Positions 1 to 52,983 of a stretch of DNA of 52,983 nt are shown piece by piece. Both the position numbers and the translations under genes were made by a program. The notes under the pieces were generated by a model that was not told the DNA's origin, did no database searches, and was given only the letters and a program-made list of their open reading frames with translations. Positions within the stretch are counted from its first letter, which is position 1. The number at the start of each line of letters is the position of its first letter. The stretch is from Candidatus Sungiibacteriota bacterium (GTDB lineage Bacteria > Patescibacteriota > Minisyncoccia > Sungbacterales > HO2-52-23), in contig JACPMG010000011.1 of the NCBI GenBank assembly GCA_016186095.1, positions 1-52,983 on the forward strand, written 5' to 3'.

Positions 1-90
1 CTCGGCGAGCATCTGGACTTGCGTGGTCTTCCCGGATCCCTCGATTCCTTCAAATACGATAAACTTTCCTGAATATTTGTTTGGTTTCAT
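1..90 (-). CDS. tmk: thymidylate kinase, first 30 codons only (gene runs off the left edge)
   Basis: The reverse complement of 1-90 reads MKPNKYSGKFIVFEGIEGSGKTTQVQMLAE. FEGxxGSGKTTQ is the dTMP-kinase P-loop. The ORF is missing from the track because the window edge truncates it. Confidence 0.8.
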   Translation of the reverse strand, partial: MKPNKYSGKFIVFEGIEGSGKTTQVQMLAE

Positions 91-165
91 CGATTGCTAT
101 TTATGACGATAAGTTTACCTCTGGACCTAATCATGCTAAATTCAGCATAGAGAATAATTTTAAAT

Positions 166-744
166 ATGGCAAAAAAAGAACCTATAGTTATAGCCGTGGT
201 GGGCTTTACCGGTTCCGGGAAAAGCGAGGCTACTGCCCGTTTCGTTGCGCGCGGATTTACGCGTTTTGCTTATAGCGACGCGATTTATGAAGAAATGCAG
301 CGTCTTGGCTATGATATCAGTATACACGACGAAGCAGTTCAGCAGAGAGTTCGTGAGGGGCTACGAAAAGAATTTGGCATGGGGGTGGCGGCTGATCGTA
401 TTATGCCGCGAGTTGAGGCTGCGGTTGAGAAGGGAGAAAATGTGGTAATTGAGAGCTTATATAGTTGGTCGGAGTATAAAAAAACCAAGGAACGTTTTGG
501 AAAACAATTTAGTGTTTTGGCGGTTTATGCGCCCCCGCGTCTTCGTTACGAAAGATTAAAAAGTCGTCCTGCTCGGCCGATTTCAGAAGATTCAGCGCGC
601 TCCAGAGATTATACCGAAATTGAGAATATAGAAAAAGCCGGCCCGATTGCCATGGCCGACTGGACGATAAAAAATCTCGGCGCCAAAGATGAGTTTCTCT
701 CCGAGGTTGACGCGCTGATTGATAAAATTCTTCAGGAAAATTAA
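166..744 (+). CDS. P-loop nucleotide kinase (CoaE-like / UPF0200-like)
   Basis: 192 aa with a Walker A motif (GFTGSGKS) near the N-terminus. Size and layout fit a small nucleotide kinase. Divergent from tmk. Confidence 0.6.
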   Translation: MAKKEPIVIAVVGFTGSGKSEATARFVARGFTRFAYSDAIYEEMQRLGYDISIHDEAVQQRVREGLRKEFGMGVAADRIMPRVEAAVEKGENVVIESLYSWSEYKKTKERFGKQFSVLAVYAPPRLRYERLKSRPARPISEDSARSRDYTEIENIEKAGPIAMADWTIKNLGAKDEFLSEVDALIDKILQEN

Positions 745-769
745 TACGGCTGGTTTCCCAACCGCATTA

Positions 770-1099
770 TTACTGGTTTATTGGAGAAATATCTGTCTCT
801 TCGATTATCCTTTCGTAACCGTTTGTGAAGATATTTGTTCGCGGGTCGAACATTAGCTCGCCAGACCAAATTTTTACCCACTCCTCGTCGCTAGTCCGGA
901 TCTCTACAGATTGGAAAAGAACGTACGGCCTCATTTTTGCAAGTTCCGCCATGGGCGGCACCTCACAGCGCGAATGGTAGTTGAAAAAAACCGAAGGAGG
1001 ATATGGACCTTCACAGCCGATAACTATTTTTCTTCCCACTGATGTCTCGTCCCACGTCTCACTACACCCATCGCAGGTGGTAACTGTTGTGGTCGCCAT
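770..1099 (-). CDS. hypothetical protein (109 aa, Cys-containing)
   Basis: Open frame with protein-like composition. No motif recognised. Confidence 0.4.
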   Translation of the reverse strand: MATTTVTTCDGCSETWDETSVGRKIVIGCEGPYPPSVFFNYHSRCEVPPMAELAKMRPYVLFQSVEIRTSDEEWVKIWSGELMFDPRTNIFTNGYERIIEETDISPINQ

Positions 1100-1178
1100 A
1101 AGTTCTCCTCAAAAAAGTTCAGGTACTGTACACAGGCAACCAGTTTTTGAGCAAGTTGTCAACGAAATTCCCGGCCGG

Positions 1179-1207
1179 TTGACCGGCATGGGCATGGGCT
1201 TGATAAT
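1179..1207 (+). promoter_or_regulatory. sigma70-like promoter, TTGACC-17-GATAAT
   Basis: -35 TTGACC at 1179-1184, a 17 nt spacer, -10 GATAAT at 1202-1207. It faces the purine-rich 1210-1541 unit. Confidence 0.4.
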
Positions 1208-1237
1208 TAACTTAGTACCGAGCACAGGGGGCGAGAA

Positions 1238-1468
1238 ATGAAAAGATTTCACAAGGGGCAGCCGGTTTTGAGGAGAATTGTCGGCGTGTGCGGTACGATA
1301 GCGAGCGAAGAAACGAAAGTATCGCGAGCCGATCGCCGAAGAGTGTGGATAAAGAATAGAAGAGGAGAAAAGTCCGTAGGCCCGTTTAGCCAGAGAACCG
1401 GAAAGGACTTGAGAGAAGATCTTATGCCGGGAATTCGCCAAAGCATCAGTCCTCTTCCTCCAAAATAA
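1238..1468 (+). CDS. possible small basic protein (76 aa); the unit could instead be a non-coding RNA
   Basis: The ATG is preceded by GGGGG at a 6 nt spacing. The unit lies between a promoter (1179-1207) and a terminator (1505-1541). The protein is Arg/Lys rich with no recognisable family. Confidence 0.25.
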   Translation: MKRFHKGQPVLRRIVGVCGTIASEETKVSRADRRRVWIKNRRGEKSVGPFSQRTGKDLREDLMPGIRQSISPLPPK

Positions 1469-1504
1469 AGTAGTTTTCAACCGCTCGGTCCTTCCGGCGG
1501 CTTG

Positions 1505-1541
1505 CCCCGCTATATCGCCAAGCGATATGCGCGGGGTTTTT
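1505..1541 (+). terminator. intrinsic terminator, plus-strand oriented
   Basis: CCCCGC-t-ATATCGC caa GCGATAT-gc-GCGGGG followed by TTTTT. The T-run exists only on the plus strand. The hairpin also abuts the rplK stop codon. Confidence 0.6.
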
Positions 1542-1962
1542 ATTTCACCTCAATTCCCATTGATCGAGCCGTGCCCTCGATAATCTTCTCCGCAGCTTCA
1601 AGCGATTCTGCATTTAAATCCTCCAGTTTGCGTTCGGCAATTTTTCTGATGTCTGCTTTTGTAACTTTGCCCACCTTTTTCTTATTCGGTTCACCCGACC
1701 CTTTTTCCACAGATGCTGCTTTTCGCAGCATGTCTGATGCGGGGGGAGTTTTTAACTTAAAATCAAAACTCCGGTCCTCATAAACCGTAATCTCCACCGG
1801 CACGATTTCGCCCTGCATCTGGCCGGTAGCATCGTTATATTTCTTCACAAAATCCCCAATATTTACGCCATGCGGCCCGAGAGCCGTGCCTACGGGCGGC
1901 GCGGGGGTGGCTTTGCCCGCGGGGATTTGTAGTTTGATGATTGTTTTTATCGCTTTGGCCAT
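1540..1962 (-). CDS. rplK: 50S ribosomal protein L11
   Basis: 140 aa. [35 protein letters not shown] is a canonical uL11 N-terminus. Confidence 0.97.
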
Positions 1963-2037
1963 ATGTTACACACTAATCCACTTATTTTTACACTAATCCG
2001 CGAATCACGAATATATATTGGTGGATTTGTGTACAGA
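1963..2037. repeat. self-complementary heptamer-word spacer cassette (nusG-rplK)
   Basis: ACACTAATCC occurs twice and CGCGAAT CACGAAT sit in tandem. A closing inverted repeat, TACACACTAATCCAC / GGTGGATTTGTGTA, abuts the rplK ATG and the nusG stop. Confidence 0.6.
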
Positions 2038-2583
2038 TTATAGTTTCTTTATCTGCAGCGAATCAAGTTCTACGGGCGTGTCGCGGCCGAATACATTGAC
2101 CAGTACTTTCAGTTTTCCCCGCTCCTGATCAACCTCCGAAACTTTGCCGTCAAAATCCTTGAACGGGCCGTCGGTGATTTTTACCGGATCCCCGACCGAA
2201 ACCTCGATTCTAAACTTTGGCTCTTCCTGCTCCGTGCGTTTCAGAAGCACGTCCATCTCCTCCTGCGAGAGCGGAGCCGGAGTGGTGCCGGCGCCGACAA
2301 ATCCGGTTACGCGCGGGGTGTTGCGCACCACATACCAGGAGTCATCCGTCACCACCATCTCTACCAAAACATACCCCGGATAAATTTTTTCTTCCGTTAC
2401 GCGGCGCTTGCCATTTTTAATTTTTATTTTTTTCTCAACCGGAACTAGGACATTGAAAATTTTGTCCTCCATGCCCATGGATTCAATTCTCTGCTTGAGG
2501 TTTCGCGCCACCGCGTCCTCGTAGCCGGAATAGGTATGCACCGCATACCAGTTTCTTCCGAATTCACTAGTTTGTTTAGGCAT
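2038..2583 (-). CDS. nusG: transcription termination/antitermination factor NusG
   Basis: 181 aa. WYAVHTYSGYE NGN motif and a C-terminal KOW-like GDPVKITDGPFKDFDGKV. Confidence 0.95.
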   Translation of the reverse strand: MPKQTSEFGRNWYAVHTYSGYEDAVARNLKQRIESMGMEDKIFNVLVPVEKKIKIKNGKRRVTEEKIYPGYVLVEMVVTDDSWYVVRNTPRVTGFVGAGTTPAPLSQEEMDVLLKRTEQEEPKFRIEVSVGDPVKITDGPFKDFDGKVSEVDQERGKLKVLVNVFGRDTPVELDSLQIKKL

Positions 2584-2605
2584 ATTTATCTCGCATCACC
2601 TTAAT

Positions 2606-3022
2606 TTAGGCGCTTCTGCGATAGTGTTTTCGTACATCGTGCTGGCCGCGCGATTCTCGGGCCTTCTTCCGCGCCAGCCTAAGATTCTGATCAACCAAAT
2701 AGCGCACTCTTTCAAAAATTTCTTCTCTGTCTTTTAGATATCCGCGTTCTTTTTCGCGTAAAACATCAGCAGATATTTCTTGTTGGACGGGCCAATCAAG
2801 TTTTCTCAAGTCTTCAACTAATTTCTGGAAGCGGGTGTCTTCTTCTCCGTTTCCCTCGCGCTCGACTCCCAAGTCCGTGAACCAGTTCGGAATATTTTCT
2901 GGCGCGAGAAAATCGCGGCGATGAGCGCCCTTTTTCTCTTTGGTCCGGCGCTCCTCATCTGAAATTTCCTCCGGTCCGGGAAGGCCGCCTTCGCGTATTC
3001 CAAATTCTCCTTTGTAGGCCAT
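2606..3022 (-). CDS. hypothetical highly charged protein inserted between secE and nusG
   Basis: 138 aa. Starts 2 nt after the secE stop and ends 22 nt before the nusG start. Glu/Arg/Lys rich with no known motif. Confidence 0.55.
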   Translation of the reverse strand: MAYKGEFGIREGGLPGPEEISDEERRTKEKKGAHRRDFLAPENIPNWFTDLGVEREGNGEEDTRFQKLVEDLRKLDWPVQQEISADVLREKERGYLKDREEIFERVRYLVDQNLRLARKKARESRGQHDVRKHYRRSA

Positions 3023-3024
3023 AT

Positions 3025-3210
3025 TTATAAAATGAAGTTATTAAGTATGAATTGAAATATAAAATCCAATCCCCCCAAAAACAAAGCCACCGCGACACTA
3101 AGCACAATAACCGTCATTGTATAACGGATGGTTTCTTCGCGGGTCGGCCAAGTGACTTTTTTGAGTTCGATCCTTGATTCTTTGAGAAAAGTAGTTATGC
3201 GGTCTAGCAT
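3025..3210 (-). CDS. secE: preprotein translocase subunit SecE
   Basis: 61 aa. ELKKVTWPTREE followed by one transmembrane helix, in the expected position upstream of nusG. Confidence 0.85.
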   Translation of the reverse strand: MLDRITTFLKESRIELKKVTWPTREETIRYTMTVIVLSVAVALFLGGLDFIFQFILNNFIL

Positions 3211-3395
3211 TGATTTTTGGCTAAATCCTGCTTTGCAGGAGCGCCCTTATACGGCCGAGCCGTCAGGCCTTATGGCCGAACATTTTGCATAAAATGTTTT
3301 AGGGCTTTTTTAAAAGGCCCGCAGGCCTTCTTTTATCACATTTTCTATGTTACGCTGACACGAGAACCATGTCAAGTAATAGTTAGGAGCGCCAG

Positions 3396-3722
3396 ATGGC
3401 ACGATGGCGGGCCTGGCTTGCCGGCCTTCATAGGGCAACCGACCTTTTCCTTCGTGAAATTATGGAAAATGCCGGCCATGAAATCAAACGTTTGGAATCA
3501 TCCATGGCCGCGGTTGAGTGCGATTTTTGCCGGGATTTGTCAGAGAAAAGCGTTCTTGCCGAATTCGATATCTGCGGGACAAACGTAAACGGGAAATTAC
3601 TTAGAGTTCATTCCTGCCCGACGCACAAGGAAGCGGTGACGTCTGGAGAAAACTGGTTCGTCAATAATCTTCGAACTACGCGCGGCATGAGTGCATGGAA
3701 AATAGTACCGCGACCTGGATAA
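3396..3722 (+). CDS. hypothetical Cys/His-containing protein (108 aa)
   Basis: AGGAG lies 6 nt upstream of the ATG. Contains ECDFC...DICG...HSCPTH. Convergent with gyrB. Confidence 0.4.
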   Translation: MARWRAWLAGLHRATDLFLREIMENAGHEIKRLESSMAAVECDFCRDLSEKSVLAEFDICGTNVNGKLLRVHSCPTHKEAVTSGENWFVNNLRTTRGMSAWKIVPRPG

Positions 3723-5822
3723 CTAAATATCCAGGTTTTTTACTGCCTTGGCGTGGGTCTGAATAAATTTTTTACGCGGTGGGACCTCATCCCCCATTAG
3801 GATGTCAAAAATACGATCGGCTTCGGCGCCGTCCTGAACGGCGACGCGCTTCATCATACGCGTTTGGGGGTTCATGGTCGTGTCCCACAATTCCGCAGCA
3901 TTCATCTCTCCTAGGCCTTTGTAGCGCTGGATTTCAGCGCCTTTTATTTCGCCCGTCTCTGTCGATTCCGCGCCCTTGGCCACCGCTTTCTGCTTTTTCG
4001 CTTCTATTTTTTGTTTTTTAAATTCTGCCACGACTTTGTCACGTTCGTTGTCAGAATAGGCGTAACGGGCGGTTTTCCCTGATTGGACCCGATAAAGCGG
4101 CGGCTGGGCAATATACAGATACCCCCGATTTATTACGGTGGGGAAATAACGGTAAAAAAGTGTTAAGAGCAGTGTGCGAATATGCGCGCCGTCAACGTCG
4201 GCATCGGTCATAATCACTATGCGATGGTAGCGGAGGCGCGATTCGTCAAATTCGTCTCCAATGGCCGCCCCCAAGGCGATGATCAGGGATTTTATCTCTT
4301 TGGACGTGAGCATTTTATCGAGCCGAGCTTTTTCCACGTTCAAAATTTTTCCGCGAAGCGGCAAGATAGCTTGGAATTTGCGGTCGCGGCCTTGTTTGCT
4401 TGAGCCTCCGGCGCTATCCCCCTCCACCAAAAATAATTCCGACTCTTCCGGATTTTTTGACTGGCAGTCGGCAAGTTTGCCGGGAAGCATGAGGCCCTCA
4501 AAAGCGCCCTTGCGAAGCACTGTGTCGCGGGCCGCTTTGGCGGCCTTGCGGGCCTTCTGCGCCAGGAGCGCTTTTCCTATAATTTCTTGCGCGTCGCGCG
4601 GATATTTTTCCAGCCATTCTTTGACGGATTCTCCAACGACTGCCTCCACCGCAGTCCGCGCCTCCGGATTGCCGAGCTTGGCCTTGGTTTGCCCCTCAAA
4701 TTGCGGCTCGCGCAGTTTTACGGAAATTATGGCCGTAATTCCTTCCCGTACGTCATCCCCGGTAAGCGTCTCATCGTCTTTTTTGAAATAATCGTTCTTT
4801 TTTGCATAGTCATTGAGCGCTCGCGTGAGTGCCGTGCGAAACCCGGTCAGATGCATGCCGCCTTCGCCAGTATGGATGTTATTGGCGAAAGATATTTCTT
4901 TGCCTTGCAGATCGTCGGTGTATTGAAATGCGGCTTCCACGAGGATTTTTCTTGAATCCACGGGTGCTTCTTTGGAGATATAAAAAATATTTTCGTGTTT
5001 CGATGTTTCGTTCCGGTTGAGATATTTGATGTAGGAGATAATGCCGCCCTCGAAATAAAAGGAATGGGAATTACGAAGTATGGTCCCGTCTTTGGCTTTG
5101 CTGCCATCACGCTCGTCAAGAATCGCGATTTTTACTCCCTTGGTAAGGTAGGCCTGTTGCCGCAGATGATCAAGGATCCGCGCCCAGTCAAAGGCAATTT
5201 TTTCTCCGCCAGAGGCGGATCCGCCTTGGGCGGAAAAAACTTCCGCGTCCGGCTCGAAAGTAACTGCGGTTCCCGTCCCTCTGCATTTCCCCGTTTTTTT
5301 GACGGCATATTTTGGTTTCCCCCGCGCATATTCTTGAGCATATTGAGCTCCCTCGCGGCAGACCTCCGCTTTCATCCAACTCGATAGTGCATTGACTACG
5401 GAGACGCCTACGCCATGAAGCCCGCCGGATACCTTATATGATTCGCCTCCGAATTTAGCGCCGGCATGGAGCGTGGTCATTACGGTTTCCAGCGCTGATT
5501 TTCTAGTTTGCTTGTGGATCTCAACAGGAATTCCGCGGCCATCGTCTATCACCATGACGCGATTTTGCGGAAGCAGGGTTATCGCAATATTTTTTGCGTA
5601 CCCGGCCATGGCCTCATCAAGGGAATTATCAACAACCTCCCAAATTAAATGATGCAGGCCGTCTACGCCCGTTGATCCGATATACATTCCGGGGCGCTTG
5701 CGCACCGGCTCCAGGCCCTCGAGAACATAAATATCCTTGGCGGTGTAGCCGTTGGATGCGGAAGTTTTCTTTTCCCTACGCGCCTGTTTTTTGTGGACAG
5801 TTTTACGAGGTTTTTTTGTCAT
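3723..5822 (-). CDS. gyrB: DNA gyrase subunit B
   Basis: YIGSTG, LHHLIWEVVDNSLDE, the EGDSAGGS Toprim motif and PLRGKILNVEKA. Start taken at MTKKPRK (5822) rather than the 9-codon longer ORF-track start at 5849. Confidence 0.96.
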   Translation of the reverse strand: MTKKPRKTVHKKQARREKKTSASNGYTAKDIYVLEGLEPVRKRPGMYIGSTGVDGLHHLIWEVVDNSLDEAMAGYAKNIAITLLPQNRVMVIDDGRGIPVEIHKQTRKSALETVMTTLHAGAKFGGESYKVSGGLHGVGVSVVNALSSWMKAEVCREGAQYAQEYARGKPKYAVKKTGKCRGTGTAVTFEPDAEVFSAQGGSASGGEKIAFDWARILDHLRQQAYLTKGVKIAILDERDGSKAKDGTILRNSHSFYFEGGIISYIKYLNRNETSKHENIFYISKEAPVDSRKILVEAAFQYTDDLQGKEISFANNIHTGEGGMHLTGFRTALTRALNDYAKKNDYFKKDDETLTGDDVREGITAIISVKLREPQFEGQTKAKLGNPEARTAVEAVVGESVKEWLEKYPRDAQEIIGKALLAQKARKAAKAARDTVLRKGAFEGLMLPGKLADCQSKNPEESELFLVEGDSAGGSSKQGRDRKFQAILPLRGKILNVEKARLDKMLTSKEIKSLIIALGAAIGDEFDESRLRYHRIVIMTDADVDGAHIRTLLLTLFYRYFPTVINRGYLYIAQPPLYRVQSGKTARYAYSDNERDKVVAEFKKQKIEAKKQKAVAKGAESTETGEIKGAEIQRYKGLGEMNAAELWDTTMNPQTRMMKRVAVQDGAEADRIFDILMGDEVPPRKKFIQTHAKAVKNLDI

Positions 5823-5917
5823 TTTAAAGCAATGAAATATCCGCCCCAATTTGTGGATAACTTTTAGGCGGATATTGCCGTAGATAGACCGCTTTTTAAA
5901 TCAAGGAGTACAGGGTA

Positions 5918-5946
5918 ATTATAGCAGATTTTAGGTATCGTTTCAA
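5918..5946 (-). promoter_or_regulatory. gyrB promoter, TTGAAA-17-TATAAT
   Basis: On the minus strand, -35 at 5941-5946 and -10 at 5918-5923 with an exact 17 nt spacer, just after the pheT stop. Confidence 0.55.
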
Positions 5947-5951
5947 CTCCT

Positions 5952-8009
5952 CTATTTCCTCAATTCCCACCCTTTTTGCTCAAGGGCTTTGGTGATTTTT
6001 TCCACGAGTTTATTTATTTCTTCGTCCTTGAGTGTCCGGTCGGGCGATTGAAAGATAAGATGAAACGCCAAGCTTTTTTCTTCGGCGTCGCGCATATCTT
6101 CGTCCTGAAAATAGTCGAAAAGATCGGTATCTGCGAGGAGTTTTCCGCCTGTATTTTCTATAATATCGAGCACATGTTCAACTCTTGTGTCTGCGGGCAC
6201 GACTACTGCCAGATCGCGTATAATAGCCGGATATTTGCCAACTGGCCTGTATTCGGATTCGGTGGTTGCCGCGCGCCACAATTTTCCAAAATCAATTTCC
6301 GCGGCCACGATCCGCGCCTTTGCTTTTATATTTTCTATTATCACCGGATGGACTTCGCCTATATTCCCTATTTTTTCATCCCCAATTTTTATTTCAGCAA
6401 ATCGGTACGGATGGAACAATGTTTGCGATTTGCGATTTGCGTTTTGCGATTTTCTGCTTGGCGCGTCATCATACCAATGATCGCTAATTCCCATTTTTTC
6501 TAGAAGCTCGTCAACCGCCCCCTTTAGCCGATAAAATTCTTCTTCGCCCGATGTATTTTTTTGGGCAAGGACGATAACGAGGTCTTTGTGCTCGTTTATT
6601 TTCGGACCTTGGAAACTTTTACCGATTCCGAAGATCTTAACGCTATCGAAATAACGCGAATTTTCCGCGGCCGAGGCGACATATTTGATCAAAATTCTGG
6701 GAATAAGGTATTTTGTCTCTGGATTCATTGGATTTTCCAGCGAAATTGTTCGGCTAGCATCCATGCTAAACTTTTTCAGTTCCTCATCCCCGGTAAATTC
6801 GTAAAGCCAGCTCTCCGTAAATCCGGCGCCGGCAAGAAAATCCTTAATGCGCTCTTCCCACCAGACCTCGTCATTGCGGCGCGCCGGATGTATGGCAACC
6901 TCCGGTAAACGAGCGGTAATTTTCTCATAGCCGAACATACGCGCCGCCTCCTCCACAAGGTCCTCCTCAATTTGCAGATCGCGCCTGATCGTAGGAATTT
7001 CCACGACAAAATTTTCTCCGTCTTTTTCAACCCCCAGTCCGAGCCGTTCAAATACGGTTTTGTAAAAAATCGGGGCAAGCTCCTGGCCAATAACGCTATT
7101 GGCGTATGCGGGGCGGAAAAGTATATGAGCGGGAGCGACCTTTTCAGGATAAATATCTATTAGCGGCCCCATACGTTTGCCGCCGTATTTTTCTAGAAGC
7201 TCCATCGCTCGGGCAAGTCCGGTAAGCGTCCGATTTGGATCCAGGCCTGCGGCATAAAGTTTTGAGGCCGCAGAGAAGAAGTTTAGCGCGCGGGAAGTTT
7301 TATATATTCGCACGGGGTCAAACGTTGCAGCCTGCAGAAGTATTTTTTTGGTGTTTTTGGACACGGCGGAATTTTCTCCGCCCATGATGCCGGCCAGATC
7401 AACTATGCGGTTGGCGTCCTCGATGACGATAGCTCCCTTCGGCAGAACGTGTTTCGTGCCATCAAGCGTGGTTAGCTCTTCTCCTCGACCTGATTCTCTT
7501 ATAATAAGTTTGCCCCCCGGAATTTTATCAAGATCGAAGGCGTGAAGAGGCTGTCCTGTTTCCAACATCACGTAATTAGTAATATCTACCACTGCGTCAA
7601 TTGGCCGAAGTCCGCAGGTAGTAAGCCGTTCCCGCATCCATTTCGGCGATGAGCCGATCTTTTTTATTTCTAAAATCTGCGCGGTATATCGCGGGCACAA
7701 TTCGGTTTTGGAAATTTTGATTTTTAGGTTTTGGTGCGCCCGGGCTTTAGATTCTGAAAGTTGTTCTGGATTTTGTAACTCGGACTTAGAACTTTTCTGG
7801 AGAATCGCAGCTATTTCTTTGGCCATTCCCCAGTGGTGTCCCGCATCAGAGAGGCGGTTGGCGGGAATTTTTGCATCAAGCGCGAAATCTCTTTCGACCT
7901 TCTCGACAGTTTCAACCTCAAAGGAGCGGATATTCAAAATCTCAGCCAGTTTTTGCGGCGATTCCTTAAGATTTATTAATTTTTTGAGCCAATTATATGA
8001 GAATTTCAT
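5952..8009 (-). CDS. pheT: phenylalanine--tRNA ligase beta subunit
   Basis: 685 aa. N-terminus MKFSYNWLKKLI plus B3/4 and B5-type blocks, immediately downstream of pheS. Confidence 0.95.
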   Translation of the reverse strand: MKFSYNWLKKLINLKESPQKLAEILNIRSFEVETVEKVERDFALDAKIPANRLSDAGHHWGMAKEIAAILQKSSKSELQNPEQLSESKARAHQNLKIKISKTELCPRYTAQILEIKKIGSSPKWMRERLTTCGLRPIDAVVDITNYVMLETGQPLHAFDLDKIPGGKLIIRESGRGEELTTLDGTKHVLPKGAIVIEDANRIVDLAGIMGGENSAVSKNTKKILLQAATFDPVRIYKTSRALNFFSAASKLYAAGLDPNRTLTGLARAMELLEKYGGKRMGPLIDIYPEKVAPAHILFRPAYANSVIGQELAPIFYKTVFERLGLGVEKDGENFVVEIPTIRRDLQIEEDLVEEAARMFGYEKITARLPEVAIHPARRNDEVWWEERIKDFLAGAGFTESWLYEFTGDEELKKFSMDASRTISLENPMNPETKYLIPRILIKYVASAAENSRYFDSVKIFGIGKSFQGPKINEHKDLVIVLAQKNTSGEEEFYRLKGAVDELLEKMGISDHWYDDAPSRKSQNANRKSQTLFHPYRFAEIKIGDEKIGNIGEVHPVIIENIKAKARIVAAEIDFGKLWRAATTESEYRPVGKYPAIIRDLAVVVPADTRVEHVLDIIENTGGKLLADTDLFDYFQDEDMRDAEEKSLAFHLIFQSPDRTLKDEEINKLVEKITKALEQKGWELRK
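6422..6449. repeat. 4 x 7 nt tandem array (TCGCAAA in the sense strand) inside pheT
   Basis: The plus strand reads TTTGCGA TTTGCGA TTTGCGT TTTGCGA. It encodes RKSQNANRKSQ. Confidence 0.85.
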
Positions 8010-8425
8010 TATTTCTGCGGAAACATCTTTTTTCTATGTTCTTCAGAAGACCTCTTGTTTAAGTAGCTGGCTTTATTGCCCAACATGGCCTGAAAGGCTC
8101 CCAAGCTCTTTTGTACATTCGGAGGAAATAGGTGAAGTTCTTGGTTGAGTCTAGTGTTAAAGCCCAAGAGGTCTTCTCGGGTGGCGGTTTCCGCCTCAAT
8201 TTTTTCCCAAATATCTATGGCCGGCTCATATTCTGCCACGTGATCCGGGTTGATATCTATCAGGTCGTGATCATACGCACTAGGGTTTTCTGTGCCTGTC
8301 GGCGGACTTCCCTGTAATTCCCACAGGCGTTTCGCCTCTTTTGCCCCTCTTACTTTTTCCCAAAATTTGTTTCTAAATTTTTCTTTTCTCCCGTTTTCGG
8401 GAGCAGATTCTTTTTGTTCGGGCAT
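8009..8425 (-). CDS. hypothetical charged protein inserted between pheS and pheT
   Basis: 138 aa. Starts 2 nt after the pheS stop and its stop overlaps the pheT start. No recognised motif. Confidence 0.55.
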   Translation of the reverse strand: MPEQKESAPENGRKEKFRNKFWEKVRGAKEAKRLWELQGSPPTGTENPSAYDHDLIDINPDHVAEYEPAIDIWEKIEAETATREDLLGFNTRLNQELHLFPPNVQKSLGAFQAMLGNKASYLNKRSSEEHRKKMFPQK

Positions 8426-8427
8426 TT

Positions 8428-9489
8428 TTAAAATTGTTTTAAAAATCTTAAATCCCCTGATCGCAGGAGCCGTAGATCCGGAATTTTGTATTTCAGAATT
8501 GCAATGCGATCCACCCCAATATCCCAGGCAATCCCCTGCCAGTTTTTTGGATTATAGCCCGCGGCTTTGAAAATATTAGGGTGTACTACTCCTCCCGGGA
8601 ATACTTCAATCCAGCCGGATTGTTTGCAAACCGAGCATCCGCTTTGGCGGCAGTAAAGGCACTCTATGTCCATTTCCACCCCCGGCTCGACAAAAGGGAA
8701 ATATCCCGCGCGCAAACGCGTTTTGATTTTCGGCCCGAAGAGCCTTCTTAGAACCGTCTCCATTATCCCCTTGAGGTCGGCAAGAGACACCTTCTTATCA
8801 ACCATAAGCCCGTCCATCTGGGTAAACTGCGTCTCGTGCGAGGCATCGGTGGCTTCGCGGCGAAATACCGTGCCGGGCATGATAATTCTGAAGGGCGGGT
8901 TATTTTTTTCCATATACCTCACTTGATTTTGGGTAACCTGCGTGCTCATAAGAAGCCGGCTGGTTACGACGCGCCCTTGTTTTTTAAGAGTTACCGGCGG
9001 TAGCTTCAGCCACCAGGTATCCTGCATTTCGCGCGCGGGGTGCGTTGCGGGCATATTTAGTGAATCGAAGTTGTAATATTCAAGTTCAAGTTCCGGCCCC
9101 TCCACGACCTCAAATCCCATGGAATAAAAAATCGCTTCAATCTCGCGTTTGATTTTAGTGATGGGGTGAAGATGTCCTCGCGCCTGCTTTACTCCGGGCC
9201 GCGTGATATCCAGCCATTCGTTTCGTAAGACAGATTCCCGCGAAATACTTTTAAGCTCTTTTAGCCGTTTTGCCAGGAGATTTTCGATAGCGGTCCGCAG
9301 ATAGTTGGCTTCCTGTCCGATTAGTCGTCGCCGCTCTTCCGGAAGGTCCTTGAGTGCACGAAGGATCAATGTTAACGCCCCCTTTCTGCCCATATACTGC
9401 AGGCGGATTTTTTCGAGTTCCTCGGCGGTGGAGGACTTTTTTATCTCGTTAGCAGAGGATTTGCGAATTTTTGCAAGAGTGGAATTCAC
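8428..9489 (-). CDS. pheS: phenylalanine--tRNA ligase alpha subunit
   Basis: 353 aa with class II aaRS motifs (HPITK..., FRIIMPGTVFRRE, GYFPFVEPG, GAGMVHPNV-like GGVVHPNIF). GTG start. Confidence 0.95.
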   Translation of the reverse strand: MNSTLAKIRKSSANEIKKSSTAEELEKIRLQYMGRKGALTLILRALKDLPEERRRLIGQEANYLRTAIENLLAKRLKELKSISRESVLRNEWLDITRPGVKQARGHLHPITKIKREIEAIFYSMGFEVVEGPELELEYYNFDSLNMPATHPAREMQDTWWLKLPPVTLKKQGRVVTSRLLMSTQVTQNQVRYMEKNNPPFRIIMPGTVFRREATDASHETQFTQMDGLMVDKKVSLADLKGIMETVLRRLFGPKIKTRLRAGYFPFVEPGVEMDIECLYCRQSGCSVCKQSGWIEVFPGGVVHPNIFKAAGYNPKNWQGIAWDIGVDRIAILKYKIPDLRLLRSGDLRFLKQF

Positions 9490-9540
9490 AAAGTTCAGTG
9501 TAGCAGGAAATCATCGTCCAGACAAATCGGATATAAGCGG

Positions 9541-9570
9541 TTGTCTCGCCAACCCCTGAATTGTTATAGT
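9541..9570 (+). promoter_or_regulatory. candidate promoter, TTGTCT-18-TATAGT
   Basis: -35 at 9541-9546 and -10 at 9565-9570, upstream of the small ORF at 9598. Confidence 0.35.
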
Positions 9571-9597
9571 ATATTTAAGACCGCATGGGAGGCCGAA

Positions 9598-9738
9598 ATG
9601 CCGCGGAAAAGAAAAATTCTCCTCTGGATCATCGCGGCCCTGATAGTTTTTGCTTTGTCGTTCCCGCTGTCGGCATTTTTTCAAACCGTATGGCAGGAAT
9701 TGGTCGGTCAGCCGCAGGAGACGCTGATGTTCTATTAG
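9598..9738 (+). CDS. small membrane protein (46 aa)
   Basis: GGGAGG lies 5 nt before the ATG. MPRKRKILLWIIAALIVFALSFPLSAFF is a single transmembrane helix. It has its own promoter-like element and a downstream terminator. Confidence 0.5.
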   Translation: MPRKRKILLWIIAALIVFALSFPLSAFFQTVWQELVGQPQETLMFY

Positions 9739-9759
9739 ACGATTTTCCGTCCAAATAAA

Positions 9760-9790
9760 GAGCCTGCTCACTCGAGCAAGCTCGTTTTAT
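9760..9790 (+). terminator. intrinsic terminator after the small ORF
   Basis: GAGC-ct-GCTC actc GAGC-aa-GCTC followed by GTTTT. Confidence 0.45.
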
Positions 9791-9939
9791 ATTATTCGGA
9801 TGTTGATAGCCCTTAGGCCTTTTTCTCTTTGAATCACGTCCAACGCCGCTTTTAAGGCTCGGCGGTTTAATATTTCCGTATCGGGAAGACACCCGTTTTC
9901 CCGACCCCTTTCCTCGGTTCTCATCCGGTCTTAATAAAA

Positions 9940-9966
9940 ATCTGGCATTAAATGATGCCAGATTTT
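9940..9966. terminator. bidirectional intrinsic terminator downstream of the tRNA operon
   Basis: ATCTGGCA / TGCCAGAT stem flanked by AAAAA on the left and TTTT on the right. Confidence 0.6.
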
Positions 9967-9973
9967 ATTGGAG

Positions 9974-10049
9974 CGCGGGCGACCGGATTCGAACCGGCGA
10001 TCTTCTGATTGACAATCAGACGCTTTAAACCAGGCTAAGCTACGCCCGC
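9974..10049 (-). tRNA. tRNA-Asp (anticodon GTC)
   Basis: Hand-folded cloverleaf: acceptor GCGGGCG/CGCCCGC, anticodon loop TTGTCAA, T-arm GCCGG TTCGAAT CCGGT. CCA is not encoded directly after the discriminator. Confidence 0.9.
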
Positions 10050-10054
10050 ATTAT

Positions 10055-10195
10055 TTATTTTTTCTTTTTCACACGCCTGAAAAATTCAATTTGTCGCAAT
10101 CGGTTCCTAGCCTCTTTCAAAGTTTTATACGTTCCGAACGATCTTTCGGCGGCTTCGGAAAGTACGATATATTTTCCTTTTATTCTTTTGATCAT
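10055..10195 (-). CDS. possible 46-aa basic protein between two tRNA genes
   Basis: MIKRIKGKYIVLSEAAERSFGTYKTLKEARNRLRQIEFFRRVKKKK. It is below the ORF-track cutoff. It fills almost exactly the 148 nt tRNA-Met to tRNA-Asp spacer on the same strand. No Shine-Dalgarno sequence. Confidence 0.3.
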   Translation of the reverse strand: MIKRIKGKYIVLSEAAERSFGTYKTLKEARNRLRQIEFFRRVKKKK

Positions 10196-10197
10196 AT

Positions 10198-10270
10198 TGC
10201 CGGTGATAGGAATTGAACCTATGACCTAACGCTTATGAAGCGCTCGCTCTTACCACTGAGCTACACCGGC
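10198..10270 (-). tRNA. tRNA with CAT anticodon, elongator type (Met; a lysidine-modified Ile2 cannot be excluded)
   Basis: Acceptor GCCGGTG/CACCGGC, D-stem GCTC/GAGC (C11:G24), anticodon loop TTCATAA, T-arm ATAGG TTCAATT CCTAT. Confidence 0.88.
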
Positions 10271-10283
10271 ACCTATAAAAATA

Positions 10284-10354
10284 TCGCGGGGCCGGGAATT
10301 GCACCCGGGTCTCGAGGTTATGAGCCTCGCGAGGTACTTCTCCTCAACCCCGCA
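10284..10354 (-). tRNA. tRNA with CAT anticodon, probable initiator (fMet), atypical
   Basis: Anticodon loop CTCATAA. A11:U24 in the D-stem and a weak U1:G72 pair are initiator-like. Atypical points: only 71 nt, a 7-nt D-loop, T-loop TGCAATT (G55), and an anticodon stem with only two consecutive G:C pairs (30:40, 31:39) next to the loop. Confidence 0.7.
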
Positions 10355-10359
10355 TAAAG

Positions 10360-10388
10360 ATTATAAGCTAAAAATAAAGATTTGGCAA
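10360..10388 (-). promoter_or_regulatory. tRNA operon promoter, TTGCCA-17-TATAAT
   Basis: On the minus strand, -35 at 10383-10388 and -10 at 10360-10365. The predicted start falls at or next to nucleotide 1 of the first tRNA. Confidence 0.6.
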
Positions 10389-10416
10389 TAATTGATTCGG
10401 GCCCCCGCGACCACAA

Positions 10417-10460
10417 GTATAACTCAAAACCGCTCCGAGTGGAGCGGTTTTGAGTTATAC
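10417..10460. terminator. perfect 20-bp hairpin overlapping the stop of the 189-aa gene
   Basis: GTATAACTCAAAACCGCTCC gagt GGAGCGGTTTTGAGTTATAC, at the end of the ligase-gatCA operon. Confidence 0.6.
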
Positions 10461-11024
10461 TTTTTCTTCAAACATTCCCAAATCCCTCAACGCCTGATCA
10501 TAAGAGCGGAGCGCGTGTATTATGGTTTCGCGCGTATGCTGCTCCAGCGGGTCGTGGGCGATCATATTGCGCAGGCGGTGCTGTTTCAATATGTCGTCCA
10601 GAAGCGCGTCGGCGCGAAGCACGGCCATGTTCCAATCGGATGGATTTTGCGAATTGGCCAGATCCCGTATATGTCCCCATTGTCTCTGCGCTTCTTCTTC
10701 CGGCGGGGCCGGCAGCTCTTCTTTGAGGCCACCCGTAGATTGAATGATTTCCGTCAATCTGGAGTAGCGGCGGATGGTGAACACTATAAAGACTAGAAGC
10801 CCAGCATTAATTACGGAAAAAATTATGGTGAGCCAGAAATTAATCCCCTGCCAATTTTTTGAATAGAACCATTCAAGCAGCCGTTGATACCAGTCCAGAA
10901 CCTCGCGTATATATAATCCGAGAAAAGATAGCGCTACAAGAAGCGCTATGATCGCGACGGTCATATCAGCGGTGATGGTAGACAACTTTTGATCCGATTT
11001 TTTATCCGATCCTTCTTCGGCCAT
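10455..11024 (-). CDS. hypothetical membrane protein (189 aa)
   Basis: Two N-terminal transmembrane helices and a soluble C-terminal domain. Starts 2 nt after the gatA stop. Confidence 0.6.
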   Translation of the reverse strand: MAEEGSDKKSDQKLSTITADMTVAIIALLVALSFLGLYIREVLDWYQRLLEWFYSKNWQGINFWLTIIFSVINAGLLVFIVFTIRRYSRLTEIIQSTGGLKEELPAPPEEEAQRQWGHIRDLANSQNPSDWNMAVLRADALLDDILKQHRLRNMIAHDPLEQHTRETIIHALRSYDQALRDLGMFEEKV

Positions 11025-11026
11025 AT

Positions 11027-12499
11027 TTATGGGGTTAGTATTTTTTCTATTGCGCCGGCAATTTTCAGCAGTTTATTTTCGGAAAACCACGTTCCTATTA
11101 TCTGCAATCCCACGGGCAGACGCACCCCTTTTTCTTCCACGGTTCCGGCCGGAAGCGAGAGAGCGGGAACGCCGGCAAGATTAATTGCCACCGTATAAAT
11201 ATCTTCCAGATACATTTGCACGGGATCATTTATCTTCGCTCCGATCTTAAAAGCGAGGCCGGGAGCGGTAGGCCCGACAATGATGTCTACTTTATCGAAT
11301 GCCCTTCTGAAGTCTTCTCGCACAAGATGCCGCACCTTCTGCGCTTTTAGGTAGTATGATTCATAGTAGCCGGCCGAGAGCGTATAGGTTCCCAGCATGA
11401 TGCGCCTTTTCACTTCCGGGCCCAGGGCCTCTTGGCGCGATAGCGCGTAAGTATTATATAAAGAATCGGCTTGGTGCCGGTATCCGTATCGTATTCCATC
11501 GTATCGAGCAAGATTAGCGGATATCTCCGAAGGGGCTATTATATAGTAGGCAGGCAAGGCGTAGGGCATGTTGGGCAGGCTTATATCAATAAGTTCAGCG
11601 CCGGCCTGTTCCATTTTTTCCAGGGCCGACCTTACTACTTTTTCTACTTTTATATCCAGCTCTTTTATAAAATATTCTTTTGGTACGCCAACTTTGATTT
11701 TCTTTAAAAAATTATAGTTGGCGCTGGCAGCCGGCAACTGGTTACTGTTATCTGACGCGACAGCGGTTGCATCAAACGCGTCTTTTCCTTTTATAGCATT
11801 AAAGAGGAGTGCCGCGTCCTCCGCCGATCTGGCGATAGGGCCTATCTGGTCAAGAGAGGAAGCCATGGCGATAAGTCCGTGACGGCTGACCGCGCCATAG
11901 GTGGGTTTGAGGCCCACGACTCCGCAAAATGCCGACGGCTGTCGTATTGATCCTCCGGTATCGGAGCCTAATGCCGCAAGGCATAGGTTTGCGGCGACAG
12001 CCGCGGCTGATCCCCCGGAAGATCCTCCGGGAACCCGTGTATGGTCATGCGGATTTTTAGTCGGGCCAAAGGCGGAATTTTCCGTGGAAACGCCCATGGC
12101 AAATTCGTCCAGGTTCGTTTTCCCCAGAAAGATTGCTCCGTGATTTTTCAGTTTTCGGATTACGGTGGCGTCATAGGCGGCTGTATAGTTTTCAAGGATC
12201 TTGGAGCCGGCCGTACATCGCCTGCCCTCAATTAAGATATTGTCTTTGATCGCCAGGGGAATTCCGAAAAGCGAGGGTAGGCCGTTTGACATTTCGACAC
12301 TTTGATATTTCGAGCCGAGCATCTCATCGGCTTTTTGCGCCGCATCCGCGGCGTCCTCAAAAATATCAAGGTACGCATGGAGATTTTTATTTTCTCTTTT
12401 TATCGCGTCGAGACAATCCTCTACCAGTTCTGTTACGGAGAATTCTTTTTGGTGGAGTCCCGCGGAGGCCTGTTTAATTGTGAGTTCGTTTAGTCTCAT
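11027..12499 (-). CDS. gatA: Glu/Asp-tRNA amidotransferase subunit A
   Basis: 490 aa with the amidase signature GGSSGGSAAAVAA and GSDTGGSIRQPSAFCGVVGLKPTYG. Confidence 0.95.
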   Translation of the reverse strand: MRLNELTIKQASAGLHQKEFSVTELVEDCLDAIKRENKNLHAYLDIFEDAADAAQKADEMLGSKYQSVEMSNGLPSLFGIPLAIKDNILIEGRRCTAGSKILENYTAAYDATVIRKLKNHGAIFLGKTNLDEFAMGVSTENSAFGPTKNPHDHTRVPGGSSGGSAAAVAANLCLAALGSDTGGSIRQPSAFCGVVGLKPTYGAVSRHGLIAMASSLDQIGPIARSAEDAALLFNAIKGKDAFDATAVASDNSNQLPAASANYNFLKKIKVGVPKEYFIKELDIKVEKVVRSALEKMEQAGAELIDISLPNMPYALPAYYIIAPSEISANLARYDGIRYGYRHQADSLYNTYALSRQEALGPEVKRRIMLGTYTLSAGYYESYYLKAQKVRHLVREDFRRAFDKVDIIVGPTAPGLAFKIGAKINDPVQMYLEDIYTVAINLAGVPALSLPAGTVEEKGVRLPVGLQIIGTWFSENKLLKIAGAIEKILTP

Positions 12500-12552
12500 T
12501 TTTTCTGCTAATTGCGGATATTCGTAATTAGGAAGGTCCGCAATTAATATGG
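12500..12552. repeat. self-complementary spacer cassette (gatC-gatA)
   Basis: 10-bp closing stem TAATTGCGGA / TCCGCAATTA around ATTCGTAATTAGG, which contains the TACGAAT word. Confidence 0.55.
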
Positions 12553-12849
12553 CTAGTCAAATACCGCCTTTACTTTTGTCCATCCGCCTTTTTTATCCGG
12601 AAATGATCCGATAAGTTCTGCGGACTTACCCTCCAGGTCCTGGGAGGTTTGCTCGTCCGGGCGCATTACATTTTCTAACACTGTTCCTCCGGTCGTAGGC
12701 TCCACCTCGCCTGTCTCAACCTCATTAAGTTTTTCTACAAATTCTAAAATAGCCGAGAGTTCTTTCTCAAATTTTTGTTTCTCCGCGTCGGTAAGCTCGA
12801 TACGGGCTAGCTGCGAGATATGTTCTACTTCTTTTCCGGTGATGGTCAT
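12553..12849 (-). CDS. gatC: Glu/Asp-tRNA amidotransferase subunit C
   Basis: 98 aa. VEHISQLARIELTDAEKQKF is the typical GatC N-terminus. Confidence 0.9.
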   Translation of the reverse strand: MTITGKEVEHISQLARIELTDAEKQKFEKELSAILEFVEKLNEVETGEVEPTTGGTVLENVMRPDEQTSQDLEGKSAELIGSFPDKKGGWTKVKAVFD

Positions 12850-14636
12850 TTTTTTTGGGCTTTATACATTTTTTTTATTTCTTCCACGGTGGTCGCATCT
12901 TCCGGATTTTTGTCGTCGCGAAAACGGACTAGTCTTGGGAAGCGCAGCGAATAACCGCGCGTGTTACTGCCGTGTCTGCCGGCCGTGTGGCGGGGGGAGA
13001 GCGTTATTTCATCGGCAAGTATTTCAACTACTAGCGCTGGCCGCGCCCATATATCCGGTGCGATTTCTTTGTCCGCCACGTAACTTTTTGGCATCTCCGG
13101 GGCTTTAAGTTTTTCCACCCTTTTATTCGCCTCTCGGAATTGTTCGTCTGAAAGACCGGTTCCCAGGCGGGATACGGTATAATATTTGTCTTCCGGGCCG
13201 CGTATGCCAAGGAGAAGTCCGCCGACGCCAAACCCCGCCCTTTTACCTCTGCCCCTATAGCCACCCATGATAACACAATCAATCGTATCAAGCAGTTGAT
13301 TTTTGCCGCGCGCTTGTCCGGAGCGCAATTTTTCTAGAGCGGCGGTGGTGGCCTTTAGTTTTATCCAGTGAAACCCGCGGCTGCCCGCTTGATACGGCGC
13401 TTCCAAATTTTTCACCACCAGCCCTTCCAGTCCGGCCTCTACGCTTTTTCCAAGCTCTTTTTCTATAAGTGCGGGGCTTGCGGTCTCTGTCTGCCGGGCG
13501 AGCATAAGCGCGCCGATGCCCTGAACTGGTATGACTTTTTCCAAAATTGCTCTGCGTTTTCTGAAGGGTAAGTTCAGGAGCGATCGGCCATTGAGGTGCA
13601 ATATGTCAAACACGAAGATATGCAGGGGTATTTTTTTGGCGAATTCCTCTATCTCATATTTTCGCTTGCGTTGTACCGTTTCTTGAAAGGCGGCGAATTT
13701 TCCGGTTTTGGCATTATATCCGATAGTTTCTCCGTCCAGGATTATGTTATCCGTTTTTAGTTTCCTGGCCGAAGCCGTAATCTCCGGAAACATGAGCGTT
13801 GTATTTTCCAGATTTCTTGAAAATAGGGCTATGCGTTTTTGGCCCCCTTCTTTCCAGGCATGAAGCTGGGTGCGGAATCCGTCTAATTTTTTCTCCACCC
13901 CCACGAGCGGCCCGGCTTTTTTGATGGTTTCTACCGCTCCGGGCAGTCTTTCCGCCAGGGAGGGTCTGACCGGTACTCCGGGGTTGGTCTCGATTTTTTT
14001 AAGCATTGCCAGCCCTCCCATTTTTATCTTTTTGGTTATTGCTCCTATGTCGGCGGTGACGTTGTATGCTCGCTCGATAAGCGGACGGGCCGATTTATCC
14101 CCTTTATTGGCCACGGACAGGGCGTCAAGAATTGTGGCCTCGGAGAATCCCAGGCGCATTTTGCCCAGGGGCATGCGAACCACGAATTTCACTGATCGCG
14201 CGTCAAGATTTGATAGAAGTTCTGCCATCTTTTTAATCTTCCGCTCCTGGCTTCCTTCGCCCGATTCCGCGGCGATTTCAAGGAGAGCGTCGTATAAATA
14301 ATTTACGCTGAAATTTTTTGCTTTTTTATTTTTTTGCTGTTGGGCTAGTTCATGCGCCACATTACCTAAATCACCCGCGGATTTATATTTCTTGGTTATA
14401 TAGGCCGGACTCTGGTCAAAGGCTAAAGCCAGCGCTTGGGTCATTATTTTCTCGGCAATGTTAAACTCCAATCCTTTATAGGCGGGCAGAAGTTCTCCCA
14501 GGAGCAGATAAGAGATTTTATCAATCTCTTCTCGGCTTGCCCTTTGGAAAATACTAGCCAGTATTTCCGTCATGGCGTTTCTTGAGGATGTATTTTCCAG
14601 CTTTTCTAAATAAACCGATAGATCGGAGAATTTCAT
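12846..14636 (-). CDS. lig: ATP-dependent DNA ligase (archaeal/eukaryotic Lig1-like, with N-terminal DNA-binding domain)
   Basis: 596 aa. Adenylation motif EKKLDGFR, then LILDGETIG, EGLVVK and the WIKLK motif. Its stop overlaps the gatC start (ATGA). Confidence 0.92.
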   Translation of the reverse strand: MKFSDLSVYLEKLENTSSRNAMTEILASIFQRASREEIDKISYLLLGELLPAYKGLEFNIAEKIMTQALALAFDQSPAYITKKYKSAGDLGNVAHELAQQQKNKKAKNFSVNYLYDALLEIAAESGEGSQERKIKKMAELLSNLDARSVKFVVRMPLGKMRLGFSEATILDALSVANKGDKSARPLIERAYNVTADIGAITKKIKMGGLAMLKKIETNPGVPVRPSLAERLPGAVETIKKAGPLVGVEKKLDGFRTQLHAWKEGGQKRIALFSRNLENTTLMFPEITASARKLKTDNIILDGETIGYNAKTGKFAAFQETVQRKRKYEIEEFAKKIPLHIFVFDILHLNGRSLLNLPFRKRRAILEKVIPVQGIGALMLARQTETASPALIEKELGKSVEAGLEGLVVKNLEAPYQAGSRGFHWIKLKATTAALEKLRSGQARGKNQLLDTIDCVIMGGYRGRGKRAGFGVGGLLLGIRGPEDKYYTVSRLGTGLSDEQFREANKRVEKLKAPEMPKSYVADKEIAPDIWARPALVVEILADEITLSPRHTAGRHGSNTRGYSLRFPRLVRFRDDKNPEDATTVEEIKKMYKAQKK

Positions 14637-14648
14637 GCCAATATCCGC

Positions 14649-14860
14649 CCAAATTTTGGAGTTACGCGTAAACGCGGAACGAACAAAATTTGGTTGCGGG
14701 ATTGAGCACCCCCCACTTACTCTTGTGCACGTTGTTCATCGGCGCTAAAACGGAAAATCCTTTTGCGGGCCTGCTCTGTACGTACATCTTGCACAAAAGT
14801 AAGTGGGGGGTAAAGGTTTTCTAGCTAAATTTTCTGCGTCCTTCGGACTTGAAAATTTAG
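14649..14860. other. three consecutive long stem-loops in a 230 nt spacer (candidate structured RNA)
   Basis: Hairpin I, 14649-14693: CCAAATTTT...AAAATTTGG enclosing CGCG taaa CGCG. Hairpin II, 14709-14810: 21-nt arms matching 20/21, CCCCCCACTTACTCTTGTGCA / TGCACAAAAGTAAGTGGGGGG. Hairpin III, 14825-14860: CTAAATTTTC...GAAAATTTAG enclosing GTCC ttcg GAC. Confidence 0.35.
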
Positions 14861-14870
14861 AGAAGGCCCC

Positions 14871-15329
14871 TTAATAATTAACTTGAAAGCCGCGTTTTAC
14901 CACCCTTAGGGGGTTGGTCCCGCAGCGGTATTGCCCCGAAGTTATAATCTCGGTATTTCCTCCGGTCTTGGATACGCGGATCGTGTAGCAAGCGCCGGAT
15001 TCGGTATCAAATGTTTGCGCCGGGAAACAATTGATCCCGGGAGTGGGACAGATTTCCCCGGTTATCCTGTCGCGAAAAAGCATCTTTTCAATCCCCTGAT
15101 CGGCGGCGTAAAAAGCTACGAACGAATCGGCTATTTCGCCGGATATTTTTATCTGTCCGAGGACAACATTAAAAATTCCTATGGATATAGAAAAAAGCAC
15201 AGATAGAATAACCACCACTAGAAGGAGGGTAATGCCCCGTTCCCCGGAAGATAAGGGGTAAAAGATAAAGGATAAAAACCTTCCTTTTTCATTTTTGTCT
15301 TTTGTCTTTTGTCTTTTGTCTTGAATCAT
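14871..15329 (-). CDS. PilX-like minor pilin / pilus assembly protein
   Basis: 152 aa with a hydrophobic ITLLLVVVILSVLFSISIG segment after GERG. The ATG overlaps the upstream stop (ATGA). Confidence 0.6.
   Translation of the reverse strand: MIQDKRQKTKDKNEKGRFLSFIFYPLSSGERGITLLLVVVILSVLFSISIGIFNVVLGQIKISGEIADSFVAFYAADQGIEKMLFRDRITGEICPTPGINCFPAQTFDTESGACYTIRVSKTGGNTEIITSGQYRCGTNPLRVVKRGFQVNY
15294..15321. repeat. 4 x 7 nt tandem array (AGACAAA in the sense strand) in the 5' coding end of the PilX-like gene
   Basis: The plus strand reads TTTGTCT four times exactly. It encodes QDKRQKTKDK directly after the ATG. Confidence 0.9.
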
Positions 15330-15886
15330 AAATCTCTTAATCTCTGTGTTATCGTGGTCTGCATATCCAGGCTGGACTCAAGCAAGTATTTTGCGCTTCG
15401 GGAGCGTACCTTCAGGGCAAGGGTTGCTCTTGGCTGTCCATCGGCCGGTCCGGGCGCCTCTCCGCGCAGCGTAAAGGAAAGACGGTCGACCAGGACTTCC
15501 TCCGAGGTAAGAGGGGCTACTTTTTCCGGATTGGCGCAATCCGCGCTGGTAATATTTTGGACTGACCTCATTATAATTTTGTTGTCGGTATCCAGAAAGT
15601 AAGTGCGCGGCTCTCCCAGGGAGGTGGTAAAACTGATTTCCGATCCGGGAGGGGAGCACTTAACAGTTAACTGATAATTCGATCCGGTTCTCATCTCCTT
15701 AGTAATAAGTTCAAGCGAAAAACGGATGTTGTCTTGAATAGCTTGGATGTTAGCCGCTTTTATCTGGGCGTTGGAGACGCCAAGCATTATGCCTATGGCC
15801 GAGACGACCAGTACCGAAAAAAGACCGGTAGAAATTATCATCTCCAGCAGCGTAAAGCCGTAGTTAAATTTTTGCGTTTTTCGCAT
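15326..15886 (-). CDS. prepilin-type minor pilin (PilW-like)
   Basis: MRKTQKFNYG|FTLLEMIISTGLF: leader ending in Gly, then Phe+1 and Glu+5. Confidence 0.8.
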   Translation of the reverse strand: MRKTQKFNYGFTLLEMIISTGLFSVLVVSAIGIMLGVSNAQIKAANIQAIQDNIRFSLELITKEMRTGSNYQLTVKCSPPGSEISFTTSLGEPRTYFLDTDNKIIMRSVQNITSADCANPEKVAPLTSEEVLVDRLSFTLRGEAPGPADGQPRATLALKVRSRSAKYLLESSLDMQTTITQRLRDL

Positions 15887-15945
15887 ATGTCTTCTGACCG
15901 TTTTGTGCCGTGATCCCGGCCCGGAAATCCGCCCCGCGTGTTAGG

Positions 15946-16572
15946 TTAGCGCCAATTATAAAAACGTTCGCGCAGGCTCATATTTTTCATTGCGCCCCGT
16001 TCGTCCCAGGTGACGGTTGAGACTACATCCATTTGATCTTCAGCCGGGATGCCGGCATCTGGCGAATCGGGCGGGACTTTTATCGTCACACAGCGGCTGA
16101 AAATCGTCTCCTGGCTTCCGGTGTAGCCGTAGAGGCCAGTGGCAGAGTCAAAGCGCAATTTTTCTCCGCAGGAAGTTGAGAGGATGGGCATTATGATACT
16201 AGCCCCGTTTATCCCGCCGCAGTCCATGGCGATTGTTCTGTCCGTGGAAATACCCGCAGTGGCGTTTACGAACTTGTGGTCGGTCGGAGGGTAAGGCGGC
16301 TCCGGATCGGAATTCCACGGCCACGATCCCGGTCCGTTGAGGATGTCACAGGCAATATTGTTGTCGCGTACCGCGCGCACCAGCTCAATTCCCTCTTGGG
16401 CAAGATTAGCTGCTGTGATTTTGTTTTTAGCAAAAGAAAAATCAAAAATACCCCTGGTTATTAGCGCAACGGGTCCGACGAGTGCTGCCAAGATAACTGC
16501 GAGCGCTACTATGGTTTCGAGCAGAGTAAATCCCAGCTGGCTTGGCCGATGGAATTTTGGGTAAGGGGTCAT
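15946..16572 (-). CDS. prepilin-type minor pilin (PilV-like)
   Basis: ...RPSQLG|FTLLETIVALAVILAAL, the class III signal-peptide signature. Confidence 0.8.
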   Translation of the reverse strand: MTPYPKFHRPSQLGFTLLETIVALAVILAALVGPVALITRGIFDFSFAKNKITAANLAQEGIELVRAVRDNNIACDILNGPGSWPWNSDPEPPYPPTDHKFVNATAGISTDRTIAMDCGGINGASIIMPILSTSCGEKLRFDSATGLYGYTGSQETIFSRCVTIKVPPDSPDAGIPAEDQMDVVSTVTWDERGAMKNMSLRERFYNWR

Positions 16573-17141
16573 TTTATGGAGATTTGTCCGCTGGTCCGCG
16601 CGACCACCTTCTTTTTTTTGCCGGAGGACGACGAGAGCTCCATCTCCACCCTATCTCCGATGGACGTTCCGTCGGTTCCGGTAATCGCCACTACCGCCTC
16701 CGGCGCGGAAAACATAATATGTACGATCGAATACGATGCGTTTGAAGAATCGAGCAGTGAGTTTATTCTTACTCCCGCTGGCAGAGCTTCATCCGCGCCT
16801 ATTTTCGCATCATCCGACGTATAGCGGTTGTCGCGGACGACATCGACGAAAAGAAAATACGCTGAAGGCACGGCCTTGTCTAGTCTGATCCCGACCGCGT
16901 CCGGAATTTTAGGACCGGAGGAAGTTTCTACTTGAGTTACGGCTAGCGACATGTTTTGCGCGCGGCGAATGGCCAGTGCCAGTTCGCGGCTCGCCCGGTT
17001 TATCGCCCCGCCTTCACTAAGGCCGGTGAAGCTGACCAAAACGACCGTGCTTATCATGGTTATAATGCCGAGCATAACTACGACCTCTATCATAGTGAAC
17101 CCCGCACATAATTTGTGCGGACGGTCTTTTGTATCCTGCAT
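16569..17141 (-). CDS. prepilin-type minor pilin (GspH/FimT-like)
   Basis: MQDTKDRPHKLCAG|FTMIEVVVMLGIITM. Start placed at Met32 of the ORF-track frame. The upstream 31 codons are a decayed copy of the leader. Confidence 0.75.
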   Translation of the reverse strand: MQDTKDRPHKLCAGFTMIEVVVMLGIITMISTVVLVSFTGLSEGGAINRASRELALAIRRAQNMSLAVTQVETSSGPKIPDAVGIRLDKAVPSAYFLFVDVVRDNRYTSDDAKIGADEALPAGVRINSLLDSSNASYSIVHIMFSAPEAVVAITGTDGTSIGDRVEMELSSSSGKKKKVVARTSGQISIK

Positions 17142-17166
17142 GGCGCAAATTATGTGTGGGGTGAAC
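17095..17166 (-). promoter_or_regulatory. inverted repeat bracketing the minor-pilin start codon
   Basis: CCCCGCACATAATTTG (17101-17116) against CAAATTATGTGTGGGG (17146-17161) matches 15/16. The start codon at 17139-17141 lies in the loop. Confidence 0.4.
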
Positions 17167-17417
17167 CCCGCGCATTTTTTTGACAGGATAAGCGGTCGCA
17201 TATCTATAATTATATCCTTTTTCTCCCCAAACAAAAACCGCCCTTTGGTAGGGCATGGGCTATAGGCCAGAGCGTCATTTTCACCCCGCTAGAACGCCGC
17301 CGATCATGTCGGCGGCAGCTAAGAAAGGGGCCGATAGGAGTTAATGTTCCTATGATCACGACGCGAAACGTACGTTCTAACGGGATTCACGGCGAATACT
17401 ATAACGGTCGCCGGGCA

Positions 17418-17810
17418 CTATAGCGAGATTTGAAATTGGCTGGTCGACGAGAGTACCGTTTTTATAGATGTCCATACGCCGCTTTTCCCGGCAACGGAAT
17501 ATATTTTCCCCGTTCGAATAGAAAATTTGAACTGACCAGCTTGACCGACGGCGTCAAGCGCCCGCTCCAACTCATAGGATGAAGTCGTGTCGCTTTCAAA
17601 TATTCGCAGATCTTTGGGGCCGAAATCAATCTCCACGATCTCTTTGGCGTGAGGCGGACGCTTGGGCATGGGCGAAGACCCGTAAGTAAGGGACGTTGAT
17701 AGAAAGTCCTGGTAGAAGATTTGGTTGGAATAGAAAATTAGACCCAGCGCAAGGCAGGAAGAAATGCCGAGGGCGATCCAGGCGTAGACATTTTGGTTAG
17801 GGCTTACCAT
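17418..17810 (-). CDS. hypothetical membrane-anchored protein (130 aa)
   Basis: One N-terminal transmembrane helix. Overlaps the pilD stop by 7 nt. Confidence 0.5.
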   Translation of the reverse strand: MVSPNQNVYAWIALGISSCLALGLIFYSNQIFYQDFLSTSLTYGSSPMPKRPPHAKEIVEIDFGPKDLRIFESDTTSSYELERALDAVGQAGQFKFSIRTGKIYSVAGKSGVWTSIKTVLSSTSQFQISL

Positions 17811-18589
17811 AGAAAATTAATTAAGCCGCTAAGGGCGAGAAAGCGCTGTCCCAGTATTTGCGCCAGAGCCGCGCCTATAATAATAAAAGGTCCGAAGGGC
17901 ACCTGATCTTTTAAAGTTTTTCGGCCGGATAAGATAAGCAAAATTCCCGCTATTCCGCCGAGCCAAAAGGCGAAAAGAAATCCCGGGAGTGATAGCGGAT
18001 AGCCGAGGACAAGCGACGTCGCAAAAATTAGTTTTGCGTCTCCAAGCCCCATGGCCGTACCTTTGGAAAAAAACCAAAAAAGGGCCAATACGGCTGAAAA
18101 AATAAGAGCCGCGGCTAAAGCGGCCGGGAGAGACGGGCGGTCCAGGATACGCTCGGCTAGGCCGATTACAGCAAGGACTAATACCGCGCCATTGGGAATG
18201 ATCCGGTAGCGAAAATCAGACACGAGAATGACGATCGAAGCTCCCAGCCCCAAGGAAAGTGCTGAGATGGCCGAGAGAGTAAAAAGATCAAGTGATGGAA
18301 AAACAAAGTACGGTCGCCATAACTGCCAGGCCCCAACATACAAAAGTGCGGTTCCAAGTTCCACGAGCGGGTATTGCCAAGAAAGGGCGGCACCGCAATG
18401 GCGGCACCGCCCTTTCAAAAAGGCAAAACTTATAACGGGCACGAGTTCAAACGGAGACAATACGGCTTTACACGATTCGCATCTTGACCTTCCGCCCAGG
18501 GTTTCGCCACGACCTCCGCGGATGATGACTACGTTAAGAAAACTGCCCACCGTCAAGCCAAAGAGAAAGACGACAAAAGTAGCGAACAT
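17804..18589 (-). CDS. pilD: prepilin peptidase (A24 family)
   Basis: 261 aa. N-terminal Cys cluster CESC...CRHCG, a polytopic membrane body and GLGDAKL. Confidence 0.9.
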   Translation of the reverse strand: MFATFVVFLFGLTVGSFLNVVIIRGGRGETLGGRSRCESCKAVLSPFELVPVISFAFLKGRCRHCGAALSWQYPLVELGTALLYVGAWQLWRPYFVFPSLDLFTLSAISALSLGLGASIVILVSDFRYRIIPNGAVLVLAVIGLAERILDRPSLPAALAAALIFSAVLALFWFFSKGTAMGLGDAKLIFATSLVLGYPLSLPGFLFAFWLGGIAGILLILSGRKTLKDQVPFGPFIIIGAALAQILGQRFLALSGLINFLW

Positions 18590-18610
18590 GGCCCGCTCAG
18601 GATTAATTTT

Positions 18611-19153
18611 TTAAGGCACCACGTCGTATTGCCTGTTTGTGCCGTCTGTGGTTCCGTCGGTCGTCTGGCCGGTGTAGGTTGCCCCGCCGGAAACGCAGGC
18701 CGGGGAGCCGGTAGCTGAATTACAGTCTTTGTCGCCGGTGAAGGCCGGGTTGGCTGAATCTTCAAGCTGGGCCGACAGGTGATAGGTAGTTCTGGTAGAG
18801 CCTCCTGCGGGCACGCCTGAGGCGAAACGATAGCAGATCGCCGTCGCATCCGTGCTTCCGGAGAGCGGGTCTCGCGGCACCTGCGGTATGTAGCCGTTGG
18901 TCTGCAGTCCTTCCAGCCCGTAAGCCACGGACAAGCTGCAAGTGGTGGATCCTAAGGGGTATTGGTTGCTTTGCCCGTCAAAGAAAAGTTCCAAGGCGAG
19001 CTGTATTTGCTTGATATCGGTAATGCGGCGGGCGTCGCGAGATTTGCGGCGTGCGCTGTTAAGCGACGCTAAGACGATCGATGCCAAAACGCCAATAATG
19101 GCGATAACCACCAGAAGTTCTATTAGCGTGAACCCTTTTGATTTATTTTTCAT
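18611..19153 (-). CDS. pilA: type IV major pilin
   Basis: MKNKSKG|FTLIELLVVIAIIGVLASIVL, with its own strong promoter. Confidence 0.9.
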   Translation of the reverse strand: MKNKSKGFTLIELLVVIAIIGVLASIVLASLNSARRKSRDARRITDIKQIQLALELFFDGQSNQYPLGSTTCSLSVAYGLEGLQTNGYIPQVPRDPLSGSTDATAICYRFASGVPAGGSTRTTYHLSAQLEDSANPAFTGDKDCNSATGSPACVSGGATYTGQTTDGTTDGTNRQYDVVP

Positions 19154-19201
19154 ACGAATTTAAATAATATGGCTATTTACGTTTAAATGATTGACCTTTT
19201 A

Positions 19202-19229
19202 ATTATATTGTTCTTATCTTGATTGTAAA
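19202..19229 (-). promoter_or_regulatory. pilA promoter, TTTACA-16-TATAAT
   Basis: On the minus strand, -35 at 19224-19229 and -10 at 19202-19207. A perfect TTATCCACA 9-mer sits just upstream (19238-19246). Confidence 0.55.
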
Positions 19230-19250
19230 ACCCCTTTATCCACACCCGCA

Positions 19251-19278
19251 GTTTAGTTACCAGTAACTGGTTAACTAG
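19251..19278. repeat. GTTACCA-type heptamer array over the pilC stop
   Basis: GTTTAGT TACCAGT AACTGGT TAACTAG. ACCAGT-a-ACTGGT is self-complementary. Confidence 0.6.
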
Positions 19279-20483
19279 ATTGCTCCTACCAGATTGTATA
19301 GAGGTACTAACACGGCCGTCACCAGCAGGCCGATACCGATCCCCAAGAAAATAATAAGCGCGGGTTCAATCAAGGCGACTAGATTTTCCAGGGCCGAGTC
19401 CACCTCCCGCTGGTAGAATTTGGTGACGCTCTCTAGAATGAATTCCAGTCGTCCGGACGACTCGCCTATCTTTATCATCTGTGTTATCAGGACGGGTACG
19501 GCTTCTGATTTTTCCAGGGCGGCGGAAATGGTGCTGCCGCCTTTGACCGATTCGGTGGCGTCACGAATGGCTTTTTGATAAACGACATTGCCCACGACAT
19601 CGCCTGTTATATTAAGAGCGCGGATAAGGGGCACGCCGCTGCTTATGAGCGTTCGGAGGTTGTCGGTAAAACGCGCCATATATAATTTACGGTAGAGTGT
19701 TCCTATTATTGGTAGGTTGAGCTGGAGCGAGTGAAAAAAAAATCTTCCCGCGGGCGTTATTCCCCAACGCCAAAGGAAAAGGGCTCCCACTACAAGCAGA
19801 GTAAGCATGGCCAAGCCCCATTGGCGGATGAAAAATGACAGATAGATGATAGCTTGCGTGTAGAAAGGGATTTCCTGTCCTGTGTCTTGGAAGATATCCA
19901 AAAGTTTTGGGATTACCACCACCAGCATGACTACGAGCACCCCCAAAAAAGCAAAAAAAACAAACGCCGGATATATGAGGGAATTGCGCGCTTTGGAGGT
20001 TAGATAGTAGGACCTTTCCAGGTGATCAGCAAGATAGGTGAATACCTCCTGCAGTTTCCCGGATTCTTCTCCGGATTGGATAAGGTGGATGTGGAAGGTC
20101 GAGAAAATGGAAGGATGTTTGGTCATAGCCTGCGAAAGCGCCATACCCCCGGCAACATCGTCCAGGATCTCCGCTATTGCCGCGCGGAGCATGGGTTTAT
20201 TGGTTTCGCCGACGAGCGTTTTCAGAGCCATAACTACCGGAATGCGCGCTTCAAAGAGTGTGGCTAGCTGTCGGAAAAAAATTACCACATCTTTTTGAGA
20301 AACTGTTCCTACCAGCGGCAGGCGCAACGCAAATAAAGACAGGCCTTTCTGCTCGCTGATGGAAAGCACCATGAGATTATTTTGCTGCAATAAGTCTAAG
20401 GCCGCGTCGCGGCTTGAGGCCTCAATTACTCCGGTCCTGGTTTCTCCTTCTTTGGTGCGGGCTTTGTATTGGAATGTCGCCAA
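19275..20483 (-). CDS. pilC: type IV pilus platform protein PilC (GspF family)
   Basis: 402 aa. N-terminus (M)ATFQYKARTKEGETRTGVIEA and two T2SSF repeats. TTG start. Confidence 0.92.
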   Translation of the reverse strand: MATFQYKARTKEGETRTGVIEASSRDAALDLLQQNNLMVLSISEQKGLSLFALRLPLVGTVSQKDVVIFFRQLATLFEARIPVVMALKTLVGETNKPMLRAAIAEILDDVAGGMALSQAMTKHPSIFSTFHIHLIQSGEESGKLQEVFTYLADHLERSYYLTSKARNSLIYPAFVFFAFLGVLVVMLVVVIPKLLDIFQDTGQEIPFYTQAIIYLSFFIRQWGLAMLTLLVVGALFLWRWGITPAGRFFFHSLQLNLPIIGTLYRKLYMARFTDNLRTLISSGVPLIRALNITGDVVGNVVYQKAIRDATESVKGGSTISAALEKSEAVPVLITQMIKIGESSGRLEFILESVTKFYQREVDSALENLVALIEPALIIFLGIGIGLLVTAVLVPLYNLVGAI

Positions 20484-20493
20484 GTTTATTCGC

Positions 20494-20581
20494 GGGTGCG
20501 GTTCCCTCGTCCCGCCCTTTGCCGCTCACAAAGGAAACCCCTCCTTCAGTTCGCGAACAAAGGGCGGGACTCGACCGCACC
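20494..20581 (-). other. long bipartite stem-loop between pilT and pilC
   Basis: Outer stem GGTGCGGT/ACCGCACC (8 bp) and inner stem GTCCCGCCCTTTG/CAAAGGGCGGGAC (13 bp perfect). The apical hairpin is AAGGAggggttTCCTT. Confidence 0.5.
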
Positions 20582-20599
20582 ACGCTCACTTTATAAAAT

Positions 20600-21667
20600 T
20601 TATCCCTTGAGCAATGATTGCAATTCTCCGGGATTCAGCGAGTAGAGGACCGCATTTTCCATGGCGATCTCTCCGCGTCTTATAAGATCTACCAGGGAGC
20701 GGTTTAGGCTTATCATGCCCTGATCGGAGCTTGTTTCAATGACTAAATCCAGTTCATGGATTTTGTTTTCCCGGATGAGATTGCGGACAGCCGCATTCGC
20801 TATCATAACCTCCACGGCCGGCACAAGGCCGCCGTTTATTCGCGGTATTAGCCGTTGGGAGACCACTCCGATCAGCGTGGAGGAGAGTTGAGCGCGAATC
20901 TGATTTTGCTGGGTCGGGGGGAAGGTGTCTATTATCCGGTCGATGGTCTGGGCCGCATTATTGGTATGCAGAGTTGAGAGCACCAGGTGGCCGGTCTCGG
21001 CCGCAGTCACCGCGGCCGCCATGGTTTCCGCATCGCGCATCTCGCCTACCATAACCACATCAACATCCTGACGGAACATTGATTTTAAGGCGCGATGGAA
21101 GTCGGCGGTATCGCTGCCCACCTCTCGCTGGTCAATGGTGGCGTGATCCGAGGAGAAGAGATACTCAATAGGGTCCTCTATGGTGGTGATATGTTCTGCC
21201 CGCGTGCGGTTTATATAATCAATGACGGCGGCCAAAGTGGTGGATTTTCCGTGCCCGGTAGGGCCCACCACCAGAAGGAATCCTTGTTTACGCACGGCAA
21301 ATTCCTGCAGAATAGGCGGCAGGCTTAGTTCGGTGAAGTTGCGAATTTTGGTGGGGATAAGGCGGAGCGCCGCTCCCATCGATCCCCTTTGAAAGAAAGC
21401 ATTGACGCGGAACCTTGCTTTTTCGTGAAAATCGTAGGAGAGGTCTATTTCCCGCTCGCGCGTGAGTTTTTCTTTTTGCTCTTCGGTGAGCATGGAGAAA
21501 ACATATTCCTGCGCGGTTTGAGCCGTAAGCACGTCCTCTTTAAGGAGCGGAACCAATCCCCCATCAATGCGCAGGGTAGGATGGCGGCCAACGGAGATAT
21601 GGAGATCGGAGGCGCCCTCTTTTACGACAGATGTCAGAAGCTCTTCAAATGATTTTTTGTTTGCCAT
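20600..21667 (-). CDS. pilT: twitching-motility retraction ATPase PilT
   Basis: 355 aa. Walker A [31 protein letters not shown]. Confidence 0.93.
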   Translation of the reverse strand: [355 protein letters not shown]

Positions 21668-21682
21668 TGTTTTAAAAAAAAG

Positions 21683-22051
21683 TTATTTTTCAAGCAGTCT
21701 CTGGACTTTTTCCACTACTTCGCTTGGCGTAAAATGAGCCTTGATAATATAATCGTCCGCTCCTAGCCTCGTACCGCGTTCCACCTCTTCTTTCTGGCCC
21801 AGATTGGTGAGCAGGATGATTTTGGCATCCTTAGTTTCCGGACCCTGTTTTAATTCCTGCAGTACGTCAAATCCGTCCAAGGCCGGCATTACCACATCAA
21901 GCAATATGGCGTCGGGCTTGAATTCTTGCGCTTTTTTCAGCCCCTCCTTGCCATCATGCGCGGTCGCAATATCAAATCCGCGCTCTTTGAATTTAAGCAC
22001 ATACATATCAAGGATAAACGGATCATCATCAATTATTATGACTTTTGCCAT
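21683..22051 (-). CDS. receiver-only response regulator (CheY/PilH-like)
   Basis: 122 aa: IIIDDD, LLDVVMPALDG, GADDY. No output domain. Confidence 0.88.
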   Translation of the reverse strand: MAKVIIIDDDPFILDMYVLKFKERGFDIATAHDGKEGLKKAQEFKPDAILLDVVMPALDGFDVLQELKQGPETKDAKIILLTNLGQKEEVERGTRLGADDYIIKAHFTPSEVVEKVQRLLEK

Positions 22052-22058
22052 AGCGTCA

Positions 22059-22086
22059 GTTACTGGTAACCAGTTACCGGTTATTA
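22059..22086. repeat. 4 x 7 nt GTTACCA-type array forming the pilin2 to response-regulator spacer
   Basis: GTTACTG GTAACCA GTTACCG GTTATTA. Self-complementary. Confidence 0.75.
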
Positions 22087-22521
22087 CGGCGTTGCCGTAT
22101 GGACTCCGGCGGATTTACCGGAAATACTGTTCGTTTCCAGATAATAGGTAAGCGTATAGGTTGAGCCGTCTGCGGAATCGTACGCATATTGGTAATTGCC
22201 GGAATTGAAAGGATCGACAGGCACCTGGTTAAGCGCGCCGTCATTTACCAGCGCCACGGATGCCTGGTCCGCGCCGGATAGGGGGCCGGAGTAGATAGGA
22301 TAAGTCCTGTTGTTGACCGCATATATGGCCAGGGCGTTTTGCAGGGTTTTTATTTCCGATTCGCGTTCCGCGTCTCTTGATCGCGCACGGGAAGACGATA
22401 CTTGTACTAAAATGAGCGATCCCAGAAGCACGATGATCGCCATTACGACCAGAAGTTCGACTATCGTGAAACCAACCGCTCTGTTTGTAATTTGTAATTT
22501 GTAATTTGTAATTTTTTTCAT
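22084..22521 (-). CDS. type IV pilin (second pilin)
   Basis: MKKITNYKLQITNRAVG|FTIVELLVVMAIIVLLGSL. The ATG overlaps the upstream stop (ATGA). Confidence 0.85.
   Translation of the reverse strand: MKKITNYKLQITNRAVGFTIVELLVVMAIIVLLGSLILVQVSSSRARSRDAERESEIKTLQNALAIYAVNNRTYPIYSGPLSGADQASVALVNDGALNQVPVDPFNSGNYQYAYDSADGSTYTLTYYLETNSISGKSAGVHTATP
22484..22511. repeat. 4 x 7 nt tandem array (TTACAAA in the sense strand) inside the prepilin leader
   Basis: The plus strand reads TTTGTAA four times exactly. It lies between the ATG and the G|F cleavage site. Confidence 0.9.
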
Positions 22522-24183
22522 ACTACCTCCAAGAGCTCTTCTAGCCCGATTAATCCTTTTAGCACTTTCAGTATACCATCTTGTTTTAGGGTAATCATCC
22601 CCTGGCGTTTTGCTTCCTCGCTGATACGCGACTCCGAGGGGCCGGTGAGTATGATTTTTTCAAGTTCCGGAGTCATGGAAAGAACCTCAAAGATGCCGGT
22701 CCGTCCCCGGGTACCTTTCGGACAGGAAGGACCCGCCTCGGCCTGATATATTTCCTGCAGCGCCTCTTTTTTTATCTTTTCGCGCGCATCCGCCGGCAGG
22801 GCATCAATTTCCTTGGCGATGAGTTCCTTCATTTTTGTCTGCAATTTAGTTTTTTTCCTCGAGTCCGGACAAAGCTTTCGCGCCAGCCTTTGCCCGACGG
22901 CCAGTATTAGCGTCGGGGGTATAAGGTACGGGTCAATGCCCATATCAATAAGGCGGGGGACCACGCCGATCATGAACCGCCAGTGCCGCGGTTTCTTTGT
23001 CCCGTATCTCGCCTACCATGATGATATCCGGGTCCTGTCTTACTATGTGGCGCAGGCCGGTGGCAAAATCATACCCGATCTCCGGTCGGATTTGAGATTG
23101 ATTCACGCCAGCCACAAAATATTCGATTGGGTCCTCCAGGCTGACTATGTTGGTGCGTTCCTGGTTGAGAATCTGTAAAATCGCATAAAGGGTCGTTGAT
23201 TTGCCCGACCCGGTGGGTCCGGTGATTAGTATCATCCCGTAGGGCCGTTTGATGTTTTCTTCTAGGAGAGAAAGATTTCTCCCTTCAAGGCCGAGGTCGG
23301 AAAGCGTTTTGACACCCGCCTCCGGATCAAGAATTCTTATGGCGACTTTTTCTCCGAAAGCGGTGGGGAAAGTGGATACGCGAAAATCTATATCCCGGCC
23401 CATAATTTCTGCGTGGAACCTCCCGTCTTGCGGGATCCTCGTTTCATCAATTTTAAGATTGGTCATGACTTTGATGCGGGTCACAATCGCCGGACGCACG
23501 TCCAGGGGCAGGAGAAGACTTGTATGCAGGACTCCGTCTACGCGAAAACGCACGCGCAGTTTATCGCGCGCCGGTTCAATATGGATGTCCGATGCGTGCC
23601 CTTCTACCGCGTGACGGAGGATTACGGCCATCATTTTGGTGACCGGCGCCTCTTCGACAATTTTGGCCGGCTCCTCGCGTCTTATTTTAACCTCTTCCCC
23701 CAGCGCTTCATATTCTTTTTCGAATTCGCCGAGGGCCTTGGTGACCTCGCCGGACAAACTGCGGTACTCCCCCAGGACGTTTTCCAGATCGGACGGGGTT
23801 ATGACAAAAATTCTAGAAGGCAGATTGGCGCGCGCGGCGATAAATTTCAGGGCCTCCTGTGCCGATACGTCATCGGGGAAGAGCATCCCAATTTCAAGGT
23901 AGCCTTCGTTTCTGCCCAACGGGATCATCTTATAGTGGCGCGCCGATTCTTCCGGAATATCGCGCAATGCTTCAAAAGAGACGTTTAGGCCGCGCAAGAA
24001 TTTTGTTGGGTATCCGGTAAGTTCACTTTTAGCGGCAGCCACGTCTTCCTCCGTCACCCCGTACTGGTAGAGAATTTCCTCCACGGGAACCTTTTTATCT
24101 TTGGCCTCTTTTCGTACTAGGGCGGATTTGGCGAGATCGAGAATATTTTGGGAAATGAGAATGTCTATGAGTGATTTGGCCAT
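22518..24183 (-). pseudogene. pilB: pilB/GspE-type assembly ATPase, disrupted (internal deletion plus frameshift)
   Basis: The 412-aa ORF ends ...MVGEIRDKETAALAV-HDRRGPPPY*. The 151-aa ORF resumes in another frame at MIGVVPRLIDMG. About 18 residues matching [18 protein letters not shown] of the intact copy (the His box) are missing. Confidence 0.75.
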
Positions 24184-24259
24184 GGTATACTACGAATTAC
24201 GTATTTTTACGAATATACGAATTCGTACATTCTAGCGGACTCGTTATTCGTAGAGATCA
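24184..24259. repeat. TACGAAT cassette, copy A
   Basis: Left arm ACTACGAATTACGTATTTTTACGAATATACGAAT, palindrome TACGAATTCGTA (24216-24227), right end GTTATTCGTAGAGATCA. The termini are inverted repeats. Confidence 0.85.
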
Positions 24260-24544
24260 GAATGGTAAAAATGGATTTTCTCTTCCTATTTTTGTCTGCT
24301 CTCTTATTTTTTCTCCGGCCATGCCCTCTGGCGCCTGTAAGGATTTAAAGAAAGGGTCCTGGAATAAAGACACGTCAAGCTGAAGATCTTTGAGCCGTCT
24401 TAATTCGGAAAGTCGTGTTGAGAAAGAACCCTCGGCGCGAGCTGTCTCCGGTCGGGTCGCGGTTTGGGCGTAGCCATACCATAGGTAGGCAATTAAGCCA
24501 AGGACGATGACAAAAACGAGAAGAAGGATTGTTTGTCTGTTCAT
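24257..24544 (-). CDS. small membrane-anchored pilus protein (PilP-like?)
   Basis: 95 aa. One N-terminal transmembrane helix and a C-terminal GRENPFLPF resembling the R(D/N)PF motif. Sits downstream of pilO. Confidence 0.45.
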   Translation of the reverse strand: MNRQTILLLVFVIVLGLIAYLWYGYAQTATRPETARAEGSFSTRLSELRRLKDLQLDVSLFQDPFFKSLQAPEGMAGEKIREQTKIGRENPFLPF

Positions 24545-24624
24545 GGGATACTACTAATTACGAATATACGAATGGACAAGATCGGTTTCCTGTATCCGTA
24601 CCGATCCGTAATCCTTAGCGGCCA
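24545..24624. repeat. TACGAAT/TACGGAT cassette, diverged copy D
   Basis: ATACTACTAATTACGAATATACGAAT, then ATCCGTA CCGATCC GTAATCC words, plus an inner GATCGGT/ACCGATC stem. Confidence 0.6.
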
Positions 24625-25197
24625 TCACTGATAATACGTTTTTGCTTTGATAGCTATATCCAATGCCGATTCTTTCTCCGGTGATACAAAGGAGATGTTT
24701 TCTACGTCAATCAAGCGGAGATTTTTTTCCAGGTCGCTCAGGAATTCTTTTAATGCTCCATAGGTGCCGGAGATAGAAATCCCTACCGGAAATTCGTTAA
24801 TGCCGCCGCCTTTGGGGATAGAAACTGGCGCGCCGCCGGGCCTGGGCTGTCCGCCAGCGGAGACGGCAGGCGCCGCAGTGCTTGATAGATCGATTCGCCG
24901 CAAGACAAGATTGCTTTCTGCGGCCATGCGCTCCAAGGACACCAGAAAATCAGCGGCATTAACTCCGTTGGGCAGCGCCAGGTCAATGCGGTCCAGATTG
25001 TCGGCTGACACCGAGTTTATTAAATTAAGGAGCGCATCGCGATTTTGGATTAGCGTATCAAATTCCGCGCTGATACCGCCAAGCGCTGTTAAATCTTCCC
25101 TCAGGCTCCTGAAATTCTGCCATTGAGGAGCAAGATAAAAAAGGCCCAGGACAGCTGTCCCAAAAAGCAGAATGATAGTTATGAGCAGACGAGGCAT
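24625..25197 (-). CDS. pilO: pilus assembly protein PilO-like
   Basis: 190 aa. N-terminal transmembrane helix, then coiled-coil, then a ferredoxin-like C-terminus. Placed after pilM and pilN. Confidence 0.65.
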   Translation of the reverse strand: MPRLLITIILLFGTAVLGLFYLAPQWQNFRSLREDLTALGGISAEFDTLIQNRDALLNLINSVSADNLDRIDLALPNGVNAADFLVSLERMAAESNLVLRRIDLSSTAAPAVSAGGQPRPGGAPVSIPKGGGINEFPVGISISGTYGALKEFLSDLEKNLRLIDVENISFVSPEKESALDIAIKAKTYYQ

Positions 25198-25209
25198 AGT
25201 GTTTTGCCG

Positions 25210-25230
25210 GTTACTAGTTACCAGTTACTA
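25210..25230. repeat. 3 x 7 nt GTTACCA-type array in the pilN-pilO spacer
   Basis: GTTACTA GTTACCA GTTACTA. Confidence 0.75.
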
Positions 25231-25239
25231 TTCATTAAT

Positions 25240-25788
25240 TTACGGGCGCAGATGCAGAATGGACGGCTTAAAAATTATGGCCATTTTAAAATTTGCCAGG
25301 TTTTTGGCACCGATGGACAGGCCGCCGAATTCCACCGTCTCAATGTTGGGATCTCCTTCCAGCAGGGCAATTTGTTCGGCCAGCACCGCATAGCTTGCCG
25401 CTTCTCCGGTCATGTCGAGTTTTCCCGCGCTGCCGCTGAAATTAAAGTTTAAAAATCTAACCCGCGGGTGGGTATGCGTTTCAAGAAAATTCAAAATATT
25501 TGAAGGAAAAGAGTGCTGGGAAAGAAGAGCGCGCATTGATTTGAGGCGAGCATCCAGAAGAAAAATTTGATTTAAAAGTTCAGGCCTCAATTCTTCCTCT
25601 TTTGTTTTTACCTGTGCTATGAGTTCATCTCGCGCCTTGCCCTGCGCATTATTCAATAACCAAAGGCCTCCGTATCCGGCAGAGGCGAGAAAAAAGGCAA
25701 GAAGAGAAAAATAGAAGAGGATGGATCCGCCGCGGCGCATCTGCAGTGTCTGCAGCGGAGATTCTTTTTTGAGAAGTAGATCGGCCAT
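25240..25788 (-). CDS. pilN: pilus assembly protein PilN-like
   Basis: 182 aa. One transmembrane helix after a short cytoplasmic N-terminus. Directly downstream of pilM. Confidence 0.65.
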   Translation of the reverse strand: MADLLLKKESPLQTLQMRRGGSILFYFSLLAFFLASAGYGGLWLLNNAQGKARDELIAQVKTKEEELRPELLNQIFLLDARLKSMRALLSQHSFPSNILNFLETHTHPRVRFLNFNFSGSAGKLDMTGEAASYAVLAEQIALLEGDPNIETVEFGGLSIGAKNLANFKMAIIFKPSILHLRP

Positions 25789-25862
25789 ATAGACTACGAA
25801 TTACGTATTTTTACGAATGTACGAATTCGTACTTTCATACGATTCGCTATTCGTGGTGATCA
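25789..25862. repeat. TACGAAT cassette, copy B
   Basis: ACTACGAATTACGTATTTTTACGAATGTACGAATTCGTAC...GCTATTCGTGGTGATCA. About 45 nt match copy A with 2 mismatches. Confidence 0.85.
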
Positions 25863-26966
25863 ACGGGTGGTGATTTCTCTTAAGGCCAGTCCGGCAGCGA
25901 CCGAGAAACTGGGACCGATTTCCCGCAAGGTGGGCTGCATAAAAGCCGGCGTTACCATTCGCGCAAATGGGTTTCCCCGCGACACTTCCACCCCGAACTT
26001 TCCGCTTACATAATCCACAATACCTTTAAGATTTGAGCCGCCGCCCGTAAGGTTGATTTTCTGAATTTTCCTCGGCGCCTTTCGATTGTAGAGGGCGATC
26101 ATACGCTCTATTTCAGCAAACAGGGTTTCTACGAGGGGAGCCATAATGGAAGTTATTTCCCGTTCCTCGATTCTCTCGGAAAGGCCGGTTGTCCGTTTGA
26201 TTTCCTCCGCGCGTTCCCTGGTAATATTCATGCCTCGCTCCAGCGCCCTTGTCAGCTCCTGCGATCCACGGCTGAAGTTGTGGGATATGCGTACCCGTCC
26301 TCTGTCTACCAGCGAAAGCGTGGTTGAGGTCTGGCCTAAATTTATAATAGCGGTGGGCGTGGGATCTGTCCCCATTAAGGAACGTACGATGCTGAATGTT
26401 TCAACCTCCAGGGCTCTCGCATGAATTCCAGCAAGCTCAGCGACGCGTTTGTATTTTTCCACTATCTCGCGGGGTACGGCCACCAGCAATACGTCAATCG
26501 TATCCGTCTCCGCCTCGGACTCAAATATATCCCAGTCAAGTACTACCTCTGCGGCGGGAATTGGCACGTATTTTCTCGCTTCATACGGGACGGCCGCGTC
26601 TATTTCTCTCTTAGAGATTCGCGGGAAAGATATTAAGGTTATGAAACTTGCTTCTGCCGGTACGGAAAGCACGGCCTCTTTTGTCGTAACATTCGATTCC
26701 CTAAGAAGATCTTTAAGGAGCGAGGATATATCGCTGTCAAGATAGCGTAAAAATCCCCCTCCGCCGCCGGCGCTTTTTAAATATCCCTCGGTAAGCAGTT
26801 CGCCGTAGGTCTCCAATATGGCGCGTTCGGACTCATACTTTAATTGTACCACCTTGGCCGAATGTGTTCCAATGTCAATGCCAATAACGCTCGTGGGTTT
26901 ACCGAATATAAACCCGAGCGAAAATTTGGGAAAAGTAATTTTTTTGAAAAAGGGGATATCCACCAT
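25860..26966 (-). CDS. pilM: type IV pilus assembly ATPase-fold protein PilM
   Basis: 368 aa with an actin-like fold: IGIDIGTHSAKVVQL, INLTGGGSNLKG. Confidence 0.88.
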   Translation of the reverse strand: MVDIPFFKKITFPKFSLGFIFGKPTSVIGIDIGTHSAKVVQLKYESERAILETYGELLTEGYLKSAGGGGGFLRYLDSDISSLLKDLLRESNVTTKEAVLSVPAEASFITLISFPRISKREIDAAVPYEARKYVPIPAAEVVLDWDIFESEAETDTIDVLLVAVPREIVEKYKRVAELAGIHARALEVETFSIVRSLMGTDPTPTAIINLGQTSTTLSLVDRGRVRISHNFSRGSQELTRALERGMNITRERAEEIKRTTGLSERIEEREITSIMAPLVETLFAEIERMIALYNRKAPRKIQKINLTGGGSNLKGIVDYVSGKFGVEVSRGNPFARMVTPAFMQPTLREIGPSFSVAAGLALREITTR

Positions 26967-27021
26967 CTGCTGTCCATTATATGATATTTTCAGCCGCAGA
27001 GCACTAGTTTATAATACCTCT

Positions 27022-27735
27022 ATGTCAATTTTATCCCTTAAAAAAGCCATTCTGGACCTTGTTTTCCCGGTTCGGTGTCTTGGCTGCGGCCAGGAGGGTG
27101 ATTTTTGTTGTGTATCTTGCCGATCCCGACTCTATTTCATTCCTCCGACCTGCTTTGTATGCAAAAAGATGGTTCCGGCTAAGAAAAGAGCTCCTCCCGG
27201 AAGAACCTGTACTGCGTGCCGTAAAAAGTCCAGTATATACGCGTTTTTATCCCCATTTTTATATAATGATGAGGTCATACGCGGACTGGTTTCTTCACTG
27301 AAATATCAGAGAGTTAAGTCCTTGGGCCCGACATTGGGCGATATGCTTACGGAATATCAGCAGAAATTTGATGTTTCCCTGCCCAGGGGCGCCCTTTTTA
27401 TACCTATTCCGCTTCATACCGGCAGACAGCGCATTCGCGGCTTTAATCAGGCCGAACTCATTGCCAAGCGTCTCGGAGAACGCTTGGGCCTCGCCATGGA
27501 GACAGGAGCTTTACTAAAGGTCAAAAAAACAACTCCGCAGGTGGAGTTATCGGCCGAGGAAAGGCGCAAAAATGTGATAGATACATTTGCCGTGAGCAAG
27601 GCCATGGCCGTAAAAGGGAGAACCGTTTTACTGCTTGATGACGTGAAGACGACCGGCGCCACCCTGGAGGAGGCGGCGCGAGTATTGAAAGAGGCCGGAG
27701 CCAAAAAGATATGGGCGATTACCGTTGCTCATTAA
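27022..27735 (+). CDS. comFC: ComF-family phosphoribosyltransferase
   Basis: N-terminal zinc-finger Cys pairs (CLGCG...CVSC...CFVC...CTAC) and the PRTase motif VLLLDDVKTTGATL. Start at MSILSLKK (27022), not the antisense-overlapping track start. Confidence 0.85.
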   Translation: MSILSLKKAILDLVFPVRCLGCGQEGDFCCVSCRSRLYFIPPTCFVCKKMVPAKKRAPPGRTCTACRKKSSIYAFLSPFLYNDEVIRGLVSSLKYQRVKSLGPTLGDMLTEYQQKFDVSLPRGALFIPIPLHTGRQRIRGFNQAELIAKRLGERLGLAMETGALLKVKKTTPQVELSAEERRKNVIDTFAVSKAMAVKGRTVLLLDDVKTTGATLEEAARVLKEAGAKKIWAITVAH

Positions 27736-27763
27736 ATAAAACACCGCTGGGCGAGCCAGGCGG

Positions 27764-28144
27764 TTAGGTAAAGATTTTTTTCAGTGCTTCGGTGCCGAAC
27801 CCTTGCACCAACGCAAGGTCAGGTTTTGTAACCCGTAGGAGCTGCTTATTAGAATATGCACGCCTGTTACGAATTATACGGTTTCCGTCCAGGCCTTCCC
27901 TGCCGTTCAATACAACATAAGGGGCTGCGGTTGCAAAAAGCGTTCGGTTACGCATCCTCCTAATTCTTTTGAGCGATCTTTTCAGAAGATCAAGCATTTT
28001 TTGTTTTGCGGCCATATCATCTTTTGCTTCGAAATCAATGTCTTTGATAAGTAAGCGGGGTGAACGGCGAGGGGTATCCAGAAAGATCAATATTAAGTTC
28101 CACTTTTCCTTTCCATCCGCAGTCAGCGCTCTTTCAAGAGCCAT
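27764..28144 (-). CDS. hypothetical protein with a C-terminal helix-hairpin-helix-like motif
   Basis: 126 aa. LALVQGFGTEALKKI fits hxxhxGhGxxxAxxh. GGAG lies 9 nt before the ATG. Confidence 0.45.
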   Translation of the reverse strand: MALERALTADGKEKWNLILIFLDTPRRSPRLLIKDIDFEAKDDMAAKQKMLDLLKRSLKRIRRMRNRTLFATAAPYVVLNGREGLDGNRIIRNRRAYSNKQLLRVTKPDLALVQGFGTEALKKIFT

Positions 28145-28256
28145 GCCTTGGTCTCCAGTTCAAAAAATCAAGAGCCAAAACAAAAATAGCACAACCCGTG
28201 CTTTTTGTCCATGTTGTGTTTTGTAGACATCAGGTGTCTACACAGATGCAAAAGTT

Positions 28257-28282
28257 CAATACGCCACCCGGGTGGCGTATTG
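28257..28282. terminator. perfect 26-nt GC-rich palindrome downstream of pilB
   Basis: CAATACGCCACCC|GGGTGGCGTATTG, 24 nt after the pilB stop. Two more hairpins follow in the sense direction, and the last carries a T-run. Confidence 0.55.
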
Positions 28283-28305
28283 AAAAACTTCAGCATGGTG
28301 CGTTT

Positions 28306-30063
28306 TTATTCGCTAGTAACCCGCAATACCTCCTCAATGGATGTTATCTTTTGCGCGGCTTTGATGAATCCTTCCTCGAGCATGGTGAGCATGCCTTCTT
28401 CCCGGCCCCGTTTTTCAATATCATCCGACGTTGAGTTTTTCATGACGAGTTCCTTTATGGATTCGGACATCTCCAACACCTCATGTATTCCAATCCGGCC
28501 TTTATACCCTTCGGGACACTCTTCTCCTTTTTGCGGCCTTCCCCATTCCACTTTCTCAATGGCGGTTTTCGCGTCAACTATTTTTTCGCGTTTCAAAACC
28601 TCCAGTACACGATCAAGATTAATGTCTTTTTGGAGACTGGTGATTTCTCCACGCGATAGCTTGTAGGCTTCATGCTCTGGGCATAACCGCCGTACTAAAC
28701 GTTGCGAGATGATGGCGGTGACAGTAGAGGCAATCAAAAACGGCTCTACCTTCATGTCCAGTAACCGCGGGAGCGCTCCGGCCGCGGAATTAGTATGCAG
28801 AGTCGATAGCACTAAATGGCCGGTGAGCGCTGCGTTTATGGCGAGCCCCGCGGTTTCATTATCGCGGATCTCGCCCACCATGATTATATTTGGATCCTGG
28901 CGCAGGAGCGAACGCAGGCCGTTGGCAAAAGATAGTCCAATGTCCGGGCGGACCTGCGTTTGGTTTATATGCGGGATGCGATATTCGATCGGATCTTCAA
29001 CGGTGGAGATATTGACGCCGGGCTTATTCAGCATTTCCAGAATCGTATAAAGAGTGGTGGTTTTTCCCGAGCCGGTGGGGCCGGTGGCTAGTATTATTCC
29101 GGTCGGACGCCTGATGGCGCGCTGGATTCTTTCTAGGTTCTCGCCCCAAAATCCGAGCTCCTCCAGAGCAAATCCTTTAACGCTTTCCGGCAGAAGCCGC
29201 ATCACTATTTTTTCTCCGTCAAATACCGGCAGTACAGATACGCGGAAAGAAATCCTGTATTCTTCATTTTCAACTTTAAATCTGCCGTCCTGCGGCAGGC
29301 GGTGCTCGTCGAGTTTTAGATTGGACATTACTTTGATGCGCGCGACCAGGCCCGGGGCGATTTGTTTGGGAAGAGTCATCGCGTCGTGCAGTATCCCGTC
29401 TATGCGGTAGCGTACCAGTACCTCTTTTTCCATGGGCTCGACGTGTATGTCAGAGGCGCTTTGCAATATGGCGTGGCGGATTAGGGTATCCACGATGCGG
29501 ATAACCGGAAGATCTTCGGCCAGTTTTTTTAAATTCTCCGTTTCTGTATCTCCTTTATCTCCTCTTGTCTCCGTCGCGACTTTGAGTGTGTCCGCCTCTT
29601 TCTTAAGAATTTCTCCGAACTCTGCTTCCAGCGTCTTCTGATATTGTCGTAGAATATGCTGTATTGATTCACTCGTGGTCAGGCGGGGAAGAATCCGCAG
29701 GCCCTCTTTTTTCCGGATAAACTCTATAGTTTGAATATCGTCCGGGTCGATCATGGCCACCTCTAAATCGCCGTCCGTTTTTTTGAAAGCAATTATATTG
29801 TGCTTGCGGGCTATGGGCTCGGGTATAATGCGAAGAATTTGTGGAGGGATTGTCTCGCGGGTGAGATCAACAAAGGGTATGCCAAGTATATAGGCCTCAA
29901 GGCGTTTAAGTTCGTCTTCCTTGGCGTAACCTTTATTGAGCAGGACCTCGCGTAGTGTCTTGCCCAGTTTTACCGCTTCTTCTTCCGCTTCTTTCAAGAG
30001 ATCGGTTTTGATGAGCCCTGAGTCCAGGAGAAATGCTTTGAGTTGAGATTCTTCAACGCGCAT
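28306..30063 (-). CDS. pilB: type IV pilus assembly ATPase PilB (GspE family), intact
   Basis: 585 aa. T2SSE_N domain, Walker A GPTGSGKTTT, MVGEIRD, TGHLVLSTLHTN and tetra-Cys CPEH...CPEG. Confidence 0.93.
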   Translation of the reverse strand: MRVEESQLKAFLLDSGLIKTDLLKEAEEEAVKLGKTLREVLLNKGYAKEDELKRLEAYILGIPFVDLTRETIPPQILRIIPEPIARKHNIIAFKKTDGDLEVAMIDPDDIQTIEFIRKKEGLRILPRLTTSESIQHILRQYQKTLEAEFGEILKKEADTLKVATETRGDKGDTETENLKKLAEDLPVIRIVDTLIRHAILQSASDIHVEPMEKEVLVRYRIDGILHDAMTLPKQIAPGLVARIKVMSNLKLDEHRLPQDGRFKVENEEYRISFRVSVLPVFDGEKIVMRLLPESVKGFALEELGFWGENLERIQRAIRRPTGIILATGPTGSGKTTTLYTILEMLNKPGVNISTVEDPIEYRIPHINQTQVRPDIGLSFANGLRSLLRQDPNIIMVGEIRDNETAGLAINAALTGHLVLSTLHTNSAAGALPRLLDMKVEPFLIASTVTAIISQRLVRRLCPEHEAYKLSRGEITSLQKDINLDRVLEVLKREKIVDAKTAIEKVEWGRPQKGEECPEGYKGRIGIHEVLEMSESIKELVMKNSTSDDIEKRGREEGMLTMLEEGFIKAAQKITSIEEVLRVTSE

Positions 30064-30144
30064 GCGGTCTCGATGCCAATATGCGAATGAATACCAATTA
30101 TACGAATTCGTATCATTGGTAAATTAGTATATTCGTATCGATAC
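30064..30144. repeat. NNCGAAT/CCAAT cassette E, running into the 3' end of the response-regulator gene
   Basis: TGCCAAT aTGCGAAT gaaTACCAAT, then a 26-nt palindrome (30094-30119) centred on GAATTC, then GTATATTCGTATCGATAC. That last stretch encodes the final residues VSIRIY. Confidence 0.75.
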
Positions 30145-30447
30145 TTTAGTGGTGGCGCCGAGCTGTAGTGCCTTCTCTACGTCCGTGCTTCCTTCAAGAT
30201 TGGTCAAAATCACCACCGGAATATTCTTGGTTGCCTCATCGCGTTTTAGCTCCTGCAAAACCTCAAAGCCGTCTTTTTTGGGCAGAATCAGATCAAGAAG
30301 GATCAAGTCCGGCTTTTCTTCTTTGGCCAAACGCAATCCGATCTCTCCGTCAAGAGCCGATGACATCTGGTATCCTTCTTCGGAAAGAATCTGGGTCGCG
30401 GCGCGTTGAAGCGCGGATTCATCCTCTATGAAAAGTATCTTCTTCAT
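30124..30447 (-). CDS. receiver-only response regulator, C-terminally truncated
   Basis: 107 aa. DES..., LLDLILPKKDG, then ends LQLGATTKVSIRIY*. The two paralogs continue GADDYxIKAHF plus about 20 more residues. Confidence 0.7.
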   Translation of the reverse strand: MKKILFIEDESALQRAATQILSEEGYQMSSALDGEIGLRLAKEEKPDLILLDLILPKKDGFEVLQELKRDEATKNIPVVILTNLEGSTDVEKALQLGATTKVSIRIY

Positions 30448-30545
30448 GGGTTACTACGAATTACGAATTTTTACGAATGTACGAATGAACAAATTAGTAT
30501 TCGTATATTCGTACTGATTAGTAATTCGTAGTGATCATTATTTTG
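30448..30545. repeat. TACGAAT cassette, copy C
   Basis: ACTACGAATTACGAATTTTTACGAATGTACGAAT...GTAATTCGTAGTGATCA. Perfect 12-bp terminal inverted repeat ACTACGAATTAC/GTAATTCGTAGT and a 15-bp inner stem. Confidence 0.85.
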
Positions 30546-30923
30546 TTAAACATATCTTTTCGCTATAAGGGCTGATACCCTCTCCACAATTTCATCAAGA
30601 ATGAAGTGTGCCTTGATAAGGTAATCGTCTGCTCCCAATGATCTTGCTCGATCTACGTGTTCTTGTTCTCCCAGGTTGGAAAGGACGATCACCGGGATAT
30701 TTTTACTTGCCGGGTTTTTGCGGATTTCTTGCAGAATTTGGAAGCCATCCACGCCCGGCATCACGAGATCAAGCAGCACGGCGTGAGGCACTTCTTGGGC
30801 AAGATGCTCCATGGCGTCTTTGCCGCCCGCAGTTTCTTTGACCTGGAATCCTTCCCGGGCGAGTTTTTCCGCAAGAAGTTTTCGAAGGAAGGCGTCATCC
30901 TCGATTATAAGGATTTTGTACAT
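30546..30923 (-). CDS. receiver-only response regulator
   Basis: 125 aa: IIEDD, LLDLVMPGVDG, GADDYLIKAHF. Confidence 0.88.
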   Translation of the reverse strand: MYKILIIEDDAFLRKLLAEKLAREGFQVKETAGGKDAMEHLAQEVPHAVLLDLVMPGVDGFQILQEIRKNPASKNIPVIVLSNLGEQEHVDRARSLGADDYLIKAHFILDEIVERVSALIAKRYV

Positions 30924-30926
30924 ATA

Positions 30927-32987
30927 TTATGATGGCGTATATGGGCGGGCGGCGCGGTTATTTTTAGGAAGAGAGAATTGAAACATACTTCCTTTTCCTA
31001 CCTCTGATTCTACTTCAATGGTACCGCGGTGTCCAACGATAATGTTGTGGGAGATAAAAAGTCCTAAGCCCGATCCTCCCGGCTGCATTTTGGTGGCCTG
31101 GGACGAGCGATAGAACTTGGTAAAAAGCCGCTCACGTTCCTTCGGAGGTATGCCGATACCGGTATCTTGTATGTTTACCAGAAGCGCCTCTGGTTTTTCC
31201 TCTAGGCTTACTTGTACCTTGCCGCCGCTTGGCGTATAGGCCAAGGCGTTTTCAATGAGGTTTTGAAGCACCATCTCTATTTTTTGGCGATCCAGGGGAA
31301 TCGCGGGGAGCGGCCCTTTTGGTTTCTGAAAAAAGAGCTCTACGTTTCTCTTGGCGGCGATATCTTTGAAGGAAGAAACGGCCTTTTCCGTGAGTGACGC
31401 GAGGTCTTCTTCCAGGAAAGATAGTTCAAATCGCCCTTCTTCTATGCGCGACACGTTAAGGAGGTCGTTGACGAGCTGGATCAGGCGCTCATTGGTGTCG
31501 TAGCTTGATTGCAGATATTCTCGTTGTTCTGACTTAAGCGATCCGAGATCTCCGTCAAGGATAAGCCGGAGCGCCCATTTTACGGCCGAGAGCGGGGTAC
31601 GAAGCTGGTGGGCGGCGATGGATATGAATTCCGACTTGAGGCGCGAGAGTACTCGCTCGCGCGTCATATCCCGCAGCACAAAAAGGATTTGTCGATGGGC
31701 AGTTTCTTCTTGCGAGAGCATCACGGTATCGAGTGCCAGATAAAGCTCGGCGGGGGCAGTAATGGCCACCTCGCGCCTGGGCACGATACTTTTAAAAATT
31801 CCGTTTGGGGCATCGGTTGGAAAGAAAATTTTAGGGAGAAGCCCCCAGAAGGTATTTTTGTCATCGCCGGGACGGATGGTACGGGAAGTGATCTCTCCCT
31901 CCAGCAGAAGTAGGTCGCGAGCCCGCGCATTGGCGAGCAATACCTTTCCTTCGCTATCGGTAACAATGAGGCCGTCGCTTAAATTGGCGATGATTTCCGC
32001 CTTTTCGCCCCGTTCTTTTTTGAGTTCCCGAAAGAGTGATAGGAAGGAACGGGCGCTAAGGATGAGAAGGAAAATCAGCAGGGAGGTTATACCCGCGACA
32101 ATAAGATTTAAGCGAAGAACCGACGTTGATGCCTCAAAGAATTCCTGTTCTGGTTCCTCCGCCACCACTCCCCAGCCAAATGTTAAGGCGCGGGCAACGG
32201 CAAAAACGTTTTTGCCTCGTTCGTTGGAATAGCTGCCGGAAATAATCCGGATAGGATTCCCGGATTCTTCCCGAAGAATTTCTGCGATTATCTCTCGATT
32301 TTTTAAGCTGGCCACGGTGAGCGCGAATTGCCTGTCCGGATGCGCGACAAGATTCCCCATGCTGTCCACTACGTAAACTGCTCCCCGGGCGCCGACCTTA
32401 ATTTGCGAGACCGCATCCCATATTTTACGAAGATCAAGATCGGCCATCATAACGCCGATCACTATATCAATTTCATCCATGATAGGAATGGCAAGTTGGG
32501 TGGCGGGGATTGCGCCGAAACTCACCCGTGCTCTGCCTACATGAGAACGCCCGGCGCGCGCGTTTTCAAAAGCATCTTCGCCTACGGCCTCTTTCAGGTC
32601 CTGCTTGCCAAATGTGACTAATCGGGAGGAGACGGTGAGATCTTTGCCCGCGGCATTCAGAATCCGTATTTTTTGAAACTCCGGATAACGATGTAGGAAG
32701 AGAGAGGCCTTCTCCTCGCGGCTGACAGGATCAGAAAAATCTATGGCTACACTGCTGGCGAGTTCTTCCAATAGGAGGAATCGTGTGTTAACAAATCCAT
32801 CCAGCTCCACGGCGGCGCGTTCAAGTATGGCCGTGTGGCTTTCAAGCTCCTTGGCGACAATAGATTGATAGTTTGAAAAAGAAAGAAAGGCGTACAGACC
32901 CAAAAGCGCGAGCCCGATGCCGATGACGCTCGCGGTAAGATAGGCTTCTGACGCCCGAAGTGATCGTAGAGGGCTAGGGATTGCCAT
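30927..32987 (-). CDS. sensor histidine kinase with a large extracytoplasmic domain
   Basis: 686 aa. Two transmembrane helices flank a ~260-aa periplasmic-type domain, then a PAS-like region, an H-box SIAAHQLRTPL, and N/G boxes (NLIENALAYT, DTGIGI, GSGLGL). Confidence 0.88.
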   Translation of the reverse strand: MAIPSPLRSLRASEAYLTASVIGIGLALLGLYAFLSFSNYQSIVAKELESHTAILERAAVELDGFVNTRFLLLEELASSVAIDFSDPVSREEKASLFLHRYPEFQKIRILNAAGKDLTVSSRLVTFGKQDLKEAVGEDAFENARAGRSHVGRARVSFGAIPATQLAIPIMDEIDIVIGVMMADLDLRKIWDAVSQIKVGARGAVYVVDSMGNLVAHPDRQFALTVASLKNREIIAEILREESGNPIRIISGSYSNERGKNVFAVARALTFGWGVVAEEPEQEFFEASTSVLRLNLIVAGITSLLIFLLILSARSFLSLFRELKKERGEKAEIIANLSDGLIVTDSEGKVLLANARARDLLLLEGEITSRTIRPGDDKNTFWGLLPKIFFPTDAPNGIFKSIVPRREVAITAPAELYLALDTVMLSQEETAHRQILFVLRDMTRERVLSRLKSEFISIAAHQLRTPLSAVKWALRLILDGDLGSLKSEQREYLQSSYDTNERLIQLVNDLLNVSRIEEGRFELSFLEEDLASLTEKAVSSFKDIAAKRNVELFFQKPKGPLPAIPLDRQKIEMVLQNLIENALAYTPSGGKVQVSLEEKPEALLVNIQDTGIGIPPKERERLFTKFYRSSQATKMQPGGSGLGLFISHNIIVGHRGTIEVESEVGKGSMFQFSLPKNNRAARPYTPS

Positions 32988-33841
32988 CGATGAGGAGATC
33001 GGCTTTACGAAGCAGCGATTCCGGGAAAATTACCCCGATCTCGCGCGCTGTTTTTTTATTTAACACCAGTAGGAGTCGGCGCGGCGCGTCAATCGGCAGA
33101 AGCGATGGATCCGCTCCGCGTAAGATTTTGTCCGCGTATATTGCCGATTGTTCACCGGACACAAAATAGTTAGGTCCGTAACCCAAAAGACCCCCTTTCT
33201 CCACCATATCTTTATCGAATACGGCAAATGGCAGTTTTTCTTTTTTTGCCTGTTCAATCTAGGTCTAGCTTTCGGGCGGCCTCGAGCGCGGAGTCGTAAG
33301 AGCTTGCTCCCGGGATGTCTTCGGGCGTGAACGGTATAGCCACTTTTTTTATCTTCGGTACAGCTTCTTTGAGAAATTCAAGGCGTTTGGCGGCCAGGGG
33401 AGAAGAGAGAGAAGAAACTCCGGTAACATTTTTCCCCGGCCTTTGCGGGGATTCAATGACGCCCGAAGCCAAGGGGTCGCCCATTGAGCCAAAAACAATA
33501 GGGACGGTTTTGGTGAGTTTGTGCGCTTCCACGGTCGCCGGAGTTGAATAGATGTGCAGGAGGTCCACCCCCTCTTTAAGTATTCCGGATATTACCGAGG
33601 GGAGTTCTTCCCGTTTTTCCACGAAATTAATACGATAAATGATGTTCTTCCCCTCCTCATACCCCAGTTCTTTCATTTTGCTTCGGAACCCTTCCACTCC
33701 CGGCCGGTACGATTCGCCGCGGACTATTATGCCAACCGTATAAGTTTTTGGGGGTTCTATGGGCTTTTTAAAAAAATTCAGCACTGCCGACCATCCGCCC
33801 AGGAGTAAAACGACAATGGCTATGGGTATTATTTTTTCCAT
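32974..33841 (-). pseudogene. ABC-type substrate-binding-like sensor partner (PF04392-like), disrupted
   Basis: The 195-aa N-terminal ORF ends ...AARKLDLD*. A 77-aa C-terminal piece (extendable to IEQAKKEKLPFAVFDKDMVEKGGLLGYG) continues in another frame. An estimated 40-60 central residues appear to be missing. Confidence 0.5.
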
Positions 33842-33851
33842 AGGCGAAGTT

Positions 33852-34817
33852 TTATTTTATTATCGGCAAGGCAAACCAGAAGGTGCTTCCCTTTCCTTCC
33901 TCGGAGCGAAATCCTATTTTTCCGTCCATGGCTTCGATTATTGATTTGGCGATATAAAGGCCTATGCCCGTGCCTTCGGTTTGATGGCGGATGCCATTCT
34001 GGGCGCGGAAGAATTTCTGAAAAATAAATTTTTGTTGTGCCTGCGGTATGCCCACGCCAGTATCGGTAACGGCCAGTTCAACCGTGCCGTCTTTCTCCCG
34101 GATGGAGACGGTAACCCGACCGTTGCCGCGGCTGTAACGAATAGCATTATCAACAAAATTTTGTATCACCATCAAAGTACGGTCGCGGTCTCCGTTGACT
34201 TCCGGTAGATTTTTTCCGGGCTCAAGTTCCAAAGTGACATTGGAGGCCTTGGCGTAAGCTTGGAACTCATCCATTATACTTTTGGAAAGAGCAGCGAGCG
34301 AAATCCGCTCTTTTTTTATAACAAAAGTGCGCGCTTCAATCCTGGAAACTTCCAGCAACGAATTTACCAGGCGGATCATTTTCTCGGTTGAGCCGCGCAG
34401 CGTTCCCAGAAAATTATTTTCTGGGGAGTTTTCCTGGTTATGCGATAGACGGCCCATAGCTTCAATCGTCCATTTGAATATAGAGAGCGGGGAACGCAGC
34501 TGATGTGAAACTATGGAGATGAATTCGGATTTCATGCGGTTGGCTTGCGCTATGGCATTGAATCCGGCGATGATTAGATTTCCCACTACCAGGGAGATCA
34601 CAGTTACGATTATCACCACTAGCGCCGCTATTTCCGGTTCATCCGTATATCTGGTGGCGAGAATGTATGTGGCAATCATGGAGATAACAGTAATAAGCCC
34701 CATCACCAGCACCAAAAAAGGCGGGCATTGCCAAAGTTTTAGATGAGCCGATCGGCATTCTCCTACTATATTCAGTTGTCGCGCCCAAGTAGGCATTGAT
34801 TTTAGTATATCATACAC
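33852..34817 (-). CDS. membrane histidine kinase (short sensor)
   Basis: 321 aa. Two transmembrane helices, H-box SIVSHQLRSPL, and N/G boxes (NFVDNAIRYS, DTGVGI, GTGIGL). GTG start. Confidence 0.85.
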   Translation of the reverse strand: MYDILKSMPTWARQLNIVGECRSAHLKLWQCPPFLVLVMGLITVISMIATYILATRYTDEPEIAALVVIIVTVISLVVGNLIIAGFNAIAQANRMKSEFISIVSHQLRSPLSIFKWTIEAMGRLSHNQENSPENNFLGTLRGSTEKMIRLVNSLLEVSRIEARTFVIKKERISLAALSKSIMDEFQAYAKASNVTLELEPGKNLPEVNGDRDRTLMVIQNFVDNAIRYSRGNGRVTVSIREKDGTVELAVTDTGVGIPQAQQKFIFQKFFRAQNGIRHQTEGTGIGLYIAKSIIEAMDGKIGFRSEEGKGSTFWFALPIIK

Positions 34818-34913
34818 GCATAAGAGGTGACATAATTTTGCTCCACAGGCTCTTGATTTTTTAAATCAATATGCTACTGATAACATCAGCGACAAGTACC
34901 TTGAGGTGAGAAA

Positions 34914-36143
34914 ATGGTAGATAGAACTGCGGCCGATATTGTCTCCATGACTGCTAGCTGTTCCGCGCGTACTTATAATCGTCTGCCGGTGGTGATTGAA
35001 CGCGGGGAAGGCGTTTGGTTGTATACGAAAGAAGGAAGGAGGCTTCTTGATTGCTTCGCCATGTTTGCGGTCGTAAACTTCGGGCATGCGAATCCACGCA
35101 TCTCGAGAGCGCTTTACACGCAGGCCGAAAAAATCTCGGTGGTCGCGCCCTCCCTGCATAATGAAACGGCCGCAGAGTTTGCGTGGCGACTCTGTAGGTT
35201 TACAAAAGCCCGTCGTATGCACTCGGCAATTATCGGAACAGAGGCTTTTGAAAAAAGCGTAAAGATTCTGCGCAAGCGAGGCTACATGGCTCTGCGCAAA
35301 TGGGGCGATAGGGCCAAAGTTACAGAAAATTCGGCACAGATTATCGTCTGCCGCGGAAATTTCCATGGGAGAACTTATGCTTCCTTAAGCGCTTCCACCA
35401 ACCCGCGCTACCGTCAAAACTTTGGTCCGTTCGTTCCCGGGTTTGTGGCTATTCCTTTCGGCGATGCCGAGGCGCTTGAGCGGGCCATCACTCCGCAAAC
35501 AGTCGGTTTCGTCCTAGAACCGATTCAGGGAGAAGGCGGCATTCATGTCCCGCCGTCCGGATATTTGCGTCAGGTGAGGCAGATTTGTGATTCTGCCAAG
35601 ATCGCTCTTGTTTTTGACGAAATCCAAAGCGGGATGGGAAGGACCGGAAAGAATTTCGCTTCCGATCACGAGGGAGTAAAGCCGAATTTGAGGCTGGTAG
35701 GCAAGGCTTTGGGCGGCGGTGCGCTTCCTATAGCGGCCGTGGTGGGAGATGAAGAGTTGGTGGGGCTGATTGAGCCCAAAGACGACGGAAGCACTTTTGC
35801 TTTTTATCCTCTGGGATGCGCGGTGGCCATAGAGGCAATGAACATTCTCGAAGAAGGCGAAGTAACAGCCAACGCGGCGCGGGTCGGGGAATATTTCATG
35901 CGGCATGTGCGAGAGCTTTCTCATCCTCTCATCAAAGAGGTTCGCGGACTAGGGCTTTTTATCGGCATTGAGTTTGCGGAGGGCGTTTCGAGCAGCCGAC
36001 TTCAGGAGATGCTGTTGGAAGAAGGAATGATCTGGTGTATGGCCGGAGAACATGTTTTGCGCTTTACCCCGCCCCTGATTATCACCGAAAGCGAGACGGA
36101 TATGGCCGTGGAAGGACTTAAAAATGTCCTGGCGAGACTTTAA
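34914..36143 (+). CDS. class-III PLP aminotransferase, ornithine aminotransferase-like
   Basis: 409 aa: GNFHGRT, EPIQGEGG, DEIQSGMGRTGK, and VGKALGGG carrying the PLP lysine. GAGGTG Shine-Dalgarno 5 nt before the ATG. Confidence 0.82.
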   Translation: MVDRTAADIVSMTASCSARTYNRLPVVIERGEGVWLYTKEGRRLLDCFAMFAVVNFGHANPRISRALYTQAEKISVVAPSLHNETAAEFAWRLCRFTKARRMHSAIIGTEAFEKSVKILRKRGYMALRKWGDRAKVTENSAQIIVCRGNFHGRTYASLSASTNPRYRQNFGPFVPGFVAIPFGDAEALERAITPQTVGFVLEPIQGEGGIHVPPSGYLRQVRQICDSAKIALVFDEIQSGMGRTGKNFASDHEGVKPNLRLVGKALGGGALPIAAVVGDEELVGLIEPKDDGSTFAFYPLGCAVAIEAMNILEEGEVTANAARVGEYFMRHVRELSHPLIKEVRGLGLFIGIEFAEGVSSSRLQEMLLEEGMIWCMAGEHVLRFTPPLIITESETDMAVEGLKNVLARL

Positions 36144-36169
36144 GTCGATCGCCTCGACTGCCTAAAAAA

Positions 36170-36208
36170 GAAAAACGACCTATCCCGTTTGGGAAGGTCG
36201 TGTTTTTA
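36170..36208. terminator. bidirectional terminator between convergent genes
   Basis: CGACCTaTCCC gttt GGGAAGGTCG flanked by an A-run and a T-run. Confidence 0.65.
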
Positions 36209-36211
36209 TTT

Positions 36212-37624
36212 CTAGTCAGAATGAATTTTGGTTGGTGCGGCAGCCGGATCTTCGCCCGAATTAGGATAAACAAGCGTGCGGGCGATCTGTGTCTCCGGAT
36301 CGAAGAATTTCTCTATAACTTCCAGCACCTCTCTGCGAGTAGTTTTACGAATGTTTCGTACGTGCTCGCAAATTTCTTCCGGCGCGCCGCCGATCTCCAT
36401 ATCCAGCATCCATTCCAGGAAGTCGAATTTATAGTCGCTTGCCATAATGGCAAAATGAGTTTCGATTCTTGCTTTCGCATCTTCAATTATGGATTGCGAT
36501 ATGCCGTCTCTGCGGTATGTGCGGAAAAGATTCAATAGTGTTTCTTCTACGCGTTCCAGCAGTGAGCTATTCGTCTGTATGCATATACAGAAGCAACCGG
36601 CCAAGGGCGAAACCTCATAATCAATGACATTGGGATGATACATATGTCCGCGTTTCTCCCGGACTTCATAGAAGACATCGCCGGATAAGAAAGATTTTCC
36701 ATCTATTTCATGTCCGCCGAGAATGCATCTTAGTACTTCTAGCGCATACCGGTATTTCGTTTTAAATGAGGGAAGTCTGCAGCCAAGCGCAATTCCTCCA
36801 AGGTCTGCCGGCAGACGATCGCTTTGGCGGGGCTCCGGCTTTAACACAAGAGGATCGGGCAGACGGCATTGTCTGATTGATCGTTCAATATCTTGTTTGT
36901 GGTTGAGTGAAATATGCCGGGGGTTTACCCCTTTTTGCTTCAAAGACTTTTCATGTCGTCTGAAAAATGCATCTGCCGCTCGTACTAGGCTCCGATGCGG
37001 AAGGCTCCCGTGTCCCACGACTGTAACTAGATTTGGCTCAAGAAGGCTTTGGCAGTACGACAGCACGGTTTCATAGGAAAGTCTTCGTACGTCTTGAGGA
37101 TCAATTACAGTCTTTCGCGCTATAGGGTTTTCCGCTCCAAACAGCGTTTGATAAAGGAAGTCATAAGCATGCCATGCGGGTTCGCTGGCGCGCTCTTCCA
37201 TCTCCCGCTCAACCGCATCTCGTTCAAGGAGAAACTCCTGTTCGGTAAATGTGGGTTGGGCGACAAGTTTGGACAGCACCCGGAAAGCTTTTCTGAAATT
37301 CTTTCTGTACTTTTTACCCTTGACAAGCGCAAGATGCGGAACGAGAATCTGGCACTGCATTGTATGGGCCGTACATTCGCCGGTCTTCTCAAGTATGCGC
37401 ATGGCTCTTCGTTGCGGGTAGCCGGGAGCGGCTTTCAGCAAAAGATGCTCAACCATGTGGAAGAGCTCTTCAAGCCCCGGTGGATCAAAGATTGTCCCGA
37501 TGTTGAATCCGAATCCGAAAGCTGCGGTGTCGTTTCGTGCGAAAGAGGAAAGCACCCGCGCGCCATTGTCGAGTACAGTCCGCTCGACAGAGCGAGAAAG
37601 CTTTTCATGCTGCATGGCGCTCAC
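36212..37624 (-). CDS. M16-family (pitrilysin-like) zinc peptidase
   Basis: 470 aa with the inverted zinc motif HxxEH (FHMVEHLL). AGGGGTGA Shine-Dalgarno upstream. Confidence 0.75.
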   Translation of the reverse strand: MSAMQHEKLSRSVERTVLDNGARVLSSFARNDTAAFGFGFNIGTIFDPPGLEELFHMVEHLLLKAAPGYPQRRAMRILEKTGECTAHTMQCQILVPHLALVKGKKYRKNFRKAFRVLSKLVAQPTFTEQEFLLERDAVEREMEERASEPAWHAYDFLYQTLFGAENPIARKTVIDPQDVRRLSYETVLSYCQSLLEPNLVTVVGHGSLPHRSLVRAADAFFRRHEKSLKQKGVNPRHISLNHKQDIERSIRQCRLPDPLVLKPEPRQSDRLPADLGGIALGCRLPSFKTKYRYALEVLRCILGGHEIDGKSFLSGDVFYEVREKRGHMYHPNVIDYEVSPLAGCFCICIQTNSSLLERVEETLLNLFRTYRRDGISQSIIEDAKARIETHFAIMASDYKFDFLEWMLDMEIGGAPEEICEHVRNIRKTTRREVLEVIEKFFDPETQIARTLVYPNSGEDPAAAPTKIHSD

Positions 37625-37761
37625 CCCTTTCTTTTATGACAAAGATCGTTTTGTCAGCGCTTAAGCGATGTTAGCACGGGTTTTTTAAGGACGCAAATTG
37701 TTTGCTGTCATATGCTTTTTGTGCTATGAATTTCTGGAAGAACGCGTTTGGAGGTTTTTAC

Positions 37762-38814
37762 ATGATACGGACTTACGAGGTTGTTGCCGGCGATACTCCT
37801 TGCGGGCCAGTTACGCTTAAGTTCATTGAAATAAAAGGTAAATACGCTGGACCAACATTGGTTTTGGTTTCTGGAGTTCACGGAGATGAACTTTCCAGCA
37901 TAGGAGGATTGTATCTTTTCCTCGACGAGCTTGCCAAACTCTATGGTGAAGACGGTATCCGCGGGAAGATTCTGGCCCTTCCCTTTGCCAATCCGTTGGC
38001 CTTGATGCAGCGCACTTGGGGGTTTCAATTGAGCGGCGTATCTGACGTGGCTTTGCACGAGAATCTGAACCGTTGTTTTCCGGGCGATCCCACGGGCACT
38101 TTTGGCGAGCGCCTGGCTCATGTAATTTTCACTTATCTTTTGGGCATGACGCCGGATCTGGTGATTGATCTTCACTGTATGCCTTCTAGTTCCTGCATTA
38201 TTGTGGATCCAATTGCTCCGGATGCCGTCAGCAGGCATAGCGGGATAGTCCTGAGAGATATCACTTGGAATTTGGCAGAAAAACTTGGCTTGGGCGTAGT
38301 ACACGATTTTCCCGATGAGGAGTACCAAAAAGAACGCCTTTATTCCTCGCTCTCGGCAGCTTTTATTCAGGCAGGTATTCCGGCATGCACGGTTGAGGTT
38401 CCGGGCGGTCCGGTATCAGTTGCCGAGTCCGAAGGTATAGTAAAATCGGTTATTTGGAATGCCGTGTCTGCGCGGACTTTAAATATAGTTCCTGCAGAGA
38501 AAGAACTTTATAATTTCCCCGTCACCTGCCCGAACGCCTGGTTGTCACGAAGCGAACTTGGTGTCGGAAAATACGCCTGTATGCCGGGGCCGCGAGCAGA
38601 AAAGTCAGGATTTTTCCGGCCGCTGGCTGGCTTGGCCAAAGGATTTTGCAAAGTGAGGAAAGGAACACTGATAGGCGAAATTTTAGGCGGAGCGCTTGAG
38701 AAAGTGGCTGATGTTAGATCTCCGGTTGATGGCTTTTTGGCATACTTCAGCAATGTCTCCATGGTTTCTGAAGGCGACCGGCTCTGCTGGTTTTTCGTGG
38801 AAGAAAAGAAATAG
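37762..38814 (+). CDS. succinylglutamate desuccinylase / aspartoacylase-family (M14-like) zinc hydrolase
   Basis: LVSGVHGDELSS matches the family's HxxE zinc site. Start placed at MIRTYEV, which has GGAGG 7 nt upstream. Confidence 0.7.
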   Translation: MIRTYEVVAGDTPCGPVTLKFIEIKGKYAGPTLVLVSGVHGDELSSIGGLYLFLDELAKLYGEDGIRGKILALPFANPLALMQRTWGFQLSGVSDVALHENLNRCFPGDPTGTFGERLAHVIFTYLLGMTPDLVIDLHCMPSSSCIIVDPIAPDAVSRHSGIVLRDITWNLAEKLGLGVVHDFPDEEYQKERLYSSLSAAFIQAGIPACTVEVPGGPVSVAESEGIVKSVIWNAVSARTLNIVPAEKELYNFPVTCPNAWLSRSELGVGKYACMPGPRAEKSGFFRPLAGLAKGFCKVRKGTLIGEILGGALEKVADVRSPVDGFLAYFSNVSMVSEGDRLCWFFVEEKK

Positions 38815-38839
38815 CTCCGACTCAAAGTCGGAGCGTTTT
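38814..38839. terminator. terminator between convergent genes
   Basis: GCTCCGACT caa AGTCGGAGC followed by GTTTT. Confidence 0.65.
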
Positions 38840-38852
38840 AATCCTGAAAGAA

Positions 38853-40415
38853 CTACATTCCTGTTTCCATCACATTTCCGGCAATCGCTTCCAATTGCAC
38901 GTCGTCAACCAGCACATGCGGCATGTGCCGCACGCTATCTGCCGCCCAAACAAGCGGTGTTTGTCTTTCTCGTGAGATTGCCTGAATGCGGTGAAGTATC
39001 CGCTGAAGGTTGTCGTTGATACGGAGAGAGTTAATGGCCAGGCCGCCAACAATCCTACCGTTTTCGATCAGATATGAATCGGCAACTACCGTGCCGGTGA
39101 AATCTCCTTGCGATGGCGGACCCATCGGATAGACATACCAGAGACGTCCCAAGAGGAGTCCATGTCCTATCTGCGTTATCATTTCACCCAACGGAATCGG
39201 GTCGGAACTTGTGAGGATAACGTTAGTCCCGAAAGACGATGTTTCGCTTGAAGGAGTTCGTCCGCCACCGCGTTCGGCAAAGCGAAAACCATTTCGTGGA
39301 ACCAGCGTTTGCTTCCAGTTGTTGGGATCCTGTCCGAGCTTTTCCTGTGCGCGCGGATCATGCAGCATCCTCTGCATTTCGTACCAGTTGGCAAGCGCTC
39401 CAACAAACACGCCGTCTCTTATGAGCTGGGTTTGGCCCGTGGGCAGTCCCTCGCAGGTAATGCCTTTGGAAGCTACAAGGCCCGGAGCATTACCCCAGTC
39501 AAGAAGTTGAACATGTTCTGCGGCCACGCGGCTTCCCAGCTTTCCGTTAAAGAGCGAAGTTCCTGAGTAGATGGTGTTAAGGTCTAAAGAGCCAAGTATC
39601 AATCCCATAATCTCGGCCATGGCAGCCGGTCCAAAAATAACAGTGTATTTTCCTGACGGAACTCTTCTCCCGCCTATGGAAGCGATGGCATTTTCCATGC
39701 CGACTCTTCCCGGCGTCTCATCCACGTCTGCGATACGCGTCCAAGTGCCATATCCGCTGCCTTTGGCGTTCAGTTTTTCCACCATGCAGGTGAGAGATGC
39801 CATGGCCAGCGTTGATTCGTCAGTTTGGGATTTCCGCATGACGCTTGATACGACTGCCATACGTTCCTGGAGCATGGTTAGATCTCCGCCCACAATGAGC
39901 CGAGCATCTTTTAGGCCTTGTTCTCCGCCGAAAAGTCCTATGAGTTTTTGCGAAGAACGCGCGGCATCGATTGCGCCGTCAAGAATTCTCCAGCTCGCAT
40001 CGCAAAACATCTCCGGCGAAAGTTCCATAGTATCCGGATCGTGGTAGTCAGAAAGAGTTCGTTTCTCGCCGCTTGGCAAAGGCAGTGAATGGAACTCGGG
40101 ATCAAAGTGACGAGCGATACAGGCCTTCTTGAAGGCGCGGGCCATGCTTTCCGGTCCGAGAGAGCCCTCTTCAGATCCGAAGCCGACCTCAATCCCATTA
40201 GCGCTTTTGAATACTACCAGCGTCCCTAGGCCATCAGAAGACGTGCCTTTTGGTTCTTCCAGGCCATTGCATGGTATAGCTGATGAGTAGTTGAAGCGGC
40301 CGACCTGCGCCCCATTGGACGCGACAAAGACCTCGGCTGCTATCACGCCAGGTTGCGATTCAAGGAATTGGAGAGCGTCCTCGGCGAAGCGGCGCAGTTC
40401 TTCTTTATTTCTCAT
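38853..40415 (-). CDS. pmbA: PmbA/TldE-family metalloprotease partner subunit
   Basis: PmbA_TldD-type C-terminal blocks and no HExxxH. Start at MRNKEELRRF, overlapping the tldD stop (TAATG), with GGGGAGG upstream. Confidence 0.78.
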   Translation of the reverse strand: MRNKEELRRFAEDALQFLESQPGVIAAEVFVASNGAQVGRFNYSSAIPCNGLEEPKGTSSDGLGTLVVFKSANGIEVGFGSEEGSLGPESMARAFKKACIARHFDPEFHSLPLPSGEKRTLSDYHDPDTMELSPEMFCDASWRILDGAIDAARSSQKLIGLFGGEQGLKDARLIVGGDLTMLQERMAVVSSVMRKSQTDESTLAMASLTCMVEKLNAKGSGYGTWTRIADVDETPGRVGMENAIASIGGRRVPSGKYTVIFGPAAMAEIMGLILGSLDLNTIYSGTSLFNGKLGSRVAAEHVQLLDWGNAPGLVASKGITCEGLPTGQTQLIRDGVFVGALANWYEMQRMLHDPRAQEKLGQDPNNWKQTLVPRNGFRFAERGGGRTPSSETSSFGTNVILTSSDPIPLGEMITQIGHGLLLGRLWYVYPMGPPSQGDFTGTVVADSYLIENGRIVGGLAINSLRINDNLQRILHRIQAISRERQTPLVWAADSVRHMPHVLVDDVQLEAIAGNVMETGM

Positions 40416-41998
40416 TATGCCGCCTCCCCTGATGGTCCGATTAGAGTGGCACGCGCCCTCATAGTGGGGCCTCCGTTGCCCAGCTTTTTTACCTGCATGG
40501 GCGACCCCTTTCCGCAATTGGGAATTGGGTAGAGACGGAAATCATTTCCTACTGCGTCTACGCTAGTTAGATAGCCCAAAGAGTCAGCCATGATTCCTCC
40601 ATCGCGGAAGAGTTGCCCGATCTTTCCGTCGCGAATTTCGTGGACTCGGCGGGCGAGGATTCTGAAGTTCTCGCGCGATTCGGCAATGGAAGGAATAGCG
40701 TGTCCTGCAAGTAAATAGCCGCGGTCTATTTCTCTAATGATATCGTCAGGGTTTCTGTCTCCGGGCGCAAAAACGGTGTTGGACATGCGGATAAGCGGCA
40801 CCATATCGCCGCGCGAGGCGCGCCAATGTCCATTTGATTCTCCGCCAAAAACTGCAGCTGTCTGGGCGCTGGACATGAAGCCGCGAAGTACTCCGGCCTC
40901 GATGTGTACCACTCGCTGTCCAAGAACGCCTTCGTGGTCGTACTTGTAGTATCCGAATCCGGGGAGTTGAGGATCGGAATAAGCGCTGACTAGAGGGGAG
41001 GCAACCTTTTTACCGACCATGTGCTCGTCAAATCCATGGAAGAGCCAGGAGCGTCCGGCATAACCGGTTTCCATTTTGAGAATACGGTCAAGTTCGGTGG
41101 GATGCCCCACGATCTCATGCACCTTGAGGGTGTTGAAGTGCGGCTCGGTGACGACAATCGCATCCCGTATGGTAGGACAGGGAGGGGACACACAGAGTTC
41201 CGAAAGCTCTTGGGCAAATAATCTCGCGAATTCGCGGTATGGCGGGAGTTGGGTCAGCTCTTCATTTATGCCTGTTTCCATGATTTCCCATCCTCGCTGA
41301 TGGGCGAGATAATCCATATGTTCCTGTTGCACAGACCCTTCGCTTGCCACCAAGAGCACCGGCGCTTCGGTAATTGCGAAAGTCTGGTCAATACAGGCGC
41401 CAAACGTTCCCACTATAAACTCGCGGATGAGGGTTGTACTCGCGGCGACTATCTGGTATCTGATCCGTGGGCGGTCTTTGATAAGGGCGGAAACATCTTT
41501 CAGTAGAGCGGTAATAGCATCCAAGCTCACGCTTCGCGGGTCAATCGTATACGTTGCCGGCACGCTATCCAGCATAAGCTGTCCTTTCTGGGGCATGGCA
41601 AGTTCCATTGACCAGAGTGCTTCTCCAAGCGGACCCCACTTTTCCTTGCGTCTGTTTTTTTCTGCAGAAGAGGCAAGGGCGCGCCTATAAGCGGTTTCTA
41701 TTGACGAGGCGATTAGAGAAAGAAGTTGCGGGAAATCGCGGGCGCCAAATGTCTGGCCGTCGTATCCGGGCGCTCTTACCGGATTACCGGCGATCACGCG
41801 TACGTTGAATTCGCCAGAATAATTCTCTCCCATTCCTTTTACTGTTCCATTCTCAAGGAATGCACCCTTGCCCTCGCTGATCCAGACGCGGCAATCAATG
41901 AAATCACATGCGTATTTTCTACGTTTCTCAAGTTGCAGTAAATCGTACAAGTTCAGCTTCAGATGGCCATCCAGCATTTCAACCGTCAGTCGTTCCAT
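40415..41998 (-). CDS. tldD: TldD-family zinc metalloprotease
   Basis: HEIVGHPTELD (the HExxxH site) and the CGKGSPMQ motif. Start at MERLTVEM with GAGGAG 7 nt upstream. Confidence 0.82.
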   Translation of the reverse strand: MERLTVEMLDGHLKLNLYDLLQLEKRRKYACDFIDCRVWISEGKGAFLENGTVKGMGENYSGEFNVRVIAGNPVRAPGYDGQTFGARDFPQLLSLIASSIETAYRRALASSAEKNRRKEKWGPLGEALWSMELAMPQKGQLMLDSVPATYTIDPRSVSLDAITALLKDVSALIKDRPRIRYQIVAASTTLIREFIVGTFGACIDQTFAITEAPVLLVASEGSVQQEHMDYLAHQRGWEIMETGINEELTQLPPYREFARLFAQELSELCVSPPCPTIRDAIVVTEPHFNTLKVHEIVGHPTELDRILKMETGYAGRSWLFHGFDEHMVGKKVASPLVSAYSDPQLPGFGYYKYDHEGVLGQRVVHIEAGVLRGFMSSAQTAAVFGGESNGHWRASRGDMVPLIRMSNTVFAPGDRNPDDIIREIDRGYLLAGHAIPSIAESRENFRILARRVHEIRDGKIGQLFRDGGIMADSLGYLTSVDAVGNDFRLYPIPNCGKGSPMQVKKLGNGGPTMRARATLIGPSGEAA

Positions 41999-42120
41999 AG
42001 CGTTTCTCCTCAGGTTATCAATGTTCCCGGGGGAAATATAACATAGGTGCGGAGTTAGCACCAGCGCATGGTCTCGTCATCGGTCAGCCCGCAATGTCTA
42101 CTGAATTCATGTATATTCGC

Positions 42121-42149
42121 TTGACAACCGCTTCTTATCAAACTATACT
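42121..42149 (+). promoter_or_regulatory. strong sigma70 promoter, TTGACA-17-TATACT
   Basis: -35 at 42121-42126 and -10 at 42144-42149, upstream of nusA. Confidence 0.65.
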
Positions 42150-42177
42150 GATAATGTTTACTGATTTTGATTGTTCT

Positions 42178-42201
42178 GGTCCGTGGAAACGGACCCTTTT
42201 T
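42178..42201 (+). terminator. intrinsic terminator inside the nusA leader (candidate attenuator)
   Basis: GGTCCGT ggaa ACGGACC followed by CTTTTT. It lies ~25 nt after the predicted transcription start and ~80 nt before the nusA start. Confidence 0.6.
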
Positions 42202-42250
42202 ACTAAGTTTGTAGGAATTAGCTTGTAGGCGTTAGGAGAAAGTCTCTTAA

Positions 42251-42278
42251 AGCTACAAGCTACAAGCTACAAGTTACA
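42251..42278. repeat. 4 x 7 nt tandem array (AGCTACA/CTACAAG) abutting the nusA TTG start
   Basis: AGCTACA three times, then AGTTACA, then AGCTTGG, which contains the start codon. Confidence 0.85.
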
Positions 42279-42281
42279 AGC

Positions 42282-43703
42282 TTGGACTTAAAATCATTTA
42301 CTCAAGCAATTCAGCAAATAGCTGATGAAAAAGGAATAGCCAAAGAGAAAATTTTCGAGGCGATCGAGATGGCTTTGGCCGCGGCCTATAAACGCGATTA
42401 CGGAAAGCGCGGGCAGATTGTGCGCGCCCAAATGGACCCGGACTCCGGAAAAGTTACCATGACCCAGATAAAAATCGTGGTGGATGAGACCATGATTAAG
42501 TCCGAAGAGGAGGTCGCTCAAGAGGAGGCTCTGCGAGAGAAGAGGCTTGCCGAAGCCACAGCCATGGCCGCCTCCGGAAAAGTAAGCGAACCCGCTCCGG
42601 CCAAAGTCGCGGAAGCCGAAGAAGTTGAAGGCGAGAAAAAGGTCCGTTTCAATCCGGAAAAGCATTTGATGATTGAAGAGGCGCGCGTGACCAAGCCGGA
42701 TGTAAAACCCGGAGATGAACTTGAATTTCCTTTGGAGTATCATGAGGACTATGGCCGCATTGCCGCGCAAACCGCCAAGCAGGTGATTGTCCAGCGGATT
42801 CGTGAGGTTGAGCGCGAAGTGGTTTTTGACGAATATAAAAATAAAGAAGGAGAGTTGGTGAGCGGCCTGATACAGCGGGTGGAGGGGCGCAATATTTTCA
42901 TAGACATTGGCCGCACCGTGGGCGTGTTGACGCCCGAGGAGCAGATTCCATACGAGAGATATCGCATTGGCGAGCGCATCAAAGTGCTGATTACGCTTGT
43001 GGAAAGAAATCCCAAAGGTCCCGGAGTTTTCCTTTCCCGTTCTCACCCCAAACTCCTGAAAAAATTGTTTGAAATTGAGGTGCCCGAGATTGCTTCCGGT
43101 GCTGTGGAGATAAAAGCCATGGCGCGGGAGCCCGGCTCCCGCTCTAAAGTTGCCGCCGTATCGCACGAGGATGGAGTTGACCCTGTGGGGTCGCTGGTGG
43201 GTCAGAAAGGAATCAGAGTTTCTACCGTTATAAACGAGCTTGGCGGAGAGAAAATTGATGTAATTGAGTGGGCCGAGGATCCGGCGGAATTCATAGGAAA
43301 TTCTCTGTCGCCCGCCAAAGTGCTGGACGTGGAAATTAACGAGAAGAGACGAGAAGCGCGGGCTATTGTGCCGGATGAGCAGCTGTCGCTGGCTATTGGC
43401 AAGGGCGGACAGAATGTGCGGCTCGCGGCCAAACTTACCGGATGGAAAATTGACGTGAGATCATCAAAGCCGAAAGCCGTTGAAGAAGAAATTCCAACAG
43501 AAGAAGAATCCGCCGTCGCTAAAGCTATGGCGGACGAGGGAGGAGCAAAGGAAAAGGAATTGTCCGAGACGGCTAAAGAGGAGCTGAAGGAAACGATCGC
43601 CGAGGCGCTGGGAACGGAGGAGAAGAAAGAAGGCGCGGGGAAAGGTTCTGAAGAGAAAAAGGAGAAAAAGCCAAAGAAGAAAAAGAAGGAAAATAGCCTA
43701 TAA
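42282..43703 (+). CDS. nusA: transcription termination/antitermination factor NusA
   Basis: 473 aa. N-terminal domain, S1 and two KH blocks (GPKGSRV-like, LAIGKGGQNVRLA), and a Lys/Glu-rich tail. TTG start. Confidence 0.92.
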   Translation: MDLKSFTQAIQQIADEKGIAKEKIFEAIEMALAAAYKRDYGKRGQIVRAQMDPDSGKVTMTQIKIVVDETMIKSEEEVAQEEALREKRLAEATAMAASGKVSEPAPAKVAEAEEVEGEKKVRFNPEKHLMIEEARVTKPDVKPGDELEFPLEYHEDYGRIAAQTAKQVIVQRIREVEREVVFDEYKNKEGELVSGLIQRVEGRNIFIDIGRTVGVLTPEEQIPYERYRIGERIKVLITLVERNPKGPGVFLSRSHPKLLKKLFEIEVPEIASGAVEIKAMAREPGSRSKVAAVSHEDGVDPVGSLVGQKGIRVSTVINELGGEKIDVIEWAEDPAEFIGNSLSPAKVLDVEINEKRREARAIVPDEQLSLAIGKGGQNVRLAAKLTGWKIDVRSSKPKAVEEEIPTEEESAVAKAMADEGGAKEKELSETAKEELKETIAEALGTEEKKEGAGKGSEEKKEKKPKKKKKENSL

Positions 43704-43811
43704 ATTTCTAATTTCTAATTTCTAATATCTAATTTCTAATGAAACTCCCAACATTAGATGTCTAATGTCTAAAACGGCCGTCACTAGACATTAGAAATTA
43801 GGAATTAGACA
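43704..43811. repeat. self-complementary cassette built from ATTTCTA / ATGTCTA words (nusA-hppA spacer)
   Basis: Five ATTTCTA-type units (43704-43738). An 11-bp perfect stem TCTAATGTCTA / TAGACATTAGA (43761-43771 / 43785-43795). The right arm TAGAAATTAGGAATTAG complements the left array. Confidence 0.8.
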
Positions 43812-43820
43812 TTGCGTAAC

Positions 43821-45803
43821 ATGATTTTATTCCCAATCATTTCTTCTCTTATCTCAATTATATTCGCGCTGGTTTTAATTTATTTCATAAAAAAATATCC
43901 CACGGGGTCAGGCAAACAGATTGAAATATGGCAGGCAATCAAGGACGGGTCGCAGGCGTATTTGAAAAGACAAAATTATACGGTGGCTGTGGTCGCAATC
44001 GCGGTTGCGGCACTTCTTTGGTACTTTTTTAAATCGCAAATTGCGGTTGGTTTTATAGTGGGCGCTGTTGCCTCAACTCTGGCCGGATATTTGGGCATGA
44101 TGACCGCGGTTGATGCCAACGTGCGCACGGCCGAGGCCGCCAAATCCGGATTGCCCAAAGCATTTCGCGTGGCTTTTCTTGGAGGATCGGTCACCGGATT
44201 TTTAGTGGTGGGGCTTGGCCTTTTTTCTGTAAGCGTTTTTTACTACTTAACTCAAGACGTATCTTCGCTTATCGGACTGGCCTTTGGCGGATCTCTGATT
44301 TCTGTCTTTGCGCGCTTGGGCGGAGGAATTTATACCAAGGGTGCTGATGTTGGCGCGGATTTGGTGGGAAAGGTGGAGGCCGGAATTCCGGAAGATGATC
44401 CTCGCAATCCTGCCGTGATTGCCGATAATGTCGGCGACAATGTTGGGGATTGCGCGGGCATGGCCGCGGACCTTTTTGAGACCTACGCAGTTACGGCCAT
44501 TGCCGCCATGCTTCTGGGGTCTTTGTTATTCCCCGGAAAGGAGACTATTGTTTTACTGCCGCTGGTTATCGGAGGTATTGCGTCGCTGGCGTCAATAGCT
44601 GGGAGCTTTGCCGTGCGAGTGCATGAGGGCGGATCAATCATGGGTGGACTTTACCGCGGGCTTATTGTTTCCTCGCTTTTGTCTTTGGCGGCACTCTGGC
44701 CGGTATTTTCCATGCTGCTTGAGCGCCCGCTGGTTAACCCTTATTTTTTGGCCTCGCTCATGGGAATTTTAGTGACAGCACTCATGACTTTGGCCACGGA
44801 ATATTATACTTCCAAAAAATTCCGTCCGGTAAAATCCATTGCGCGCGCGTCCCTTACCGGACATGGGACTAATATGATTATGGGCTTGGCATTTTCGCTT
44901 GAGGCCACTGCTTTTCCCATTGTGGTGATCTCGGCCGGCATGCTTATTTCATTTCTTTTTGCCGGACTTTACGGAGTGGCTTTGGCGGCCATGACTATGC
45001 TGGCCATGGCAGGGATAATTGTGGCCATTGATTCTTTTGGGCCAATTACCGACAATGCCGGAGGAATTGCCGAGATGGCCGGACTTCCGGAAAATGTTAG
45101 AAAAGTTACTGACCCCTTGGATGCCGTGGGAAATACCACCAAGGCCATAACTAAAGGGTACGCTATCGCTTCAGCCGGACTTGCGGCACTGGTACTTTTT
45201 GCGTCTTACGTTGAGGAATTAAGAAATTTCGGCAAGGCCGTGTTTTTTGATCTTTCCGACCCTTATGTTTTGGTCGGGCTTTTTATCGGAGGCATGATGC
45301 CATATCTTTTCGGTTCCATGGCCATGCGCGCCGTGGGCAAGGCCGCGCAAGGAGTGGTGGAGGAGGTGCGAAGACAGTTTAAGGATATTCCGGGAATAAT
45401 GGAGGGAACGGCTAAGCCCCAATACGACAAAGCCGTGGATATCGTGACCAAAGCCGCGTTGCGGCAAATGATTTTGCCGGCCTTGATTCCGGTGGCCGTT
45501 CCGATTTTATTGGTCGTGGTTTTGGGATCGAACGGCGCGCAGGCACTCGGAGGGCTTCTGGTCGGGTCAATCGTTACGGGTTTATTTGTCGCTATTTCCA
45601 TGACTTCGGGCGGTGCCGCATGGGACAATGCCAAAAAATATATTGAGGAGGGAAATTATGGCGGCAAAAGATCTCCTGCTCATCAGGCCGCAGTTACCGG
45701 AGATACGGTGGGCGATCCTTATAAAGACACGGCGGGACCGGCCATAAATCCGATGATTAAGATTGTAAATATTGTGGCGCTTTTGATTGCAAGATTGCTG
45801 TAG
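43821..45803 (+). CDS. hppA: membrane-bound proton-translocating pyrophosphatase
   Basis: About 660 aa, polytopic: [51 protein letters not shown]. Start taken at the first ATG. Confidence 0.93.
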
Positions 45804-45842
45804 GGGAAATAAAATATGTCCGACAGCCGGTGCCGGACATGA

Positions 45843-46460
45843 TTACTCGAACGCCATATCGGGATTTGACCGAACGTATTCGCCAAGAGTCATGCGCCGC
45901 AGTTTTTTCTCTAAAATTTTAAGGGCCAGGCCCCCGCTTAACATATAGCTTATCGCCTGGTTGAGGCTCAGGCTTGCATAAATTATGTCGTGTTCGGTAA
46001 GGCCGAGGGGTTTGGGAATGGGCATGTCGCCAAAAACTACCGTTATTATGTGGCCGCCGTCTTCAATCGGTATCACGCCGGTCACCACTCCGGGTGCGAA
46101 GGAGGAGGCCCCTCGATAGTATGGCGCCAGTATCACGCCTTTAGAGCGCGCGAGCGAGCGGAATTTTTTCCACTGCTCGATGACATTTACGATTTGTCCG
46201 GCTAAAGGCACTTTTCCAAGATGGCTTACCAGCCTCCAGCCGCGTTTGGTCTCGGCAATAAATCCCAAGAGCAGCGCGACCGCCATACTTACTAGAAATC
46301 CCGCAAAACGAATGTTGCGTCCGAGTATCGGCTCTAAGAGGAATTTGTTATAGAAGTTATCAAAAAACTGTACGACAAAAACTAGAAGCGTTATGGCTAT
46401 TACCGCGGGAATCTGTATAACGTAACCCATGAGTATGGCTCGTTCCAGCCACTTTCTCAT
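45843..46460 (-). CDS. DUF502-like membrane protein
   Basis: 205 aa. Two N-terminal transmembrane helices, then a KVPLAGQIVNVIEQW-type motif. Confidence 0.55.
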   Translation of the reverse strand: MRKWLERAILMGYVIQIPAVIAITLLVFVVQFFDNFYNKFLLEPILGRNIRFAGFLVSMAVALLLGFIAETKRGWRLVSHLGKVPLAGQIVNVIEQWKKFRSLARSKGVILAPYYRGASSFAPGVVTGVIPIEDGGHIITVVFGDMPIPKPLGLTEHDIIYASLSLNQAISYMLSGGLALKILEKKLRRMTLGEYVRSNPDMAFE

Positions 46461-46498
46461 CCATGCCTCCGGTTTTTTTGCTTCTTATATTCTAACCT

Positions 46499-47545
46499 AT
46501 GGAATATAAAGTAACCACTCTTCCCAAATCAGAGCTTGAAATTGTGGTTATAATCACATTTCTGGAATTTGAACCGCATGTAAAAAGGGCGGCGGTTTTA
46601 ATTTCGGAAGAAGCGGAGATTGAGGGCTTTAGAAAAGGAAAGGCGCCGTATGATATTGTCAAAAATAAATTTGGGGAGCAGGCGATTTATGAGAAAGCGG
46701 CCGAGATAGCAGTTAGGAAAACATATCCGGAGGTATTGGAGAAATTAGTTACCAGTAACCAGTTACTGGCCGCTAATCCGCCAGTTGGACGGCCGGAAAT
46801 TACCATAACGAAATTGGCGCCCGGCAATGAGTTACAGTACAAAGTAAAGTTAGCATTGCTTCCCGAAGTAAAACTTCCCGACTATAAATCCGTAGCCCGA
46901 CGCGTTAAAAAGGAGAAAAAAGAGGTTTTGGTCAGCGATGAGGAGGTGGAGAAAACTCTTAAATGGGTGCGGGAATCGCGAGCCGTGGGTGAGGGCGAGA
47001 ATAGAAAAATCCCCGAACTTACGGACGATTTTGCCAAAAGTTTGGGCGATTTTCCTTCGGTTGATGCGTTAAGATCAAACGTCCGTAGCGGACTTCAGTC
47101 CGAAAAAGAGGAGCGGGAGCGGGAGAGGATTCGTATCAGGATTCTTGAGGAAGTCGCCAAGGACTCGGGCCTTGAGGTGCCGGATGTTTTGGTGGAATCC
47201 GAGCTTGAAAAAATGTTTGCGGAGCTAAAATCCGGGGTGGAGGGCATGGGCGCTAAATGGGAGGATTACTTGGTGCATTTGAAGAAAACGCCCGAGGAAT
47301 TGCGTTCGGGTTGGCGGGAAGATGCGATAAAGCGCGTGCGCGCAGGCCTGGTTCTTCGCGAGATTGCGCGGGCGGAGAAGATTGAGCCGGGCGAGGAGGA
47401 GATTCAGGAGCGGGCAGACGCGTTTTTGAGACAATATAAATCCGCGGAGGACACAGAAAAAAACATTGACGCCGAATCGCTTCGCGAGTATACTAGAGGC
47501 ATATTGAGGAACGAGAAGGTGTTTGAATTTTTGGAAAAGCAATGA
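46499..47545 (+). CDS. tig: trigger factor lacking the PPIase domain
   Basis: 348 aa. Ribosome-binding GFRKGKAP motif. The sequence goes from VSDEEVEKTLKWVRESRA almost directly to IPELTDDFAK, where the ~100-aa FKBP domain normally sits. Confidence 0.85.
   Translation: MEYKVTTLPKSELEIVVIITFLEFEPHVKRAAVLISEEAEIEGFRKGKAPYDIVKNKFGEQAIYEKAAEIAVRKTYPEVLEKLVTSNQLLAANPPVGRPEITITKLAPGNELQYKVKLALLPEVKLPDYKSVARRVKKEKKEVLVSDEEVEKTLKWVRESRAVGEGENRKIPELTDDFAKSLGDFPSVDALRSNVRSGLQSEKEERERERIRIRILEEVAKDSGLEVPDVLVESELEKMFAELKSGVEGMGAKWEDYLVHLKKTPEELRSGWREDAIKRVRAGLVLREIARAEKIEPGEEEIQERADAFLRQYKSAEDTEKNIDAESLREYTRGILRNEKVFEFLEKQ
46748..46768. repeat. 3 x 7 nt GTTACCA-type array inside tig, in frame
   Basis: GTTACCA GTAACCA GTTACTG, encoding VTSNQLL. 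It sits at a position where my recalled E. coli TF sequence has no matching residues before NP. Confidence 0.75.
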
Positions 47546-47610
47546 TGCCAATTCGATGCGAATTTAATGCCAATCTACCAATCGCGAATTCGCGATTCGC
47601 AAAATTGGCA
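47546..47610. repeat. NNCGAAT/CCAAT cassette in the clpP leader (homologous to cassette E)
   Basis: TGCCAAT tcgaTGCGAAT ttaaTGCCAAT ctaCCAAT. 16-nt perfect palindrome ATCGCGAATTCGCGAT (47581-47596). Closing stem TGCCAATT/AATTGGCA. Confidence 0.8.
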
Positions 47611-47638
47611 TAAGATTTGTAGATTAGCATCACATTTC

Positions 47639-48256
47639 ATGGACGAGGAAATTTATTCCCAATATCTGATCCCCACGGTTATCGAAAAATCGCAATTTGG
47701 CGAGCGGGCTTATGATATTTATTCGCGGCTTCTCAAAGAGCGGATTGTTTTTCTGGGCGGGCCGATCGTGGATCCTATTGCCAATTCAATTATCGCGCAA
47801 CTTTTGTTTTTGGAATCGGAGGACGAAAAAAAAGATATAAAGCTTTATATCAACTCTCCGGGCGGATCGGTTCCGGCCACTTTGGCGATCTATGATACTA
47901 TGCAATACGTCAAGCCGGATGTCTCCACCATCTGTATCGGCATGGCCGCATCCGGCGCAGCCCTGCTTCTTTCTTCGGGCGCTAAGGGCAAGCGTTTTGC
48001 TCTCCCCAACTCCGAAGTTCTTATCCATCAAGTTATGGCCGGAGGCATTGAGGGACAGGCAACCGAGATTGAAATTTCGGCCAAGCACATTTTGCGCCTG
48101 AAAGAACGGCTGAATCAAATCCTTGCCAAACATACGGGCAAGCCCCTTTCGCAGGTAGAGCATGACACCGACCGCGATTTTTATATGGACACCGAAGAAG
48201 CGAAGAAGTACGGGATTATTGATGAGATTATAAAAAGAAAAGCCAATAGCAGGTAA
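47639..48256 (+). CDS. clpP: ATP-dependent Clp protease proteolytic subunit
   Basis: Active-site context [11 protein letters not shown] with IHQV. Start at [14 protein letters not shown]; the track's 24 extra codons lie in the repeat cassette. Confidence 0.93.
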
Positions 48257-48284
48257 CCAGCGGGTGATATCAAATTTGCGTTTA

Positions 48285-48311
48285 AAAAATGATCCCGACT
48301 CACGTCGGGAT
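48285..48311 (-). terminator. terminator of the 266-aa gene
   Basis: ATCCCGAC / GTCGGGAT stem, followed in the minus sense by CATTTTTT. Confidence 0.6.
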
Positions 48312-49111
48312 TATTCGTCTTCAATCTCCTCAAGCGGCAAGCCGTATTTATCCGCTGCGGCGGCAAACGCCTGATTATACGCTCCTCTATCTTTTTCCTT
48401 AAGAGCCTTTGTCACCGCCTCTTCGAAAACTCTAGTTCTTACCTTCTTGCGGTAGTTCGCTAGCGCCACGTCCGCAAGTATGCCCTCCTTATAAAACAGT
48501 ATAAATCCGTCCAGATGGTTCAACATGTGCGCGCGGCCTATATCTCTGAGCTTGAGTCTTGGGTGCGGACGGGCTTCGCGTAGCCACAACACCATGGCCT
48601 CGGGAAGGGGGCTGGGCGTAAGACAGAGCATGGTTTCTCCTTCCGGAATATCCGTGAGCTCGCTTTCGATGAATTGGAAAATGCGTCCTGCTTCGTGTGA
48701 TAGGAAATTAGCTCCTATCTTGGATTGGTCTACACATTCACTGATCGCTTTTCTAAGATCAGCAAACCTTGGATTATTTTTCGGCAGTCCGTTGCTAATA
48801 GCCAACCATCCCGGCATTGATTTCTCATCCGGGAAGAGCATCCCGCTTTCTTTGACAACAGTGTCTTCGGCGCTGGTCCATAAAAGATCGCGGGCACTGC
48901 CGATTATGGCCTCGGCTGTAGCCGCGGCCAGAGGCGAGGGCGCATGAATGATTTTTCGAAAAGGAAGCCCGGGGAATTCTATTTCTGTCAGCTTTCGTAT
49001 ATATTCCAGGCCTCCTGCGCCCCTTTCTTTTAGTCCTGAGCTGGGGTCTCCTTCCACCGCGCGGGCTCCCAGTTGCATAAGCAGTACTCGCTTGACTTTA
49101 TCGGTTTTCAC
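48311..49111 (-). CDS. hypothetical protein (266 aa), faint histidine-phosphatase-like pattern
   Basis: HAPSPLAAATAEAI resembles the SSPLxRAxxTA block, but no RHG catalytic motif is present. Otherwise unassigned. Confidence 0.45.
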   Translation of the reverse strand: MKTDKVKRVLLMQLGARAVEGDPSSGLKERGAGGLEYIRKLTEIEFPGLPFRKIIHAPSPLAAATAEAIIGSARDLLWTSAEDTVVKESGMLFPDEKSMPGWLAISNGLPKNNPRFADLRKAISECVDQSKIGANFLSHEAGRIFQFIESELTDIPEGETMLCLTPSPLPEAMVLWLREARPHPRLKLRDIGRAHMLNHLDGFILFYKEGILADVALANYRKKVRTRVFEEAVTKALKEKDRGAYNQAFAAAADKYGLPLEEIEDE

Positions 49112-49181
49112 CGCATCCCCCCACTATTTAAATTGAGACAACTCCCGATACGATAGCATAAGTCCTATTCTTAGTCAAGAA

Positions 49182-49207
49182 AATATTGCGGCCGCAACCG
49201 CAATATT
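49182..49207 (-). terminator. terminator after the gpmI unit
   Basis: AATATTGCGG ccgcaa CCGCAATATT (10 bp perfect), followed in the minus sense by TTTCTTG. Confidence 0.55.
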
Positions 49208-49223
49208 ACTGTTCTTCGTGCTA

Positions 49224-49436
49224 CTATTGAAGTTGCTCAATCAAATCCGGCCACACGTGTCCTTCTCTGTTCATGCCTTCCGGAAGAATTTCGGAGGTAA
49301 CGCTTGCTTCCCGCGGGAATTCCATTGGTACCTCCGGCCGGTCGTAGGCTTCAGGATGCTGGTGGCGGAAGCACAAGTTAATCATAGGGCCCGCATCGGC
49401 CATACCTCTCTCCTTCCAGCCGGTGACTGGCTTCAT
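49224..49436 (-). CDS. hypothetical small protein (70 aa)
   Basis: Open frame 12 nt downstream of gpmI on the same strand. No motif recognised. Confidence 0.35.
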   Translation of the reverse strand: MKPVTGWKERGMADAGPMINLCFRHQHPEAYDRPEVPMEFPREASVTSEILPEGMNREGHVWPDLIEQLQ

Positions 49437-49448
49437 AATATAAAATTC

Positions 49449-51035
49449 CTAAGTAATGTCAAACAAAATGTTTCTTCCGGTCATCTCCTGCGGTCTATCC
49501 AAATTCAGCAGTTTCAGGATCGTGGGGGCGATATCGGTGAGTATTCCGGCAACCTCTGATTTTTGTTTTAAGATTTCGGCCTCGCTCCTCGGCATTTTTC
49601 TTTGGAAATTTTTCCCCAGCAAATAAAGCGGCACCGGGTTCATGGAATGTTTGGTCAGCTTCTCCCCGCTTACCGGATCGCGCTTTAACTCTATATTGCC
49701 GTGATCCCCGGTTACGAACATAATGCCTTCACTATTTAGAACGGCGTTGAGCAACTGTCCCAGCTGTTCGTCCAGTATTTCAACTGCCTGCACCGCGGCC
49801 TTAAAGTTGCCGGAATGTCCCACCATGTCGGCATTGGCGAAATTGGCGATCACCACGTCATAGCGGCCAAAATTCTCAAGTATTTTTGAGGTGATGTCTG
49901 CGGCGCGCATCTCAGGCACATCGTCAAAGTGGGCCGTTACCACCGAGGGGACGAGGATTCTCTCTTCCCCGGCAGATGGTTTTTCTTTTCCCCCGTTGAA
50001 AAAGTAGGTAACGTGCGCGTACTTCTCTGTCTCGGCAATATGCAGGTGCTTTAGTCCCGCTTCGGAGAGTACACGCGAAAGAGGCCAGTTTACGTCAAGC
50101 GTGGAGAAAGCCGCATTGACCCGAAGACCTTTTTCGTACTCGGTCATAGTCGCGATAAACAAATTTTGGATTTTTTTCCTGGGGAAATGATCAAAAGAAT
50201 CATCCGCAAACGCATGCGTAAGCTCGCGCATGGAATCCTCGCGGAAGTTAAAGAAAATTAGCGAATCTCCCTCCCTCACTAAAGCGGGCTTGCCCGCCGT
50301 AGTTCCGGTTGCAACCGAAACGAAGGCGGGTTCTATAAACTCGTCTGTTACCCCTTTCTCATATGATTCGCGCAAATACCCGTGGATAGACGATATTTTC
50401 TTGCCTTTTTCTTCGGTAATAAGTTCGTAGCAAGCGCGTACCCGGTCCCATTTCTCGTCGCGGTCCATGGCGTAAAATCTCCCGATGACCGAAGAAAAGT
50501 GGGCATTGGGCCACTCTTGATTTATTCGTTCCTCTAGTATTTTAAGAAATTTTGCCCCTTCTTCGGGAGGAGCGTCTTTCCCGTCAGTGAATATATGGAG
50601 AAACACCCGTTCAAGTTTCTCCCGCTTGGCAAGTTCAAGCAGCGCGTAGAAGTGATCGATGTAACTATGCACCGAGCCGGAAGAAATTAATCCAGCCAAA
50701 TGAAGGCTTGATTTGTTCCGCTGTACGTGCGCCATTGCCTTAAGAAAGGCCTCATTGGAAAAAAATGTTCCGTCATATATTGAGTTTATAATACGCGGGA
50801 GATGATGATATATTACGCGTCCCGCGCCCATGGTAAGGTGGCCGACTTCAGAATTTCCCGCCTCACCCCAAGGAAGTCCGACGGCAACGCCGGATGCCTG
50901 GAGCGTCGTAAAAGGAAAATTACGCTCGATCTCGTCAAGCGTTGGCGTACGCGCGTGAGCCACCGGGTTGCCCTCTTTTTCCAGGGATACGCCAAAGCCG
51001 TCTAGAATTATGAGAAGCAATGGTTTGGGCCGCAT
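49449..51035 (-). CDS. gpmI: 2,3-bisphosphoglycerate-independent phosphoglycerate mutase
   Basis: 528 aa: LIILDGFG, GNSEVGHLTMGAGR, TGDHGN. Confidence 0.95.
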   Translation of the reverse strand: MRPKPLLLIILDGFGVSLEKEGNPVAHARTPTLDEIERNFPFTTLQASGVAVGLPWGEAGNSEVGHLTMGAGRVIYHHLPRIINSIYDGTFFSNEAFLKAMAHVQRNKSSLHLAGLISSGSVHSYIDHFYALLELAKREKLERVFLHIFTDGKDAPPEEGAKFLKILEERINQEWPNAHFSSVIGRFYAMDRDEKWDRVRACYELITEEKGKKISSIHGYLRESYEKGVTDEFIEPAFVSVATGTTAGKPALVREGDSLIFFNFREDSMRELTHAFADDSFDHFPRKKIQNLFIATMTEYEKGLRVNAAFSTLDVNWPLSRVLSEAGLKHLHIAETEKYAHVTYFFNGGKEKPSAGEERILVPSVVTAHFDDVPEMRAADITSKILENFGRYDVVIANFANADMVGHSGNFKAAVQAVEILDEQLGQLLNAVLNSEGIMFVTGDHGNIELKRDPVSGEKLTKHSMNPVPLYLLGKNFQRKMPRSEAEILKQKSEVAGILTDIAPTILKLLNLDRPQEMTGRNILFDIT

Positions 51036-51080
51036 GAAAGTAATTGTAGCATAAAGTTTATCCGGCTGTCTTAGTAGATA

Positions 51081-51109
51081 TTGACTTTGAAACCAGCTTT
51101 TGTTATACT
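51081..51109 (+). promoter_or_regulatory. sigma70 promoter, TTGACT-17-TATACT
   Basis: -35 at 51081-51086 and -10 at 51104-51109, 255 nt upstream of rny. A second extended -10 (TGgTATACT) lies at 51233-51241. Confidence 0.55.
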
Positions 51110-51364
51110 GCGGTTATATATTTTGAGATTTAATCTATATTGTCAATAGCCAAAACTGTCGCGATACCCTTTGGCAGGATTTCTAGATTATTCCGCTTAA
51201 TATGTCATTTTTCTTTGGGGATAAAAAGTCCATGGTATACTCTCTTCAAAGACCTTCGGAAAACCGGGGGCTATTAAGCTGAGACGCAGTTCCAACGAGG
51301 AACTGCTAATATCGTTTTCTCCTGCCGATCACGATTAGGGTATCGTGCCAATTTTCATTTCATC

Positions 51365-52888
51365 ATGAACTATATTTTGATTATCGGAGGCGGAGCATTG
51401 ATTCTGGGCGTTGCGGCCGGTTATTTTATCCGTCAGCTAATCGCCCAGCAGCGTAAATCATCGATTGAGGCTAAACTGCGTAAGCTCATAGAGGATTCCA
51501 AATCCGAAGCCAAGGAAATTCTGCTTGAATCTAAAGAAAAGGCGGCCAAGGTTTTGGATGAGGCGAAGCACGAAGAAAAAGAGCGTCTAGCCCAGCTTCG
51601 GAAACTGGAAGAGCGTCTGATCGGGCGGGAAACGGCTGTGGATAGGAGAGTGGGTGATTTTGAAAGGAAGGAAAGAGAATTTGACGAACAGGTGGCCAAA
51701 GTCAAGGCCATAAAATCGGAGATAGAAACTAGAAGAGGGGAATTGGTCAAAGAGCTGGAACGCGTCTCCGGCCTTTCGCAAAAAGAAGCTCAAGAGGAGC
51801 TTATGAAGCTGATTGAAAAAGACCATGGCGAGGACATGATGATGCGCGTAAAGAAATTTGAGCAATCCGGCATGGAAGATTTGGAGCGCCGCGCCAAAAA
51901 TACTCTAGCGGCTTTAATCCAGCGTTTGGCCACCTCAACGACATCCGAGGTTACCACCACTACGGTTTCCATACCTTCGGACGATCTTAAAGGAAAAATC
52001 ATTGGGCGCGAGGGCCGAAATATTAAAGCTCTGGAGCGGGCCGCCGGAGTGGAAATAATTGTTGATGATACCCCCGGATCCATTGTGATTTCCGGCTTTG
52101 ATCCGGTACGTAGGCAGATTGCCAAAGCGGCTCTCGAGATGCTGATTCAAGACGGGAGGATCCAGCCTGCTCGTATTGAGGAGACGGTAGAGAGGGCGCG
52201 CGAGGAGATAGAGAAATTGATAAAAGAGGCCGGGGAACAGGCCGCCTATGAGGTAGGGGCGTTTAATCTTGATCCGCGGCTTTTGACACTTCTTGGCCGC
52301 CTCAGGTTCCGGACAAGCTACGGACAAAATGTTTTACAGCATTCAATTGAGATGGCGTATTTGGCGGGTATGCTTGCTAGCGAAGTGGGGGGAGACGTGG
52401 CCGTAGCCAAAATGGGAGCGCTTCTACACGATATCGGCAAAGCTGTTGATCATGAGGTCACCGGAACCCACGTCGAAATTGGCCGCAGAATTTTGCAGAA
52501 ATTCGGAGTGGATACAAAAGTGATTCAGGCCATGCAGTCGCATCATGAGGAATATCCGTACGAGACGCTTGAATCTATAATTGTGCAGACCGTAGACGCG
52601 ATTTCCGCTTCTCGCCCGGGAGCGCGGCGCGATTCTATTGAGAATTATCTTAAACGGTTGGAGGACTTGGAGCGGATTGCCACCTCTTTCCCCGGAGTTG
52701 AAAAAGCCTACGCGATTTCCGCAGGAAGGGAAATCAGAATCTTTGTGACCCCAGATAAGATAAGCGATTTGGAAGCTAGGGATTTGGCGAGAAACGTGGC
52801 TATACAAGTTGAAAGAGAGTTGAAGTATCCGGGAGAGATTAAAGTAAACGTGATACGTGAAACCAGAGTGATCGAGTACGCAAGGTAA
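51365..52888 (+). CDS. rny: ribonuclease Y
   Basis: 507 aa. N-terminal transmembrane helix, coiled coil, KH domain (GKIIGREGRNIKALE) and HD domain (LLHDIGKA). Confidence 0.94.
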   Translation: MNYILIIGGGALILGVAAGYFIRQLIAQQRKSSIEAKLRKLIEDSKSEAKEILLESKEKAAKVLDEAKHEEKERLAQLRKLEERLIGRETAVDRRVGDFERKEREFDEQVAKVKAIKSEIETRRGELVKELERVSGLSQKEAQEELMKLIEKDHGEDMMMRVKKFEQSGMEDLERRAKNTLAALIQRLATSTTSEVTTTTVSIPSDDLKGKIIGREGRNIKALERAAGVEIIVDDTPGSIVISGFDPVRRQIAKAALEMLIQDGRIQPARIEETVERAREEIEKLIKEAGEQAAYEVGAFNLDPRLLTLLGRLRFRTSYGQNVLQHSIEMAYLAGMLASEVGGDVAVAKMGALLHDIGKAVDHEVTGTHVEIGRRILQKFGVDTKVIQAMQSHHEEYPYETLESIIVQTVDAISASRPGARRDSIENYLKRLEDLERIATSFPGVEKAYAISAGREIRIFVTPDKISDLEARDLARNVAIQVERELKYPGEIKVNVIRETRVIEYAR

Positions 52889-52895
52889 TCATCAA

Positions 52896-52932
52896 AATCT
52901 AAAAAACGCCCGATTAGGGCGTTTTTTAGATT
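52896..52932 (+). terminator. intrinsic terminator after rny
   Basis: 16-bp perfect stem AATCTAAAAAACGCCC gatta GGGCGTTTTTTAGATT. Confidence 0.8.
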
Positions 52933-52983
52933 TAAGACATTTTAGGGAGCTATTATTTTTCCTACCAAAGTGCAGCTGTACGT

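Follow-up and report, generated by a model that had tools for sequence, protein, structure and literature searches.

Exact heptanucleotide arrays in two pilus genes of a Candidatus Sungiibacteriota bacterium and their place in a clade-wide family of ~30-nt repeats

The window analysed here, a 52,983-nt stretch of DNA from a Candidatus Sungiibacteriota bacterium (GCA_016186095.1, JACPMG010000011.1:1-52983), carries a type IV pilus gene cluster in which two minus-strand genes hold an exact tandem array of a 7-nt unit close to the start codon. These genes and the neighbouring features considered with them are as follows.

22084..22521, minus strand: type IV prepilin gene, T2SSG/GspG-like (Pfam T2SSG hit)
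22484..22514, minus strand: prepilin array, exact (TTACAAA)x4.4, codons 4-13 of the leader
14871..15329, minus strand: gene for a PilX-like minor pilus protein, 152 aa
15293..15322, minus strand: PilX-like array, exact (AGACAAA)x4.3, beginning 8 nt past the ATG
15250..15276, minus strand: degenerate inverted partner arm within the PilX-like ORF (TTTTTATCCTTTATCTTTTACCCC..., GATAAAG-type units)
17804..18589, minus strand: prepilin peptidase PilD (domain matches to A24_N_bact and Peptidase_A24)
22518..22973 and 22945..24183: the two pieces of the pilB ORF, with the deletion region at 22945-22973

Tandem Repeats Finder and direct reading both gave the prepilin array a period of 7, 4.4 copies and 100% identity over 22484-22514, so the (TTACAAA)x4 that an initial annotation of this DNA had described in the leader of the second pilin was real. 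On the coding strand (minus, 22521-22470) the gene opens with ATG AAA AAA A(TTACAAA)x4 CAGAGCGGTTGGT TTC, and the translated N-terminus, MKKITNYKLQITNRAVG|FTIVELLVV, displays the features of a type IV prepilin, namely a basic leader, Gly-1/Phe+1...Glu+5 and a hydrophobic helix thereafter, with a prepilin peptidase encoded nearby. PilD would be the enzyme expected to remove this array-encoded leader, in which three extra units, read from the sequence, amount to 7 more residues. The prepilin ATG overlaps the pilB stop codon (ATGA), GGAGG lies just upstream, and the array as RNA is A-rich and predicted to be unstructured (z = -1.3). Neither the prepilin nor the PilX-like gene contained an alternative in-frame start 3' of the array that would leave the array untranslated. 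Exact look-up of the prepilin protein returned no record, and metagenome contigs searched with the mature pilin yielded no sibling and a single locus, 60% identical; a genome-contig search with a pilin alignment was flooded by the universal GFTxxELLVV motif (top match 42%), and its matches were used only as controls. Just upstream of the array-bearing pilin, pilB has a 50-nt frameshifting deletion relative to two related clusters (L082 and L083), with AALTGHLVLSTLHTNNA lost, so that the gene is a pseudogene unless the assembly is wrong here. A further PilB-type ATPase, at 28306..30063, is intact.

The PilX-like gene reads ATG ATT CA(AGACAAA)x4, and the array previously noted at its start was likewise confirmed, with 4.3 copies at 100% identity over 15293-15322 by Tandem Repeats Finder. 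The protein has no G|F cleavage site and reads ...ERG ITLLLVVV, so the array forms part of an N-terminal tail that precedes the membrane helix and not of a leader shown to be cleaved. The original placement of both arrays between the ATG and the cleavage site thus holds for the prepilin, with its canonical G|FTIVE and a PilD gene present, and is not supported for the PilX-like protein. The tail exceeds that of the array-free ortholog in the related cluster L087 (MKSLHKNG|ITLLL, 128 aa, a single CACAAAA) by 24 aa, and these extra residues before the membrane helix equal 3 extra units plus the 51-nt inverted arm, whose in-frame translation is FLSFIFYPLSS. In another relative, L085, the gene has an ATG followed by (AAAACAC)x4.4 and encodes 135 aa, the difference of 7 aa from L087 being 3 units. 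The start codon overlaps the upstream stop (ATGA) in both the window and L087, and in L085 the ATG comes 2 nt after that stop. An RNA hairpin formed by the PilX-like array and its inverted arm was considered and was unsupported (z = +0.6).

Two inverted repeats were observed separately from these arrays. One, with 28-nt arms and a 48-nt spacer, lies at 14708-14811 between the PilX-like and DNA ligase genes. The other, of 20 nt (17099-17162), lies in a minor pilin ORF (16569..17234) that has a long predicted N-terminus (…KKCAGFTPHI…HKLCAGFTMIEVV) and whose true start is probably a downstream ATG (MQDTKDRPHKLCAG|FT); the L085 ortholog of this minor pilin has a (ATTTTGG)x4.6 array in a similar N-terminal extension.

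Simulated alleles upheld the point that gain or loss of one unit shifts the reading frame: in both genes, 1, 4 or 7 units gave a full-length protein, whereas 2, 3, 5, 6 or 8 units led to a stop after 8-102 codons. With 7 and 3 having no common factor, successive units fall into each of the three frames in turn, and the units of perfect and near-perfect coding arrays were stop-free in every coding-strand frame. Because a one-unit change truncates the protein, each pilin array is a latent frameshift hotspot. A repeat in the 5' coding region (8-10 nt past the ATG) and a frame that flips with a one-unit change are both expected of a contingency locus, but the concentration in surface genes that would also be expected was not found, with arrays occurring in pheT, at nusA, by response-regulator genes and in spacers as well.

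At least eight period-7 arrays were present in the window, and among periods 4-15 long exact arrays occurred only at period 7. Exact period-7 arrays of at least 3 copies numbered four in the window versus none in 200 window shuffles. Heptamer arrays at 42250-42282, 43703-43740 with 43785-43813, 30453-30532 and 15250-15276 had gone unlisted in the initial annotation. Outside the two pilus genes, the features concerned are the following.

5952..8009, minus strand: pheT, an essential gene
6422..6452, minus strand: pheT array, (TCGCAAA)x4.4 with one variant unit, in a PheT surface loop
42205..42283, plus strand: hairpin element 5' of nusA, -35.9 kcal/mol, z = -4.7
43703..43813, plus strand: inverted pair (ATTTCTA)x5.4 / (TAGAAAT)x4.1, -31.6 kcal/mol, z = -6.0
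30453..30532, minus strand: inverted TACGAAT/ATTCGTA pair, -31.4 kcal/mol, z = -6.9
30453-30486, minus strand: 34-nt ATTCGTA box, first copy, upstream of a response regulator (ATG 30447)
25793..25826, minus strand: 34-nt ATTCGTA box, second copy, ending 4 nt before the pilN-like ATG (25788)
24189..24222, minus strand: 34-nt ATTCGTA box, third copy, ending 5 nt before the pilB ATG (24183)

All three intergenic pairs were predicted to fold into stable hairpins, with energies of -31 to -36 kcal/mol and z scores between -4.7 and -6.9. The nusA element is made up of a degenerate yet conserved arm (TTGTAGGAATTAGCTTGTAG), a loop that contains AGGAG and an (AAGCTAC)x4.7 array (42250-42282) that runs into the TTG start codon, AGGAG being placed in the apical stem of the predicted hairpin. 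Downstream of nusA, the 43703-43740 array begins directly after the stop codon and its inverted partner (43785-43813) ends at the H+-pyrophosphatase gene, so that the pair takes up the spacer from the stop codon of the one gene to the start codon of the other. The 30453..30532 pair lies between two response-regulator genes, and its 3' arm ends 5 nt short of the ATG at 30447. An Rfam scan of the window returned three tRNAs only, indicating that the hairpins match no known RNA family, and a search of the window for a transposase, RAYT or reverse transcriptase gene found none. A perfect 22-nt palindrome at 10415-10462 was seen adjoining three tRNA genes (9974-10354).

The 34-nt box has the consensus ATTCGTA[CT]ATTCGTAAAAAT[TA]CGTAATTCGTAGT and precedes a start codon by 4-5 nt at four places, three of them in the window and one in L001, a locus from distant Patescibacteria (5917-5950, 5 nt before an ATG); an ATTCGTA box was also listed at L058 6049-6084. 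ATTCGTA/TACGAAT was observed 27 times in the window versus 6.8 expected, with 20 copies in pilus-cluster spacers, and TACGAATTCGTA palindromes lie at 25812-25839 and 30092-30121. The box appears to be a regulatory motif belonging to the pilus cluster.

The third array of the same form, which had been reported in pheT, was present with 4.4 copies at 6422-6452 but was not exact, because one unit differs (TCGCAAA, ACGCAAA, TCGCAAA, TCGCAAA; encoding SRKSQNANRKSQT). The loop that bears it is 12 residues longer than in Thermus PheT. Four genomes had about 4 units at this loop, GATAAAG-like in L092 and L093, AAGACAA in L094 and TCGCAAA in the window, and in the GATAAAG array of L092 a mutated unit occurs where a perfect array would give an in-frame TAA. 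The purity of pheT arrays was 80-91%, and two relatives had further pheT-internal arrays (AAGAATC x4.6 and CAAGCTA x4.9). A sibling pheT allele (P0207) was unchanged in length and had one SNP within the array. A simple "+7 residue" model for pheT was rejected, as close orthologs differ by 3 residues and have other units at the same loop. A PheT homolog known as protein only (P0126) has 3 tandem copies of the 9-residue unit TAVHTREGT at this loop, which thus accepts tandem repeats of other periods too. Between pheS and pheT we also noted a 138-aa ORF without a Pfam match (8009-8425), in the place of which L094 has a 110-aa ORF and L092 and L093 have none.

Homologs of the pilin and of PheT came from Patescibacteria, mostly Sungbacteria/Parcubacteria MAGs, and syntenic pilus clusters were retrieved as L082, L083 and L084 (PilB identity 89-90% where present), L087 (80%) and L085 (73%). 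The close clade (118 kb of non-redundant DNA) contained 21 period-7 arrays of at least 3 copies, or 17.8 per 100 kb, and only two of its 23 arrays had another period. Other Patescibacteria loci held 3.6 arrays per 100 kb, and non-CPR controls (~0.9 Mb) 1.6 per 100 kb, spread over many periods. Period-7 arrays were abundant in L082, L083, L084 and L085, and the 20-kb stretch of L087 had none; the genome CP066690.1 also seems to be free of them. The clade-wide occurrence of the arrays, their presence in the pheT loop of four genomes and the similar in-frame arrays of about 4 units at orthologous pilin positions support the earlier caveat of a genome-wide process. A literature search found no report of heptanucleotide repeats in Patescibacteria.

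Array positions and lengths were then compared among orthologs. The L085 pilin has (AATTACA)x4.3, with the same unit as the window pilin and its ATG within a mutated unit; the L083 pilin begins ATGACC(AAGACAA)x4.1; an inverted array pair spans the ATG of the L084 pilin; and the L082 and L087 pilins have short plain leaders, L082 carrying (CGACAAC)x5.4 ahead of its PilX-like gene. Arrays of the relatives also occurred in PilM/N and PilT/C spacers, at the starts of response-regulator and minor-pilin genes and at two pheT positions. The orthologous pilin arrays also had about 4 units and were in frame, and array length clustered at 29-31 nt at coding and non-coding sites alike. Purity was 100% in the window pilin genes, the L083 pilin and the L085 PilX-like gene. 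Arrays were found at matching sites across genomes with 50-88% protein identity, with their units replaced, and this persistence implies either continuing turnover or retention by selection.

ORF interiors held 7 of 22 arrays against a background of 77% (p = 7.5e-6, automatic ORF calls), or 5 of 22, all of them in pheT, by the gene calls of the tool, and outside pheT almost every array was within ~10 nt of a start codon. About 20 distinct units were seen, with 53 kb of the window's genome covered, and AAGCTAC, AGACAAA, TTACAAA and ATTCGTA recurred. In the predominance of period 7, and in the many short sets near starts and mostly outside ORF interiors, the arrays resemble genome-wide heptanucleotide repeat families. 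The predicted N-termini comprised 3-51 residues in 85 pilin homologs and 5-55 in 86 PilX-like homologs, many of them recognisably heptamer-encoded. Some of the long leaders predicted in relatives are probably artefacts of gene calling, as in L091 a TTG directly after the hairpin yields a canonical leader, MRKSARG|FT.

Signs that arrays are copied as well as amplified in place came from the sequences of units and modules at different sites. The AAGCTAC unit occurred at 5 loci in 4 genomes, and AGACAAA was shared by pheT, a pilin gene and the PilX-like gene. A module of ~95 nt (aligned over ~100 nt) at the 5' end of the window PilX-like gene matched the 5' end of the L084 pilin with a score of 71, versus 15.7 +/- 2.8 for shuffles, and the peptide DKSKKIKDKS was found both in a PilX-like N-terminus (P0233) and in a PheT loop (P0095). 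The AAGCTAC hairpins form a dispersed family, with a perfect array arm and a conserved degenerate arm (TTGTAGGNATTAGNTNGTAG), occurring once in the window, twice in L082 and once in L083:

window 42205-42283: AAGCTAC hairpin
L082 4159-4232: AAGCTAC hairpin
L082 9313-9370: AAGCTAC hairpin
L083 1-65: AAGCTAC hairpin

These hairpins stand in both orientations relative to genes, the L082 copies being inverted with respect to the nusA one, and the first array unit of the L082 copies supplies, with its TAG, the stop codon of pilM and of pilT. Homologous hairpin and module copies at non-orthologous sites, as known for REP/MITE-type elements, were thus found here.

Logan contigs, which are built at k=31 with singleton k-mers dropped and each 31-mer kept once per accession (PMC12424806), were 99.9-100% identical to the window in runs SRR12113383, -384, -385, -422, -424, -429 and -430. 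Contigs of this population from five runs started at 22511 or 22513, or ended at 15293, which are exactly the positions of the arrays. The purely periodic 31-mers at the pilin and PilX-like arrays are AAATTACAAATTACAAATTACAAATTACAAA and (AAGACAA)x4+AA, and a contig break after such a k-mer means that the k-mer has more than one context, which in turn means either longer alleles or an array repeated elsewhere in the metagenome. Four sibling contigs had the identical 4 TTACAAA units in the prepilin array, and no copy-number variants were seen among sibling contigs, k=31 contigs being unable to report more than 4.4 units. The assembled arrays of pilin-type genes, of which the window has two, L085 three and L083 one, were all in frame, two of them having been found via protein search, which is biased towards intact genes. 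Five of 87 PilX-like orthologs (P0238, P0254, P0259, P0262 and P0268) were called only from within the membrane helix and may for this reason be out of frame at the 5' end. A 1-nt indel was noted between position 3013 of sibling contig L101 and window position ~17470 (GGAACATC versus GGACATC), with which the ORF downstream of pilD has 144 aa in the sibling versus 130 aa in the window. Positions 1-19 of Logan contig L103 (AGATGTGTATAAGAGACAG) are a Nextera adapter remnant and non-genomic.

On balance, we favour by a modest degree the reading that the pilin arrays belong, as tolerated and in-frame copies, to a clade-wide family of ~30-nt heptamer arrays and are latent frameshift hotspots; they are most likely not dedicated, locus-specific switches. 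Slippage-type amplification of a 7-nt unit, the copying of an existing array or hairpin module, or the two together would generate new or re-homogenised arrays. Selection would then purge every harmful copy and leave those that lie in spacers or right at a translation start, in N-termini that are cleaved off or lack structure, or in surface loops; within ORFs an array would persist only with a stop-free orientation and an in-frame length. Counting against this reading are the higher purity of the pilin-gene arrays compared with those in pheT, the contig breaks at both pilin arrays, the persistence of arrays with replaced units at matching sites, and the closeness of nearly all non-pheT arrays to a start codon. 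In a more active version of events, a propagating family of ~30-nt arrays and ~95-nt hairpins would be copied into start regions and loops and create real frameshift switches in pilus genes, which we regard as rather improbable. Repeats can become enriched at N-termini simply because protein structure tolerates them there, or because phase variation is selected for (PMC3315296).

If the pilin arrays were contingency loci, slipped-strand mispairing would change the unit number, making pilus composition or piliation phase-variable, which could help in phage evasion or in detachment from the host. The frame logic described above holds, the arrays occupy the very beginning of the coding region in two genes for surface structures and recur at the equivalent place in orthologs, and the perfection of the pilin-gene arrays against the interrupted pheT arrays is a difference that selection for mutability would produce. 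The PilX-like orthologs with possibly out-of-frame 5' ends and the breaks of sibling k=31 contigs at both pilin arrays, the latter ambiguous, point the same way, as does the precedent of neuO, a heptanucleotide repeat in a 5' coding region (PMC13001214). Against this stand the low number of units, only 4 where neuO has 3-53, most commonly 20, with 66% of genomes OFF, and the fact that every assembled pilin-type array was in frame with no length variant observed. The presence of arrays in essential pheT, at nusA and in spacers argues against locus specificity, and the pilB gene upstream carries its 50-nt frameshifting deletion in the assembly. Switching of this kind is accordingly an unlikely account of the arrays.

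A role as cis elements of the translation start region or as operators, by analogy with the TAACTGA repeats that lie upstream of start codons in Beggiatoaceae, would fit the proximity of nearly all non-pheT arrays to a start codon (within ~10 nt) and the array-bearing spacers that have no Shine-Dalgarno sequence adjoining the ATG. It would also fit the AGGAG in the apical stem of the predicted nusA hairpin, the 34-nt ATTCGTA box kept 4-5 nt before an ATG between the divergent window and L001, the ATTCGTA excess, nearly all of it in pilus-cluster spacers, and the unstructured, A-rich pilin array. As the ATGA overlap leaves no spacer, such an element would have to stand just after the ATG and be translated. 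The units nevertheless vary by locus, which makes a single binding factor unlikely, the elements occur in either orientation relative to genes, arrays are also found inside pheT, and the pilin gene already has a strong GGAGG; we hold a cis role to be doubtful, and slightly more so than switching. Short periodic sequence can mis-assemble, but an assembly or sequencing artefact was effectively ruled out, since 7 independent Logan contigs from five runs had the identical 4 units with flank and independent assemblies of related genomes carried comparable arrays.

In ultra-small Patescibacteria, a central part in host attachment and DNA uptake is ascribed to type IV pili. Were pilin switching by slippage to prove true, Patescibacteria would gain their first described case of contingency-locus behaviour, and type IV pilus components would be phase-variable in an episymbiotic, genome-reduced bacterium. 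Even without switching, a streamlined genome has ~18 heptamer arrays per 100 kb, with arrays set in frame into leaders, into N-terminal tails and into a loop of an essential tRNA synthetase, which bears on how streamlined genomes generate variation. The arrays produce highly variable predicted N-termini of pilin orthologs, and start-codon calls may run through repeat hairpins, a matter of relevance to gene annotation.

Among known systems, neuO of phage CUS-3 in E. coli K1 has tracts of 3-53 units, of which 20 is the commonest number, is OFF in 66% of genomes and shows mixed tract lengths within one culture (PMC13001214). The pilin arrays resemble it in having a 7-nt unit just past the start codon, expression that would depend on the number of units modulo 3 and a hydrophilic heptad peptide. 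They differ in that neuO tracts are long and polymorphic, whereas the window has 4 units, no variant seen, and arrays also in housekeeping genes and spacers. Heptamer repeats with the unit TAACTGA occur in marine Beggiatoaceae, some Cyanobacteria and Bacteroidetes (MacGregor 2015, PMC4679880). Likeness to these lies in the many short sets (2-6 copies) per genome, mostly a few nt from start codons and in spacers where no canonical ribosome-binding site is present, and in rare stop-free copies at protein termini inside ORFs. Beggiatoaceae, however, have one dominant heptamer and nearly no inverted pairs, while here there are many unit families, frequent inverted hairpin pairs and arrays in an essential gene.

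The cyanobacterial STRR heptamers are comparable heptanucleotide tandem repeats. Among long simple repeats with units of 5-11 nt, heptanucleotides are the commonest where present and occur in sporadic taxa, according to the work of Mrazek et al. 2007 as summarised elsewhere (PMC4679880, PMC4692102). The uniform ~30-nt length and the conserved hairpin modules seen here fall outside that description. REP and MITE elements are short imperfect palindromes with homologous copies at unrelated intergenic sites. Here too, homologous hairpin copies occur at unrelated sites in related genomes, but their arms are tandem heptamers, one of them often perfect, and the window has no transposase, RAYT or reverse transcriptase gene. 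Within heptamer repeats, the family described here differs in its host lineage, its many unit families, its ~30-nt length, its hairpin pairing and its in-frame presence in an essential gene.

Follow-up and report, generated by a model that had tools for sequence, protein, structure and literature searches.

Three near-identical spacers (cassettes A, B, and C) and two decayed copies in a 52,983-nt stretch of a Candidatus Sungbacteria MAG (the window) belong to a multi-copy intergenic palindromic repeat family of Parcubacteria (CPR), an assignment that is well supported. No description of ATTCGTA-heptad palindromes was found in the literature searched. The cassettes are located within a type IV pilus/two-component gene cluster, are flanked by genes that all lie on the minus strand, and lead into pilB2 (A), pilN (B), and a CheY-like response-regulator gene (C). 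All five copies fall within 6.4 kb (Table 1).

The 34-nt arm ACTACGAATTACGNATTTTTACGAATNTACGAAT matches the plus strand of the window at 24189, 25793, and 30453 (0 expected; none in 100 shuffles). TACGAAT occurs 27 times in the window against 6.5 ± 2.5 expected; 19 copies lie inside 24184–30545, and the remaining 8 correspond to the chance rate. The recurrence of near-identical spacers, pointed out in an earlier sequence-only reading, is real and far from chance. From TGATC through ATG, A, B, and C align collinearly, with 5, 4, and 5 nt, respectively, between the arm end and the downstream ATG. That reading had placed the far end at or near the upstream stop codon; each spacer does end in ATTCGT[AG]G[AT]GATCA, the TGA of which is the stop in A and B, and the real stop of C is a TAA 10 nt further upstream. 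The inverted-repeat termini that it described were also found. Copy C is a 34-nt inverted repeat (85% complementary) with a perfect 12-bp outer stem, and A and B retain the outer 8 bp plus a TACGAATTCGTA centre. Folded as RNA, A, B, and C reach −22.3, −20.2, and −31.4 kcal/mol (z = −4.3, −3.6, and −7.3). By hand count, A and B differ at about 1 of 34 positions in the ATG-proximal arm and about 9 of 37 in the stop-proximal arm; because the former is so much better kept, selection on sequence rather than pairing is suggested.

Table 1. Repeat elements and similar spacers in the window
Feature	Position	Strand	Description
Cassette A	24184..24256	-	Whole spacer, from 95-aa ORF stop (TGA, 24257-24259) to pilB2 ATG (24181-24183)
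ATG-proximal arm of A	24190..24222	-	Four heptads, sense ATTCGTAtATTCGTAaaaatACGTAATTCGTAG; nhmmer 37.8 bits; exact 34-nt pattern
Stop-proximal arm of A, decayed	24242..24254	-	Sense TCTACGAATAACG; pairs with last two heptads
Cassette B	25789..25859	-	Whole spacer, from pilM stop (TGA, 25860-25862) to pilN ATG (25786-25788)
ATG-proximal arm of B	25794..25826	-	nhmmer 35.5 bits; 34-nt pattern
Cassette C	30448..30545	-	Between two CheY-like receiver genes; best-preserved palindrome
ATG-proximal arm of C, A-tract linker	30454..30486	-	nhmmer 40.0 bits
Stop-proximal arm of C, CTG linker	30499..30531	+	Own sense ATTCGTATATTCGTACTGATTAGTAATTCGTAG; nhmmer 33.4 bits
Diverged cassette, pilO/95-aa ORF	24545..24624	-	Fold −28.3 kcal/mol, z = −3.0; nhmmer partial match 24557-24573
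Fifth copy D, decayed, before pilB1	30064..30123	-	TACGAATTCGTA core between ACCAAT/ATTGGT; z = −1.2
GTAAC/GTTAC repeat spacer, pilN/pilO	25198..25239	-	Same class, different unit
GTAAC/GTTAC spacer, pilin-like ORF/receiver gene	22052..22083	-	Same class
Stop-to-start palindrome, nusA/H+-pyrophosphatase gene	43704..43820	+	(AATTTCT)x5.4 ... ATTAGAA-type x4; z = −5.8; same class

The diverged copy proposed at 24545–24624, which lies between pilO and the 95-aa ORF, proved real by its fold; its 3′ arm is CCATTCGTATATTCGTAATTAGTAG, and its 5′ arm consists of TACGGAT units that pair via G·U. The 3′ part of copy D, which holds GTATAAT, is almost identical to the pilB1-upstream sequence of the relative L130 as far as that sequence goes, its contig beginning 50 nt before the gene. 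Among the spacers of the same class, the GTAAC/GTTAC type at the pilN/pilO junction is kept in L130 and L133, and the (AATTTCT)/ATTAGAA-type array is also present in L091.

In each arm the ATTCGTA heptad is repeated directly four times, at start-to-start distances of 8, 10, and 7 nt, and the arm closes with CGTAG. Searching for this arm beyond the window revealed a large family in several Parcubacteria lineages. An 18-base arm probe matched more than 120 metagenome contigs (at least 120 loci among the matches listed), with source labels that include Nealsonbacteria, Jacksonbacteria, and Sungbacteria, and an nhmmer arm model recovered 140 full arms. Arms occur singly or as inverted pairs upstream of a wide variety of housekeeping and other genes (rpoC, tuf, 12 ribosomal-protein genes, groES, pheT, dnaE, pilC, and others). 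They were absent from the viral contigs searched and from the window's 46 kb beyond the pilus region, and 4 of 42 full unpaired arms lie inside coding sequence. Two arm-bearing genomes share only 50% identity in their L24 proteins; one 33-nt consensus with the same heptad spacing across such deeply diverged genomes is unusual for selfish repeats and hints at a conserved reader.

The arm tail always faces outward and adjoins a gene boundary, and a full element occupies precisely the interval between a stop codon and the start codon that follows. The tail is mostly 4–6 nt from a start codon or 0–4 nt from a stop codon. A start codon lies within 15 nt of 47% of arms, compared with 5% of random positions, and in 15 of 26 paired elements pairing begins 0–4 nt from the upstream stop, so the earlier claim that the hairpin sets stop beside start describes a general geometry. 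About one-third of start-adjacent arms have no partner arm. Solo arms occur in both orientations (9 of 36 antisense; sense favoured 18 to 9) and are also found, with no hairpin, where stop and start lie close together. Paired elements have the A-tract arm on the ATG side 26 times versus 19, and well-kept stop-side arms exist. The stop-to-start architecture recurs with unrelated repeat units. Arm-less co-directional spacers of 41–110 nt are structured (median z = −2.5), and 25 of 78 bridge stop to start, compared with 2 of 30 divergent or convergent spacers; the excess over shuffles is modest (25 observed versus 19.1 expected).

It is true, as had been claimed, that no Shine-Dalgarno (SD) sequence precedes the cassette-led genes, but this is not specific to them, since most window genes are without one. 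A loose SD pattern matches 11 of 51 upstream regions in the window, 3 of the 11 before doubtful TTG/GTG starts, and GGAG/GAGG is upstream of only ~10% of genes at related loci; some lineages place GGAG directly after the arm. For some promoters in the window, that of pilM among them, a −10 box seems to be the only element.

In four genomes the C-terminus of PilM and the N-terminus of PilN align collinearly, yet the junction between them differs: a 71-nt ATTCGTA cassette in the window, a decayed copy in L133, a (CTTGTAG)n/(CCTACAA)n palindrome in L130, and a TAATG overlap in L131. The orthologous cassette is not conserved in relatives. The three copies in L075 are near-identical over ~84 nt, a stretch that includes the loop and extends to the ATG. 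A test for compensatory changes, as the earlier reading had proposed, showed that heptad-core substitutions are never compensated. Stems reach −20 to −41 kcal/mol, with 90% of stem-column cells base paired, and sense and antisense hairpins are equally stable (36 elements, p = 0.99). Given the junction turnover, the uncompensated core, and this equal stability, we regard the cassettes as behaving like repeat DNA rather than conserved RNA structure; a selected RNA structure is not supported, on these grounds and on the solo arms. It is well supported that the elements evolve as repeat DNA: they come and go, other heptamer palindromes take their place, and copies in one genome become homogenised, at junctions where a relative has a plain stop/start overlap. 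Neither a transposase nor a target-site duplication nor a parent element was found for the arms or cassettes.

The account we favour, tentatively and from sequence evidence, is that these are REP/MITE-like stop-to-start palindromes that may be tolerated because the mRNA hairpin would hold stop and start adjacent where SD sequences are rarely used. The REP/MITE-like label stands in the sense of a multi-copy repeat family of that kind; membership in REP or MITE proper was rejected on the defining features of those classes. Positioned inside operons, the elements should be transcribed. The RNA would have to fold into a 25–30-bp AU-rich hairpin running from 0–4 nt after the stop to 4–6 nt before the AUG, and this geometry is the proposed condition for tolerance. 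The closeness of stop and start would let termination-coupled initiation of the downstream cistron survive a 70–100-nt insertion with SD hardly used, and the 25–30-bp double-stranded stem would be a likely RNase III substrate. Counting against coupling, structure directly after the stop reduces it in E. coli synthetic operons (review PMC12548453). A transposase may spread the copies, or they may spread through gene conversion or template switching among quasi-palindromes. As originally proposed, the elements may serve in translational coupling, in the processing of RNA, or as binding sites for a dimeric protein.

Three rival readings cast the elements as expression signals. The long, well-paired stems and their location inside operons, ribosomal-protein operons included, fit a host-selected processing or stability site, at which an RNase III cut would end the upstream mRNA in a 3′ hairpin and give the downstream mRNA a short unstructured leader; solo sense arms just 3′ of TATAAT-like boxes would yield the same leader, and RNase III binds and cuts Correia elements (PMC2649163). 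We nevertheless consider such a site distinctly unlikely, as it is at odds with the uncompensated core changes, the equally stable antisense folds, and the decay or absence of orthologous cassettes and leaves the antisense solo arms unexplained. An outward promoter is improbable, although TAnATT at the heptad 1/2 junction resembles a −10 box that would direct a start in the A-tract ~7 nt downstream and a ~20-nt leader. The motif is present only in the gene-ward orientation and retains the critical A2 and T6 of the hexamer, with its free N at the weakly conserved third position; lone −10 boxes as at pilM and the promoters created at Correia ends (PMC2649163) offer parallels. However, there is no −35 or TG extension, a consensus scan of the cassettes finds nothing, a better TATAAT box often lies just upstream of solo arms, transcription from stop-side arms and antisense solo arms would run into the upstream gene, and other heptamer families are without TAnnnT. 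Sense AUUCGUA repeats might instead recruit the ribosome through S1 or another factor in place of an SD, as their SD-like 4–11-nt distance from the AUG, the sense bias of solo arms, the better-kept ATG-proximal arm of A and B, and the rarity of SD would allow. The existence of antisense solo arms and well-kept stop-side arms, the slight 26-to-19 preference in paired elements, and the GGAG directly after some arms make this quite improbable.

A conserved protein that reads the heptads as operator DNA, such as a ribbon-helix-helix repressor or nucleoid protein, would explain why conservation falls on sequence and not pairing, why arms occur in both orientations without strand asymmetry, and why the consensus is stable over deep divergence. 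It has a precedent in omega2, whose 7-bp heptad sites are arrayed directly or inverted (PMC9499535, PMC4627068). We think this unlikely, since an architecture recurring with many unrelated units would need many readers, the 8/10/7 heptad spacing is non-contiguous, within operons the elements border start and stop codons and do not overlie recognisable promoters, relatives do not conserve the orthologous site, and the downstream genes have no common function. It is very improbable that the arm is a DNA uptake signal common to Parcubacteria importing DNA via type IV pili, a reading that would likewise entail strand-independent recognition of DNA. Neisseria uptake sequences form inverted pairs between genes, a likeness that counts in its favour, as do the absence of the arm from viral contigs and the position of the window copies in a pilus cluster. 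The low, clustered density (none in those 46 kb), the rarity of arms in coding sequence, the tie of the tail to gene boundaries, and the sharing of the architecture with many other repeat units count against it.

Among known systems, the REP/BIME/REPIN sequences of Enterobacteria and Pseudomonas are likewise short, extragenic, palindromic, and present in many copies, mostly between co-directional genes near stop codons, with frequent inverted dimers that form long hairpins and are transcribed with the operon (PMC3733652, PMC3116915). A REP unit, however, is itself a 20–40-bp GC-rich stem-loop with an unpaired GTAG or CGTC tag and a RAYT transposase link, whereas the ATTCGTA arm is four direct AT-rich heptads without self-pairing, its GTAG lies within the stem, the element extends to the next start codon, and one consensus spans deeply diverged lineages. 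Correia elements (Neisseria MITEs) share the ~100-nt length, terminal inverted repeats, gene-adjacent position, co-transcription, RNase III-bound and -cut hairpins, potential promoters at their ends, and presence/absence differences among strains (PMC2649163). They differ in their 26-bp repeats, which are not made of heptads, TA target duplication, IHF site, and restriction to one genus; no target duplication was found for ATTCGTA elements. The MIRU of mycobacteria, first seen in a two-component operon, also fill operon spacers between stop and start codons; their ends overlap these codons, which probably preserves translational coupling. MIRU are direct tandem repeats of 46–100 bp with a small bridging ORF, whereas ATTCGTA elements are palindromic and all three frames of the sense arm contain stop codons. 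Cyanobacterial STRR, with no known function, are also intergenic heptanucleotide repeats, but in plain tandem arrays rather than stop-to-start palindromes. The heptads of the pSM19035 omega repressor are 7-bp units, direct and inverted, read cooperatively (PMC9499535, PMC4627068). Those heptads are contiguous sites in plasmid promoters, read by a known ribbon-helix-helix protein, whereas any reader of ATTCGTA arms is hypothetical. In the ribosome shunt of the cauliflower mosaic virus 35S leader, a stop codon lies a few nt 5′ of a stable hairpin and re-initiation occurs just 3′ of it; there, a eukaryotic 40S subunit scans the leader of a virus, and the likeness of this system to ATTCGTA elements is geometric only.

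In the window gene annotation, the cassettes lie within a minus-strand two-component and type IV pilus cluster that runs histidine kinases, two CheY-like receivers, pilB1, pilM, pilN, pilO, a 95-aa open reading frame (ORF), pilB2, a pilin-like gene, a receiver, pilT, pilC, and pilins. The sequence-only reading had proposed that three spacers carry the same element, and this was confirmed: the 34-nt arm is present in spacers A, B, and C and absent from shuffled sequence, and TACGAAT occurs 27 times in the window against 6.5 expected, with 19 of the 27 in the stretch flagged by that reading and the remaining copies at the chance rate. In gene sense, each spacer comprises a stop codon with TGATC, an arm in partial decay (CTACGAAT...), and ATTCGTA-n-ATTCGTA-AAAAT-nCGTA-ATTCGTAG, followed by 4-5 nt and the ATG; TGATC...TAnCCC-ATG is common to all three. 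By our own count on the alignment, A and B differ at about 1 of 34 positions in the ATG-side arm and about 9 of 37 on the stop side. The spacers do fold as hairpins, as claimed (z = -4.3, -3.6, and -7.3 for A, B, and C against shuffles). The diverged copy reported between them is real, and a fifth, decayed copy (D) was found upstream of pilB1; the 53-kb contig, part of a MAG that bears the label Candidatus Sungbacteria, holds three full and two decayed copies. Genes preceded by cassettes lack a Shine-Dalgarno (SD) sequence, but so do most window genes, and SD absence was therefore rejected as a special trait of cassette genes.

Features in the window and in related metagenome loci (L numbers)
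Feature	Sequence	Positions	Description
Cassette A	Window	24184-24256	Full copy; arm at 24189
Cassette B	Window	25789-25859	Full copy; arm at 25793
Cassette C	Window	30448-30545	Full copy; arm at 30453
Diverged copy	Window	24545-24624	
Copy D	Window	30064-30123	Decayed copy
GTAAC/GTTAC-type spacer	Window	22052-22083	Ends CTGACGCT, similar to the L007 spacer end
GTAAC/GTTAC-type spacer	Window	25198-25239	
GTAAC/GTTAC type, pilN-pilO	L130	4786-4833	
GTAAC/GTTAC type, pilN-pilO	L133	2722-2766	
pilM-pilN spacer	L007	2608-2665	AATAACT heptamer repeats, ending TTGACGCT before the start codon
nusG-rplK palindrome	Window	1963-2037	Two GGATTAGTGT units, AAAAAT between, complementary CACAAATCCAC upstream
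nusA-hppA (H+-pyrophosphatase) palindrome	Window	43704-43820	(AATTTCT)x5.4 ... ATTAGAA-type x4; z = -5.8
Upstream of nusA	Window	42122-42281	In order: consensus promoter TTGACA-17-TATACT; terminator-like hairpin GGTCCG-TGGAAA-CGGACC, then T run; TTGTAG/(AAGCTAC)x4.7 palindrome reaching the TTG start
Intrinsic terminator after pilB1	Window, minus strand	28255-28284	13-bp stem, 6 G-C pairs, then CTTTTG
Start of pilM	Window	26967-26985	TATAAT 9 nt before ATG
Start of ORF 49449-51035	Window	51036-51050	TACAAT 7 nt before ATG
Split pilB2	Window, minus strand	22518-24183	412-aa and 151-aa ORFs
(TTACAAA)x4.4	Window	22484-22514	Perfect; within prepilin leader peptide of pilin-like ORF 22084-22521
(GACAAAA)x4.3	Window	15293-15322	Perfect; first codons of pseudopilin-like ORF 14871-15329
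(TCGCAAA)x4.4	Window	6422-6452	91% matches; within pheT coding region

The arm belongs to a family present in several Parcubacteria lineages. Scanning metagenome contigs with TTTTTACGAATNTACGAAT gave at least 120 loci, many from groundwater and sediment samples; these loci, with the shuffle result and the TACGAAT excess, rule out chance or a purely local duplication. Conservation around the probe extends over the whole arm (consensus ATTCGTAtATTCGTAaaaATTCGTAATTCGTAG), which consists of four heptads with starts 8, 10, and 7 nt apart. An nhmmer arm model run on 124 sequences (about 0.9 Mb) found 140 full arms among the matches listed. Among those matches, named sources include Nealsonbacteria and Jacksonbacteria, and the downstream genes are of all kinds: rpoC (twice), tuf, nusG, 12 ribosomal-protein genes, groES, pheT, dnaE, uvrA, recA, pilC, and others. 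A pilus-specific regulon was rejected because other genomes have the arm before ribosomal and other housekeeping genes. The L24 proteins of two arm-bearing genomes are only 50% identical. IMG/VR contained only 4 partial, chance-level matches, which excludes a phage-borne element. No 14-15-nt motif string occurred in the searchable literature, which also yielded nothing pertinent on CPR promoters, SD use, or repeats. Six loci (L017, L021, L053, L057, L063, and L079) have only the first half of the arm in common (ATTCGTAtATTCGTAAAAATTCGCCC...), followed by a GC-rich segment, and may represent a related but separate repeat family.

Arms are extragenic, mainly between co-directional or convergent ORFs, and sit at gene boundaries. 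The ATG of a long ORF lies within 15 nt of the tail in 47% of full arms among the matches listed, compared with 5% of random positions, and the tail-to-ATG distance has its mode at 4-6 nt. About half of the start-adjacent arms have an inverted upstream partner (duplex dG ≤ -18 kcal/mol) and about a third have none. Where a co-directional ORF lies upstream of a paired element, 15 of 26 elements have only 0-4 nt between the end of the stop and the start of pairing. The solo arms (n = 36) comprise 18 in sense, with the tail 0-11 nt (mode, 4) from the start codon; 9 antisense, 8 of them with the tail 0-4 nt past the stop codon of a gene reading into the arm; and 9 in neither class. The tail, never the head, therefore adjoins the gene boundary. 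The consensus reads stops in all three frames of the sense arm and none in the antisense arm. A MIRU-like coupling repeat, in which a small bridging ORF overlaps the neighboring stop and start codons at its ends, was rejected on the stops (TAG or TAA) in all sense-arm frames; the sole internal ATG is that of a 7-codon ORF in A.

The elements turn over between relatives. Four genomes show exact collinearity of the PilM C-terminus and of the PilN N-terminus, and the junction between them holds a 71-nt ATTCGTA cassette in the window; a collinear, decayed copy in L133 (PilN 81% identical to the window); a (CTTGTAG)4...(CCTACAA)3 palindrome, present also between pilT and pilC, in L130 (74%); and a TAATG overlap in L131, a complete genome (63%). 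The remaining L131 junctions are 1-19 nt long, and the pilM-pilN, pilO-95-aa, and 95-aa-pilB2 junctions are occupied in the window and empty in L131. Copies are also homogenized within a genome: three in L075 match almost completely across about 84 nt, a stretch that takes in the loop and reaches the ATG, and similarity among these three, as among A, B, and C, extends to the stop and start codons themselves. No target-site duplication flanks any of these six copies. The scan of window ORFs showed no transposase domain, and no parent transposon or insertion sequence with the same termini was found in the 124 sequences (about 0.9 Mb). Outward-facing arm pairs 0.3-6 kb apart were few there, and those of L041, L056, L059, and the window enclose ribosomal-protein or pilus genes and no transposase. 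In L007 (PilM 60% identical), the pilM-pilN spacer carries other heptamer repeats.

The window holds more stop-to-start palindromes made of short direct repeats. The GTAAC/GTTAC type is kept at pilN-pilO in three genomes with a different arrangement of units. The nusG-rplK spacer shares the design of the cassettes and occupies the place of the L11 operon leader of other bacteria, and the TTTCTAA array of the nusA-hppA spacer recurs in L091, an unrelated metagenome locus. Elsewhere in Parcubacteria, this design is built from different units (TAGCGTn, CTCTGTG, GTCATA, ATTCGGA, and TTTCTAA). Among spacers without any ATTCGTA arm, 78 co-directional ones of 41-110 nt had a median fold z of -2.5, and 25 of them bridged stop to start (shuffles predict 19.1); only 2 of 30 divergent or convergent ones did so (8.1 predicted). 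Heptamer repeats also occur in coding regions, two of them at the beginning of pilin-type genes. In the pilin-like ORF, whose leader reads MKKITNYKLQITNRAVG and then FTIVELL, a change of one TTACAAA unit would shift the reading frame, making it a candidate phase-variation site; the L130 and L131 orthologues have short leaders that lack it. The split of pilB2 is caused by the loss of 50 bp near 22970, seen in comparison with Logan contigs at least 99.9% identical to the window, which encode an intact 571-aa protein; the deletion reflects either strain variation or faulty assembly.

The compensatory changes between copies for which the sequence-only reading proposed a test are missing from the heptad core. 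In 14 canonical elements, 90% of stem-column cells are base-paired, two-sided changes are confined to the outermost pair and one heptad junction, and no heptad-core change is compensated; columns 2-4 pair with 67-69 in 13 of 14, and the outermost pair (columns 1/70), likewise paired in 13 of 14, varies among C-G, A-U, and U-A. Among heptad pairs, 53 are other than G-C at the variable fourth position (1 compensated Watson-Crick, 8 G.U on the strand read, and the rest mismatches, including 16 A.C, which are G.U on the other strand), counts that pool both perspectives of some palindromes. The more stable fold is sense in 19 and antisense in 17 of 36 oriented elements (Wilcoxon p = 0.99). With strands folding equally and the core uncompensated, the palindrome is a property of the DNA, and no RNA-specific signature was seen. 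A DNA-binding protein reading the heptads, by analogy with the omega repressor, is unlikely; cassettes combine direct and inverted heptads as an omega-type operator does, but in the operator, which lies in a promoter and is bound by a ribbon-helix-helix dimer, the 7-bp heptads are contiguous, and those of the arm have 8/10/7 spacing. Processing of the hairpins by RNase III, for which Correia elements offer a precedent, seems quite unlikely. An outward promoter built on TAnATT is very unlikely: a TATAAT-like box is frequent 1-22 nt upstream of sense solo arms, which makes the arm a leader and not that promoter. A leaderless promoter, with its -10 hexamer 6-9 nt from the ATG, was rejected because the arm has no such hexamer there and its tail lies at too variable a distance from the ATG. 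Related loci show a TAnAAT peak 6-9 nt before the ATG, and two window starts are of the leaderless or near-leaderless type (table). A translation leader acting on the sense strand is highly improbable; in paired elements, the A-tract-linker arm is ATG-proximal in 26 and not in 19. A scan of related loci for rRNA signature motifs, aimed at complementarity of the arm to 16S rRNA, gave no match.

In the reading that we favor, though tentatively, the cassettes are probably transcribed and folded, the fold holding stop next to start so that translational coupling would survive the insertion. This reading draws on the overlaps used by relatives and the rarity of SD sequences; coupling normally declines within about 20 nt of extra distance (PMC12548453). 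Against it stand the deep conservation of one consensus, the solo arms in tight junctions, and the finding in Escherichia coli that structure right after the stop reduces coupling (PMC12548453). We also consider, as an unlikely alternative, that the arm may be a Parcubacteria-wide cis-signal read by a conserved cellular factor, with the hairpins serving as operon punctuation by a bacterial "shunt." The factor could be the ribosome or a DNA- or RNA-binding protein that reads the heptads, and termination and reinitiation would occur across the hairpin base in SD-poor genomes of the CPR, the group including Parcubacteria. Stop-to-start hairpins would then be a distinct punctuation and not merely tolerated repeats.

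CPR bacteria are not growable alone, and to our knowledge almost nothing is known of how their transcription or translation starts. A 33-nt element that keeps one consensus despite 50%-identical ribosomal proteins, sits exactly at core-gene boundaries, and recurs in at least 120 loci is a rare handle on CPR gene expression. If a reader exists, the element defines a novel regulon or mode of initiation. Should the element be repeat DNA and nothing more, it would be a candidate for the CPR equivalent of REP/MITE elements, of which we found no description in the searchable literature, and would show which insertions a compact, SD-poor genome can tolerate. For the annotation of MAGs, the element is a marker of true starts and of operon junctions.

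Several known classes were excluded. The stems are AU-rich, unlike the GC-rich stem of an intrinsic terminator, and lack its U run, and the canonical terminator after pilB1 indicates that the genome has ordinary ones. TIGR arrays alternate 8-12-nt repeats with 9-nt variable spacers beside a Nop-domain Tas gene (PMC12045711), whereas the heptads are 0-3 fixed bases apart without variable spacers; no Nop-domain (Tas-like) family was reported for the window ORFs scanned. Known RNA families were excluded, as Rfam returned only tRNAs at the gathering threshold; the hairpin of cassette C matched a plant miRNA model below threshold, scoring 38 bits where 83 are required. The suggested REP/MITE-like family stands in part. 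As in REP/REPIN elements, arms are extragenic between co-directional or convergent ORFs. A REP/REPIN unit, however, is itself a 20-40-bp palindrome that carries a terminal GTAG or CGTC tag left unpaired (PMC3733652), whereas the arm is four direct heptads that pair only between two arms, and its GTAG is the end of heptad 4, paired with the partner's CTAC; the element is thus not a REP proper. REP/REPIN elements are further marked by many copies per genome and an associated RAYT gene; the 53 kb examined hold the five copies counted above. It resembles MITEs in its terminal inverted repeats, small size, lack of coding capacity, and presence/absence polymorphism at orthologous sites (window filled, L131 empty), and is set apart from a MITE proper by the missing target-site duplication. 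The element is a variant of the REP/MITE kind that departs from the defining features of both.
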